Source: Heterodontus francisci (lineage: Eukaryota). From it: a stretch of DNA of 64,000 nt. Made by a program: the position numbers and the translations under genes. Every line of letters starts with the position of its first letter. The stretch's first letter is position 1. Below, piece after piece: positions 1-64,000 of the stretch. The stretch lies in NCBI RefSeq assembly GCF_036365525.1, contig NC_090401.1, forward strand, positions 31,393,036 to 31,457,035, given 5' to 3'. The notes beneath the pieces are model-generated. The model did not search any database, was not told the origin of the DNA, and worked only from the letters and a program-made list of their open reading frames with translations.

Positions 1-221
1 CAGCTTATCAGTGGTAGGAAAAATAATTGAATCCTTATGAAAGGAGAGAACAGAAGAACATCTAGAAAAGAAAACTAAACAATGAATAGTCAACATGAAT
101 TTCAAAAGGGAAATCTTGCTTGACTGACATTGAATTTTTTTTTAGGTGGTAACAGAAAGAGTAGACAATGATAATGCAGTCAATGTCATTTATTTGGATT
201 TTCAAAAGGCATTTGACAAGG

Positions 222-746
222 GTAATGGAGACATGGATTCGAATCCCACTATGGCAGATGGTGAAATTTGAATTCAATTCATAAAAATCTAGAATTAAAA
301 GCTAGTCTAATGATGGCCATGAAACCATTGTCGATTGTTGTAGAAACCCATCTGCTACTGTAACGTCCTTTGGGGAAGGAAATCTGCCGTCCTTACCTTG
401 TCTGGCCTACATGTGACTCCAGACCCATAGCAATGTGGTTGACTTTTAAATGCCCACTCAAATAGCCTAGCAAGCCACTCATTTGTATTAAACCGCTACA
501 AAGTGTAAGAAAAGGAATGAAACCGGACTGACCACCCGGCATCGACCTTGGCACTGGAAACAACCAACTTCCTTCACTGTCGCTGAGTCAAAATCCTGGA
601 ACTCCCTTCCTAACAGTACTGTGGGTGTAGCTACACCCCAAAGACTGCAACGGTTCAAGAAGGCAGCTCACAACCACTTTGACAAGGGATGGGCAATAAA
701 TGCTGGCCCAGCTAGCGACACCCACAACCCATGAATGAATAAAAAT
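222..746 (+). mobile_element. Non-autonomous SINE-like element: tRNA-like head remnant, body, and 3' tail of LINE family B
   Basis: B-box-like gattcgaatccca near the 5' end; body homologous to 16280-16620; last ~180 nt match the family-B 3' end (gggatgggcaataaatgctggcc...catgaatgaataaaaa). Confidence 0.75.
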
Positions 747-1771
747 AGGTGCCCCATAATAGACGAATGAATAAGGTCAGAGATCATGAGGTCAGGGGAC
801 AAATGGCAAAATGGATTGCTAGCTGGCTTCAAGACAGAAAGCAGGGGGTAGGAGTAAAGGGTAGTTATTCAGAGTGTTAGAAGGTGAGAAGTGGTGTTCC
901 ACAAGGATCAGTACTGGGACCACTGCTGTTCACAATTTACATTTATGATTTGGACTTTGGAATCAAAAACACAATTTCTAAATTTGCAGATGACAACAAA
1001 TTGCGGGGGATAGTCAATACTGAGGGGGACTGCAACAAATTACAGAAGGACATATATAAACTTGCAGACCGGGCAAATATTTGGCAAATGAAGTTCATCA
1101 CAGATAAATGTGAGGTAGTACATTTTGTTAGGAAGACTAGGGAGGTCATTTATTACTTCGAAGGTGCGAGTCTAGGTGGGGTAAATGAACAAAGGAATCA
1201 CTAAAAGGTGCCTCACAGGTTAGCAAGACCATAAAAGAAGAGCACCAGATTTATTTCAGGAGGGATAGAATTTAAAAGTAGTAAAGTTATGCTAAATCTG
1301 TATTGAACCTTGGTTAGATCACACAGAGTACTATGTGCAGTTCTGGTCGCCATTATAAAAAAGGATATAGAGGCACTGAAGAGGGTGCAGAGAGGATTTA
1401 CAGAGATGATACCAGAAATGTGTGGGTATACATATCAGGAAAGGGTGAACAGGCTGGGTCTCTTTTCTCTTGAAAAAAGGCTGAGGGGTGACCTAATAGA
1501 GGTCTTTAAAATTATGAAAGTTTTGATAGAGTGGCTACAGAGAGAATATTTCCAATTGTGGGGAAGACCATAACTAGAGGCCATCAATATAGATAATCAC
1601 CAAGAAATCCAGTAGGGAATTCAGAAGAAACCTCTTTACCAACGAGTGGTGAGAACGTGGAACTCGGTACCATAGGGAGTGGTTGAAGTGACTAGTATAG
1701 ATGCATTTAGACAAGCATATGAGGGAACAGGGAACTGAAGGTTACAATGTTAGATATAGATGAGGAAAGTT

Positions 1772-1790
1772 GGGGGGGGGGGGGGGGGGG
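1772..1790 (+). repeat. G19 homopolymer in the CR1 3' UTR
   Basis: 19 consecutive G. Confidence 0.95.
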
Positions 1791-4021
1791 AGGCTCGAGT
1801 GGCGCATAAACACCAGCATGGACTGGTTTGGCCAAATGGCCTGTTTCTGTGCTGTATATCCCATGTAATCTTATGCAGGTGTCCACTAATGACCTATCTA
1901 CAGATGTGAACAATCTGAAATGAAATCTTGCTTCTGACATTTCACCTCTCCCCATGTCAGGGGGTTTCTGAAGGAACTGTACCTCATTTCCAACTTGCTG
2001 TCTACTATTTTAAAAAGGACCAATGACTCTGAAAAATATCCTGAGACACTGATCCATAATTCAATTCTAATTAATATGCACAAATGGAAGGGAAAATAAT
2101 CCAGAAAACTAGCAAGTAAAACCTTTACAATATTATCGATGGAAAACTGGCTGAAAATGTTGCAATCGATACCATAGAGGAGAAGAGAACTCTTTTTATG
2201 CAGTGAGTTGTTCTGAATGGGTGGCGAAAGCAGATTCAATAATAACTTTCAGTCAAGAATTGGACATATATATGAAGCTATGATTTGATCTTACTGACCA
2301 GACAGATAGATTACATTGCATTTAAACATTATACATTGATGTTGCCTGCAAAATGAGAACATGGGCAGTAAGTATTTCATCACATCTGTCTTACAACGAG
2401 GCACATCTATTCTGCTGCTTTGTTCAAAGAAATGCTGGTTATATGAAAGTTCCCAATGTTAACCTCAAAATCGAATCAGAAGACAAAGAAACAATTGAGG
2501 AAGTAATTCATACTCAGAGTTGTGAATATACAGCAGTCAAAAGGTTAATGGCTAAAGCAATGGATAGTCAAACAGATTTGATTTAAACTTTCAGGAGTGC
2601 AGTGATTTGTTAAACTCTATTAATTTCTGAGCAACCTAACTTTCCTCGACCTGTTAGTGGAAAAGCATTTGCAATCACTCCAAACAGATTTAATGTTTTT
2701 GTTAATCTTTCTGATACTAAAATAAAGTGTGATCAGCAGCAGCTGCTCTGTAAGGGCTTCTCCCTTGACATGGCACAGATCCCTCCACCCTCTGCTCCAG
2801 TCACCAATACTAAACTTCAAATCTTCCAGCATTTATAATCGAAAGTGAGAGCCTCGCTATTTGTGCAGTAAGACACACCACAAACCGTTAATGTGAAATT
2901 CAGCTGACAAATCTGCAATTCTAACAATGTAGGGCTCCCTCTAGCCAAATTATCTTTTGATCTAAAAGACCTAAAATGCACACAAAATAAAGAATTTCAT
3001 AAACTTACCCTGTGCTCTTTAAACAAATCAGTAGCTGTAAGTTTCAGTGAAAATCACAATGAAATATTGAAATTGAGTGAAAGCCTACACACTCTTAGCT
3101 TGATGCTGCTGCGTGTTGTAGAGGTGGAGCGGCTGAGAGTTGTTCAGGTAATTTTTCCTCTGTCACTTTGGTGTCAGGCAAGTGAATCTAATTGAACAGA
3201 ATTACAGGAAGTTCTCACCTGCAGCTCATACCAATTACACTGTTCCTTCTGATTGGTGCTCACCTGGTATTAATGATAGGAATGGTTCAAGCACTGCAGT
3301 GTCATTAAAAAAAGTCCACTACTCGCCTAGTTGATTTTTTAAAATTTCAGCTTCAGGAAGTGGCAAGTAGAATATGGTTATGAGAAGGTGAAAGCATATA
3401 ATTACCAAGAATGAACAGTATAAAACGGAAAGTAATTCAATAAGGATTAGATTGTCCAATGTATGGGCCAGAAGGACAAGAAACGATAAAGGCCAGCATT
3501 ACGAATGAAAGATTTTGCATATTCCCTGACTCTAAAGTGATTATAAGTTGCCTCAGGCAGTTTTCAATTCTTAGGCTTCACGGCTCAGTATTATTTCTTA
3601 GGCTCATTGTTCTTTATCTTCCTGTTCAATCCTAATCTTTCTCAGGTCGGCAATACAATGGAACTCCATCAATCATCTACTTCAGCTTCCCCTTCTCCCT
3701 ACAATCTTCCATCATTTAAAACTCAAGTTTGGTATTATTTAATCATTACTTCCTGATTTACATTGTCTTTGCCTTTTTTTAAACATTGAGTGTGGCCTTA
3801 ATTCAGCAACTTAATATCTCAATTAAAAACAACATGGTGCATTCCTCCCTCCCTCTGACTGCCTCTTCAGTCTGCTCAAGCTTCTTGTTGGCAGTTTTAC
3901 TTAGCTTAAATCACTATCTTTAGAAATGTCTGGATCAGGTTAAGTCGATGCATTGCCAATATAGTTGTATATGGTACATTGGAGGAAGTGGGATTGGTGG
4001 TTCTTAAGTGCTTACTTAAAT

Positions 4022-4147
4022 AGCACCTGTGGAAGAGCCTGTCACTCTAGAATTGGCCTTTATAGCCACTCCAGGCGCTGCTTCACACACCACTGACCAC
4101 CTCCAGGCGCTTACCCATTGTCTCTCGAGATAAGGAGGCCAAAGAAG
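4022..4147 (+). mobile_element. Very short, young 5'-truncated RTE-clade LINE 3' end with TSD
   Basis: Nearly identical to 26762-26890; direct repeat acttaaatag at 4014-4023 and 4148-4157. Confidence 0.88.
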
Positions 4148-5054
4148 ACTTAAATAGTATTCTTGCCTTCACAATACTGTCCCAGCTTCCCTCGTGCTAT
4201 GAAATTGGTTTATTCTAAATGATTGACTGGGGGATTTGAATCATGCGGAAGTGGAGGTTCCTCCTATCTTTCAATAGGATGGCGTAGCAATCAAAACAAG
4301 AGGCATGTAACAGTCAGGACAGGAACTTGGAAGGACATCAAGGGGCACAATGGACTCAGAGGTACATATGGAGGTGGAGGAAGGTGAGGGGGGAGGAACA
4401 GGAGGTGAAAATTTGGCAACACTTCTTCACAGCATAGTAATCAATGTGCTTCGTGCAAATTGATTCAATCATTGGTCGCTGTAACATTCAATTCCATTCC
4501 TAACCAGACATGTAGGATTTATTTCTATTTTGATTAGGTTTTCTGGATTTCCAGCCTTAGCGAATTCAAGCAGGTTTACTTTTGGGTTGCAGCTGCTTGT
4601 GTGAGACCAGCATGTGAGGTACCAGCTGCACTAATGTGGATATCAATATAAAAACAACTTTAAAAGAAGACAATGGCACCTTCATTTACAATAGCAGACC
4701 TGAGATAGGGTGCCTGCGAGAAACTAAAGTTTAATTTTGTTCAGTAATTGGGCATCGTGGTCAAGTAGCCTGTTGGCATTCACTTAAATGGTCATTTATG
4801 TGAGTTACTGGAGAACTGCAAGCACTCCTGGAACCGTAGGCCTGAAGCTTCGCACAATCACAAGATAGCTTCAGGTGAAAAAGACCTTTTAGTACATTTG
4901 ATTTCACTTTTCCAGAATACCAACCCTACCTACTCCCATTGCAGCATCTTCTGCCTATCTGGAGCATCTGTTTCAGTAATGTCAAAGTTCCAAAGTATAC
5001 ATGAAGGGTTGTATATTGATAGTGCCCTACCTGGTGAAAAAAAATCCTCTATGA

Positions 5055-7282
5055 TGGTGAATGGCTATTCTTCGGATTGGAGGGAAATATAGAGTGGCAT
5101 TCCCCAAGGTAAAGTACGAGCACCACTGCTGTTTTTGGTATGCATTAATGGCTTGGACTTGAGGGTACAGGGTACAATTCCAAAATTGGTATATGACATA
5201 AAACTTGGAAGTCTAGTAAACAATGAGGAGGACAGTAATAGACTACTTCAAGAGAACATAGACAGGCTGGTGGAATGGGCAGACACATGGCAGATGAAAT
5301 TCAATGCAGAAAAATGTGAGATGATATATTTTGCTAGGAAGAATGAGGAGAGGCAATACATACTAAATGGCACAATTTTAAAGGTGTGCAACAACAGAGA
5401 AACCTGAAGGTGTTTGTGTACAAATCTTTGAAGGTGGCAGGGCAGGTTAACAAACCAGTTAATAAAGTATATGGAATCCTGGACTTTATAAGGAGAGGCA
5501 TAGAGTTTTTTTTTATTCATTCATGGGATGTGGGCGTCACTGGCTAGGCCAGCATTTATTGCCCATCCCTAATTGCCCTTGAGAAGGTGGTGGTGAGCTG
5601 CCTTCTTGAACCGCTGCAGTCCATTTGGGGTAGGTATACCCACAGTGCTGTTAGGAAGGGAGTTCCAGGATTTTCACCCAGCGACAGTGAAGGAATGGTG
5701 ATATCGTTCCAAGTCAGGATGGTATGTGACTTGGAGGGGAACTTGCAGGTGTGATGATACCCCCATTTGCTGCCCTTGTCCTTCTAGTTGGTAGAGGTCG
5801 CGGGTTTGGAAGGTGCTGTCTAAGGAGCCTTGGTGCATTGCTGCAGTGTATCTTGTAGATGGTACACACTGCTGCCACTGTCCGTCGCTGGTGGAGGGAG
5901 TGAATGTTTGTAGATGGGGTGCCAATCAAGCGGGCTGCTTTGTCCTGGATGGTGTCAAGCTTCTTGAGTGTTGTTGGAGCTGCACCCATCCAGGCAAGTG
6001 GAGAGTATTCCATCACACTCCTGACTTGTGCCTTGTGGACAGGCTTTGGGGAGTCAGGAGGTGAGTTACTCGCCTCAGGATTCGTAGCCTCTGACCTGCT
6101 CTTGTAGCTGTGGTATTTATATGGCTACTCCAGTTCACTTTCTGGTCAATGATAGCCCCTAGGATGTTGATAGGGGGGGATTCAGCGATGGTAATGCCAT
6201 TGAATGTCAAGGGGAGATGTTTAGGTTCTCTCTTGTTGGAGATGGTCATTGCCTGGCACTTGTGTGGTGTGACTGTTACTTGCCACTTATCAGCCCAAGC
6301 CTGGATATTGTCCAGGTCTTGCTGCATTTCTACACCGACTGCTTCAGTATCTGAGGAGTCACGAATGGTGCTGAACATTGTGCAATCATCAGCGAACATC
6401 CCCACTTCTGATCTTGTGATTGAAGGTAGGTCATTGATGAAGCAACTGAAGATGGTTGGGTCTAGGACACTACCCTGAGGAACTCCGACATCCGATGCTC
6501 AGATGATTGACCTCCAATAACCACAACCATCTTCCTTTGCGCTAGGTATGACTCCAGCCAGCGGATGGTTTTCCCCCCCGATTCCCATTGACCTCAGTTT
6601 TGCTCGGGCTCCTTGATGCCATACCTTGATGTCAAGGGCAATCACTCTCACCTCACCTCTTGAGTTGGCATAGAGTCCAGGAAGTTATGCTAAACCGATA
6701 AAAAGTTTTCCATTTTCCAGCCCCAGCTGGAATTTGGTGTCCAATTCTAGGAGCCACATTTTAGGAAGAATGTGAAGTCTTCGGAGAGGGGACAGAAGAG
6801 ACTTATTGGGATGGTGTTAGGGATGAGGGACTTCAGTTATGTGAATGGGCTGGAAAAGCAGGGATTGTTCATCTTAGAGCAGAGAAGTTTAAGAGGCGAT
6901 TTGATCAAGGTGTTTAAAATCATGAAGCATTTAGATGAGGTAAATAAAGCAAAACTTTCCAATGGCTGAAGGGTTGATAATGAGAAGACACAGATGTAAG
7001 ATGATTGACAAAAGAACCAGAGACGATATGAGGAAAAACTATTTTACACGACGAGTGGTTAGGATTTGGAATGCACTGCCTGATAGGGTGGTGATATAGA
7101 TTGATAGGAGCTTTCAAAAGGGAACTGGATAAATACTTGAAGAAGAAAAAATTTCAGAGATATGGGGAAAGAGTGGGGGAGTGCAACTATAGTAGATTGT
7201 TCTTCAAAAGAGCCGACACAGACTTGATAAACTGAATGGCCTTCTCTCGTGCTACACTGCTCTATGATTCCATAATTCTATG
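5055..7282 (+). mobile_element. CR1-like LINE (family A) RT-3' fragment, split by a family-B LINE
   Basis: ORFs EWADTWQMKFNAEKCE and GLFILEQRSLRGDLIKVFKIMK; 3' tail ending ctatgattccataattctatga; halves join across TSD ggcatagagt. Confidence 0.9.
5507..6666 (-). mobile_element. LINE family B (CR1/L2 group), 5'-truncated, with 10-bp TSD
   Basis: ORFs GMFADDCTMF, QAWADKWQV, MEYSPLAW; 3' end cccatgaatgaataaaaaaaaa; TSD ggcatagagt at 5497-5506 and 6667-6676. Confidence 0.93.
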
Positions 7283-7925
7283 AAGTAGTCATTTAACATT
7301 TTTATTATTTTATATCCCTGTTTCTCTACATAGTGAACTCCATATGGCTCCCTTTGTGTTTTGCTTTCCTCAATGACTTCCCTCTCAGTGTTATAATACT
7401 AGAATTTGTCTTTCATTTTTTGCATATTCTGCTATGCCTCTTTCCCATTCCCTCCTGATAGCCCAATCTTTGTTTTAACCTGCTCCTGCATAACCTTGAA
7501 CTCAGCTCATGGGTCACCCTCACTATTCTTTTTACAAACGTGTTTGCAAGTCTTCCTCTTGTATTAATCTCTTTTAATTTTACTACTGATTGAATTCAGA
7601 TCCATTTTATTTACTTTGCTCCTATTACATTTGGGTGAAATTTGGCTCTGCGTAACCTTTACTGAAGGATGTGTCTCATTTTTACACAAGATCCATTCCT
7701 TCGATTCATTATCTAAGATCACTCCAATGCTCCCTAGTACCCAGGTTATACCTTGAACTGTCCAATATCTAGGTACTTTTAGCAAAACCCATTGACACTG
7801 AATTTCAGCACAAAGCCAAATGAACACGGCAAGAATGAACCATAGATTTGCAATAAATTATATACTTAACTGTGTTGTCCCTATTTATGATGACTTCAGA
7901 CTGACTGCTGAGCCAGGCAAATACT

Positions 7926-9121
7926 TCAACAACAACTTGCATTTATGTGGCAGCTTTATCATAGTAAAATATCGCAGGTCACTTCACAAGGGAGTAATCA
8001 GACAATAATTGACACCAAGCCAAAGAAAGAGACAGGAGGAAAGATTAATTGTATTTGACAAAATTGTATTAATGTTTGTCAAAATTGTAGATTTTAAGCT
8101 GAGCCTTAAAGGAGGAGAGAGAGGTGGACAGGTGAAGAGGACTGGGGAGGAAATTCCAAAGTTTACAGCCCAGACCACAAAAGGCACAGCCACCAATGGT
8201 GGAACAAAGGAAGTGGTGTTGTCAAGAGGCCAGAGTTGGAGCAACGTAGAGATCTTGGAGGATTGTGGAGATGCAGGAGGTTCCAGAGATAGGGTAGGGT
8301 AGGGCATGGAGTGTCTGGAACTCAAGGATGACACTTTTAAAGTCAAGGTATTGGTGGATCTGGAGCCAATGGGCGGCACAGTGGTGCAGTGGTTAGCACC
8401 GCAGCCTCACAGCTCCAGCGACCCGGGTTCAATTCTGGGTACTGCCTGTGTGGAGTTTACAAGTTCTCCCTGTGTCTGCGTGGGTTTTCTCCGGGTGCTC
8501 CGGTTTCCTCCCACAAGCCAAAAGACTTGCAGGTTGGTAGGTAAATTGGCCATTATAAATTGCCCCTAGTATAGGTAGGTGGTAGGGAAATATAGGGACA
8601 GGTGGGGATGTGGTAGGAATATGGGATTAGTGTAGGATTAGTATAAATGGGTGGTTGATGGTTGGCACAGACTCGGTGGGCCGAAGGGTCTGTTTCAGTG
8701 CTGTATCTCTAAACATAAACTAAACTAAACAATGTAGATCAGTGAGCACAGATTGGTGAACAGGACTTAGTGGGAGTTAGGATGTGGGCAATAGAGTTTT
8801 GGATGAGCTCCAAGTTTATGAAGGGTGCAAGGTGGGAGGCTGACCAGGAGTGCATTGAAATAGTTGAATCTAGAGGTAACAAAGATAATGGGATGAGGGT
8901 TTTAGCAGCAGATGAGCTGAGGTAGGAGCATAAACAGGCAATGTTACAGAGGTGGAAGTACATGTCTTGTTGATGGAAAGGATATGTGGTCAGAAGTTCA
9001 GCTCAGGATCAAATAGGAAGCCAAGAATGTGAATGGTGTAGTCCAACCTCAGACAGCAGCCAGGGAGAGGGATGGATTTGGTGGCTCGGGAACGGAGTTT
9101 GTGGCTTGGACCGAAAAGCAT
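7926..9121 (-). mobile_element. L2-type LINE 3' part, decayed; interrupted by a V-SINE; continues at ~11692-11925
   Basis: Minus-strand tail ataaatgcaagttgttgttg; remnants of L2 ORF2 motifs (LSSSAAKTLI, LELIQNSIAHILT). Confidence 0.75.
8371..8730 (+). mobile_element. tRNA-derived V-SINE (HE1-like), copy 1
   Basis: A box gtggtgcagtggttagc, B box ggttcaattc, V-domain gtggagttt...ccgggtgctccggtttcctcccac, CR1-type tail gggccgaagggtctgtttcagtgctgtatctc, (taaac)n end. Confidence 0.93.
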
Positions 9122-9139
9122 GGGCTAAATCTTTGCACT

Positions 9140-11038
9140 CGAGGCACTGGATACTGCAAAGGATATGGGCCTTGACAATATTCCAGCAATGGTACTGAAG
9201 ACTTGTGCTCCAAAACTAGCCGCCTCCCGAGTAAAGCTGTTCCAGTACAGCAACAACACTAGCATCTACCCGGCAATATGGAAATTGCCCAGGTATGTCC
9301 TGTACACAAAAAGGAGGACAAATCCAACCCGGCCAATTACCATCCCATCAGCATACTCCCGATCATCAGCAAAGTGATGGAAGGGGTTGTCAACAGTGCT
9401 ATCAAGCGGCACTTGCTTACCAATAACCTGCTCACTGACGCTCAGTTTGGGTTCCGCCAGGGCCACTCAGCTCCTGAACTCATTACAAACATGGACAAAA
9501 GAGCTGAACTCCAGAGGTGAGGTGAGAGTGACTGCCCTTAGCATCAAGGCAGCATTTGACTGAGTATGGCATCAAGAAACCTTAGCAAAACTGGAGTCAA
9601 TGAGAATCGGGGGAAAACTCTCTGCTGGTTGGAGTCATACCTAGCGCAAAGGAAGTTGGTTATGGTTGTTGGAGGTCAATCATCTCAGTCCCAGGACGTG
9701 ACTGCAGTAGTTCCTCAGGGTAGTGTCCGAGGTCCAACCATCTTCAGCTGCTTCATCAATGACCCTTCCTCTATCATAAGGTCAGAAGTGGGGATGTTTA
9801 CTGATGATTGTACAATGTTCAGCACCATTCGCGACTCCTCAGATACTGAAGCAGCCCATGTCTATATGCAACAAGACCTGGGCAATATCCAGGCTTGGGC
9901 TGATAAATGGCAAGTAACATTCGGGCCACACAAGTGCCAGGCAAGACCATCTCCAACAAGAGATAATCTAACCATCTTCCCTTGACATTCAATGGCATTA
10001 CCATTGCTGAATCCCCCATTATCATCATCCTGGGGGTCACCATTGACCAGAAACTGAACTGTTGTTGCCACAAAAATACTGTGGCTACAAAAGCAGATCA
10101 GAGGCTCGGGAATTCTGCAGCGAGTAACTTACCTCCTGTCTCCTCAATGCCTGTCCACCATCTACAAAGGCACAAGTCAGGAATGTGATGGAATACTCTC
10201 CATTTGCCTGGATGGCTGCAGCTCCAACATCATTCAAGAGGCTCAACACCATCCAGAACAAAGCAGTCCGCTTGATGGACACCCCATCCACCACCTTCAA
10301 CATTCACTCCCTCCACCACAGACGCACAGTTGCAGCAGTGTGTACCATCTACAAGATGCACTGCAGCAGTCACAAAGGCTCTTTGGACAGCACCTTCCAA
10401 ATCCGTGACCTCTATCACCTAGAAGGACAAGGGCAGCAGATGCATGGGAACACCACCACTTGCAAGTTCCCCTCCAAGCCACATGCCATCCTGACTGGGA
10501 ACTATATCGCCGTTACGTCACTGTCGCTGGGTCAAAATCCTGGCAGCACAGTGGTGCAGTGGTTAGCACCGCAGCCTCACAGCTCCAGCAACCCGGGTTC
10601 GATTCTGGGTGCTGCCTGTGCGGAGTTTGCAAGTTCTCCCTGTGACCGTGTGGGTTTTCGCCGGGTGCTCCGGTTTCCTCCCACAGCCAAAGACTTGCAG
10701 GTTGATAGGTAAATTGGCCATTGTAAAATTGCCCCTAGTATAGGTAGGTGGTAGGGGAATTGATGGAAGGTGGGGATGTGGTAGTAATATGGGATTAATG
10801 GAGGATTAGTATAAATGGGTGGTTGATGCTCGGCACAGACTCGGTGGGCCAAGGGCCTGTTTCAGTGCTGTATCTCTAAATAAAAATAAATAAACTTTCT
10901 TCCTAACATCACTGTTAGTGTACCTCTCTCCCAAGGACTGCAGCAACTCAAGAACCACCACGATCTTCTCAAGGGCAATTAGGGATGGGCAGTGAATGCT
11001 GGCCTAGCCCCAACACCCACATCCCCCGAATGAATAAA
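9140..11038 (+). mobile_element. LINE family B RT-3' portion, decayed; interrupted by a V-SINE at 10542-10893
   Basis: ORFs NPANYHPISILPIISKVME, QFGFRQGHS, VPQGSVRGPTIF, MFTDDCTMF; 3' end gaatgaataaa. Confidence 0.92.
10542..10893 (+). mobile_element. V-SINE copy 2
   Basis: Near-identical to copy 1; inserted at caaaatcct|gg in the family-B LINE 3' region. Confidence 0.93.
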
Positions 11039-11039
11039 C

Positions 11040-11693
11040 AAACCTCAAAAATGGGTGATTTAATTTCAGGTCAGTTGTTAAAATTTTAAAAACCTGAAAC
11101 CTGCCTCCAACCTTTCTTCAACCCACCCACTTCGAGGTTTTACAGAAGCAGAAAAAGGGATGGCAGCCAATCTACTCCCAGGACGTGGATTGACAATTTA
11201 AAAATTTCAAGACTCTGGCAGCCTGATTTAACCTGATTTGTAGGTTTTACGGTGGGCAGCCGGGTCCTCCGGAAACCCAGCAGTTGACGGGAGGCAAAGA
11301 CAGCTTCAGGGAGAAATTAAGTGCCTTTATAATACTGCTTGTCGGACAAGAGGAACAGGTGCTTAACCCAGCCACCCCACAGCAGACCCCCACCCATACA
11401 AGGCCCCCAGGGTTGGGGATTGGGGATCGACACCCTCACACCTAAGGCCGGGTATCTGACTTCCCTGGGTTTGGACCCTCTTGCGGTCATGGATCAGACC
11501 TACCTAGTCCTGCGGCCTGCTCTGGAGTCTTCCCCAACCCCACTGGAAGCTAAGCCTGTCAATCCGTCTGACTTCTATGCAGTGAAACCTGTTAGGGCAC
11601 GCTGTAGAGTTAGAACTCCACAGCATGTGGGAAAATTTCCATCCAAAACTCCAACCCCCACCTACATAACCCTTCCCTGTTAATATCTAGACC
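11040..11693. mobile_element. Probable non-autonomous DNA transposon (Harbinger-like); its left end lies at ~9122-9139 and it is split by the family-B LINE
   Basis: Similar to 20290-20510 (aaaaatgggt...aattttaaaaa...cacccactt); ends gggctaaatcttt and taatatctagacc are weakly inverted; interrupts an L2 with a 3-bp cat/aat junction. Confidence 0.45.
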
Positions 11694-11925
11694 AATGGCT
11701 TTGGTTTTCCCCAATATTTACTTGGAGGAATTTTCTGCGCATCCAATACAGGATGCTGGACAAGCAATGTGACAAATCAGAGGCAATGAATGGATCAAAA
11801 GAGGTGGTAGAGAGATAGAGCTGGGTTTCCTCAGGGTACATGTGGAGCCTGGTGTTGTGTTTTCAGCATGTTGATGAGAAGTAGGGGACCAATAACTGTG
11901 CATGTGGCCACAAAAGGCAGTCAGG
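11692..11925 (-). mobile_element. Continuation of the L2 fragment from 7926-9121
   Basis: aatggctttggttttccccaatatttacttggagg continues the L2-like sequence broken at ~9121. Confidence 0.6.
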
Positions 11926-12199
11926 TGGGGCAACTCAAGTATTTTTAAGCCGCAGTCCATTCTATAGCATGTAGCACCTCTAAGACAATCTGTAGCAGAG
12001 CCTCCACTCTCCCCAGCTTCGCAGAGGTTACAGTGCTTACTGCCCATAAGCTTTCATACCAAGGATGTAGTTCACAAAATTACCCACATTTGTTCCCCTA
12101 TATCCTTGTTTTAAAGCAACTTAATGTTTGGTTTCTTATGTAATCTTAATTCTGAAAATTTTAAATGGACAAAAACAATCAGAAGTAGTTGCATGATTA

Positions 12200-15135
12200 A
12201 CTTCATTTAAAAAGAATACCTTTGGGAACAAATATGGGGTATTCTATAGGCCTCCAAATAGAGAGTGAGAGATAGAGGAGCAAATCTGCAGGGAAGTCAC
12301 AGAGAAGTGCAAGAACTATAGAATGGTGATATTGGAGGACATTAATTACCCAAATATCGATGGGGATAATTTTAGAGTAAAAGGAAAGGAGGAGGAGGAA
12401 TTTCTGAAATATGTTCAGGAGAACTTCCTTGATCAGTATGTTTTTTGTCCAACTAGAGAGGAGGCATTGCTGGATCAGGTGCTGGGAAATGAAGTGGGCC
12501 AAGTGGACCAAGTATCTGTGAGGGAGCACTTGGGTAAGAGTAATCATCGTATCATAAGGTTTAATCTCCCAATGCAGAAAAGCAAGCAACAATATAATGT
12601 AGAATGGCGAGATTGGAAGAGAGTTAATTTCAATGCGATGGGAAGGGATCTAACCAGCATAAAATGGAACCAAAAACTGACAGGAAAAACTGTAACAGAA
12701 CAATGGGTTATCTTTAAGAAAGAGATGCTTCAGGAAGAGGCTAGATACACTCCAACAAGGGTGAAACATAGGGGAACATAAAACAGGGCTCCTTGGAAAA
12801 GACGGAGATAGAGATTATGATGAAATAAAAAAGAGGGTGTATGATGCATGTCAGGTGAATTCTTCAAGTGAGAACCAGGCCATATACAATAAGTTGAGAT
12901 GGGAGGTGAAGAGGAAAATAAGACTGGCAAAGAGAGAATATGAGAATAGAATGGCAGTGGACAAAAAAGGGAACCCAAAAATCTTCTACCGGCATGTAAA
13001 TAGTAAACGGGTGGTAAGAGGTGAAGTGGGGTCTATTAGGGACAAAGAGGGTCATATATCCTTAGAAATACAGGGCAAGGCTAGAATACTTAATGAATAC
13101 TTTCTATCGGTGTTTACTAAGGAAGAGGAATCTGACAAAATATTGGTGGAAGCAGATAGAGTAGAAGCATTGGATAGGGTAAGAATTGAGAGTGGGGAGG
13201 TACTAAAAAGGCTGGCTATGCTTAGGGTAGATAAGAAACCTGGTCCAGATGGCGTGCATCCCAGGTTGCTAAAGGAAGCGGGGGTGGAGATAATGGACTG
13301 GCTTGCCATAATCTTCCAATCTTCCCTAGATATGGGAGAGGTGCCAGAGGATTGGCGAGTGGCAAATGTGACACCCTTATTCAAGAAAGGGTGTAAGAAC
13401 AGTGCTAGCAACTACAGGCTAGTTAGTTTAACATTTGTGATGGGTAAGGTTTTTGAAACAATAATCAGGGAATAAATCAACAAGGATTTGTAGACATTTG
13501 AGTTAATTAAGGATAGCCAGTATGGATTTGTAAAAGGCAGATCATGCTTGACTAATCTAACTGAATTTTTTGATGAAGTAACAGAGAAGGTTGATGAAGG
13601 GAATGTGTGGATGCAGTTGAGATGGATTTTAAGAAAGCATTTGATAAAATATCACTTAAAAGGTTGGTTAACAAAATTGAGGCTCATGGAATAGGAGGGC
13701 GGCACAGCGGCGCAGCCTCACAGCTCCAGGGACCCAGGTTCGATTCTGGGTACTGCCTGTGCGGAGTTTGCAAGTTCTCCCTGTGTCTGCGTGAATTTCC
13801 GCCGGGTGCTCCGGTTTCCTCCCACCTCCAAAAGACTTGCAGGTTGATAGGTAAATTGGCCATTGTAAATTGCCCCTAGTGTCGGTAGGTGGTAGGAGAA
13901 TGGTGGGGATGTGGTAGAAAATATGGGGTAGTGTAGGGTTAGTATAAATGGATGGTTGTTGCTCAGCACAGACTCAGTGGGCCGAAGGGCCTGTTTCAGT
14001 GTTGTATCTCTAAATAAAAATAAAAAAATCACTGTCCAATTGGATAAGTAATTGGCTTAAGAACAGAAAACAGCAAGTTGTGTTAAATGGTTGTATTTCA
14101 GACAGGAGGATGGTAGATAGTGATGTTCCCCAAGGGTAAGTGCTGGGACCACTGCCTTTTTTGCTATATATAAACAATCTGGATCTTGGAACACGAGTAG
14201 AATTTCAAAATTTGCTGGTGATACCAAACTTGGAGGAATGGCAAACAGTGAGGATGACATGAACTGCCTGCAACAGGACATATATAGACTAGGAGAATGA
14301 GCAGACAAGTGGCAGGTGGAATTTAATACAGACAAGTATGAGATGATGCATTTTGGCAGAAGGGATAGGGTGAGGCAATATAGAATTAATGGCACAGTTC
14401 TAAAGAGTGTTCAAGAACAGAGGGACCTGGGTGTGTATATGCATTGATCTTTCAAGGTTGCAGGACATATTGAGAGAGTGGTGAGAAAAGCATATGTGAT
14501 CTTGGGCTTCATAAACAGATGCACAGAGTACAAAAGCAGGGAGGTTGTGCTGAACTTTTATAAAGCTCTGGTTAGGCCCCAACTAGAGTATTTTTTTTTG
14601 CGTCCAGTTCTGGTCATAAGACTTTAGGAAGGATGTAAGGGTACTTGAGAGGGTGCAGAGAAGATTTACCAGAATGGTTCCAAGGATTGGGGGATTTTAG
14701 TTACAAGGTTAGGTTGGAAAAGCTAGGGTTTTTTTCCTGAGGCAAAGGAGATTGGAAGGATATTTGATGGAGTTGTACAAGATTATGAGAGGCTTAGAGA
14801 AGTTAACCAATGAAAAACTGTTCCCATTAACTGATGGCCCAAGGACTAGAGGACACAGGATGAAGGTTTTGGACAAGAGATGCGGGGGGAATGTGAGGAA
14901 GAACTTTTTTACACAACGAGTACTGACCTGGAACTCACTGCCCACGAGGGTGGTGGTACTGGACACAATCAATGATTTCAAAAGGAATTTGGATGGGCAC
15001 TTGAAGGAAATAAACTTGCAGGATTACAGGGAACGAGCGAGGGAGTAGGACTGACAGGATTGCTCCCGAGAGTCAGCATGGACTCGGTGGGGCCGAATGG
15101 CCTACTTCTGTGCTGTAAATGACTCTATGAATCTA
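12200..15135 (+). mobile_element. CR1-like LINE (family A), most of ORF2 (endonuclease remnant plus RT) to 3' tail, many stops; split by V-SINE copy 3
   Basis: YRPPN-like motif, EDINYPNID, KKPGPDGVHPRLLKE, EDWRVANVTPLFKKG, DFKKAFDK, 3' tail ggccgaatggcctacttctgtgctgtaaatgactctatga. Confidence 0.93.
13697..14028 (+). mobile_element. V-SINE copy 3 (with an internal deletion in the head)
   Basis: Same body and tail as copy 1 but lacks tggttagcaccgcag. Confidence 0.93.
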
Positions 15136-15279
15136 AGTAAAAGATTAGGATTGGGCAACTATATCATTTTAAAATGACTGAGTGGCTCAGGTCATATCGT
15201 CAAGTACATGACCTGGTGTGAATTATGTAATGGAAACATTTTCAGCATGATTGGAAATTGACAGCTAATTATCCTTATA

Positions 15280-15405
15280 CAAAAGCAAATTGCAAAAGCT
15301 GGATATGTGAAATAAAAACAGAATGTGCTGGAAATACTATCCTGATGAAAGGTCACCCACTTGAAATGTTAACTCTGTTTTTTGTCTCCTCAAATGCTGC
15401 CTGAC
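15280..15405. mobile_element. Penelope-like pseudo-LTR remnant in inverted arrangement, with a hammerhead-like core at 15342-15377 (+)
   Basis: aaataaaaacagaatgtgctggaaatact (minus-strand tail) followed by ctgatgaaaggtcacccacttgaaatgttaactctg; homologous to 40619-40792 and 47935-48035. Confidence 0.65.
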
Positions 15406-16135
15406 ATTTATGTTGCCCATCCCTAATTGCCCTTGAGAAGGTGATGCTGAGCCACCTTCTTGAACTGCTGCAGTCTTTGTGGTGTAGGTACACCCACAGT
15501 ACTGTTAGGAAGCGAGTTCCCGGATTTTGACCCAGCAACAGTGAAGGAATGGTGATTATAGTTCCAAGTCATGATTGTGTGTGACTCGAAGGGGAACTTG
15601 TAGGTGGTGGTGTTCCCATGAGGCTGCTGTCCTTGTCCTTCTAGGTGGTAGAGGTTGCGGGTTTGGAAGGTGTTATCATAGGAGGCTTGGCGAGTTGCTG
15701 CAATGCATCCTGCAGCTGGTACACATTGCTGCCGCTGTGCACCAGCGGTGGAGGAAGTGAGTGTTTAAGGTGGTGGATGGGGTGCCGATCAAGCAGGATG
15801 CTTTGTGCTGGATGGTGTGGAGCTTCTTGATTATTGGAGCTCCACTCATCCAGGCAAGTGGACAGTATTCTAACACACTGCTGACTTGTGCCTTGTAGAT
15901 GGTGGACAGATTTTGGTGAGTAAGGAGGTGAGTTACTTGCCGCAGCCTCTGACCTACTCTTGCAGCCACAGTATTTATATGGCTGGTCCAGTTAAGTTTC
16001 TGGTCAATTGTAACCCCTAGGATGTTGATGGTGGGGAATTCAGAGATGACAATGTCATTGAACATCAAGGGGAGATGGTTAGATTCTTTCTTGTTGCAGA
16101 TAGCCATTGCTTGGCTCTTGAGTGGCACGAATGTT
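15405..16135 (-). mobile_element. LINE family B 3' fragment
   Basis: ORF 15676..16155 (NILGVTIDQKLNWTSHIN, LEYCPLAW); 3' UTR matches 5520-5700. Confidence 0.9.
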
Positions 16136-16279
16136 ATTGAGAATTTCCAGCACATCCTGTGTTCATTTCAGGTACTTATCCTTAGTTTATTGGCTTGCAG
16201 TGACTCAGAAAGCCACCTGGCATTTAGAGATTTGTCATATGAAACCCTCTGGATAGCATTTAGTTCTGTATCTTTGGGT

Positions 16280-16762
16280 GAAACGGTAGCATCGTGATAA
16301 TGTTACTCAACTAGTAATCCAGAGGCTTAGACAAATGCTGTGGAGACATGATTTCAAATCACATCATAGCAGCTAGGTGAATTTAAATTCAATTATCTAA
16401 TACAAAATCTGGATTTAAATACCAGTCTTATTAATAATGATCATAAAGCTACTGGGTTGTTGTTAAATCCCATCTGGTTCACTAATGCCTTTCAGTGGAG
16501 GAAATCTGCCACCTTACCTGGTCTGGCCCACATGTAACTCCAGATCCACAACAATGTGGTTGACTCTTAGTTGTCCTCTGAAATGGCCTAGCAAGCCACT
16601 CAAATTACATCAAACTGCTACTGAAAAAAGCACTGTGGGTGTATCAACATGACATGGACTACAGTTCAGGAAGGCACCACCACCTTCTCAAGGGCATTTA
16701 GGGAAGGGCAATAAATGCTGGCTTTGCCAGTGATGCTCACATCCCAAGAATGAATTAAAAAA
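16280..16762 (+). mobile_element. tRNA-headed SINE-like element with family-B LINE tail (second copy of the 222-746 type)
   Basis: Head ggtagcatcgtgataatgttact...ctagtaatccagagg...atttcaaatc; shared body ggaaatctgcc...ggcctagcaagccactca; tail aagggcatttagggaagggcaataaatgctggc...gaatgaattaaaaa. Confidence 0.75.
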
Positions 16763-17699
16763 GACTTGTGATTAAAAATAACCACACACAAAGAATGAAC
16801 ATATACCTAACATGGGTAGAGTTACACTTCTTAAAACCAGATTAAAATGTTAATTGTTTTGTTTTAATTGAAAAATCCAGTGCAGGGCAAAGCCAATGTT
16901 GTAAGAAATTACCAAAGTATAGGAGAAAAGGATCTAATAGGACCTCTTGGAATATGTTAGAATGGTTGTGTTACTATTTCACAGCTAAATTCAGGCACTT
17001 CCCTAGAATAATGTATTTATTTATTGTTTATTTCTTTTTAGTCACTTGAGACAAGCTGTTACACATCCTGCTGGGACTCAAAGGAGAAAATTTGCCATTG
17101 GCAACTAATAAACTACCACAGGGTTATGGAAAGCAAAATGTAAAACATATAATCACAGCACAAAGAGACAGAAAAGAAAAGCTCATTCATGGAGTGAAAA
17201 TATGATAATGAATTATTATTAGTAGTTAGTAAACTATAAAATATCTGCCAGCAGGTTTTTGCTATTTTTATCTGAGTGTTATTTTCTCCTTCTTTGCCAC
17301 ATTGCTCTCCCCAGCTGATTCATGGGCAGGTCCCTCTTCCCAGTTCTTTATCAATATGGATTAATAGCAGGATGCTAGCTCATGGGTGAAAGCACTGCAG
17401 GCTGGTTTGCCCTCTGGTTTTTTCTGTGCTCAACAGAATTCTTTATTTCTGCTCAGGGGACTTTGCACACACGAGGCCAACCTTCTCCTCAAAACAGCCA
17501 AATTATCCTCACAACTCACCAAGACAAACACAAGCTGGGAGATGTCCTTGAATCCTAACATAAAGTGTCAGTTATAGTGAAGCAAGCACCATTTTGAATA
17601 TATTTGGCCCTGAGAAGCAAACAGAGATTTGTGTCAGTTTTGGAGGTATATTGTAACTCGGAGTAGCTTGATGTGGGTATATTAATCATAAAGACTGCC

Positions 17700-17845
17700 T
17701 ACTTTAACCTCTGTATTATCACCTGTCTCCACTGAAACCCTCAATCATGTCTTTGTTACCTCCAGACTGCACTTTTCCAAAACTCTCCTGGCCAGCCTCA
17801 CATCTTCCACTTTCCTTAAACTTGAACTTATCCAAAACTCTGCAT
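17700..17845 (+). mobile_element. Small decayed L2 fragment
   Basis: Similar to the reverse complement of 8790-8900 (tgttacctccagact...cttgaacttatccaaaactctgc). Confidence 0.55.
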
Positions 17846-17847
17846 AA

Positions 17848-19045
17848 ACTGGACATCACTGGCAAGGTCTGTATTTATTGCCCATCCCTAATCGCCCTTG
17901 AGAAAGTGATGGTGAGCCGCCTTCTTGAACCACTGCAATCCATGTGATGTTGGTTCTCCCACAGTGCTGTTAGGGAGAGAGTTCCAATATCTTGATCTAG
18001 TGACAATGAAGGAGCTGCGAAATATTTCCAGCTCAGGGCAATGTATAACTTGGAGGGGAACTTGCATGTGTTGATGTCCCATGCATTTGCCGCCTTTGCC
18101 CTTCTTGGTTGTAGAGGTCACGGCTTTGGGAGGTGCTGTCAAAGAAGCCTTACCAAGTTGCTGCAGTGCATCTTGTAGATGGCGCACACTGTAGCCACAT
18201 AGTGGTAGAGACAGTGAATGCTAAATGTGGTGGATAGGGTGCAGGCTGCTTTGTCCTAGATGGTGTCAAGCTTCTTGAGTATTGTTGGAGCTGCACTCAT
18301 CTAGGCAGGTACAATGTATTCTATCACACTCCTGACTTGTGCCTTGTAGCTGATAGAAAGGCTTGAAGGCATCAGGAGGTGAGTCATTCATTGCAGAATA
18401 CCCAGTCACTGGCCTGCACTTGTAGCCATAGTATTTATATGACTGGTCTTGTTCAGTTTCCAGACAATGGTGACCATCAAGGGTGTTAATGGTGGGGATT
18501 CAACAATAGTACTTAAACTGAATGTCATGGGGAAGTGGTTAGATTCTCTCATGCTGGAGATGGTCATTGTCTGGCACTTGTGTGGCATAAGTATTGCTTG
18601 CCACTTCTCAGCCCAAGCCTGAATGTTGTCCAGGTCTTGCTGCAAATGGGCACGGATTGCTTCATTATCTGAGGAATTGTGAATCGAATTGAACACTGTG
18701 CAATCATCAGCGACCATCCCCACTTCTGACCTTATGGTGGAAGGAAGGTCATTGATGAAGCAGCTGGAGAAGGTTGGGCCTAGGACACTACCCTGAAGAA
18801 CTCCTACAATGATGTCCTGGGACTGAGATGATTGGCCTCCAACAACCGCAACCATCTTCCTTTGTGCCAAGTATAACTTCAACCAGTGGAGAGTTTTCAC
18901 CCTGATTTCCATTAACTTCAGCTTTGCAAGGGCTCCTTGGTGCCACACTTAGTCAAATGCTGCCTTAATGTCAAGGACAGTCACACTCACCTCACCTCTG
19001 GAATTCAGCTGTTTTGTCCATGTTTAGACCAAGGTTGTAATGAGT
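17848..19045 (-). mobile_element. LINE family B RT-3' fragment
   Basis: ORF 18406..18948 (GVLQGSVLGPT, GMVADDCTVF, QAWAEKWQ). Confidence 0.92.
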
Positions 19046-19317
19046 ATATATGTTATATAACAATTTAAAAAGAAGTTTGCTTCTTATGATAATGTCATCT
19101 GTTTCCTGAATTACAATAACAATCTGAAGTATTCATATTTCAACTAAACCTCTCTTTAGATTGAGTCCCTTATGATATCTACCGGTGACCCATAATTACT
19201 TTATATAATTGCACACAAAGTGCCACAGCACAATAACCATCCCTTTATTTATCCCTAATTATTACATTAATTCTTTAAGGAAAATCTTAGCAACAACTGA
19301 ATAATTGTGTTTGTCTC

Positions 19318-19382
19318 AATCTTTACCGGAGTCTAAGACTTCCTCTAGAATGATCCACAACACTATTAATACAAACCCAACA
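19318..19382 (+). mobile_element. Fragment of the 3' end of an LTR related to the Gypsy LTRs at 33822 and 39046
   Basis: aatctttaccggagtctaagacttcctctagaatg...aatacaaacccaaca aligns with the LTR 3' end, including the terminal CA. Confidence 0.75.
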
Positions 19383-19624
19383 ATAGCTAATAAAGTAAGA
19401 GTATAACTGTAACTGTATGTATATATCCTTCTCCTGATCAATGACTCTCCAATTTTGCACAACACTGTATTTGCTTTGCAAGAGATTACAATGAAATGTT
19501 AGCAGCCATTTTCTGTTGCATAATTTCTTGCTTTTAGTCAACTGTATTCGAGGATTACATTGCAGGTGACCTGTTTAACTCTTGCTGTTTTTACTTGGTG
19601 AGCAGTAACATAGTTAATGAAACA

Positions 19625-20092
19625 AGAATGTTGCTAAGGCTTGAAAGTTGCAGATATGAGGAAAGATTGGATCGGCTAGGGTTATTTTCCTTAGAACAGA
19701 GGAGGCTGAGGGGTGACTTAATTGAGGTGTACAATGAGGGGCCTAGATAGAGCAGACAGGAAGGACCAGTTTCCCCTAGCGGAGAGATCAATTACCGGGG
19801 ACACAGATTTGAGGTGATTGGTAGAAGGATTAAAGGGGACATGAGGAAAAAAAATTTTACCCAGAGGGTGGTGGTGGCTGGAATTCACTGCCATGAATGG
19901 TGGTGGCGGCAGAAACCCTCAACTCATTTAAAAGATACCTGGACATGCACCTGAAGTGCTGTAACCTGCAAGGCTACGGACCAGTTGCTGGAAGATGGGA
20001 TTAGATTGGGCGGCTAGTTATTTTTGTGCCAGCACAGACACGATGGGCTGAATGGTCTCCTTCTGTGCTGTAATTTTTCTATGGTTCTATGA
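19625..20092 (+). mobile_element. CR1-like LINE (family A) 3' end
   Basis: gaggaggctgaggggtgacttaattgaggtgtac motif; tail gggctgaatggtctccttctgtgctgtaatttttctatggttctatg. Confidence 0.88.
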
Positions 20093-20586
20093 AACATGTG
20101 CCTGTGTACTGTGCAGACTGTAAACTTAAGCCCAAGATCAAAATAAATAACTAAATGTAAGTAAAGAATAAAATGATTAAGTAAATGCAGTTTCAATGAA
20201 GTGGAACAGACTGTACTTTCTGTCACATACAACCCGCAAAATCAATGCTCTGTATTTCAAAGATGGAACATTATAAAGAAAACTATCGAGGGGAATTTTA
20301 GCCCAAAAAAATGGGTCGGTTTGGGTTGGGTGTGATGCAAATATTTTAAAAATCTCAGTCTTGAACACAACCCATTGTGAACTCACCCACTTCTGGTTTA
20401 ATGGCGGTGGGATGGGGACAAGCGACCAATCTGCTCCCAGGAGTTGGGTTGCTCATTTAAATATTTTAATGAGGCTGCGTGCTCAGTTTTTTTCCTCCAG
20501 ATTTAGTCCAGGCTGCAAACGATTGGATAAAATAAACAATTCTTGTTTCCTTCTGGTGGTGGGGAACTGGGTTGTACAATTAGTAC

Positions 20587-21478
20587 TGTTACAGTCAAGG
20601 GTCTAGGGGTCCCTCTCAGCCTTCACCTGGTCTTACCATAACAGGGTTTTATTTTAAACACACCATGTTTTTAGCTACCCCTTGGTGAATCCTTGTTCAC
20701 TAACTTACAATTATAAGGCAAAAAAACTAGCCAGACAGGTTTACTTAGGCTTAAAGAAAAAAGTTTGATATTTATTAAACTCGAACTTAAACTCTAATTT
20801 GGTTGACGCCTACGGATACACGACGCGCCCACACTAGCACGCATATGTGATTCACACATGCTAATAGAGACAGAAAACAGAAGAAAAGTACAGTGGAAAA
20901 GTTTAAGGCAATATCTGAAGAGTTGTTGTTATGGTTCTTCGAGCTCACTGTAGAGTCCTTGATTGTAGGTAGATCTTGCTTTTCGTTGGGGCCCAGTATT
21001 CTTCTTAAACCTTGTTCGCTGTAGGAGACTTTTCTCTCTTGGGGTTCATGTGTCTTCAGTAGATTCAGAGGCTTATGTGAAAGAGATGGGAGCAGACAGG
21101 AGAGATCTTCTCAGTCCAGGAGCAAACAGTCTTTCCTTCAAACTTTCTGTGGTTGGTTCAAAAAACCCCTGGAACAGCCAGTTAGTCATATGACCAGCTG
21201 GTCCAACCAGTCCTGGCCTCTGTGGATTGCATCACCCCAGCAGGCCCTGGAATGTGCTTCCGCACCCCCTCACTGTTTGATGATCAACATCCCTTGTGGG
21301 TTGAATGTGTCAGGGAATGTCTACACAAGCACCATCTGTTAGTATGCAAATGTTTTTTCCAGCCACCATGGCTGATCTGTTCAACAAGTCATTTCCTCGC
21401 TCCAGCACCAGTTCAAGATCAATGTTCATATGACAAAACCAATGTGCCTCATTCTTGGCAGGTGGGGCCTATATGACA
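20587..21478 (-). mobile_element. Probable solo LTR (~890 bp)
   Basis: Termini TGTTACA...ATGACA; AATAAA on the minus strand (20771-20776); organisation shared with the TSD-flanked element 21882-22843; no clean TSD seen. Confidence 0.62.
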
Positions 21479-21667
21479 TTGCCTTATCACCTTTGCAATC
21501 TGTCTTCAAATCCAAACCAGAGTGCCTTCACTTTCTTCCAGTTGTATTGCTTCCAAGTATAATTAATTTTGGAATTATCAGTCCAATTCCTTGTGGACAC
21601 AAATCAACAGAATAAACTGTTCAGAATTTAGCACTAATATCATAATCACACTGAAATGGAATGTAGG

Positions 21668-22950
21668 CGAATGGCAAAGATCCTGACTCTCCAAAGCATT
21701 TCCAACACTTACAAGGCACAAGTCAGAAGTGTGATGGAACACTCTCCACTTGCCTGGATTAATTACACTCTAACGACTCTCGATAAACTCGACACCATCC
21801 AGGAGAAAGCAGCCCATTTGATTTCACCATTTTAAACATTCACTCCCTCCAGTAACGGTGCAACACTACAGTGTGTACCATTGTTATGGTCAAGTGAGGA
21901 GGGGTCGAAGGGCTTCCCTCTTTTCCCTCTCCTTGTTTGACCACAACATGTTTAATTCTTTCTTAAAATGGATGTACTGGCCAATTCAGTATGTGTTTGA
22001 TTACTTACTTGCTTTGATCATAACCAGAACCAATGGGACAGGTTTTCTTGTGTTAACAAAGAAAGAGGTTAACTTTATTGTACCTAAACTGAACTAATAA
22101 AAATAATAAATTACATGCCAACTTTCAGTCACAAACACACTCTCTGGAGGTTTACATAGACACAAAAATAGGTTATAGAATGGGGAAAAGTAGATTGGTT
22201 GAATTAGAGTCCATAAAACAAAAAGGTATACAGTCTGTGGAGTTTGGTGATTCAGCTGGCTTATAGCTGAATTCAGTGGTCCTGAGGCTTTTAGTTTGAA
22301 GAGGTAGATGACTAGTTCAGTGAATCTCTTGGAGACAGCAATGCGGATGATTTCCTCGAACAGGGTTTTTGATTGTAGCCAGAGTATGCAAACGTGGTCA
22401 TTCAACAAGCTTTGAAGCTGGAATGGAGAGAGAGAGGGACCCCACTTAGGGTCTGCTCATGTCAGAGTCAAGTTGCTTCTCCTCTGCTGCAGAGAAAAAT
22501 TCAGCATAAAACCACAGATGGAGTGGGGTTTGTCACATGACAGTCACTCAATGATTCAAACATAGCAGTTAGCAGTATTTCTCTGCTTGCTGAGAGAACA
22601 GGTAGTTCCTTTAAACTTCCTGGGTCTTGTTTCTTGCTGGGAAGTGCATAGACATTTTCTCTCTCTCCTCACAGTCCTTTACAATGTAGGATACAGTGTT
22701 GCAAACTAAGTGATCATCTTAAGCTCAAAGGATGACTTTGCTGGCAGCTTGTCTTTTAAAAATTTATTTAAAAAATATAAATTCACATCTCCAGTCAGTG
22801 GATTAAAGAAAATTATCATTCAACAAAACACATTGGTGAAACAACCATCTACAAGATGCACTGCACCAACTTGCCAAGGCTCCTTCAACAGTGCCTCAAA
22901 CTCGTGACCTCTATCACTTAGATGGGCAGCAGCCACATGGGAACATCACC
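21668..22950 (+). mobile_element. LINE family B 3' fragment split by a solo LTR
   Basis: caaggcacaagtcagaagtgtgatggaacactctccac...gtgtgtaccat | accatctacaagatgcactgc joins across the LTR. Confidence 0.85.
21882..22843 (-). mobile_element. Solo LTR (962 bp) with perfect 5-bp TSD
   Basis: TGTT...AACA termini; TSD accat at 21877-21881 and 22844-22848; AATAAA on the minus strand near 22074 suggests the orientation. Confidence 0.85.
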
Positions 22951-23514
22951 CTTCCACAACCCGTGGGCACCGCAGGGACTGGAGTGCATCGTTGACGCCG
23001 AGAATGGCATTTTAATTTGAGTTTTTTGTTTATTTATCTGGTTTTAATAAAGTTATTTTAAAACTGTAAATATGTATATAAAGGGGGCCTGAGGAATAAA
23101 GGCCCCCTCGATGTGAAAAATATAAAAGGGGCCTGGGGTATAAAGGCCACCTTATTTTTAAAAAAAACGGGGTTAGATACAAAGTGAAGAAAAAAGAAAA
23201 AAAAAATGGGACCATCACCAGGCCCAGGATCCTCTCCAAGTCATTTGGGTGTTTAACCAGGTCACATTGCAACATTTCTATTTTATATTTGTGAACCATA
23301 ACATTCATTTCAAAGCTCCATTGTCCCATCCTGCCCCTTTTTCAGCTGCCACCTGCCAAATGGCCTTCTGTCCTGTATGGTATGACGAGCAAAAGGTGAG
23401 CAATAGCTGTCTATGATAGGAGGGAATTGTTGCTTGTGGGACTGCTTTGTGCGATGGGCTGGGCGGGCATAGTGGGTTCAGAATTGGTGTGCCAGATGGC
23501 TGCACTGCCTCAGA

Positions 23515-24705
23515 TTAACAGCAGCGTGTCTGAATGAAAATGTCCCGGGCATCCCTAGGAACTAAGTGAGCAGCTGCAGGTCCCCTCACCACATCAGGAT
23601 CCTCCTCTGAAAATACAGAGTGTTCCTCATCTCCCTCCTCCTGCAGCTCCAGTCCTCGCTGTTGTGGAATGTTGTACAAGGCAAAGCAAACCACTATGAT
23701 TCTGGAAACACTTGCTGGTGTATAATAAAGGGAATCCGCCCACTCCACCACCACCACCGCCACTCCCCCCCCACCAACCTCCTGCAACTCCCAGATCTGT
23801 CCAGGAACCTGAATCACATCTTCAGCATCCTGATTGCTTGTTCAATTGTAGCTCTTGTGATCATGTAGCTTCTGTTGTACTTTCCTGAGCGTCACTGCTT
23901 GGGTTTCTCATAGGTGTCATCAGCCATGTCTTTAGAGGGTAGCTCTTGTCTCCAAGGAGTGATCTCCTGAATCTGCTTGGAGGTATGAATATCCCTGGGA
24001 GATCTGACTGATGCAGGATGAACACATCATGGTAGCTCCCTGGGTATCTTACAGAGACGTGTAATTGTATACGAGCTGAAGATTGATGGAGTGGAATCCC
24101 TTTCAGTTGATGAACAATCCTGGGTGATATGAAGGTGACTAGATTGCCACACATATGCTATCTATGACTCCTGGGCCTTTGGGAATCCAACCAGAGCAGC
24201 GAATCAGAGTGCTGCTCATTTTGATTAGCCTCAGCAGTAGCAAAGTGCCAGCCCTGGCAAATATGGCATCAGTCAGTTATGAAATGCACTAGTGGTCAGC
24301 AGATTGTGAGATTCTACAATTATCACCCTTGAAGGAGCCAGAGGTGAAGAAATTAAAGGCTGTGCTGACCTTGACCTCCACAGGCAATGCACGCTCACCT
24401 GGTCCACTTGGAAGGAGGCCTTCTGCCAGGAGATTGCAAATGTCAGTGACCACTTCACGGAAAACTCTGAGCCTCCTGTGGCACAGGTACTTAGTCATGT
24501 CCAGGAAGCTAATCCTCTGCCTGTATCACCTGTGTTTGGGGCTATCACTTCATGCGAACTGGAGCTCTGTGCTCAACCCCTCTGTCCTGTGGAGAGGCAG
24601 GCGGTTGAAGAAAAGGTTGTTGCTTCTCCTGCTGCTGTTGGTATTGCTGCTGCTCTTGTTCTTTGTGCGAGGTCCAAGATAGAGCTGGATAAGTTATTCC
24701 CATGC
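23515..24705 (-). pseudogene. Decayed PIF/Harbinger (HARBI1-like, DDE_Tnp_4) transposase
   Basis: Frameshifted pieces: RRLRVFREVVTDICNLL...ALPVEVKVSTAFNFFTSGSF; RYPGSYHDVFIL; LLGDKSYPLKTWLMTP; YTPASVSRIIVVCFALYNI. Confidence 0.88.
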
Positions 24706-26619
24706 TATTGTGAAGACTGGCAGTTGGGAAGTGCAAATCAAAGGCAAAAAACTCCAAGGCAGCAGAAGTGACCTCTTAAGTATTGGAAATCACCTCCCAA
24801 GCAGTGAAAGCACACTCTCAGAATAAGTCCTGTGAGCAAAAACTTAGGCAATGAAGCAGGTGTCATATCTCAGTATTTAAAGCCTCTCTTACCTGCCAAT
24901 TGCTCAGCCCCATCCATTCCTGCCGTCCTCTGACCTTGTTTTACCCGGCGAGTTCCCAGGAAATGTGTTCACTCAGAATTGAAAACAGAATCCTGGGTTA
25001 AAGCAGCAGCTAATGATTGTTTTACATATTTAAATGGCAGACCCATCTGTCCCACGGGAGTTTCCCACACACTCAGGTTAAAAGTGAAAGTTGGCTGGTT
25101 CCTGCTGGCAGTTTCTACTGTTTTAACTTGCCACCCACACAGAAACTCTTGACAGGTTAAAATTCCTCCTGATAACTTTCAAATGAACATATGGTTTATA
25201 TGCCACTCAATGCACTGACCATACGCCATTCAATCAGGCCAGCCTCTCATGTTATATACATCGTAAAGCACTACTGCTCATTGTGTGCCCTCTCTATCAA
25301 TACTGAATCAAAATATACCAGTGACGTTCACACTCTAAAAGTTCCCATGCATATTCATGACCCTTCATCTATGTTGCTCAATCAAAAAAAAACTTCCAAT
25401 TACTTTCCTAAGTCTCTTACATTTAATCTTGTAGTTCTGTCCCCTTGTTCCAATCATTGGAAAGAGTCTATTTCTATTGACTCTCTCCCATCCCTTCACC
25501 TCTTTATCATATCATCTCATAATCACCTCCGTCCTAATTGAAACAGCCTAATAGTTCAAGTCATTCTTCATATCTATATCCTCATAACAGGCAACATTCT
25601 CCTGAATCTGCACTATTACCACAACATTCTTCCTTGAATGTTCCGTTCCAAACTGCATTCAATACCCCAACTGTGGCTTTACTAAGGTTTAACATAGATT
25701 CAGAATTACATCTAGACTTTCATATCCTGTGGGCTAGAAATTGGATAGCCCCGTTTTATAGGAGCAGGAAGTCATGACACTCGAAATGAGGTGGGCAGCA
25801 CGTAAAATTGGTGCACTCACCTCATCTCCCTGATTTTAGTATGGCCCTGAGCGGCTCCCACACTGAACTGCTCTCTGTAGTACTGCCAGCAGCATCTGTG
25901 CATCGCAGGGGACCGAGTTGGGTTCTGAACTAACCACATGCTCCAGACACCCTTGCCTTTTTAAATGCTGATAACAATGCACACCAAGATGGTTGGTGCA
26001 TTGGCAGACCTGTTAGACTGCCTCCAGTCAATGGCTAGGAGCATGGAGGAGTCCTGGCATTGCATCAGCCCTTTGGGTCACTGACGTCATGATAGCTACC
26101 ATTCAGGTCTTCAGACACACGCAGTCGGCCAAATGGGCCGCATGGTGTCACTAGAAGCGAGAACTGAATTTCATGTCCTAATCCTTTTGTCATGAACCCA
26201 GTTTTCCATTAGCTGTTTTACCGGCCTTATCCATTTGAGGTGGTACTTTAGCATTTTGTGAATCTGAATCCCCAAACCTCTTTGCTCTTCCACATTACTC
26301 ACCATTCCACGATTCAAATTCTAATTATTACTTTGGTTATTTGTTTTGTTGAAATGTACCACTTCGCATTTACTGACATTGAATTCTATCTGCCATGTTT
26401 TGCCCAATTTTATTAATATCCCCTTGCACTTTCCTTTATTTCTCAGAATTATTCACTTTCCATTCTATTTTAGTATTGTCTAAAAATTTGGACACCAGAC
26501 TCAGTAGCCCTCTTTCCAAATCATTGATGTACACAGCTAACAGAAGCGGACTGAATGCCATACCCTTTTCCAATCACACTGAGAAACTATTCTGTTCTAT
26601 TCTGTTTTCTTTCTTTCAG

Positions 26620-26890
26620 TGTTCGCCAGAGCTGGCGGGCAGCCATAAAGACAGGGCTAAAATGTGGCGAGTCGAAGAGACTTAGTAGTTGGCAGGAAAA
26701 AAGACAAAGGCGCAAGGGGAGAGCCAATTGTGCAACAGCCCCGACAAACAAATTTCTCTGCAGCACCTGTGGAAGAGCCTGTCACTCTAGAATTGGCCTT
26801 TATAGCCACTCCAGGCGCTGCTTCACAAACCACTGACCACCTCCAGGCGCGTATCCATTGTCTCTCGAGATAAGGAGGCCCAAAAAAGAA
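26620..26890 (+). mobile_element. Young RTE-clade LINE 3' end encoding a C-terminal zinc finger
   Basis: Open frame RQSWRAAIK...FLCSTCGRACHSRIGLYSHSRRC-FTNH-stop; CpG-rich; short 3' UTR ending aaagaag; sits inside an old minus-strand LINE remnant (~26340-27200). Confidence 0.85.
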
Positions 26891-27474
26891 GTCGGCTTTT
26901 AATCTAGTTTAATACCTTTCCCCTAATTCCCCTTAATATTCTCTCATATTCTTGTGTTTGGTACTTTGTCAAAGGATTTCTAAATGTGTACATCAAATCC
27001 ATTGCATGCCCCCCATCCACTTGTTACCTCAAAGAATTTGGTTAAGTTTGTCAAGCATAATCTTCCTTTCTGAAATCTGTATTGGTTGCTTCAAATTATG
27101 TTCTTTTCACCTAGATGTTGAGTAATTTTAGCTTTAATTAAAGACTGTAATCTTCCCCCCACCACGAATGGCTTGTAATTACTCAGGTTAATTCTGTTTC
27201 TCATAGAATTCATCAAAACCATCTGGAGGAGGATACATGAAAGCCAGGAGCCTTGGGGTGGGATGGGAGGGGGGATAAATGGGAGAAAACAATGATCCTG
27301 AAAAAAATTCTGTGCAAACCTTTAGCATGTTGAGGGCGCAGCATGTGAGGTTTTATGAAGAGTTAAGCTGTAAAATGAATCTTTAAAAAATTAAGAGGAA
27401 ATGTGGAATTTTTGAACCTACTTCAGCAAAACTGCATCCCAGTTCTTAATCTCAATTGTGTTAGAACAGGACTA

Positions 27475-27680
27475 AAACTATAGAATGATGTGCAGAAGGA
27501 GGCCATTCATCCCATCACGCCAGTGCTGGCTGTTTGTCAGAACAATTCAATTAGTCCCACTCCCCTGCTCATCCACATAGACCAGCAACTTTTTCCTTTT
27601 CAAGTATTTATCCAATTCCCTTTTAAAAGGGCATGCATTCCAGATTGCAACTATTTGCTGCACTGTTTTCCCCTTGTGTT
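27475..27680 (-). mobile_element. Old CR1-like 3' fragment
   Basis: FKRELDKYLKRK motif in ORF 27547..27768 and a tail-like ggaggccattca. Confidence 0.7.
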
Positions 27681-28214
27681 GGCTCTGGTTCTTTTTGATA
27701 ATTAGTCTGGAGCCAGAGCCCTTTGGTCTATCAATAGGCGTAGTGACATCGATATTCATTGAATACATCCTGTAAAAGGGAGGAATTATACCTTCAATAA
27801 AGGAACAGTTTCAGTTTGAACTCTGGTAGGTAAAGGGTACAAAGCTTGACGGTCATATTAGGATGGATTTGCTTCAAAAGTTATGAATTTTATCTAAAGA
27901 CCTGCCTTGTTTTACAGTGTATTCAAGTCTTAGATCCCTGAAGCGTTGTCACAACAACCAGTTATCTCCATCAATGCCACTGCTAGCATTGAATTACATG
28001 TTCTCAACAACGGAGCCTTTGAGTGTAGGACAACTGTCTCCAGACATCAATTGTCCACAATCACCAGAGGGATTTTTCTTTATAATTTTGCACAAAAGGT
28101 GATTATTAAATCAGTTGATTAAGATCAATTTATCTTCATACAAAAGTTCCAAACTTTTTTTTTTGAATGGTGTAATGTAATGCTTGTCTCAGGAATAAAG
28201 TCAGAAGCTGATTT

Positions 28215-28690
28215 CTGTTGTACCACACCTTACAAAGAATGTACAGGCATTGGAGGGAGCGGAGCAATAATTGACCAGGGTTAATCCCAAAACTAAATGG
28301 AATTAGCTATGATGAGAAACTGGGTAAACTTTGGTGACATTCCCCACTGATGAAGAGGTTATGGGTAATCCAAATAGGGTATTTTAAGTAATGAAGGGAA
28401 CAGACAGGGTAGATAGGGGATGAATATTCCTTCTGGTGGAGCAAAGAAGCATGATCTAAAACCAGAAGGAAGTCAGTTAGAAAAAAGAACAGAAAAAAAA
28501 TGTTTTATGCAAAGATTTGTGAGAATGTAGAATGCACTGCCCACAATGCCATTATCCAGAACGAATTAAGGTGTCCAAAAGGGAGATAGTTACTTACCCT
28601 GGAAGTAAAGAACATAGGAGAATATGGTAAATGGCCGAGGAAATGGATGAAATGCTTGTCAAGACTTGCAAAATGGTGGAACAGGATCAT
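28215..28690 (+). mobile_element. Highly decayed CR1-like 3' fragment
   Basis: gaatgtacaggcattggagggag...ttttaagtaatgaagggaacagacagggtagatagg...tgtagaatgcactgcc resemble the CR1 ORF2 end. Confidence 0.6.
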
Positions 28691-29420
28691 CGGACCCTTT
28701 ATATTACATTCTTCTTTATATTACATTCACTTGTATCAGTCATAAAATTGAATTATTATAATACATCTCTCCTCTATATTAGATTGAGAGGCATAAAATT
28801 GTAATTTATCGATAAAAGCTTACAGGAATTAATGGAAAATGATTCCAATATTTTACATCTTTAGCAAACTTGAAGCACTGGAAGGCTTGCATAAATATAA
28901 TTACAGAGGAGAAGCCTGTGCAATTGCAGAGGTAACGTTATCCAGAATGATTCTAGAAACAGTTTATTGTGGGTGCTGTACCATTAAGCGCAGCTGACTT
29001 GTTTATACTGCAGTCACTGCATAAAAGCTCAGGGGAGGAGAAAAAGCAACAACTTGTTTGTGTGTAATCACTTGATAAAATTTGCTTCATTGCATTTACG
29101 CCATAAGAAAATGTGGTTTCTTGGCAACACAGCCTTATGGAATAAGTATTGCAATGTTGTACTGGAAGTTGGATTAAAGTACTGTTCGTTACTTGCAAAA
29201 ATGATTTGGAGCTCACTGTCTGTGGAGTTTGCATTTATACAGTATTTACATTAAAGACTTTAAAACCTACTCTAGATTTACCTTGAATAAACATGTCTGG
29301 TATAAATGGAACTAAAAACACTCAAATCAGTGGCTGGTTAGTACAGGTTGACCCTGATACACCTAGAATGCCCTTCTCACTGTCTCTGAAGAGAAATACT
29401 GCTCATCTTACAAAGATAAA

Positions 29421-29571
29421 GGGGTGAAATTCAACCTTGGCGAGAATGCAAATTGTGTGGTAGTGACTCGGATCAGAGTTATATACCCTGCCCAATTTTT
29501 CTTTCAATTGAATTAGTGTCCCATTCACTACTGTGTGCTTTGTGCCCTTATCCAAGTTGAATTTCACTCCC
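29421..29571. mobile_element. 151-bp MITE (Harbinger/Tourist-like)
   Basis: TIRs ggggtgaaattcaaccttgg and ccaagttgaatttcactccc; aaa on both flanks (possible 3-bp TSD). Confidence 0.78.
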
Positions 29572-31059
29572 AAAGAACGTGGAATGCAGTCCCCAGAAGG
29601 CTACAGATATGAAATGAATTGAAGTAAAATGCACCTTTGTAGCGTGATATTGAACCATGAGGACCTAGAGCATTCCAAATCCCATCCCTCGTCTGTGATG
29701 AGTTAGCCTCTGCACTACAATTGCCCTCAATGTTTTCAAGCTACATGGGGGGAAATCAAGATTGTGATTCCTCATTATTGTCTTGTGACCCCTGATATGA
29801 AGTATGTGTACATAAACATCAGGTAAAGGTAAAATCAGGATTGGTTGTGATGCTCCCAAGGTTGAATAGGTTGCTCACACTTACTCTTTGCATTCAGCCA
29901 TAAAGAGTGACTGCTGGAACAAGGTACTGGATGTCTTCACGCACCTATCTACCTGCAGGACAATAAGGGAGAAACCTAGGGAAAGGAAGGGACAAAAATA
30001 TTACTCCAGCGTTACTTTCATAACTCTGAATTACTGTTGTCCCTCCCCCACTGAACCCACCACTGTCTGAAGTTATGATCAATGCATTTACACAGCACAA
30101 TAATCCATAATTTTATTGACACATCAAATCCTATTCGTTGAATCAAGGAATTCTTCCCAATAAAGCTATTTTTCAACAATCTATACATATATTCCCAAAG
30201 GTGCTGAGCACGGTTTTTGCTGCATTTGGTGGACATTAAGTCACTTTTTTTGTTAAACAAGCAGCACTTCCTGTGTTGTTTATAAAGCATTCCAAGAATG
30301 TGAGTGGATGAAGGTAAAAGAGGTCTGAGTAAATCATAATGGCCTATTTAATTTTCTATGTTGGACCAATAATTTCAAAAAGTATTGAACTTGCAGTGAA
30401 CAGGCGAGAAAATTAAATGTGATCATTTAGACACTTCAAATAATATTTAATAAATAGCATCACGATTTAGATATTTTATTATTCAAAGTAGATTTACAGC
30501 TCTACCAGGTCTGTACAGCTACAAAACACGTAGGTAATTTTATATACTATCTATTGTGATATTACTATTTCAGATCTGCCAACATTGTGTGTGACTAGTC
30601 TTTTTCTACATCGAATGTCTTGATCTAATCTCCAAGTGAGTGGCCAGAATCTAAGCATTAGCTATCGTTCCTCCTTCCAAATAGGACTTACTTCTCAATT
30701 GATTTTTAAATGAGTTATTTTCTTGTCCGTTTTCTCCATTCCCCTCTTCTCTACAAATGCTAATGAAACCTTGTTGAGGTACAACTTGACAGTGCCATTC
30801 ATGAATGTGGGAAATCATAAGACGTTGAGGTGTCTGATTTGCCTGAGTTGTCTGAACTGAAACCAGTGCATGTGCAGAGAAATTCTTGTAAACAGGAGCA
30901 GAATTTAGAATATTTGGTTTCATCTTTCTGATGTTTTGTATCAGAACAAGAACATTATAGAATGTTTCAATCATCAATTGCATCAATTCTAGAGGTGACA
31001 GATATGAAGTGATTGAAACTGGAAGTCAAGATTCTTGTGCGATCAGCCACTGTTGTTAG

Positions 31060-31500
31060 GAACATAGGAATACAGGAACAGGAGTAGGCCATTTAGCCCC
31101 TCAAACCTGTTCCATCATTCAATCATATAACTCCTCCTCCTCCCCACTTTGGACAGCCTCCAACTCCAAGGTGCTATGGCCCACATTCCTGCTGTCCTTC
31201 CCATAGTCTTTATCCGTATCCTCACAGGTAACAAGTACATTGCTGGATAGAATCGGTTTCTGCAGATCCCATTTCTCTATTCGGGTTTCCCTTACTCTGT
31301 CCACTATGGGGCACATTAACCCTGTTCTGAACCTGCATCTCTCCACGAGGGGTCACCTGCACCTCTCTATGAGGTGTGACCGTAGCCTGGAGCAAACTGT
31401 TCAGATACTGCCCTCCATACCCTCCCTTATGTGTCGGAGTGTCTCTAAATCACATTGCGGATCAATGACTCTCAACCTACTGCATATGTATTCACTCTGA
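31060..31500 (-). mobile_element. CR1-like remnant: 3' tail (31060-31125) next to a probable ORF1/5' region piece
   Basis: aggaacaggagtaggccatttagcccctc matches the tail at 40073-40140; the upstream part is only weakly recognisable. Confidence 0.5.
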
Positions 31501-32539
31501 ATAGTCTGTCCACAAACTCTTGCATACTATAGTCCAGACACGCAAGCTGCTCTGCTATATCTGAGTCTAGATTGTTTTTATCTACTTTTTAGTTTGTTGT
31601 AAGTTGTAATCTGAAAAGTAAAATTATCGTGTTGAATTTGTACACCAGACTAAAATTTCTGAGCCTCAGTTCTGCTCCCAGAACAAGTCAGGGGCTTCAG
31701 ACCAAAGAAGAGCTATGTTGATAATGCAGTCATTTCTCCGCAGAACCTAATTTCTGTGACATTATATGGCCTTGAGTGACAAGCCCCACCAATTTTAATG
31801 TTTCAGAATGTCACTTCCAATATTGCAACACATGATAGAAAGGAAATAAACAACTTGTGGCAAGAACTTTAACATCAGAAGAGCAGAGAATCTGTGATGC
31901 CACAAACTACATAAATCGCATCTTCCAAATTTTAACCTAAATACAGAAACGCACAGGTTGTTTTTTTCATGGATTCCAGGGAAATAGCCTCTGTGAGTAA
32001 ATAATATTTTGATTTAGCCAGGCTGATTACTTAACAGAGAGTGCTACTGTTTTACTTTACTGTAACTATTGTGGATATTCTTTCCTTCAGTCCCATGAGT
32101 TTAGGTATGTTAACATCAGTAACATGTGTATAGTGTTAATCCCAACAGTCTGTACCATAAAAATAAAACATTTCAGTTCCTTAGGAGCACACAGAGGCAT
32201 TGCACATGGTTGAGCTGCAATCTCCTGAAAGCTACAGATCAAATTCCAGAGTACAGCTTCTCACGAACTACTGAATATAAATGCAAATAAGATCTGTTCT
32301 TATTGCCTTAGATTTCAAGTAGAATTTCTTCAGTTAATAGAAAAATGCATTCTTTAAGCAGCACTTCCCTAAAGGCATTGCCATTGTAGAGTATGATTCC
32401 ATGGACATCAATGATCTTCCAGTAGCACCTTCAGTGAACATTGGATGAAGGCAGAATTGGGTTTGGCCTCCTAAGGTTGAATAGCTTGCTGATTCTCACC
32501 ATCCAGTTCACATCTGAAGAATGGTGACATACATGGGTA

Positions 32540-33620
32540 TGTAGTATTTATAGTACAGAAACAAACCATTGGGCCCAACTGGTCTGTGCCAGTGTATATG
32601 TTCCACCTGAGCCTCCTCCCTCCCCCTTCTTCATCTAACCCCATCAACATATCCTTCCTTTCTTCTTCATGTGTTTATCTCATTTCCCCTTAAATGCATC
32701 CTGCTAGTTGCTTCAACTACTCCTTCTGGTAGTGAGTTCCGCATTCTCAACATTCTCTGGGTGAAGAAGTTTCTCCTGAATTCTCTATTGGATTTATTAG
32801 TGACTATCTTATATTTAAGATTTCCAATGCTTGTCTCACCCTCAAGTGGAAACATCTCTATTTCTGCCCTATCAAGCTCTTTCATAATCTTAAAGACATC
32901 TATCAGGCCACAGCTCACTTTTCTAGAGAAAAGAGCCTCAGCTGTTCAATCATTCTGGAAAGGAATAACTTCTCAGTTTTCGTGTCACTCTGGTAAATCT
33001 TTTTACACCTTCTGCATTGCTCCTCTATCCTTTCTCTGCCAAACTGTTCACAGTACTCCAAGTGTGGACTAACCAAGGCCCTATATAAGTTTAACATAAC
33101 TTCTTTACTTCTTCTGGCACTATTCCTTTTTCTAATTAATTTTTACATATATGTAATTGTGCCTCTCTTCCCTAACTTCTTTTAATATGCAGGGATATAA
33201 TCTATCGAAACAAGGGGTTTCATCCTTTCTAAACTTTATTCATCAATTATCCCCTTCCTTTCTATCTGAAATACCTTTTTTGATCTTTGCTTCTAATGTC
33301 ATGTCCACCATGTTAGTCTACCTGGTAAATACCAAGGCAAAGTAGTTATTTAATATATCTACCATTTTGCTGTCATTAACTGTAAGTTTATCATGTGTAT
33401 CCCTTAGTGACCCCATCCCTTTGCTGATTTTTCTTTTGTTACTTATGTATCTGTAGGATATTTTACTATTCCCTTTTATATTCCTTGATAATTTCATTTT
33501 TTTCTCTTTGCCTTCCTAATTGTTCTTTTGACTTCTTACCTAACCTTTTCATATTCTCTTTAATCATCCTCTGTTTTGCTGTCTATGTACATAGTGTATG
33601 TCTTTTTCTTTAGTTTCTTA
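32540..33620 (-). mobile_element. CR1-like LINE fragments (3' end plus an upstream ORF2 piece)
   Basis: ORFs LIDVFKIMKELDR...RRNFFTQR and LYRALVSPHLEYC. Confidence 0.82.
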
Positions 33621-33624
33621 CATG

Positions 33625-33821
33625 GAAGAAGAAAACTGGAGGCCATCAATTTAAGATAGTCACTAAGAAATCAAAAAGTGAATTCAGAAGAAACTTCTTT
33701 ACCCAGAGAGAGGTAAGAATGTGGAACTCATTACCATAGGGAATAGTTGAGGCAAATAGTATAGATGCTTTGAAGGAGAGGCTAGATAAGCATATGAGGG
33801 AGAAAGGAAAAGAATTAAAAC
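33625..33821 (+). mobile_element. CR1-like 3' fragment that hosts the Gypsy insertion
   Basis: gaattcagaagaaacttctttacccagaga...gctagataagcatatgagggagaaagg; appears to resume as aaaactatgct after the 3' LTR. Confidence 0.78.
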
Positions 33822-34090
33822 TGTCATACAAGGATGTAAAGGGTTAATACTGAAGACAATGAGAGAGAGAGACCCCTCACACTGTACAAGCGATGATGTA
33901 ACAGTCACATCAGATAGGCTTGAGAAAAAGATAGTATAGCAGGATGAAGGATGCTAGCTTAGGTGGCTTGCAGAGAGTGTATATAGTAAGTGAAAATAAT
34001 AAAAAATTATTAGTTAACCTTTAGCGGAGTCTAAGACTTTCTCTAGAATGCCCTACAATGCTACTAATACAAATACAACTAAACCCAACA
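33822..34090 (+). repeat. Gypsy 5' LTR (269 bp)
   Basis: Direct repeat of 39046-39310; contains gtatatag and aataaa. Confidence 0.93.
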
Positions 34091-34785
34091 TGGTGGCTGT
34101 GGTAAAACAACAGTAAAACAGCGGTAAATTAATAGTAAACGAGCGATGAAAGTGACCAGGAGAATTTGAAAATCTCCTTACGTTTGGAAGAAACACCAGA
34201 TGAACAACAGAGAAATTTAAAGAGAAATACTGGCCCGGTACAGTAAGAAAACTACTTATCTGCAGAAGGGGCTATGAAGAGCTCCGCAGCTGTGGTGAGT
34301 CAGAGCACAGAAATACAGGCTGTACCACAGAACAGAAGCATGGTGGGCTGCATGTAGAATCCAGTGATAGGGTGAGTCACAATTCCAATGGTCGGGGATC
34401 GCGTTAAAAGCCTTTGAGAAGCTTCCAGTAGTTTTCTTAAGGCATCGTGCTCAGGGAGAAAAAACAGGGGAAAGCCCAATCCTTCACTAGGGCTAAACAT
34501 GAGGGTAATGAGTGGGAAGACCCCGAAAAGTGTGCAAACTCCTGAAAAGCGGGAGGAAACCCCAAAACAGCAGGAACACCGCCATTAAGGCAACAAAGCC
34601 TGAAAAAAAACAGTGAATTTCTCAGACAAAGGGGAAAACCCTAAAAAGCCTATTACAACAGCAGGGAACTCTCATAAACAGCTGGCACACCTCCGTTAAG
34701 CCAGCCAAGCCCAAAAAGAAAACAAACAAGCAGAATTTCTTAAAAGGGGAACACGCTAAAAAAAAAGTCTATTAAAGAAAACAAT

Positions 34786-37700
34786 ATGGATCCAAAATTG
34801 GGAATACTTGAGAGTTTCCAGAATCAAGAGGGACCCAATCAGATTCAAAATTAGCGATCATGGAGAAAAAAGGTTCCTAAGGTTTAGAATTGCTTCGCAA
34901 CTCCATACAAAATCTGAAGTGGAACAAGTGAATACCCTTCTACACTCAGCAGGGCCGATTCTGGACTATGCAATTGTCTGACCAGGGATCAATGAGGCTA
35001 CCAATAAATTCGAAGAGGTACTCCAAGCCTTTGATAAATATTTTAATCTCTGTACCAATAGAATCTTGGAAAGAGCCAAATTTAATAAGCAGACACAGAT
35101 GATTGGTGAATCTGTAGACTCCTATATTAATGAGCTTTATAGATTGGCAGAAGGTTGTGAAAATGGTGAATTAAAGGCAGAACTAATCAGAGACAGGATA
35201 GTTGTCAGCATAGCGGATGAATCCTTGTTGGACCTGCTGGAAAGCAAGGAAGACCTTACACTGGAAAAGGCCATTTAATTTGTAAGACAGACTGAAGTTC
35301 ACAAAAAGAATAGGGACATCCTATGAGCTGAAGACAAGCCATGGATGAGAAGGAGTCCAATCCCTATCCAACTGTTAAGCCAAAGCCAGGGAAACACTTT
35401 GAGGAACAGAAAAAACATACAGGTGAGACGATGCAGGAAATAAGACAATCTTGCCAACATCGTGGAGCCAAGAAGATCCACAGACGAGAGCAATGCCCAG
35501 CAAGTAAAGCTGAGTGCTTTACTTGTGGAAAAACTGGACACTATGGGAAAATGTGCCATAGAAAAATTTCTTTGCTTCAAGGTACAAAGCAGAAGACCTT
35601 CATTCAAACAGCAGCCAATCAAGCACAGCAATACTCACAAGAGAAAGAACCAGGAGCATTCTTGTCAGAAATCAGTAACCAGACCAAGATTTCTGGACAG
35701 CAGACATCTACGTGAATGGACACCTCAGGAATTCTAAGCTCGACACAGGGGCTAGCATCACGGTATTGTCTGACCAAAAGCCTTGCATGAAGAGACATTA
35801 CTTGCAACCAACAGATATACAGTTGCATGGTCCAACTGCGAATAAAAAGCAAACTCCAAGCAACTCCTTCAGCATAAAAGAAGACAACTGGCAGAGATCG
35901 TATATGTCTTACACAATCAAGAATTTTCTTTACTGAGCAGGAATGCATGTTTACAATTGCAATTGATTAAAAAGGTAGCCGAAGTCAAGCAAACAAAGGT
36001 AAACAATTCTTTTCAAATTCCTGAAGCTGTTCACAGGGCTCATAAACCAAAAGACAGAGTACAGGATCACTCTGAAGTAAGGGGCCAGACCAGTCTATAT
36101 CTTCACACCAAGAAGAGTACCTCATCCCTTATTAACCAAAGTCCAAGAACAATTGGAGGAGATGACAAGAACGGACATTATCTCTCCGGTAACACAAGCA
36201 ACTGACTGGTGTTCAGCCATAGTTACTGTCTTGAAGCCAAATGGAACTCTGCAAATATGCATGGACTTAACGTAGCTCAACAAAACAGTAGCACGTGAGA
36301 TTTACTCAATGTCTATGGTGGATGATAGTTTATCGAAACTCTCTCAGAGCACCATGTTTACAAAACCCGATGCCAATATTGGGTTTTGGCAGGTACCCCT
36401 GGATGAGACCTCAATGTTATTGACTACATTCATAACACCTTTTGGGCAGTTTTGTTTTAATAGGTTACCATTTGGAATAATCTCCTCACCAGCGATTTTT
36501 CAATGATCAATGTCCAATACCCTAGAAGGGCTCACAGGAGTGATATACCATATGGATGATATTTTGATACACAGGAAGTCAGTAGAGGAACATGGCCACA
36601 AAGACAGAAAGGTTCTAAAGAGACTTTAAACGGGAAGTGTGAATTTTCCAATACTTCCATTCATTTCTTGGGCCACATTGTGAGCAGAGGAGGAATAATG
36701 GCAAATCCTCAGAAAACAAGGGCCATTAAGGAATTTCCTATCCCTACAACAGTTCAGCAACTCCAGAGATTTCTCAGAATGGTATATCAACTAGAAAAGT
36801 TTTTACCTCACTTAGCACAAATAATCAATCTGCGAAGACAAACTTTAACAAAACAGCAAGTGTGGTGTTGGGATGCCCGCCCATCAGGAACAAGCATTTC
36901 CAGAAAATTAAAGAGATGCTAATTTCTCCAGACATGTTGGCACACGACAATCCTACACTGCCTACAACAATAGCAGCAGACGCCTCGTCAGATGGCTTGG
37001 GTGCTGTTCTTTTCCAGGAGCAACCTGATGGTTCCCGTAAATCCATATTCTATGCGTCAAGAGCACTGTCAGATACAGGGACATGCTACACAGTTATCAA
37101 AAAAGAAGCTCTAGCTGTCACATGGGCGTGTGAAAAATTTTCAGACTACATCATTGGAATACGTGTGATAATCTAGACAGACCACAAGCCATTGGTTTCT
37201 TTATTAGATGAAAAGAAATAGCAAAAAGGCCTCCATGTATACAAAACTTTCGTCTCAGATTAATGAGATACACATACGAAGCTGTATAGGTCCAAGGGAA
37301 GTTCCAATCGTCAGCCGATGCGCTATTGAGGGCAACTGTAGAACATCCATCACAGGAAGACCTGAATTTCGTAGGTGACATAGAGTCATACTTGCAATAC
37401 ACAGCACAAGGTTGGCCAGCAAGCACACAGAAGTTGCAAGAAGCACAGAAGAATGACAAAGAATGCATTTGCATTCTTTACCATAATTGACGACTTATTA
37501 GTTTACATTGAGATCCGATATCTTAGATTGATTATGGCAAGGCCATTTGGGTATAACCAAGTGCAGAGCGAGGGCACAATCTTCAGTATGGTGGCCTGGG
37601 ATATCTAAGGATATTGAGACCATGATCAACAACTGTCAGACATACGCGATACAAAGGCCAGAACAGCGCGAGCCACTGTTAACTACCCAATTTCCAATTT

Positions 37701-38540
37701 TCCTCGGGAAAGACTAGTCATGGATTTATTCATGTTTGGTGGAAAGTCATATATCATCATTATCGACTACTTTTCCAGGTGGGTAGAAGTCCAACAATTA
37801 CATTCTATGACTACTGAGGTAGTTATCATAGTCATCTTCGCAACACATGGAATTCTGGATGAAATATTATCAGACAATGGACCACAGTTTGCGAACAAAT
37901 ATTTTACCCAGTTTGGCGTGAAAGTAGGCTTTTAGCATCTTACGAGCTCACCAACATATCCACAGTCCAATGGCAAGGCAGAACAAGGTGTGAGAACCAG
38001 AAAATCTTTACTTAAGAAAAATGAAGATCTTCCTTTCTCATTCCTAGTTTATCACTCAATACCACTGCTGTGCAGATTATCACCAGCAGAATTACTGATG
38101 GGAAGAAAGTTAAGAACGCAGCTTCCAGTATTGCCTCAACAATTAACACCTGGATTGAAGATTCAAGACTACGAGAAAGTTTAAGAAAGAGAAAATGCCT
38201 ACAGAAGGAAACAAACCTGGAATTACAATAGGAGATTTCAAGTGAAAAGCTTACCCAAATTAAACAATGGTCAAAAAGTTTGGATACGTGGACCAGGAAG
38301 GAGAAGGTACAAAATCCATAAACATGAGGACTATCAGCAATCACGTGTTATACGAATGAATGAAGGGAACATAACAAAGGAATTGGAGCAATATCATTCC
38401 TATTCTGCAAAAGCAACAGCCAGTAATTCCATCTGCAAGATCCAGATGAAGAGGAACAAACCCAAACTGAAAGGAATACGACAACCTGTAGAAATTAAAA
38501 ACAAGTCAGCAACCCAGACTTCCTACGAAGTCTACTGATC
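34786..38540 (+). pseudogene. Gypsy gag-pol with many stops and frameshifts
   Basis: Gag ELIRDRIVV...LTLEKAI; zinc knuckle CFTCGKTGHYGKMC preceded by a degenerate second knuckle; protease LDTGASITV; RT FWQVPLD...FNRLPFG...YHMDDILI; RNase H ADASSDGLGAVL...KEALAVTWACEKF; integrase DLF...IDYFSRW...SDNGPQF. Confidence 0.93.
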
Positions 38541-38661
38541 GCCCCAGAGAGATTACAACCAGATCGGGGAGAGTTGCCAAACCTCTGATGAGACTGAATC
38601 TGTAAAGTCAGAGACCTGGGGAGAATGAGAGAGTTGTAGAGAAGTCATAAATGTATATATA

Positions 38662-39004
38662 GTTTTAGTTTAGAGATACAGCACTGAAACAGGCCCTTCG
38701 GCCCACCGAGTCTGTGCCGACCATCAACCACCCGTTTACACTATTCCTATACTAATTCCATATTCCTACCACATCCCCACCTGTCCCTATATTATCCCTA
38801 CCACCTACCTATACTAGGGGCAATTTATAATGGCCAATTTACCTATCAACCTGCAAGTCTTTGGCATGTGGGAGGAAACCGGAGCACCCGGAGGAAACCC
38901 ACGCAGACACAGGGAGAACTTGCAAACTCCACACAGGCAGTACCCGGAATTGAACCCGGGTCGCTGGAGCTATGAGGCTGCGGTGCTAACCACTGCGCCG
39001 CCCC
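38662..39004 (-). mobile_element. V-SINE copy 4, inserted in the Gypsy 3' untranslated region
   Basis: Reverse complement of the copy 1 sequence; lies ~30 nt upstream of the PPT. Confidence 0.93.
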
Positions 39005-39045
39005 AATATGTTTGGAAAAATATTGGATAAAGACTTGGGTGGAGA

Positions 39046-39310
39046 TGTAGTGTAAGGATGTAAAGTGTTAATGCCAAAGACAGTGAGAGAGACCCCTCCC
39101 CCTGTATGAGTAGTCATTTAACAGTCACGTGAGATAGGCTTGAGAAGAAGAAGGTATAGCAGCACGAAGGATGCCAGCTTAGGTGGCTTGCTGAGAGTGT
39201 ATATAGTAACTGTAAATAATAAAGAGTTGTTAGTTAATCTTTACCGGAGTTGAAGACTTTTTCTACAATGCCCTACAATGTTACCAATACAAATACAGCT
39301 AAACCCAACA
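39046..39310 (+). repeat. Gypsy 3' LTR (265 bp)
   Basis: Direct repeat of 33822-34090. Confidence 0.93.
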
Positions 39311-40618
39311 AAAAACTATGCTAGCTTCTTCTTTAAATGGCTCAGAAAAGGCATGTACCACCAGGCTGAACTCAGCCCATTCATCGTTTTCACTTGCTCT
39401 CTCACTATAGGTAAGAATAGACAGAATTAAAATTATAGTTCTCTAGAGAAGTCTATATAATTGAATCCCACTGTGAACAACACAGACATCTTTCTGGAAC
39501 TTAATAACTATGCAACTGTTCACTGGGAATGGAAAGCTTCTATGCTGAAGTTTTTCCTCAACTAGACAAGCAACAATTTCCTTTAGCTCTGTGTTTTGAC
39601 TTTCACATGGAGGGAAACACAGATGGTTTGAGATCATAAATCCCACTCCAGTATACCGGAAGAGGGAAGGTTTGGTTACCTCACAATTATCCCTAGGGAC
39701 CCTACCTTTAGGGCACATTTCCTCAAAGCTCTGTTGGAAATTTTTTTTAGGTGTACATGGTTTAAAAGTAGAACTAACCTCTGCTGTTACATCCTCCACT
39801 GTAGAACAGCTGGCAACACTTGCCTTCCAGATTTATTCATGGAGGATGGTCAATTGGCAAAAGTTCCAGAGAGCTGATGGTGCACAAGGGACCCCAACAT
39901 GTGCCAAAACCTTCAAGAGATGAGGGGAGAAAATCGGAAATTCAAACTAAAAAACCTTGTAAAAAACAAGTCAATATGTACAGTGTTGCTGAAAACAGAA
40001 TGCTGCTGCTCGAAAACACAAACAATAAATACTCCAATGATAGTTTTGTTTCAGAAGCCTTTGGCCTAAATAGGAACATAGAAGCAGGAGTAGGCCATTC
40101 AGCCCATCGAGCCTGCTCTGCCATTCAATACAATCATGGTTGATCATCCACTTCAATGCCTTTTTCCCACACTATCACCATATCCCTTTATGTCATTGAT
40201 ATTTAGAAATTTGTCAATCACTACTTTAAACATACTCAATGACTGAGCTTCCACAGTCCTCTGGGGCAGAGAATTCCAAAGATTCACAACCCTCTGAGTA
40301 AAGAAATTGCTCCTCATCTCTGACCTAAGCTTCCCCCTTATTTTGAAATTGTGTCCCCTGGTACGAGACTCCCCAACCAGAGGAAACATCTTAGCTGCAT
40401 CTACCCTGTCTATCCCTTTAAGTATTTTGTAGGTTTCAATGAGATCACCTCTCATTCTTCGAAACTCTGGAGAATACAGACCCAGTTTCCCCAATCTCTC
40501 TTCATAGGACAATCCTGCCATTCCAGGAACAAGTCTGGTGAACCTTTGTTGCACTCCCTCTATGGCAATAATATCCTTCCTAAGGTAAGGGGACCAAAAC
40601 TGCGCACAGTATTCCAGG

Positions 40619-40792
40619 ATCTGTGGAAAGAGAAGCAGAGTTAACGTTTCAGGTCAGTGACCGAAGAAGGGTCACTGACCCGAAACATTAACTCTGCTTC
40701 CCTTTCCACAGATGCTGCCAGACCTGCTGAGTGGTTCCAGCATTTCTTGTTTTTATTTCAGATTTCCAGCATCTGCAGTATTTTGCTTTTAT
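40619..40792. mobile_element. 174-bp Penelope-derived insertion with inverted 5' end (hairpin) and hammerhead-like motif; 14-bp TSD
   Basis: TSD cacagtattccagg at 40605-40618 and 40793-40806; arms ~40619-40663 and ~40669-40713 are inverted repeats; homologous to the end of the GIY-YIG-bearing piece at 47935-48560. Confidence 0.85.
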
Positions 40793-41377
40793 CACAGTAT
40801 TCCAGGTGCAGTCCAACCAAGGTTCTATACAAATGAAGCAAAAATTTGTTACTCCTGTTCTTAAATCCTCTTGCAATAATGGCGAACATACCTTTAGCCT
40901 TCTTAATTGCTTGCTGTACCTGCATGTTAGCTTTTAGTGACTTATTGATAAGGACACCCAGGTCCCTTTGTACATCTACACTTTCTAATCTGTTACCATT
41001 TAAGAAATACTCTGCACATCTATTCCTCCTACCAAAATGGATAATCTCACAATTTTCCACATTATATTCCATCTGCCATGTTCTTGCCCATTCACTTAGC
41101 CTGTCCAAATCCCCTTGAAGCTGCTTCGCAACTTCCTCACAACACACATTCCCACCTAGTTTTGTGTCATCTGCAAACTTGGAAATATTACATTTGGTCT
41201 CCACACCCAAATCATTGATATATATTGTGAACAGCTGGGGCCCAAGTACTGATCCTTGCGGTACCCCACTAGTCACAGCCTGCCAACACGAGAATGACCC
41301 GTTTATTCCTACTCTCTGCTTTCTGCCTGTTAACCAATCCTTAATCCATGCCAGTATATTATCTCCTATCCCATGTT

Positions 41378-41724
41378 GGGCGGCACAGTGGCCCAGTGGT
41401 TAGCACCGCAGCCTCACAGCTCCAGCGACCCGGGTTCAAATCTGGGTATTGCCTGTGTGGAATTTGCAAGTTCTCCCTGTGTCTGCGTGGGTTTCCTCCG
41501 GGTGCTCCGGTTTCCTCCTACATGCCAAAGACTTGCAGGTTGATAGGTAAATTGGCCATTAGCAATTGCCCCTAGTATAGGTAGGTGGTAGGGAAATATA
41601 GGGACAGGTGGGAATGTGGTAGGAATATGGAATTAGTGTAGGATTAGTATAAATGGGTGGTTGATGATCGGCACAGACTCGGTGGGCCGAAGGGCCTGTT
41701 TCAGTGCTGTATCTCTAAAACTAA
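41378..41724 (+). mobile_element. V-SINE copy 5
   Basis: Near-identical to copy 1; short flanking duplication atgt. Confidence 0.93.
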
Positions 41725-44700
41725 ATGTGCTTTAATTTTGCTAACCAACCTCCTGTGGGGGACTTTACTAAAAGCCTTCTGAACATCCAAGTATACTACA
41801 TCCACCAACTCCCCTTTATCAATTCTGTTAGTAACATCCTCAAAAAAACTCCCAACAGGTTCGTCAAACATGATTTCCCATTCATAAATCCATGTTGACT
41901 ATGCCCAATCAGATCATTATTATCCAAGTGTCCATTTATCACATCCTTGAGAATAGATTCTAGCATATTTCCTACTATTGATGTAAGGCTAACAGGACTG
42001 TAGTTCCCTGTTTTCTCTCTCCCATCCTTCTTAAATAGTGGGGTGACATTTGCTATCTTCCAATCTGCAGGAACCGTTCCAGAATCTATAGAATTTTGGA
42101 AGATGATCATCGGTGTTTCCATTATTTCCATAGCTACCTCTTTCAACACTCTGGGATATAGACTATCAGGTCCCAGGGATTTATCAACCTTCAGCCCCAT
42201 TAATTTCTCCAATACAACCTTCTTACTAATACTAATTTCCTTCAATTCCTCATTCTCCCTACTCCCTTGGATTGCTCATTCTGGGAGATTTCTTGTATCT
42301 TCCTTGATGAAGACAGACACAAAGTAATCATTTAGCTTCTCTGCCATTTCTCTATTCTCCATTATAAATTCTCCTGACTCTGCCTGTAATGGACCCACAT
42401 TTGCCTTAGCCAAATGTTTCCTTTTTACGTATCTATAGAAGCTTTTACAGTCCATTTTTATGTTTTTTGCTAGTTTACATTCATATTCTATTCTCCCTTT
42501 CTTTATCAGTTTCTTGGTCCTCCTTTGCTGTATTCTAAAATCCTCCCAATCCTCAGGTTTACTATTATTTCTGCCAACTTTATAGGCCTTTTCTTTTAAT
42601 CTTATACAATCCTTATCTTTCTTGTTAGCCACGGTTGACTGACTTTTCTTTTTGTGTTTTTATGCCTTGAAGGAATGTATAATTGCTGTAAACTATATAA
42701 TAATTCTTTAAAGATTGCCTATGTACTGTCATACCTTTTAATGTATTTTCTGAATCCACCTCAGCCAATTTGTCCCTCATACCTTCATAATTTCCTTTGT
42801 TCAAATTTAACACCCTGGCTTCAGATTGAACCACCTCACTTTCAAACATCATGTAAAATTCTATCATATTATGGTCACTCATCCCTAAATGTTATTTAAC
42901 AAGATAATTAATTAGCCCTTTCTCATCGCATATTACTAGCTCTAATATAGCATTTTCTCTAGTTGGTTCCTCAACATACTGCTATAGAAAACCATCCCTA
43001 ACACACTCCAGAAACTTGTCCTCCACAGCATTAGTGCTCATTCGGTTTATCCAGTCTATATGCAGATTGAAGTCACCCATAATTACTGTATTACCCATGC
43101 TACATGCTTCTCTAATCTCCTGATCAGTACCATCAGTACCACTACTGTTTGGTGGCATATAAACAACTCTTACCAATGTTTGCGACCTCTTGCTGTTTCT
43201 TAGCTCCACCCAAACAGATTCCACTTTTTGTTCTTCTGATCTGAGATCCTCCCTTACTAGTCTACTGATCCCAGCCCTTATTATCAGTGCAACACCACCT
43301 CCTTTTCCTTTTTGCCTGTCCTTCATAAATGTCGAATATCTTCGAATATTCAGTTCCCAGTCTTGGTCACCATATAGCCACGTTTCAGTAATGGCAATTA
43401 GATCATACCCATTACCTCTATTACCTTTAAATTATCAACCTTGTTGTGTATGCTGCATGCATTCAGGTAGAGTGCCCTTAAGCTTGTCTTCTTGACTTTA
43501 TTCTGCATTCTAAGCAGTGTTGATGCTCGTCTTTGTTTCGCCTGCCTTCTGTCACTTGCTACTTTTCTACCTCCTGTTACCAGTTTTATTTCCTTCCAAT
43601 TTGAGCTACCCTTCACGTTCCCATCTATCTGACAAGCTAGTTTAAACCCTTTCCAACAGCACTAGCAAATCTCCCTGCGAGGATATTAGTTCCTTAAAGC
43701 ATACAACTCCTTTAGCTGTTCATCCAAATAGGTCACGTTAAAAACTCGCCATGTATTTACTGCCAATCTAGATGCTGTCCTTGTATAGTTCGAAAACTGT
43801 CTGATAAACCAATTTTAGCGTCTCCACGAGAGCACACATTCTTTGCCTGCATATAAATGTACAGAAAACAAGGGAGAACAAACTATGACACACTTAAAGT
43901 GTATTTGTCCACTTTTAAATAGTTTTTTTCTGCTTTTGAAGCACTCCCAAAGATAAGGGCAACAGTCCATGTACTGAGTGAGAGATTCAGCCATCATTTG
44001 CTGCAATGAATAAATCTTTTGTGCCAATGAGACGTGTCAGTTAATCATAGGAGTACAAATAGAGACAGCAGCTCTGCAACTTCTCCCTCCCCCACACTCT
44101 GACTGCCTGCAACCTGTGTCGGCATCACACGAATGATCGAATGTTTTGTTCAGTGCGAAGATTTAACATGGTAAATTCTCAAAGAGTAAACAGCTTCCAA
44201 CTGCTTTTCTTTCGTCGTTGAAAGTAATTTACTACCTTTAAACAAAAGCGGGAGCATGCACCTTTAAGAGCACACATGATTAATTATTTTATCCAATTCT
44301 GTTTCAATACATTCAATGTTCCAAAGTGCTATCTCTGTTGTAACATTATTATATCATGTTGCATTTTATTCCATGTTCTTTTCAAATGTTCCACACAGTA
44401 TAAAACCTTCTTGAAAATCCCATAATAATACTCCACTGCTAACATGTACTCAAGTTAAATAAAGTTGTACGTATAGATTATTATACTTCTGGACTGGCTT
44501 TGGTGGCAAAGGATCAAGTGCCATCAAGAAGCTTGTAACCTGACGTTCCCAAAGTATAGCACTCTACAGATAATCCATAGCATATTAACTCCTTTACTAA
44601 TTCAGGCCAGCACCACTACCATATTTAAATCAGTAATTTAGGTTCTGATAATCGGCTATAATGTTGATGTGCCGTTCCCCTTTTCAGGTGCTTACAATCC

Positions 44701-45361
44701 CCTGTGTGTATTTAAAGCATTCCTCTTTTTATTTTATATTGAAAATTAATGCCTACTTTGAAACTATTTCCTGCCATCATTCCATAGCTATTAATAAAAA
44801 ATATCTTAAAGTAATAAAACTGCAAACAAAGTACATCCAACCACTTGAATAATGGGAAATACGCATCATCTATCTACTAATATTTGGCACCAGTACATGT
44901 TGTTAAACTTGGACTTACAGCCACTAAGCAGCCCACAGCCTGAAGACCAATCAAAAACATGATTACACATGACTAGAGCATTGGCATCAAAGCAACTAGC
45001 CACGTGAGGACCTTTGTGACATGACTCATGCTTCCATCCTTTTTAATTTATTGGTCTGTCACATGGCTTAATTGAGAAACCCCAAAGGGACATTACCAAA
45101 TATCTATTTCATAATTAGCAATATCATTCCACTGAAGTGATGAGGTGTACTGATGGAATTACTTTTATTTCTTTTACCATGGATTTAAAAGGCAAGAATG
45201 GATATAAATGTATTCATAAGTAAGATTTTATTTAAATTACAAAAATAGAAGTTAAACTAGGATTACCATTTCAAATGCATTCATTTTCTTGTGGAATTGC
45301 AAACAGGATCAGAAGAGCAGAAATTATCCTTTTTATTAAGATCTTTTGCAATGACTTAATA

Positions 45362-45580
45362 GAACCATAGGAAGAGGAGTAGACCATTAACAGCTTGATC
45401 TGTTCCGTCATTCAATTAGACCTGTACCTCAGTTCCATTTATCCACCTTCGATCCAACCTACCCTTACCTAGTAAATATGTCAATAACACTTCTGAAATT
45501 TTCAAATGACCCAGTAACCACAGCTTTTTGGCAGAGAGAATTCCAGATTTCCACTACGCTTTGTGTGGAAAAATGCTTCC
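45362..45580 (-). mobile_element. Decayed CR1-like 3' fragment
   Basis: ataggaagaggagtagaccatt tail; gcagagagaattccagatttccactacgctttgtgtggaaaaatgcttcc. Confidence 0.7.
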
Positions 45581-45979
45581 TGAGTTTACTCCTTATAAAG
45601 ACTCAAATTTCACAAGTGCTAATTTCTCCACATAACAAATTAAACAACTTTAATCTTGAATATTGAAGGGCCCAGTTAATTTTTACATATCTTACCTTGT
45701 GGTTGGTTGTGATTCTTCCTTCACTTCGACATTACCTTGGTGATCTCTTAATATGGGTGAACGCTCGCATATCACTTAACCACAAGATGGTCTCCACGGG
45801 GGTAGTTATTTTAATTAAGCAAATTCTTTGGTACTGTCTGGCCATTTAAAGAAATTATAAGCAACATGTTCAGAGTTATCTTACTGTGGTATTCAGATAT
45901 ACAGAAAGCAAGTTCTTTCTCATTAAACTCTTTCAGGAATGTAAGTAGCGGTTGTACTCAAGAACATTTAAGAAAAACT

Positions 45980-46032
45980 TGTGTGTGTATAGAGAGAGAT
46001 AGAGAGAATGAGAGAGAGAGAGAGAGAGAGAG
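45980..46032. repeat. (GT)n/(GA)n microsatellite
   Basis: Short GT run followed by an interrupted (GA)n tract. Confidence 0.9.
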
Positions 46033-46039
46033 TACCCTA

Positions 46040-46300
46040 TTACGTCCTTAGGATGTCTCAAAATGCTTCACAATCAATGAACACATTTTTAAGTTCAACT
46101 ACTGTTGTTATGTAGGCAAACATAGTAGTCAATTTTTGGCCAGGGCTCCATAAACAGCAAATGAACAAATGACCAGATAATCAGATTTTTTTTGTTGTTG
46201 CTGTTAGTCAGAACACTGGGAGAACTTCCTCTTCTCTTTTGGGTAGTGCCATGGAATCTGTTATGTCGATCTGAATTGGCAAACGAGGCATAGGCTTAAT
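46040..46300 (-). mobile_element. DeuSINE-type SINE remnant
   Basis: Reverse complement contains ccatggcactac...gaagttctcccagtgttc...ctgattatctggtcatt...ttgctgtttatggagc, matching the Deu domain. Confidence 0.7.
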
Positions 46301-47095
46301 TTTTTTTTTCATGGCATGTGGGCGTCCCTAATTGCCCTCGAGAAGGTGGTGGTGAGCTGCCTTCTAGAACTGCTGCAGTCCATGTGGGGTAGGTATGCCC
46401 ACAGTGCTGTTGGGAAGGGAGTTCCAGGATTTTGACCCAGCGACAGTGAAGGAATGGCGATATAGTTCCAAGTCAGGATGGTGTGTGGCTTGGAGTGGAA
46501 CTTGCAGGTGGTGGTGTTCCCATGCATTTGCTGCCCTTGTCCTTCTAGGTGGTACGAGGTTGTGGGTTTGGAAGATGCTGTGTAAGGAACCTTGGTGCTT
46601 TGCTGCAGCGCATCTTGTAGATGGTACACACTGCTACCACTATGCGTCTGTGGTGGAGGAAGTGAATGTTTGTAGATGGGATGCCAATCAAGCGGGCTAC
46701 TTTGTCCTGGATGATGTTGAGCTTCTTGAGTGTTGTTGGAGATGCACCCATCCAGGCAAGTGCAGAGTATTCCATCACACTCCTGACTTGTGCCTTGTAG
46801 ATGGTGAACAGGCTTTGAGGAGTCAGGAAGTGAGTTACTCGTGGCAGGATTCCTAGCCTCTGACCTGCTCTTGCATTTATATCACTACTCCAGTTCAGTT
46901 TCTGGTCAACGGTAACCCCCAGGATGTTGATAGTGGGGGATTCAGTGACCATAATGCCATTGAATGTCAAGGTAAGATGGTTAGATTCTCTCTTGTTGGA
47001 GATGATCATTGCCTGGCACTTGTGTGGCACGAATGTTTCTTTCCACTCATCAGCCCAAGCCTGCATATTGTCCAGGTCTTCTTGTATTTCTATGC
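46301..47095 (-). mobile_element. LINE family B 3' fragment
   Basis: ORF 46545..47066 (QAWADEWK...IYKAQVRSVMEYSALAW); A-tail seen as a T run at ~46300. Confidence 0.92.
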
Positions 47096-48775
47096 AGACA
47101 TCGAAGATGAAAATTGTTGAGTTTTCTTTCTTGATAGCTGTAAATCATCCATGCTTCACAGCCGAAGAGCCAGGCGCTAAGAACACTGGCCTCAAAAACC
47201 AACACCTTGGTCCTGAGAGTCAGCTGTTGTTTATCCAGGCACTTTCCGAGAGTCGGCCAAAGGTGGTAGCTGCTTTCCCTGTGTGTGTCGAATTTGCTAA
47301 CACTTACGAACATACGGGCATATGAATTAGGAGCAGAAGTAGGCCATTCGGCCCCTCTAGCTTGCTCCGCCTCCACCACCTTCTGAGGCAGAGAGTTCCA
47401 AAGTCGCATTGGACTTACATTGGAGTTTTTCTAAGTGTGATCGAGGACAGAGGGATGACACCCTGTCCCATAACCACAGTTTTCTTGATGCTCATAGTAA
47501 GGTAGAACAGGTTACAGGCATGAGAGAGACAATCTGAGTCTTTGTAGTTGAGTTTCCATGTGGGCTGCTCGTGCAGCATCACCAGTGTAGAGGAATTCCC
47601 TGATCAAGACGTGCTGTATTTCCTCACTTTCAACCTGGACAGAACTAAAATGCAGGGAAACTCCTTTCATATCTGCAGGGAAGGCAAAGGTGAGGAGGAT
47701 GGAGAAGAAAATTTGAGGCTAGGATACAGCCCTGTTTCACTCCATTCTTCACACTTTCACTGTCAGAAATGGTGCCGTCAAACTGTACAGCACTGTGCAT
47801 GTTGTCATGAAAGGAATGGATGAGATCAAGGAGCTTTGGTGGACAAATTTTCTCCATAATCTTGTAGAGTCCTGCTCTCTTGACAGTATAGAATTCTTTT
47901 GTGAGATCTATGAAAACAAGGTAGAGAGATACGTAATAAAAACAAAAAATGCTGGAAATACTCAACTGGCCCGGCAGCATCCATGGAGAGAGAAGCAGAG
48001 TCAACGTTTCAGGTCAGTGACTCTTCATCAGAAATGGCAAATGTTAGAAATGTAATAGGTTTTAAGCAAATAAAGTGGGGGTGGTGCAAGAGATAACAAA
48101 AGGGAAGGTGTTGATAGGACAGAGGGTCATAGAGAATAACTGACCAGAAGGTCATGGAGCAAAGGTAAATGGTATGTTAATGGTGCGCTGAAAGACAAAG
48201 CGTTAGTGCAGAGAGGGTGTTAATTGACAGAAAAATGAACAGCCCTGGCCCAAAGCGCAAACATGAAAAAAAACAGTGGGTAGGCACATGGTAAAAAAAT
48301 GAATGAAACAAACTAACATAAAACAAATAAAAAAGAAAAAATAGCTAAAAATAAAATTGAAAAGGGGGGCCCGTCATACTCTGTTATTATTGAACTCAAT
48401 GTTCAGTCCGGCAGTCTGTAGAATGCCCAATCAGTAAATGAGATGCTGTTCCTCGAGCTTGCTTGATGTTCACTGGAGCACTGCAGCAAGCCCAGGACAG
48501 TATGTGGGCATGAGAGCAGGTGAATGTGTTGAAATGGCAAGCAACCGGAAGCTCGGGATTAGGTTTTCATAGAGAGGTATGTCCTGTTCCCAACACTTCT
48601 CTTGTAGTTGGTGCATGGAAAAGATCATGTCTACTGTAGATTTGCCAGCACAAAAGCTGCACTGTGCTTCTGGATACACTCAGTCTGCAAGTTGATGGAG
48701 TCTTTTCAGCGTGACCCTAACAAAGTCTTTCCCAGTGACACTGAGGAGTGAGTTGCCCTTGTAGTTCTCGCAGTG
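47096..48775 (-). mobile_element. Old RTE-clade LINE RT region, fragmented by a CR1 tail (~47305-47410) and a Penelope-like insertion (47935-48560)
   Basis: YPEAQCSFCAGKSTVDMIFSMHQLQEKCWEQ; LYLVFIDLTK; CPPKLLDLIHSFHDNM; GVKQGCILA; LTLRTKVLVF...LNNFHLRCL. Confidence 0.88.
47935..48560 (-). mobile_element. Penelope-like element 3' part: GIY-YIG C-terminal remnant plus pseudo-LTR with hammerhead-like motif
   Basis: Minus-strand translation VLGLLQCSSEH/KLEEQHLIY*LGILQTAGLNIEF; CTGATGA-stem-GAAACGTT at 48031-48003; decayed TSD tagagagatacgt / tagagaggtatgt (47922-47934, 48570-48582). Confidence 0.82.
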
Positions 48776-48789
48776 TACCACTATACTAA

Positions 48790-49720
48790 ATAGGCTAAAT
48801 TCAGAACAGATCTAGCAGCTCAAAACTGGGCATCTTTGAAATGCTGTTGACCATGAGCAACAGCAAAATTGTATTCCACCACAATCTGTAACCTCATGGC
48901 CTGGCATATCTGTCATTCTACCATTAGTATCAAGCCAGATTACCAACTTGGTTCAGTGAAGTCTAGGAGAACTTGCCAGGAGCAGCACCAGGCATACCTA
49001 AAAATGAGCTGCCAACCCAGTAAAGCTACAACACAGGAATACATGTATGCTATAAACAGAGCGAATCAATCCCACAACCAATAGATCAGGTTAAAACTCT
49101 ACACTCCTATCACATCCATTTGTGAATGGTGGTGGACAATTCAGTAACTATCTGGGGGAGGAAGCTCCATGAACACCATCAACATACTGGGGGTTACCAT
49201 TGACCAGCAAATTAACTGAAGCAGGCAAATAAATACTGTGGCTACGAGAGCAGGCCAGAGGCTAGGAGTTTTGCAGTGAGTAAACTGCCTCTGCACTCCC
49301 CAAAGCCTTTCCACCATCTACAAGGCACAAGTCAGGAGTTTAATGGAATACTCTCCACTTGCCTGGATGAGTGTAGCTCCCAACAATTCAAGAAGCTCAA
49401 CACCATCCAGAACAAAGCAGTCCACTTGATCGGCACCCCATCCACCACCTTAAACATTCACTCCCTCCACCATCAGTGCACAGTGGCAGCAGTGTGTAAC
49501 ATATACAAAATGTACTGCAGCACCTTCCAAACCTGCGACCTCTACCACCTAGGACAAAGGCATGGGAACAGCACCACGTTCAAGTTCCCCTCCAAGTCAT
49601 GCACCAACCTGACTCGGAACAATATCGCCGTTCTTTCACTGTCTCTGGGTCAAAATCCTGGAACTCTCTGCCTAACAGTACTGTGGGTGTACCTACACCA
49701 TATGGACCATAGTAGTTCAA
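48790..49720 (+). mobile_element. LINE family B, internally deleted remnant
   Basis: aacatactgggggttaccattgaccag, caaggcacaagtcaggag, gggtcaaaatcctggaactc, plus an upstream ORF2 piece. Confidence 0.82.
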
Positions 49721-49899
49721 AGGGGGTGTATGTTAACTGTTATCAGTATGAATCATGCTTGAAAAATGCTTTATGAAGGAGTAACACCTGCCCACCCTGT
49801 TAACAGTATTCAAGAAATTAAACAAAATGCTTATGGGTAAATGTTCACTTTAGTGCACAAGTCTTTTTCAGATCTCAAGAGTTGAAAGGCTCAAAGGCA

Positions 49900-50222
49900 C
49901 AAAAATCAAAGGTAACACTCCAGTACAGTACTGAGGGCATGCACGTGCAGTCTTTCAATGAGAGGTTAAAGCTAGGCCCTGTCTGTTCTCTCAGGTGGAC
50001 AAAGAGCAGGAAAGTGATCAATATTTATCCCTCAATCAGTATCGCATAAACAGATTATCTGGTCATCACATTGCTTGCGAGAGCTTGTTGTATGCAAATT
50101 GGTTGCTGTGTTTCCTACCTTACAACAGTGACTACACTTCAAAAGTACAGCATTGGCTGTAAAGTGCTTTGGGATATCCTATAATCTTGGAAGGTGGTAT
50201 ATAAATGCAAGTTTTTCTTTCT
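49900..50222 (+). mobile_element. DeuSINE-type SINE
   Basis: ctgttctctcaggtggac...aatatttatccctcaa...acagattatctggtcat...caaattggttgctgtgtttcctac...tatataaatgcaagt. Confidence 0.8.
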
Positions 50223-50696
50223 TTGGTGGAGGGGAAAAGGACACAGCAATCACTGCTTCCTTAGTCGCACCAGATGTGTCAATGTTTCCAGTGTCATTTC
50301 TCATGGGAGACATTACAGCAGCAATTGATTGGCCCTCTACAGCTGCTTCCACTAGAAAGCACGGCACAGAATCAAAGGATCATCACAGTGCAGTTGCCTT
50401 CTTTCCTTTTTTGGTTAGCAGGTGGGAAGAATAATTCTTATATAATTATACAAGGCTCCCAAAGGCAATAACATGCTTATTCTGGGCTCACAAAACTCTG
50501 TTACAGTGCAGTCTCCAGAATCCAACTGATACTCTTCACAGAGTTGTGTTTTGTTGATGGTGCTTCAATTTCATCCTTAACACACTAAGGCCTGCTGGAA
50601 AAGTAAGTCCCAGCATAATAAATCACCTGACACTGTATTTGAAAGGAACATTAAGTGCACTTAAATTGAGTTATTGCCAATATGATCAGATGTGTA

Positions 50697-50791
50697 ACAA
50701 AAACAAGAAATGCTGGATTCACTCAGCAGGTCTGGCAGCATCTGTGGAAAGAGAAGCAGAGTTAACGTTTCGGGTCAGTGACCCTTCTTCG
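50697..50791 (-). mobile_element. 95-bp Penelope-derived insertion beginning at the hammerhead-like core; 13-bp TSD
   Basis: TSD gatcagatgtgta at 50684-50696 and 50792-50804; minus strand reads CGAAGAAGGGTCACTGACCCGAAACGTTAACTCTGCTTCTC. Confidence 0.87.
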
Positions 50792-51728
50792 GATCAGATG
50801 TGTACTCATTACAAATCTCTTACCACAATCAAAGTAATTGATCTTGTGATACAACACTTTCCATGAGGTTACCTTAGAGCTCAATATTGTCAAAACTCAT
50901 TGTTAGTTAAACCAGCAACTGTGTTGTAGACTAAAGCACATTTATAAATAAGATGAAACCTGCAAGCATGGGCCACGATAGGAGACATACCAGGTTCAAA
51001 CACTGCAATTAGAAGTTGGATGTGATATAAAAGATCACTTTGTATCTTAATCTGGATTTTGTTCTGGACATCCCTGAATAATCTTCCAAAATATGCATGT
51101 TTTCTTTGTGTGTTGGAAGCGCACAGCAGATAGATCTGTTCTAACTCTGATGAAGGGCAACACCCAAACCATTAACCTTTCTCTTTTAGACAGTGCTTTG
51201 TATTTCTCACTTGGATTTCAGATTTCCAGTTTTCCTTTTATTTGTTTTTATCTCTTAGCCTCTTGTCATGTAAATGCAGTCTACTCCCTCAACTTAAATC
51301 TGAGTTTATTTAAAATGAGAAATTGAATAAACTAGCACTATGGATGAGTCATCCTATAGCTCAAAAAATTGTGTTGTAAATTGCTGGAAGTGCAAGTTGA
51401 TAATGGTGCAGCGAGGCCAACAGGGCATCTGGGACCTTGAACAACTGGACCAACAGTCTATCTCCTTAACTAATGAAATATTTAAGGATAGAGAACAAAA
51501 CAGAGCAAACTACAGAGAAGAAAATAGGATGAATTAGGTACAGAAAGAGAGGGAAGAATGACTGGAATGAAAGAGAAAAAGACAAAGGAAAAATAAGCAA
51601 AATAAGATTTGAAATACATCCAAGAACAATTTACTACCTGCAGGATAGTTTCAATTGTTCCATTTCTGGGTTGGAAAGGTTGAGTGGCATTGCAGGAACT
51701 AAATCTCATAATTTTAAAGGACTCTTAG

Positions 51729-52033
51729 TAAAGGCCTGCTTGGGTCTGCAAACAAACAAAAAACGACCTGGCCCGTGTCCTTCCATTTTTCCCGCACTGG
51801 ACCCGACCATCAGTTAACTTACCTTCAGTTCTTAACTGTTGCTGATCTGCGCAAGCTTAAAATAACTAACAAAACCACCTTTCTAGTCCAAAAATTAACA
51901 TTGGAGTCACTTACCTGTGATAGAGCATATCCGACCCGAGCCCGAATGCCGGACCTTGAAGTACAACCTGACCCGACCTGAACCCAACAGGTCTTTGGGT
52001 CCCGTCGGGTTCGGGTCAGGTAGCCGGCCTTTA
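51729..52033. mobile_element. hAT-type MITE (305 bp)
   Basis: TIRs taaaggcctgct and agccggccttta; 8-bp TSD actcttag / gcccttag (6 of 8 match); subterminal CCCGA/TCGGG repeats. Confidence 0.75.
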
Positions 52034-52154
52034 GCCCTTAGGTTGTTAAGGATGAGCCCTAACTTTATGTGATGAGTTTAACAGCGCAAATGCAGCAATT
52101 TCTTGAAACTCATGGTGAAGTTGACGGCGAGCTCCCGCTTTCGTGAGACTAATA

Positions 52155-52548
52155 AAAGAGGAGATTTGATAGAGATGTTCAAAATTATGAGGGGTCTAGA
52201 CAGAGTAGATAAGAGAAACTATTCGCATTGGCAGAAGGGTCCAGAATCAGAGGACACAGATTTAAGGTGATTGGCAACAAAACCAAAGGCGACAGGAGGA
52301 AAAGCTTTTTTTTTAAATGTGGCGAGAGGTTGTTATCTGGAATACACTGCCTGAAAGGGTGGTTGAGGCAGATTCAATTGCGGCTTTCAAAAGGGATTTA
52401 GATAAGCACTTGAAGGGGGAAAAAAATTGCAGGGCTATGGGGAAAGAGCAGGAGAGTGGGACTAGCTGGAATGCTCTTACATGGAGCCGGCACAGGTTTA
52501 ACAGGCTGAATGGCCTCCTATTTGCTACAACTATTCTATGATTCTATA
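52155..52548 (+). mobile_element. CR1-like 3' end
   Basis: gaggagatttgatagagatgttcaaaattatg...FKRDLDKHLKG; tail ggctgaatggcctcc...ttctatgattctat. Confidence 0.88.
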
Positions 52549-53419
52549 ATGGCAGAGCAACACAAATTAGCCAGCAATTTGTGGCGATTCGCAACTCATG
52601 GCATATCTCTCCCTCGCCACAAATAGCTGGATTATTTACACACTAATAACAGTGTGCCAATTAAACTTGCCATTATATTGTCAGCAAATTCTGGATTCAG
52701 TTAAATCTCTCTCTATGCTTTCACTGTAGCTCCCGATACTTGCTAACTCATGATGTTCTTTACCTATGGCATAACGTTAACCCATAGTATTACACACTAA
52801 TCTACTTTCTTGTTGCACAGCGTGACAGGAAAGGAAGGGATCGGTGCTCAGATTAGGAGATGGTTTGGAGGTAATGGATGGGGAAAGTTCATCTCAGGGT
52901 AACAAGGAGAAGCAGTGGAAGGTGGGGAACTAGGGAACAGGCCCAAGATAATTGGCCCTGTGCAGAACAGCACCACCTGCCTTAAAGATGGAGCTGGGCA
53001 GACTCACTGGCATTCTAGGCAGGTGTGATGGAAGTAGAATGGTGGTAATGTAGTACAGGAAATAAGTAACAATGACAGGAAATGCGTACTAAAAGAAAGA
53101 CGAATATGTTAGAAATAGAAAAAACATTTAAAAACATCTGAAGGCAATAAAATAAGATCACATTTTTGCTTTAATTAAATTGTGAAAGAATGTCAGAAAT
53201 ACAGAAGTTGTGGGAAAGATTACAATAAAAAAAAGAGGATCACATTATGTTTTAAACAAAGAAAACTGTTTACTATAAATAATATTCTTCTTTGACAAAT
53301 TTAAGCCTAATCTTAAATGTCTCACATCCACAAACAGGAGACCCATACTTCCATCAAGTGTCTCTATTTCCCTGCACATAAGACAGGAAGTTATCTTCTG
53401 TACTTGTTTAAGATATAAA

Positions 53420-53471
53420 GCAAAACCCACAAAATGTTATTATACCAGTTTTACAAAGCTAAATATTTAAT
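53420..53471 (-). terminator. Candidate SF3A3 polyadenylation signal (ATTAAA at 53466-53471) with a downstream GU/U-rich element
   Basis: ATTAAA ~200 nt after the stop, followed ~30-50 nt later by TTTTGTGGGTTTTG on the minus strand; alternative ATTAAA at 53610-53615 and 53170-53175. Confidence 0.45.
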
Positions 53472-53672
53472 CAGATATAAAAATTATGCAAATTTGCCAG
53501 GCATCCAGTTCTCTGCACAGCCTTTCGATTTAGATACAGAGTTCAGGCAGTACAGGACACGGTCCTTGAATTAACGAGAGGGAGAAAGAATCTAAACCAA
53601 CAAAGTATCTTTAATGATGGCTATCATTGCAGATATGAAACAGAGGTCTGGAAAGGGCAACATTTTAGAGAT

Positions 53673-53750
53673 TCAGAGCAGTCCTTGTCGTTTTAAATCC
53701 TCGTAGGTCTTCTTGTTAACTACATTTCCACTTGAATCCTCATATTCTTC
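53673..53750 (-). CDS. SF3A3: SF3A3 terminal coding exon: EEYEDSSGNVVNKKTYEDLKRQGLL-stop
   Basis: TTTCAG acceptor; 25 codons plus TGA (53673-53675); canonical SF3A3 C-terminus. Confidence 0.97.
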   Translation of the reverse strand, partial: EEYEDSSGNVVNKKTYEDLKRQGLL

Positions 53751-53794
53751 CTGAAATTTAACAGTACCAGTCAACAGTTAAAAGAATGTTTATA

Positions 53795-53857
53795 GTTAGA
53801 GTTAGAACATTACAGCGCAGTACAGGCCCTTCGGCCCTCGATGTTGCACCGACCTGT
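53795..53857 (-). mobile_element. ~60-bp CR1/V-SINE-type 3' tail in the last SF3A3 intron, sense to the gene
   Basis: Minus strand: caggtcggtgcaacatcgagggccgaagggcctgtactgcgctgtaatgttctaactctaac; CpGs intact. Confidence 0.75.
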
Positions 53858-54054
53858 CTTTCATTAGTCTTTCAGAAAGCATTCCGGTATTGCTTTTCAA
53901 TATGTTTATTGAAACTGCAAGTTAAAGTTTACTTACTTAAGAAACAAATGAATTTATAGAATATTTGAAAGCAACTGTGCATTGATTAATGAAAGATTTT
54001 AGAGCTGGAAAGAAAACCAGAATCACTACACTTATAATCACACTCATTGAGTTT

Positions 54055-54443
54055 CAGTTTGACTCAGTTGGGAGCACTCTCACCCGCATCAAAAGTCACG
54101 GGTTCAAGTCCCATTCCCGGGCTTGGGCATGTAACCAAGGCTGGCACTTCCTCAGTAATACATTTTGAGAGGGGTCATTGTTTGGATAAGATGTTAAACC
54201 AAGACCCCATACACCTGTTCAGCTTGACACATAAGATCTCTCGGCACTACTTGAAGAAGAGCAGAAGTTCTCCTGTTCTCCTGGCCAATCTTTATCTCTC
54301 AATCAACATCACAAACAGATTAACCAGCCACCCACCTCATTGTTGTTTACAGCTATGTGCAAATTGAGACTATACTTCTAAATTGATAGCTTGGCTGTGC
54401 AGCACTTTGGGACATCCCAAGGTGCCATGTTAAATGCAAGCTT
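54055..54443 (+). mobile_element. DeuSINE-type SINE in the last SF3A3 intron (antisense to the gene)
   Basis: tRNA-like head gactcagttgggagcactctc...gggttcaagtccca; Deu domain gatgttaaaccaagacccc...ggcactacttgaagaagagcag...cctggccaat; tail aaatgcaagc. Confidence 0.78.
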
Positions 54444-55905
54444 TTAAACTATTTTACTTTGCATTTGATGTTCAAATATAAATTGATGACACGTTGAGAG
54501 AAAAAGGATCTGGAGTATTGCGCAAATACTACAGAAAACACCACAATGTTTGAGTGGGCAACATGCTTGCCCTGTTACCAGAGGCTGGCCAACTCCAATT
54601 TCCCAAAACCCAAGTAAATTCTTAAAGTGACTATAGGTTATGAATACATGCAGGGGTCAAGCCGGTCTGTGGTTGAGAGTTGGACAAAATGAATGCAGCT
54701 ACAAATAAGCATGTTTCCTATCAGTTTTCCAAAAATGAGTAGGCTTAATAAAGGGCAAATCAATTGATTCACAAACTTAAGATCGACCTAAGAGTTTCAA
54801 ATGGCTCAGGTCTGCCAAATGAAAAAGCTCCAAACCACAAATACTGTGTTAAAATAGAATGGGAGTGAGCTTTACAGAGGAAATGCTGCTATTGTAGAAA
54901 ATGCTATAAACTTATATGGCAAACTTGATTCAAAAATAAGCTGGTAAACTGAACAAGCACAAAGGGCTGCATTAACTGGGGCTGCATTCACAACAGAACA
55001 GAGTTAGGTTCCAGGTTGGAGGGCTATGCACTTCATTTGGATAACTGGACTTGTACTAGATCAATTCTCAGACTGTTACTACTCAGAAATTACATAGCCA
55101 AGAAATTACAATAGTGCCTACAGATTCCCAATTCGTAAAGTTAGCTGGAACAGGCTGACACGGATTGCAACGAGCCAACCATTAGCAATAAGAAGTCTCC
55201 AACCCAAGGCAGGCATTGTAAATGTTATATGATATTGTGACTACTCTGAATGTTTTTGAGGAAGTATTGAGAGGTGGGAAAGAGTTACATCATTATACAA
55301 AAGTAACTGGCATTTCTATTAAGAACTAGTTATTAAATTTCAGGCGTGTTGTTTCACTGAAGCACAAATATAGCTATAAACGCCTAAATCCTTTAACAGC
55401 ACTTTCAAGCATTGCAACTGAGTTGCCTACACAGGGACCCAATTTATTCAAATAACCAGCTCACAGTCCCCAGCGTTCCCTTCCATTTTGGAGCTCTTTA
55501 ACTCACCTTTTATCGTTCCAACACCCTTTAGATGCTTGATTGGTGGGACTCTTGAACTTTTAAATCTGTTTTTTGGCTAATAAACACATTAGCTTTTTCA
55601 TTGCGACAGTAGTTAGCATATCTGGACTATCACCCTCCATTTGTTTTCCCTTTGCCCTAATTGTGCTCCGTGCTATAAAAGTCCCTCTAATAATAGTACT
55701 GATCCAGAATATTAATCTGTCTTTTGCAGATGCTAACTGCATCATGTATTGCTATTATTTTCTGTTTTGATTTCTCTTCACTGTAGGTCTGTGAGACTCC
55801 ACACTGAGCTATTCCCAACCATTTCTTTAACAGACTAGCAGCAATTTAAAACCATCATGTAATGTGCTTCGTTCAAAGCTCAAGCAGCTCATTTACAGTA
55901 ATTAC

Positions 55906-55961
55906 CTCTGTGTCTGGCTGCCATCTCTCTGCTGCCTTTGAGTGCTTCAGTTTCGCCCACA
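55906..55961 (-). CDS. SF3A3: SF3A3 coding exon (56 nt): (L)WAKLKHSKAAERWQPDTE
   Basis: TTTTTCTAATCAG acceptor, GTAAT donor; phase 1 in, phase 0 out; matches vertebrate LWAKLK...ERWQPDTE. Confidence 0.95.
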
Positions 55962-58023
55962 CTGATTAGAAAAAGAAAGTTGTTAATATTCTTTTCCATA
56001 TATAACTGTAGCATGAATTCTTCATGCCAGACAAGTCACAGAAAATAGCAATTGTCTACCGAAGCCAAAGCTCTTTCAAATGAATGCAATTTTTCATTAT
56101 AGAACTACATACAGCACTGGAACAATGGATTCCAATTAATCCCTTGTAAGCAACAAAAAACTAAGCAATGCTATTGTTTCTGCAGAGAATTCCACATCTC
56201 AACCCAAACACAGGCTGGAGGATCTATAGGGCTTTTCCATGGCTAGCTTTCAAAATGGCTGCCCGGATTTTCACAGAGGAACTCTTTCTTTCTGCATGAT
56301 CCCACTATCTGAGTGGGCGAAAAGGAATGAAAGCAAGAGAAAAATGAAGAAGCAGCATTTTAGAACCAGAGATCAAAACAGATAGATTTGAGAAAATACC
56401 AAATATGAACATTCTGTAATTTTTCTTAGATATGTTTTCCCTTCTGGATTTATGATGGCAAAGAATTGAAATATCAAGTTAAAAATTAGGACATTAGGAG
56501 TGAAAAGGGAGGTTCAGCATTTTTTTTAAAGCAGTGTAACAGCCTTTGAAATCAACCATAAGCAAGGCCAGTGATTTGCAGGGGTCATGAAAAAATTGGA
56601 TGGAATCATGGAAGCTAACTTTTAAATCAGTATTAAAAACCCATGCATAGAAATAGAAGTTGGTTTATTCAGTTATCATAGAAGAGGGCCTGGCTACCAG
56701 GAATGGCTTTTTACATGAACAATATAAATGTACAGCAATCTAGAGCTGGAATCATAGACAATATTCCTCTTAGTTTGGCCTACTATTGCCAATTGCAATA
56801 CCTCAATTGCTAAGAGCAGTTAAATCAGTGGAGTGAATGGATTGAATCTGGAACTTTCTTGGTTCGAGAAGCTCAGTACCCACATTACACAATGTCCAGC
56901 CCTCCAGGGAATGCAAGGCCCTAATGAAATGAATGTTTAAAAAAAAAGTGCAGTGAAGAGGAAAGTCTTGTGACTGCACAGCAGTATTTCAAAACAGGGT
57001 TTACTTCAGTGAGATGCAGTGTTCCACATGGACAAACTTAAGAGGAACCCTTTCAAACTATTGCTACTGCATTTCAATGATTTCTGATATTTGGGAGTTA
57101 ATTAAAGAGAGTCAAGGAATCATATTTGGCACAATGATAACCTGCATGCAAAATAAACATAAAAATGCACTTCAAAAAGAGGTGTAGAAAAACAAGTGAA
57201 ATGAACTTTGCTGAAGCAATGAGACTAAATTGTTTGGCAATTTCTGTAATATATAATCCCCTTATTGCAAATTCCTTCTCACTCTCAATGTTCCATTTTC
57301 AGGAGGTTAGGATTTAAGAAACAAAAAGAGAAATGATCCAACAGCAGATTTAGATTAGATGTCTAGAGCACATTTTTGAAATACTATATTGCTTTTTATT
57401 TTGAGTACTAGCTTTTTTATTTAAAGAGGCTGCTCGTCACATTTTGCCGTTTTAAGTGAAAAATAGAAAATTCAAAGGGGTATGTGTGGGGAAAAAAAAA
57501 ACTTTCATTTAGCCATTCATTAAACAAACACAAATATCTACTCAACAATCTGCAATTATCATAAAGGGTCAATCTTTCCACTTCTTTTTGAAACTTGCTT
57601 TATAAATGGTGATGGTTTGAAATTTTCTAAAATCAACTTTCCACAGCGTTCCTACTATAATGATTTGTCCATTATGCATGATGGATGGCAAAACCAATAT
57701 ATACTGCAGAAATGAAATAACTCCCGTAATTGAAAACACGCTGCCCGAAATCAACCTACCTTTCAAATTGTCAAATACAGAACTGCACAAAACAGCCGAT
57801 ACGCTCAACATGTTTTAAGTGGTGCCTTTGTAATTGACGCCTATGGTGATGCTGAAGGTTCAGTGCTACTTGTCTGATAATGGTGGCTGTCCAGGATAAG
57901 TGTGGACAGTGGAAGGGGTGGAGACTGTATTAAGTGTTTGTTCTAGAAAATGCTTTGAGTTAGTGGAGATTTGCCATGAAATTTTATTCAGTTTTGACAG
58001 GCGTTTAATAGATAAGTACTTAC

Positions 58024-58114
58024 AGGATACTGCATCTTCAATTTGGGTGACATTTGCAAAATGTGCTGTGTTAGGGATTCCAAGACACCGCATGCCATGA
58101 GCATGACGCCATTC
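58024..58114 (-). CDS. SF3A3: SF3A3 coding exon (91 nt): [30 protein letters not shown] plus 1 nt
   Basis: TTCTAG acceptor, GTAAGT donor; ends phase 1 (T), completed by TG of the next exon to give Leu. Confidence 0.97.
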
Positions 58115-59113
58115 CTAGAAATGGTAAAAATAAAATAAATAAATATGAAGTAATTGTGGAAAACTTAAACAAACCTACAACTATCGATGTCATGCAATTT
58201 ACTGAACAGCTGTTAGATGTGATTTGGTTGGCATTTAGGTTTTACACAAACAGGGGAATTTAGTCAATCATATGTCTAACGGCTTGATCAGATTATCCTA
58301 CTTCTTTCTCCTCTCTCCCAAAATATTTTCTACCAAACTTTGTAGATGTCTTCATTGAACATTTTGAGTTATTAAACACTTTGCAATCACTAGCCTGTGT
58401 TGCATATACTGGGACAAAGCATGATAGCACCAACCTCATTCGAGCAGAATATAAGGATAGCGTGCTCCATTTAAAAGGCCCAGCTGGGAACTGGTAAACC
58501 CAGGTCCAGCCTTAAATGGCAGGTTCTTCTGGGACTCAACTCCATGACCTACTTTTTTTTTTATATTGAAGAAAGTGAGCAGCCTCCAATGGAGTGCATA
58601 TAAAACATACTGAACCTACTTAATATCACCATTATCGACATTTAAAATTACAGCAGAAAATGTCAGTGATATCAGTAATCTGACAGTGCTAATGCACCAC
58701 TTAGTGGTACAACACACACACATCCTTGTGCTCTCCATGGGAAGGATTTCCTGATCTCAGCTTTGTCGCTCCGTGTAACTGCAAAGCGGGACCAGGTACC
58801 ACCCTCAGAATAAAATCATTAAGATCTCAGCAATGCAATTCCCCACAAGACCATTTGTGGTGCAGAAGCAGAAGGTGCTTCCCAACAAGGAGGGAGAAAA
58901 TATCAGCATGGGTGTCACCTACGTAACTTCCGTACATCACGTGGAAGCCAATTATAAAACAGCACCAAGTAAAGCTAACTCACTGATCCTTGTCCAGGAA
59001 TTAGTGCATGCTACAGCAGAGGGAACTATCTAAACAGTAAAAAAAATTACCTTCAAAAGTATTTCTTTTTAAATGAGAAAGTTTACACACCAAGTTTAAA
59101 TTATTGTTCTTAC

Positions 59114-59224
59114 AGCAAAGTGGCGCTGGAATGCTTTGGGTCCTCTGTAAATATAATTTCCACAGATTTCACAGTTGTAGTTGATGTTCAAACCATGCAG
59201 CTTGTACAACCAGTAGGGAATGGG
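59114..59224 (-). CDS. SF3A3: SF3A3 coding exon (111 nt): PIPYWLYKLHGLNINYNCEICGNYIYRGPKAFQRHFA, first part of the matrin/U1C-type zinc finger
   Basis: TTTCAG acceptor, GTAAG donor; 37 codons; conserved Prp9/SF3A3 zinc-finger sequence. Confidence 0.97.
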
Positions 59225-60272
59225 CTGAAATGGAAAGCGCAGAGTCACAAAAATGAAAAATATAAAATTACCATGCAAAAATAACACATTGAGAATTTCA
59301 AAGTAATTAGCACTGCCATCTATTGATGGTCAGTACCATTGCTGGTTGCTGAATATTATAATGGAAATAATTGCTAAAACACACTGAAATATCACTAATG
59401 TATCATACTGAATAGATAAAACTACTGAAAAGAAAAATAACACAACCTGGACCAAAAATGAACTACCACAGAACTCAGGTTATTGGGCAATCGACACTTC
59501 AACCCAGGCTGGAGTTGAGTTAAAAGACTAGTTTTTGGTCTTCTTTTAAAAATGAAGCAGACCTAAAGTACCACTCCAACTATTGAGATATTCCACAGTA
59601 CCACAACTAAACTCGAAGTTTTCAAAATAAGTAAAAGAGTTCATGTGTGGCTGTTATGAAAGGCTAGAACTCAGTCAGGTATCCTAGTTAGAATTGTCCA
59701 ATGTTGTAGTGTTCAACATACTGAGGAAACAAAACCCAGCCTTTACTGTTTTTTGAGAGACACTTAAATTTAGATTTTTCCTTTTGCTCTCTTGGGAGGT
59801 GAAGTAGATTCACCACCACTCAGGTGCCTACTGCACTGGGAGCACATTTAAAGACCTTGCTATTTTGCAGAGTACTCTATTTCAACAGTAAGGAAGATTC
59901 ATCACTGATCAATTATTAGGCCTTATTATGAAACAGAAAAAAAATTATGATTCCTCATAGTTAACCAACAATTTACACCCTCACTCCTTGAAGTCATATC
60001 TAACATTACGGGATATGGATTTGAGTCAGTGCAATTTCTTCTTCAGCTGCACAAATGTTACCTAAAAAAATGATTCAATTTTAATCACAAAAGTGGATGG
60101 ATAGATAAAAGCATTGCAGCATGGTATTTACGGTGAGATTTACAGGAATCAAAATTACAGAATTAAAACTCAGATCCTACAACATTCCATTAAAAGTTAT
60201 TTAATCACAAAGATTAGAATGGCCCATTATGGAGGACAGGTGTGATCTTTCACCATTTTCTTTTAAGCTCAC

Positions 60273-60437
60273 CTTGCCATCCCAACCCAAAGGCAGGTTC
60301 TTGGGATTGTAGATAATTTCATTTTCCTCGTCTTCACTTTCACTCTCACTGACGTGCTCCTCATCCTCCTCTTCTCGCTCTTCTCCAGTCCGAGCTTGTT
60401 TGCGTTGCACATTCTCTCTGGTGAGCTGTCTCTGTTC
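60273..60437 (-). CDS. SF3A3: SF3A3 coding exon (165 nt): EQRQLTRENVQRKQARTGEEREEEDEEHVSESESEDEENEIIYNPKNLPLGWDGK
   Basis: Within ORF 60201..60578; CAG acceptor, GTGAG donor; 55 codons; hallmark SF3a60/Prp9 motif YNPKNLPLGWDGK. Confidence 0.97.
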
Positions 60438-62855
60438 CTGTAGAGCAGGAAAAAAAATTGAACACTCAAGAGGGCCACAGGTACACTGCTGCATCAAAAT
60501 AAATACAAAAACAATTACAGCAGAATTCACCAAATTCTGAGAATTGGGAAATCTTTTGTGATTGTAGAATTTGTACATTAATATTCATATCTAGAGAAAT
60601 TTTTTTGCAGCTTACTAAATGTTAGAAAATTTGCTGATAGACATGGAATCTTTATACAACATTTTTATGCAATGAAAACTAATTCCATGTGATAAGATAT
60701 CTTGCAGGGTCACAATCAACTTGCCTCCTGTTTATTTCAATTCACTACAATGTGATAGTAAAAATAACCCTACTTTTCCCTGCACCACAAAAGGAATATT
60801 TATCCTTTCAATGCTATAACATTTCGGCATCAAAATACTGAAGTAACATTCTACCATTGCCAAGATTTCTCCAAATCTTCCACTTTGACACACAATGTTC
60901 AAAAACAACAAATGTAATATTTTGATACAGGAAAATTTGTTTATACTTTCAGTAAGTGAGTATTATTCTGTAATGTAAAATGATCTATCATTTTGCACAA
61001 AATCTCAAAAATCCATCTGTACTTTGTAACAAAGAAATCTTACAGGACATCCTTGGAACCACAATACTCTCAAGACTGTATACTGAAGATGGCTGACAGC
61101 CAAGTAATAACATTTTGATAGCTGCACTACTGGGAGTTAAAATTGCACTTTAAAAAAAAAATTACAAGTTAAAGAAGTCTTTCCAGCTCAAGTTGTTCTT
61201 GAACATCACCGGTTAGCTAGTTTCGCTGAAACATTAGCAGTGGTCAAGGAACAAGCCATACCATTTTCTTGACTTTAGACATGATACAGCTCAGAGAATT
61301 CATGAGACAAAAGGGGAAAAAGAACACCTGGAGAGTTGATTAATTTACTGAAAGAAATGTGGTGAAAAAGTATTCCCATGGGCATACAGGGCTTGTCTGC
61401 AATTTTAAAGATCCCATAAGAAAAACAGACTTATCCCTGGGCCACTTGCAACTCTACAGATCTAGGCATTAAGAGGTACACAAATCGAGTAATGGTGACT
61501 TGCCCACCAATTTTTCTTTCTTAGAGACTCATGCTTCCCATCATTGGACATCTTTCAGAGAGCAGCACAAAAACCAAAAGCACCTCAATGAAGTCACATC
61601 CATGACCATGTGCCCTATCATTCAGAAAATGCAGCACCAATGAGCTAACTACTAATGTAGATTCCAATTGAGGAATAATCTGCAGCTCATGCTGCAGAAT
61701 TATCCAGCCAATAAATTTTATTTATGGAATATATACATACTTTGGCAAATACTTAAATATAATGCTAGAGGAATGTTAGATCCTGAGAGAAAAGGATCAT
61801 GTACAAGCCATTCCAACCTGTATTAAATACTAGTGGATCCCACATTACATTGTTGATGGCAATAGAGAATATGCTGTTTTATAAGGACAAGAGTGCTAAT
61901 CCACAATAATTCTGTTAAGGTGGAGGTTTCTCTCTTTGAGGCCTCAATGTCCAACTGTTCAGTAGAGAGAAGTTCAGGTCACTGAGAGTTTAATTGTCAT
62001 TTGCAAACTGAAAGGTGCTTGGCAATTTCAGGCTAAGGTCAGCATGTTAAGACTGTTTGTATCTGCAAGAATGTGCAAACTGCTGTTTTTAATATGTTAC
62101 TCGCAGATCTCCTTCTGGCATTGCTTATGGCAAGTCAAATATTACACTGTTAAAAGAGTAAGGGAGAGATGTACATCTCCAGTGTAAGAGTTTGCAAAAC
62201 ACTTTCAAAGACCAGCGTCTAGACATAGTGAAGCAAGTGCTTTCTGATTGGTTTCTGGTGAATAAATAATTTTGTGTCCCTTGCCCACTGCAACAGTTAG
62301 CACTGCTGCATTACTAAAATCTTCCTATAAGCATCGTTTCTGAATAGCCAGTATAACCAAACAAAATATAGCTGCTGTAATTTTCTCCTGCCACTTGGTC
62401 CCTCGCTCCCAAAAGTGAAGAAAAGTGAAGCAACTCTGTTTAGTTGCTAGAGTGACAACTCTGGGAAAAGCATCAACTTTAAGCCCCGTATTTTGGAGTG
62501 TGATACAAGCCTCAGAACAACAATTTTATGAGACCAAAGTTTTACAGGTAAATTTAAAAATATTGTGCAACATCTATTTTGTATGCTTCTATTGTTACAA
62601 AGCTTATTTTCAGCCCTAAACATTTGACTTTCTTTCACTGTGATGTATAGTGTTTGCTTTACCCATTATGATTGTACAAAAGTAAATCTTTTCTGTAAGT
62701 TAAATCAAAACAATACAACATTGGTCTGCTAGAAAAAAGCCAGTATCTGTCCAGACAAAATCAAACAAGTGATCGACTTCAGTTTTAAAAGAGTGCCCAT
62801 AAATAAATTTAAACCAGATAGGTCAGGCAGACTTCAGCAATCTCAGAATACTCAC

Positions 62856-62925
62856 CCCGAGAGTTTCTATGTATTCATACACTTGAGCTTCAAGAAAAGC
62901 AATTTCTTTGTTGCGTTCTGAATCC
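62856..62925 (-). CDS. SF3A3: SF3A3 coding exon (70 nt): (R)DSERNKEIAFLEAQVYEYIETLG
   Basis: Acceptor CTGCAG|G and donor GG|GTGAGT on the minus strand; peptide matches vertebrate SF3A3 (human RDTERNKDIAFLEAQIYEYVEILG, from memory); ends in phase 0, matching the next exon. Not in the ORF track. Confidence 0.93.
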
Positions 62926-64000
62926 CTGCAGTTGTAGTGGGGGAAAAAGACATTAACTATATTGAAAGACATAGTTCAAAATAAACCAATTCAATACAGG
63001 AAAGCCCCATTTCTTGTGTTCTTGTGCTGTAGAACATTCATATGGAGAGATCGCAGAATCTCTGCTCTGGTATAATTTTCAATTTTACAAAGCATGAGGA
63101 AGTACAACACTCTTCATCAGATTTTGTTTGAAATTCCAATATATGCACACAATTTTCCAGAGCAGTCACAATTCTTTTGTTTTGATGCTCATTAGGTTGA
63201 GAACTGATAGCGTTAGAGAAAGAAATATTTTTCGATTTCACGCATTAAACATTATAGGCCAGTTGTAGTATAGATAAATGTTCTTCGACTTGGCAACCTC
63301 AAGGGTTCTAATGATACCTCACACCTTGATTTTCATGGGTCTTGCAATGTGCTACCATATTAGGGGCTTCCTGTGCTGCCAAGCAAAACATGCATCTGAA
63401 TGTTTGTGTCACAATGCACAGAATTAGTACCGTGTCATAGCCCAAGTACTCGGTGAACATTTCAAACTTTCATCTGCTTGAAACAGCAAATAAAAATCTA
63501 CACTGGTTTGTTACACATTTACTTGAATTGAGGCCTAACGCCCACTCCTGCATGCACGGCATTAAGTGCAGTATGAAATAAATATTAAAAAGTTGGTTAT
63601 GACATTAAACCTGCATTATCACTCCCCTGAAAATTCAGTAAGTTTATCCTGTGCACGATATAGAATGTTTCCAAGAATAGATTTTTGGTCTGTGTTGAGG
63701 AAGGTGCTACAATTGACTGCAGCTTTCTGAAGTTAAATAGAAGCAATATCAACCAAAGTTCCTGCTCCTGATCATCCCTTTGCATGCACTAGGGGTGACA
63801 AAAGAATTAATATTTGTCTGTAATGCTCCATAAACAAACAGCCTGCCAATATTGAATGGTTTATACATAAATGATGTCCAGTTGGCTGAACTACCACACG
63901 GCACCCAACACCAACAGAACTGTACCTCAAAAAGGAGTCAGCACCTATAGGAGGAAAGGGAGAAAATTGCTAGAGCAAGCTGGGAAAAAAAGCTATTTAT

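What the first reader, a model, noticed from the sequence alone, without database searches (positions are those of the whole stretch)
50684..50804. 95-bp Penelope-derived insertion made almost entirely of a hammerhead-like motif plus tail, with a perfect 13-bp TSD
Seen: the minus strand reads (C)CGAAGA-AGGGTC-ACT-GACCC-GAAA-CGTT-AACTCTG..., i.e. a C-N-GANGA core, a stem II (GGGTC/GACCC), GAAA and the palindrome AACGTT in place of stem III. Established: Penelope-like elements carry minimal type I hammerhead ribozymes with a palindromic stem III, thought to work as dimers. Inference: this is a recently mobilised tiny non-autonomous unit. It starts at the same CGAAGAAGGG position as the forward arm of the 40619 copy, so the 5' end may be defined rather than randomly truncated.
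Basis: partly seen in the sequence, partly recalled or inferred. Interest (0 to 1): 0.72.

Follow-up and report, generated by a model that had tools for sequence, protein, structure and literature searches.

The report
Penelope stub starting at likely promoter
This 95-letter insertion is a young stub of a very abundant Penelope-type jumping gene, not a separate mini-element, and it lacks part of the self-cutting RNA motif; many such stubs begin at the same few letters, which likely mark where the jumping gene's RNA starts.

Summary
In detail: a 95-bp minus-strand insert (50697-50791) lies between exact 13-bp duplications. It is one of tens of thousands of copies of a Penelope-like element whose long copies carry an RT + GIY-YIG frame. 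5' ends are not random: 30 of 100 sampled arms begin in a 5-nt window (+1..+5; under 1 expected). None of 57 non-inverted copies begins at the predicted hammerhead cut site (+34). +1 is the first base of hammerhead helix I and sits in an initiator-like site with TATA-like (-29), CACCC (-51) and CCAAT (-83) motifs upstream. Some full-length copies also start there, and +2 junctions carry excess GG (14 of 49; 3.3 expected). Best reading (about 0.65): reverse transcription starts internally at +100 or +135 and runs off the 5' end of uncut, likely capped RNA, leaving promoterless dead-end stubs. This copy lacks the 5' strand of helix I, so it is predicted not to be a working ribozyme. Stubs share variants with long copies, so they are not a separate non-autonomous family. 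The promoter and cap are inferred; no raw RNA reads were available. Earlier agents of this scan reached the same reading at other loci of this genome.

The parts
50684..50696 (.). left copy of 13-bp target-site duplication
   Evidence: identical to 50792-50804; 31 of 40 exact TSDs >=9 bp called in the family are 11-14 bp
50792..50804 (.). right copy of TSD; its first two bases double as element positions +5/+4 (2-nt microhomology)
50697..50791 (-). 95-bp Penelope stub, element positions +6..+100 (+1 = A of the initiator-like site in long copies)
   Evidence: long copies lead into an RT + GIY-YIG frame
50786..50792 (-). hammerhead core remnant C3-C4-G5-A6-A7-G8-A9 (U4C variant; C3 shared with TSD)
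50772..50784 (-). stem II, 5 bp with 3-nt loop (+13..+25); also a frequent fold-back junction in inverted copies
50764..50771 (-). GAAA plus palindromic stem III and U17; predicted cut between 50764 and 50763 (+33/+34)
   Evidence: sequence read against the minimal-hammerhead architecture of PMC4209133
50760..50763 (-). orphan 3' strand of helix I; its partner (+1..+4) is absent from this copy
50697..50700 (-). 3' end at the short-tail site (~+100), one of the family's two 3' ends (the other is +135)
   Evidence: 39 of 100 arms end at +95..+104, 55 at +135 or beyond, 6 between
40619..40792 (+). second young copy: head-to-head insertion (inverted arm 40619-40661, forward arm +6..+135) between 14-bp TSDs
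47935..48093 (-). older copy (83% identical over the motif region) that keeps upstream pLTR sequence including the TATA-like motif
15281..15405 (+). older diverged head-to-head copy whose forward arm also begins at about +4/+5

Best explanation
The insert is a stub of an abundant Penelope-like retrotransposon, and it likely arose when reverse transcription began about 100 nt inside the element's uncut RNA and ran off that RNA's 5' end. Shown here: the family, two 3' ends (~+100 and +135), the pile-up of 5' ends at +1..+5, 11-14-bp TSDs, and promoter-like motifs at canonical spacing. Inferred steps: (1) a Pol II promoter in the pseudo-LTR (CCAAT -83, CACCC -51, TATA-like -29, initiator) starts a capped RNA at +1/+2, so the hammerhead occupies its first 37 nt. 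(2) The GIY-YIG domain nicks the target, and RT starts internally at ~+100 or +135, as shown in vitro for an anole PLE. (3) On a read-through RNA, initiation in the downstream repeat gives long 5'-truncated copies. Initiation in the 5' repeat gives a 95-135-nt run-off cDNA, like retroviral strong-stop DNA. (4) The cDNA end gains C residues or slips back, is trimmed by 0-5 nt and joined by microhomology, leaving a promoterless stub. This copy cannot form helix I and is predicted to be inert as a ribozyme.
For: 30 of 100 arms anchored at their 3' part end at +1..+5 and 0 at +6..+12, against 0.35-0.9 expected (p<1e-34). At event level it is 27 of 85 insertions, and 18 of 57 non-inverted singles. 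Genome-wide exact counts: 12,136 (intact +1, non-element base at -13), 7,043 (start +2), 4,228 (start +3) and 37,987 (element base at -13). These scale roughly to 37% of about 66,000 copies starting at +1..+3. Of 30 loci holding the N-terminal region, 10 reach the 5' motif: three independent junctions lie at -4, -1 and +3, one at -18, and four run on as tandems. Motif positions are; TATAA columns are conserved in 39-43 of 43 upstream sequences, which are mostly young copies. GG directly before +2 occurs in 14 of 49 non-inverted copies (3.3 expected, p=3e-6) and 8 of 21 inverted ones (1.4 expected); in L1 an extra G marks capped full-length junctions (PMC11702581). Six junctions duplicate the first bases in AG register. 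There is no hairpin upstream of +1 (-2.2 kcal/mol for 40 nt). Internal initiation and use of uncut RNA are shown in vitro for PAc (PMC11167929).
Against: No direct RNA 5'-end data: only assembled contigs were available, and they cannot show starts. The G excess before +1 is not significant (10 of 22, 6.2 expected, p=0.07). The GG could be templated by slip-back to the GGG at +13..+15 instead of a cap. The same bases also fit a 3' splice site (branch-like motif at -12, YAG at -1..+2). The one tested Penelope promoter, in D. virilis, is internal and TATA-less, with an intron ending at helix I. The 100-arm sample is the first 9.7 Mb of one contig and includes paired arms and one duplicated pair.
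Confidence: 0.65

Rival explanations
1. The 5' boundary is a 3' splice site (CAG before +3), as in D. virilis Penelope where the intron ends at helix I. Stubs would be copies of spliced RNA or of splicing intermediates.
For: A branch-like YTRAY at -12 and YAG at -1..+2 are conserved; precedent in PMC4209133 and PMC2377424.
Against: No recurring upstream exon among 170 junction loci. Where a TSD was called, 0-9 extra nt separate it from the stub. More copies retain +1/+2, which would be intron bases, than start at +3. No GT..AG joint into +3 among the listed contig joints (7 joints were not shown, and contigs drop rare forms).
Confidence: 0.1
2. The ends are an RT stop or a DNA-repair preference on longer RNA: RT pauses or drops off on leaving the structured hammerhead region for the U-rich upstream sequence, or cDNA ends are resected back to this point.
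For: Ends are ragged over 5 nt. A second pile at +13..+15 (9 of 100) tracks the stem II palindrome, so structure does shape some junctions.
Against: There is no stable hairpin just upstream of +1, and drop-off is very low from -36 to -100 (0 of 100). This model does not explain the G excess confined to two positions or the coincidence with TATA/initiator spacing.
Confidence: 0.15
3. One reading: a separate ~95-135-nt non-autonomous, retrozyme-like unit that is itself transcribed, ribozyme-processed and re-mobilised.
For: About 24,000 short copies by rough estimate; 14 of 78 arms are identical to this one; PLE-derived retrozymes exist (bioRxiv 10.64898/2026.07.22.740005).
Against: Variant spectrum is the same in stubs and long copies. 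Stubs lack the upstream promoter-like motifs and are not in tandem arrays. 0 of 57 non-inverted copies begin at +33..+35. Only 655 genome-wide matches have intact +34..+58 with a non-T at +33, and most listed rows are mutated longer copies.
Confidence: 0.07

Closest known systems
Endonuclease-positive Penelope-like elements, probably Neptune type (Craig et al. 2021, PMC8557442; passages and section 10 read)
   Same: Single RT + C-terminal GIY-YIG frame, pseudo-LTR, frequent 5' truncation, head-to-head inverted copies, optional 30-40-bp tail at one end, cysteine cluster between RT and endonuclease.
   Different: In the passages read, short copies are attributed to 5' truncation. Here about a third share one 5' boundary at a promoter-like site.
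Poseidon_Ac (PAc) of green anole (Frangieh et al. 2024, PMC11167929; parts 1-2 of 4 read, supplements searched without hits)
   Same: Two internal RT start sites that define the tail; hammerhead just upstream; uncut RNA is the substrate.
   Different: In PAc the ORF starts inside stem II; here the ATG is at +173. The parts read do not map genomic 5' ends to a start site.
Minimal type I hammerheads of metazoan PLEs (Cervera and De la Pena 2014, PMC4209133; parts 1-2 of 4 read)
   Same: Intact family copies have a 4-bp helix I, an extra base before helix II, a G10.1-C11.1 pair and a palindromic helix III; most such motifs are dispersed single copies of truncated PLEs.
   Different: The young lineage has U4C and U17; this copy lacks the helix I 5' strand; no cleavage was tested.
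Non-LTR retrozymes (Li, Clavereau, Pollet 2026, bioRxiv 10.64898/2026.07.22.740005; part 1 of 5 and passages read)
   Same: PLE pLTR-derived, non-coding, carry a hammerhead.
   Different: They are defined by tandem units each with a complete hammerhead. This is a dispersed, TSD-flanked monomer with an incomplete motif.
D. virilis Penelope promoter (Schostak et al. 2008, PMC2377424; passages and section 15) and Adineta pLTRs (Arkhipova et al. 2013, PMC3846280; passages)
   Same: Promoter and start site lie in the pLTR; the rotifer pLTR has a putative TATA plus initiator.
   Different: The fly promoter is internal and TATA-less, with the hammerhead after an intron. Here the predicted start coincides with helix I.

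Membership tests
EN+ Penelope-like element (family of origin) | ORF with RT followed by GIY-YIG endonuclease | tested here: met
   603-aa open frame in L114: Pfam RVT_1 E=2e-6 and GIY-YIG E=1e-3, both just under the curated cut-offs; the frame is colinear with the insert's sequence in long copies
EN+ Penelope-like element (family of origin) | pseudo-LTR from partial tandem; inverted 5' copies; optional tail | tested here: met
   tandem copies L144, L156, L157, L168; 15 head-to-head pairs among 85 events, 13 of 15 with one short and one long tail
Neptune clade | Zn-finger-like cysteine motif between RT and endonuclease; placement in an RT tree | tested here: inconclusive
   a cysteine cluster precedes the GIY-YIG region in the translations, matching the description in PMC8557442; no tree was built
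Minimal type I hammerhead (this copy) | helix I closing the core | tested here: not met
   5' strand absent; target bases pair at 2 of 4 positions
Minimal type I hammerhead (intact family copies) | core C3-U4-G5-A6-N-G8-A9, GAAA, UH; helices I and II; palindromic helix III | tested here: inconclusive
   architecture present, but the commonest core has C4; U4C lowers activity in vitro yet suffices in a viroid (PMC3088659); no Rfam hammerhead hit
Minimal type I hammerhead (intact family copies) | covariation in helices I and II | tested here: inconclusive
   16 hand-picked copies: helix II 92.5% paired, but only 1 pair changes on both sides and 48 of 500 shuffles reach the score; several rows are truncated in helix I
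Minimal type I hammerhead (intact family copies) | self-cleavage as dimer or with protein | not testable with these tools
   needs a cleavage assay; the computed dimer minimum-energy fold of +1..+40 is not the hammerhead fold
Non-LTR retrozyme | tandem units each with a complete hammerhead | tested here: not met
   single TSD-flanked monomer with incomplete motif; sampled stubs are single or head-to-head
Independent non-autonomous element (SINE-like) | own fixed ends and own diagnostic variants | tested here: not met
   ragged 5' ends and two 3' ends; variants shared with long copies, p=0.70

The most novel reading that the evidence does not exclude
Penelope elements make a strong-stop-like cDNA: RT starts inside the 5' repeat and runs off a capped end whose first 37 nt are the hammerhead. 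That cDNA either integrates as a stub or jumps to another template position, which would be how partial tandems and the pseudo-LTR are regenerated. The stubs are then a genome-scale fossil record of the start site and of an intermediate that PLE models lack.
Probability: 0.35. Interest if true: 0.65.

Novelty: new member of a known kind. Interest (0 to 1): 0.4.

Why it matters
The insertion itself is ordinary. The family pattern bears on an open question: how PLEs regenerate their pseudo-LTR and what the hammerhead does (PMC2377424 states that no obvious regeneration mechanism is known). If stubs are run-off copies, they map the RNA start in vivo, show that integrated cDNA comes from uncut RNA, and give a sharp prediction (capped starts at +1/+2) testable with one 5'-end library. 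The same reading was already reached at other loci of this genome, so this locus adds a replicate analysis, not a new discovery.

Tried and rejected
Rfam: no hammerhead family in the window or on an intact copy; the mir-3202 hits at 40617-40715 are below the gathering score and reflect the inverted repeat. Hammerhead cleavage as the source of 5' ends was rejected. An apparent splice acceptor in L123 proved to lie in coding sequence. A possible 5'-UTR intron from about +75 to +171 gave no joint in eight contig runs; contigs drop rare forms, so this is not evidence of absence. Contig depth rises over +1..+135 in those runs, but depth of contigs cannot show starts or levels, so it was not used. 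A fold in which upstream bases break stem II appeared for -30..+45 but not for -60..+135, so no switch is claimed. The covariation test was inconclusive. The bacterial promoter scan was irrelevant. The right flank is single-copy, so no paralogous empty site could be inspected. Paper searches listed no paper on start-site-aligned PLE stubs or on this element; the library lacks most subscription journals and Repbase, and the bioRxiv supplements were not seen.

Full report
Observation. The 13-mers at 50684-50696 and 50792-50804 are identical and enclose a 95-bp insert on the minus strand. Chance is about 1e-5 allowing 400 placements. The window holds three relatives: a young head-to-head copy at 40619-40792 with a 14-bp TSD, and older copies near 47935-48093 and 15281-15405. 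The right flank is single-copy in the genome. The host is likely a shark; this is recalled from the repeat content and stated in earlier notes, not tested.

Family. A 48-nt internal word has 37,666 exact matches and a 29-nt 3' anchor 58,316 in the 6.0-Gb assembly; reversed-pattern controls gave 0. Long copies extend upstream through a 3' UTR into a frame with RT and GIY-YIG similarity (Pfam E=2e-6 and 1e-3, both just below the curated cut-offs). Copies holding the N-terminus show the same motif at their 5' end, an ATG at +173 and a unit of about 3.3 kb. A cysteine cluster before the endonuclease suggests the Neptune type; no tree was made. Numbering: +1 is the A of the initiator-like site in the real copy L114 (position 7000). 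The window insert is +6..+100, with 2 nt of microhomology to the TSD. Of 78 sampled arms that span it, 14 are identical over 95 nt, so it is young.

Hammerhead. In intact copies helix I is +1..+4 with +34..+37, the core is +5..+11, an extra A precedes the 5-bp helix II (+13..+25), and GAAA with the palindrome follows; the predicted cut is +33/+34. This matches the minimal PLE hammerhead of PMC4209133. The commonest young core has C at position 4. U4C lowers activity in vitro but is tolerated in a viroid (PMC3088659, passages). Rfam finds no hammerhead. Covariation across 16 hand-picked copies is inconclusive. The window copy lacks +1..+3, and the target bases pair at 2 of 4 helix I positions, so it is predicted to be inert.

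Are 5' ends defined? I mapped the first 100 matches of the 3' anchor (contig C1, first 9.7 Mb). Seven further arms from another list were dropped before counting. 5' ends fell as follows: 35 upstream of -100 (some cut by the locus edge), 0 at -100..-36, 5 at -35..-9, 8 at -8..-1, 30 at +1..+5, 0 at +6..+12, 9 at +13..+15, 4 at +16..+40 and 9 at +41..+67. Background drop-off predicts 0.35-0.9 in the 5-nt window (p<1e-34). Collapsed to events, 27 of 85 have an arm at +1..+5; among 57 non-inverted singles 18 do, and 0 start at +33..+35. Whole-genome counts agree: 12,136, 7,043 and 4,228 for the +1, +2 and +3 classes and 37,987 for copies with the element base at -13. A rough scaling gives 37% of about 66,000. 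The equivalent pattern at the cut site has 655 matches, and most of the 100 listed are mutated longer copies. 3' ends are bimodal: 39 at +95..+104, 55 at +135 or beyond, 6 between. This corresponds to the PLE tail, which PMC11167929 ties to two internal RT start sites.

What defines the end? Four lines point to the RNA's own 5' end. (1) Upstream of +1 lie CCAAT (-83), CACCC (-51), TATAA (-29) and an initiator match at -2; the canonical spacing of these motifs is recalled knowledge. (2) Of 30 loci holding the N-terminal region, 10 reach the 5' motif. Four run on as tandems; the others start at -18, -4, -1 and +3, the last being three loci with one shared junction. (3) Among 170 junction loci, GG stands directly before +2 in 14 of 49 non-inverted copies (3.3 expected) and 8 of 21 inverted ones (1.4 expected), with no G excess from the third base on in non-inverted copies. 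Before +1, G is 10 of 22 (6.2 expected), which is not significant (two duplicate loci dropped). An extra G marks capped full-length L1 junctions (PMC11702581, passage), but slip-back to the GGG at +13..+15 could give the same letters. Both require RT to have run out of template or paused there. (4) 15 of 170 junctions repeat a 6-mer of the first bases, against 14 of 520 control windows; six are exact duplications in AG register. The 40 nt upstream of +1 fold at only -2.2 kcal/mol. Against this: no raw RNA reads were available, the same bases fit a splice acceptor, and the tested fly promoter is internal and TATA-less.

Not a separate unit. The three variants at +78/+79 occur at similar frequencies in 30 stubs and 35 long copies (p=0.70). 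Stubs have ragged 5' ends, both tails and unrelated flanks. 31 of 40 called TSDs are 11-14 bp; these 40 come from 102 non-inverted loci, the rest having no exact TSD of 9 bp or more under my call. Each stub looks made afresh from the autonomous element's RNA.

Mechanism. Transcription from the pLTR gives RNA beginning with the hammerhead (inferred). RT starts at about +100 or +135 (shown in vitro for a relative, inferred here). In the 5' repeat it runs off after 95-135 nt and integrates as a stub; in the downstream repeat it yields long truncated copies. Both target ends can be extended, giving head-to-head pairs, 13 of 15 of which combine one short and one long tail (p=0.003); a one-sided tail is already described (PMC8557442). 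Jumps of the run-off cDNA to another template position are hinted at by L101/L211, where a +2 start follows ORF-internal sequence, and by one contig joint. That such jumps regenerate tandems is speculation.

Novelty. The element class, the minimal hammerhead, the tail and very short PLE insertions (median 128 bp in Chlamydomonas, ascribed to 5' truncation; PMC9977147, passage) are known. Searches listed no paper that aligns stub 5' ends with a start site, within a library that omits most subscription journals. My reading was noted before I saw that earlier agents had reached it at other loci of this genome; that is repetition, not independent support. Verdict: a new member of a known kind, with a testable mechanistic hint; interest 0.4.

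Noticed in passing
L146, L147, L158 (about 480-1100): A full-length copy starting at +3 sits behind an upstream pLTR, separated by a minisatellite spacer whose length differs between loci. The same junction occurs on two contigs, so the pLTR-spacer-element unit may have moved as a whole or been duplicated.
   Followed up: partly
L101/L211 (G000:C1 near 8645540): A stub starting at +2 is directly preceded by sequence from inside the element's own ORF (about -800), as expected from a template jump after run-off. A similar back-joint to +1 appears in one contig of run X8.
   Followed up: partly
15 head-to-head pairs among the first 100 arms on C1: 13 of 15 pairs combine one short-tail and one long-tail arm (p=0.003), suggesting that the two target ends use different RT start sites.
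   Followed up: partly
L225, L240, L252, L331, L340 and similar rows: The same or nearly the same inverted junction, with three G (or C) between palindromic arms, recurs at many unrelated loci.
   Followed up: partly
window 40617-40715: Head-to-head stubs form long hairpins that score against Rfam mir-3202 below its gathering threshold; such insertions could be mis-annotated as microRNA precursors.
   Followed up: no
window 5531-6472, 15385-16197, 17850-18790, 46290-47099; 8395-8724, 10565-10892, 13706-14025, 38660-38999, 41402-41730: Other dispersed repeat families fill much of the window; they were not classified.
   Followed up: no
L114 4255-5391, minus strand: A 379-aa open frame that looks like a host gene overlaps, on the opposite strand, the 5' part of the Penelope copy; neighbouring sequence holds 70-bp and 28-bp-type tandem arrays.
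   Followed up: no
L113 3676-6615, minus strand: A 980-aa open endonuclease-RT frame of LINE type lies next to a Penelope copy, suggesting a young LINE family.
   Followed up: no
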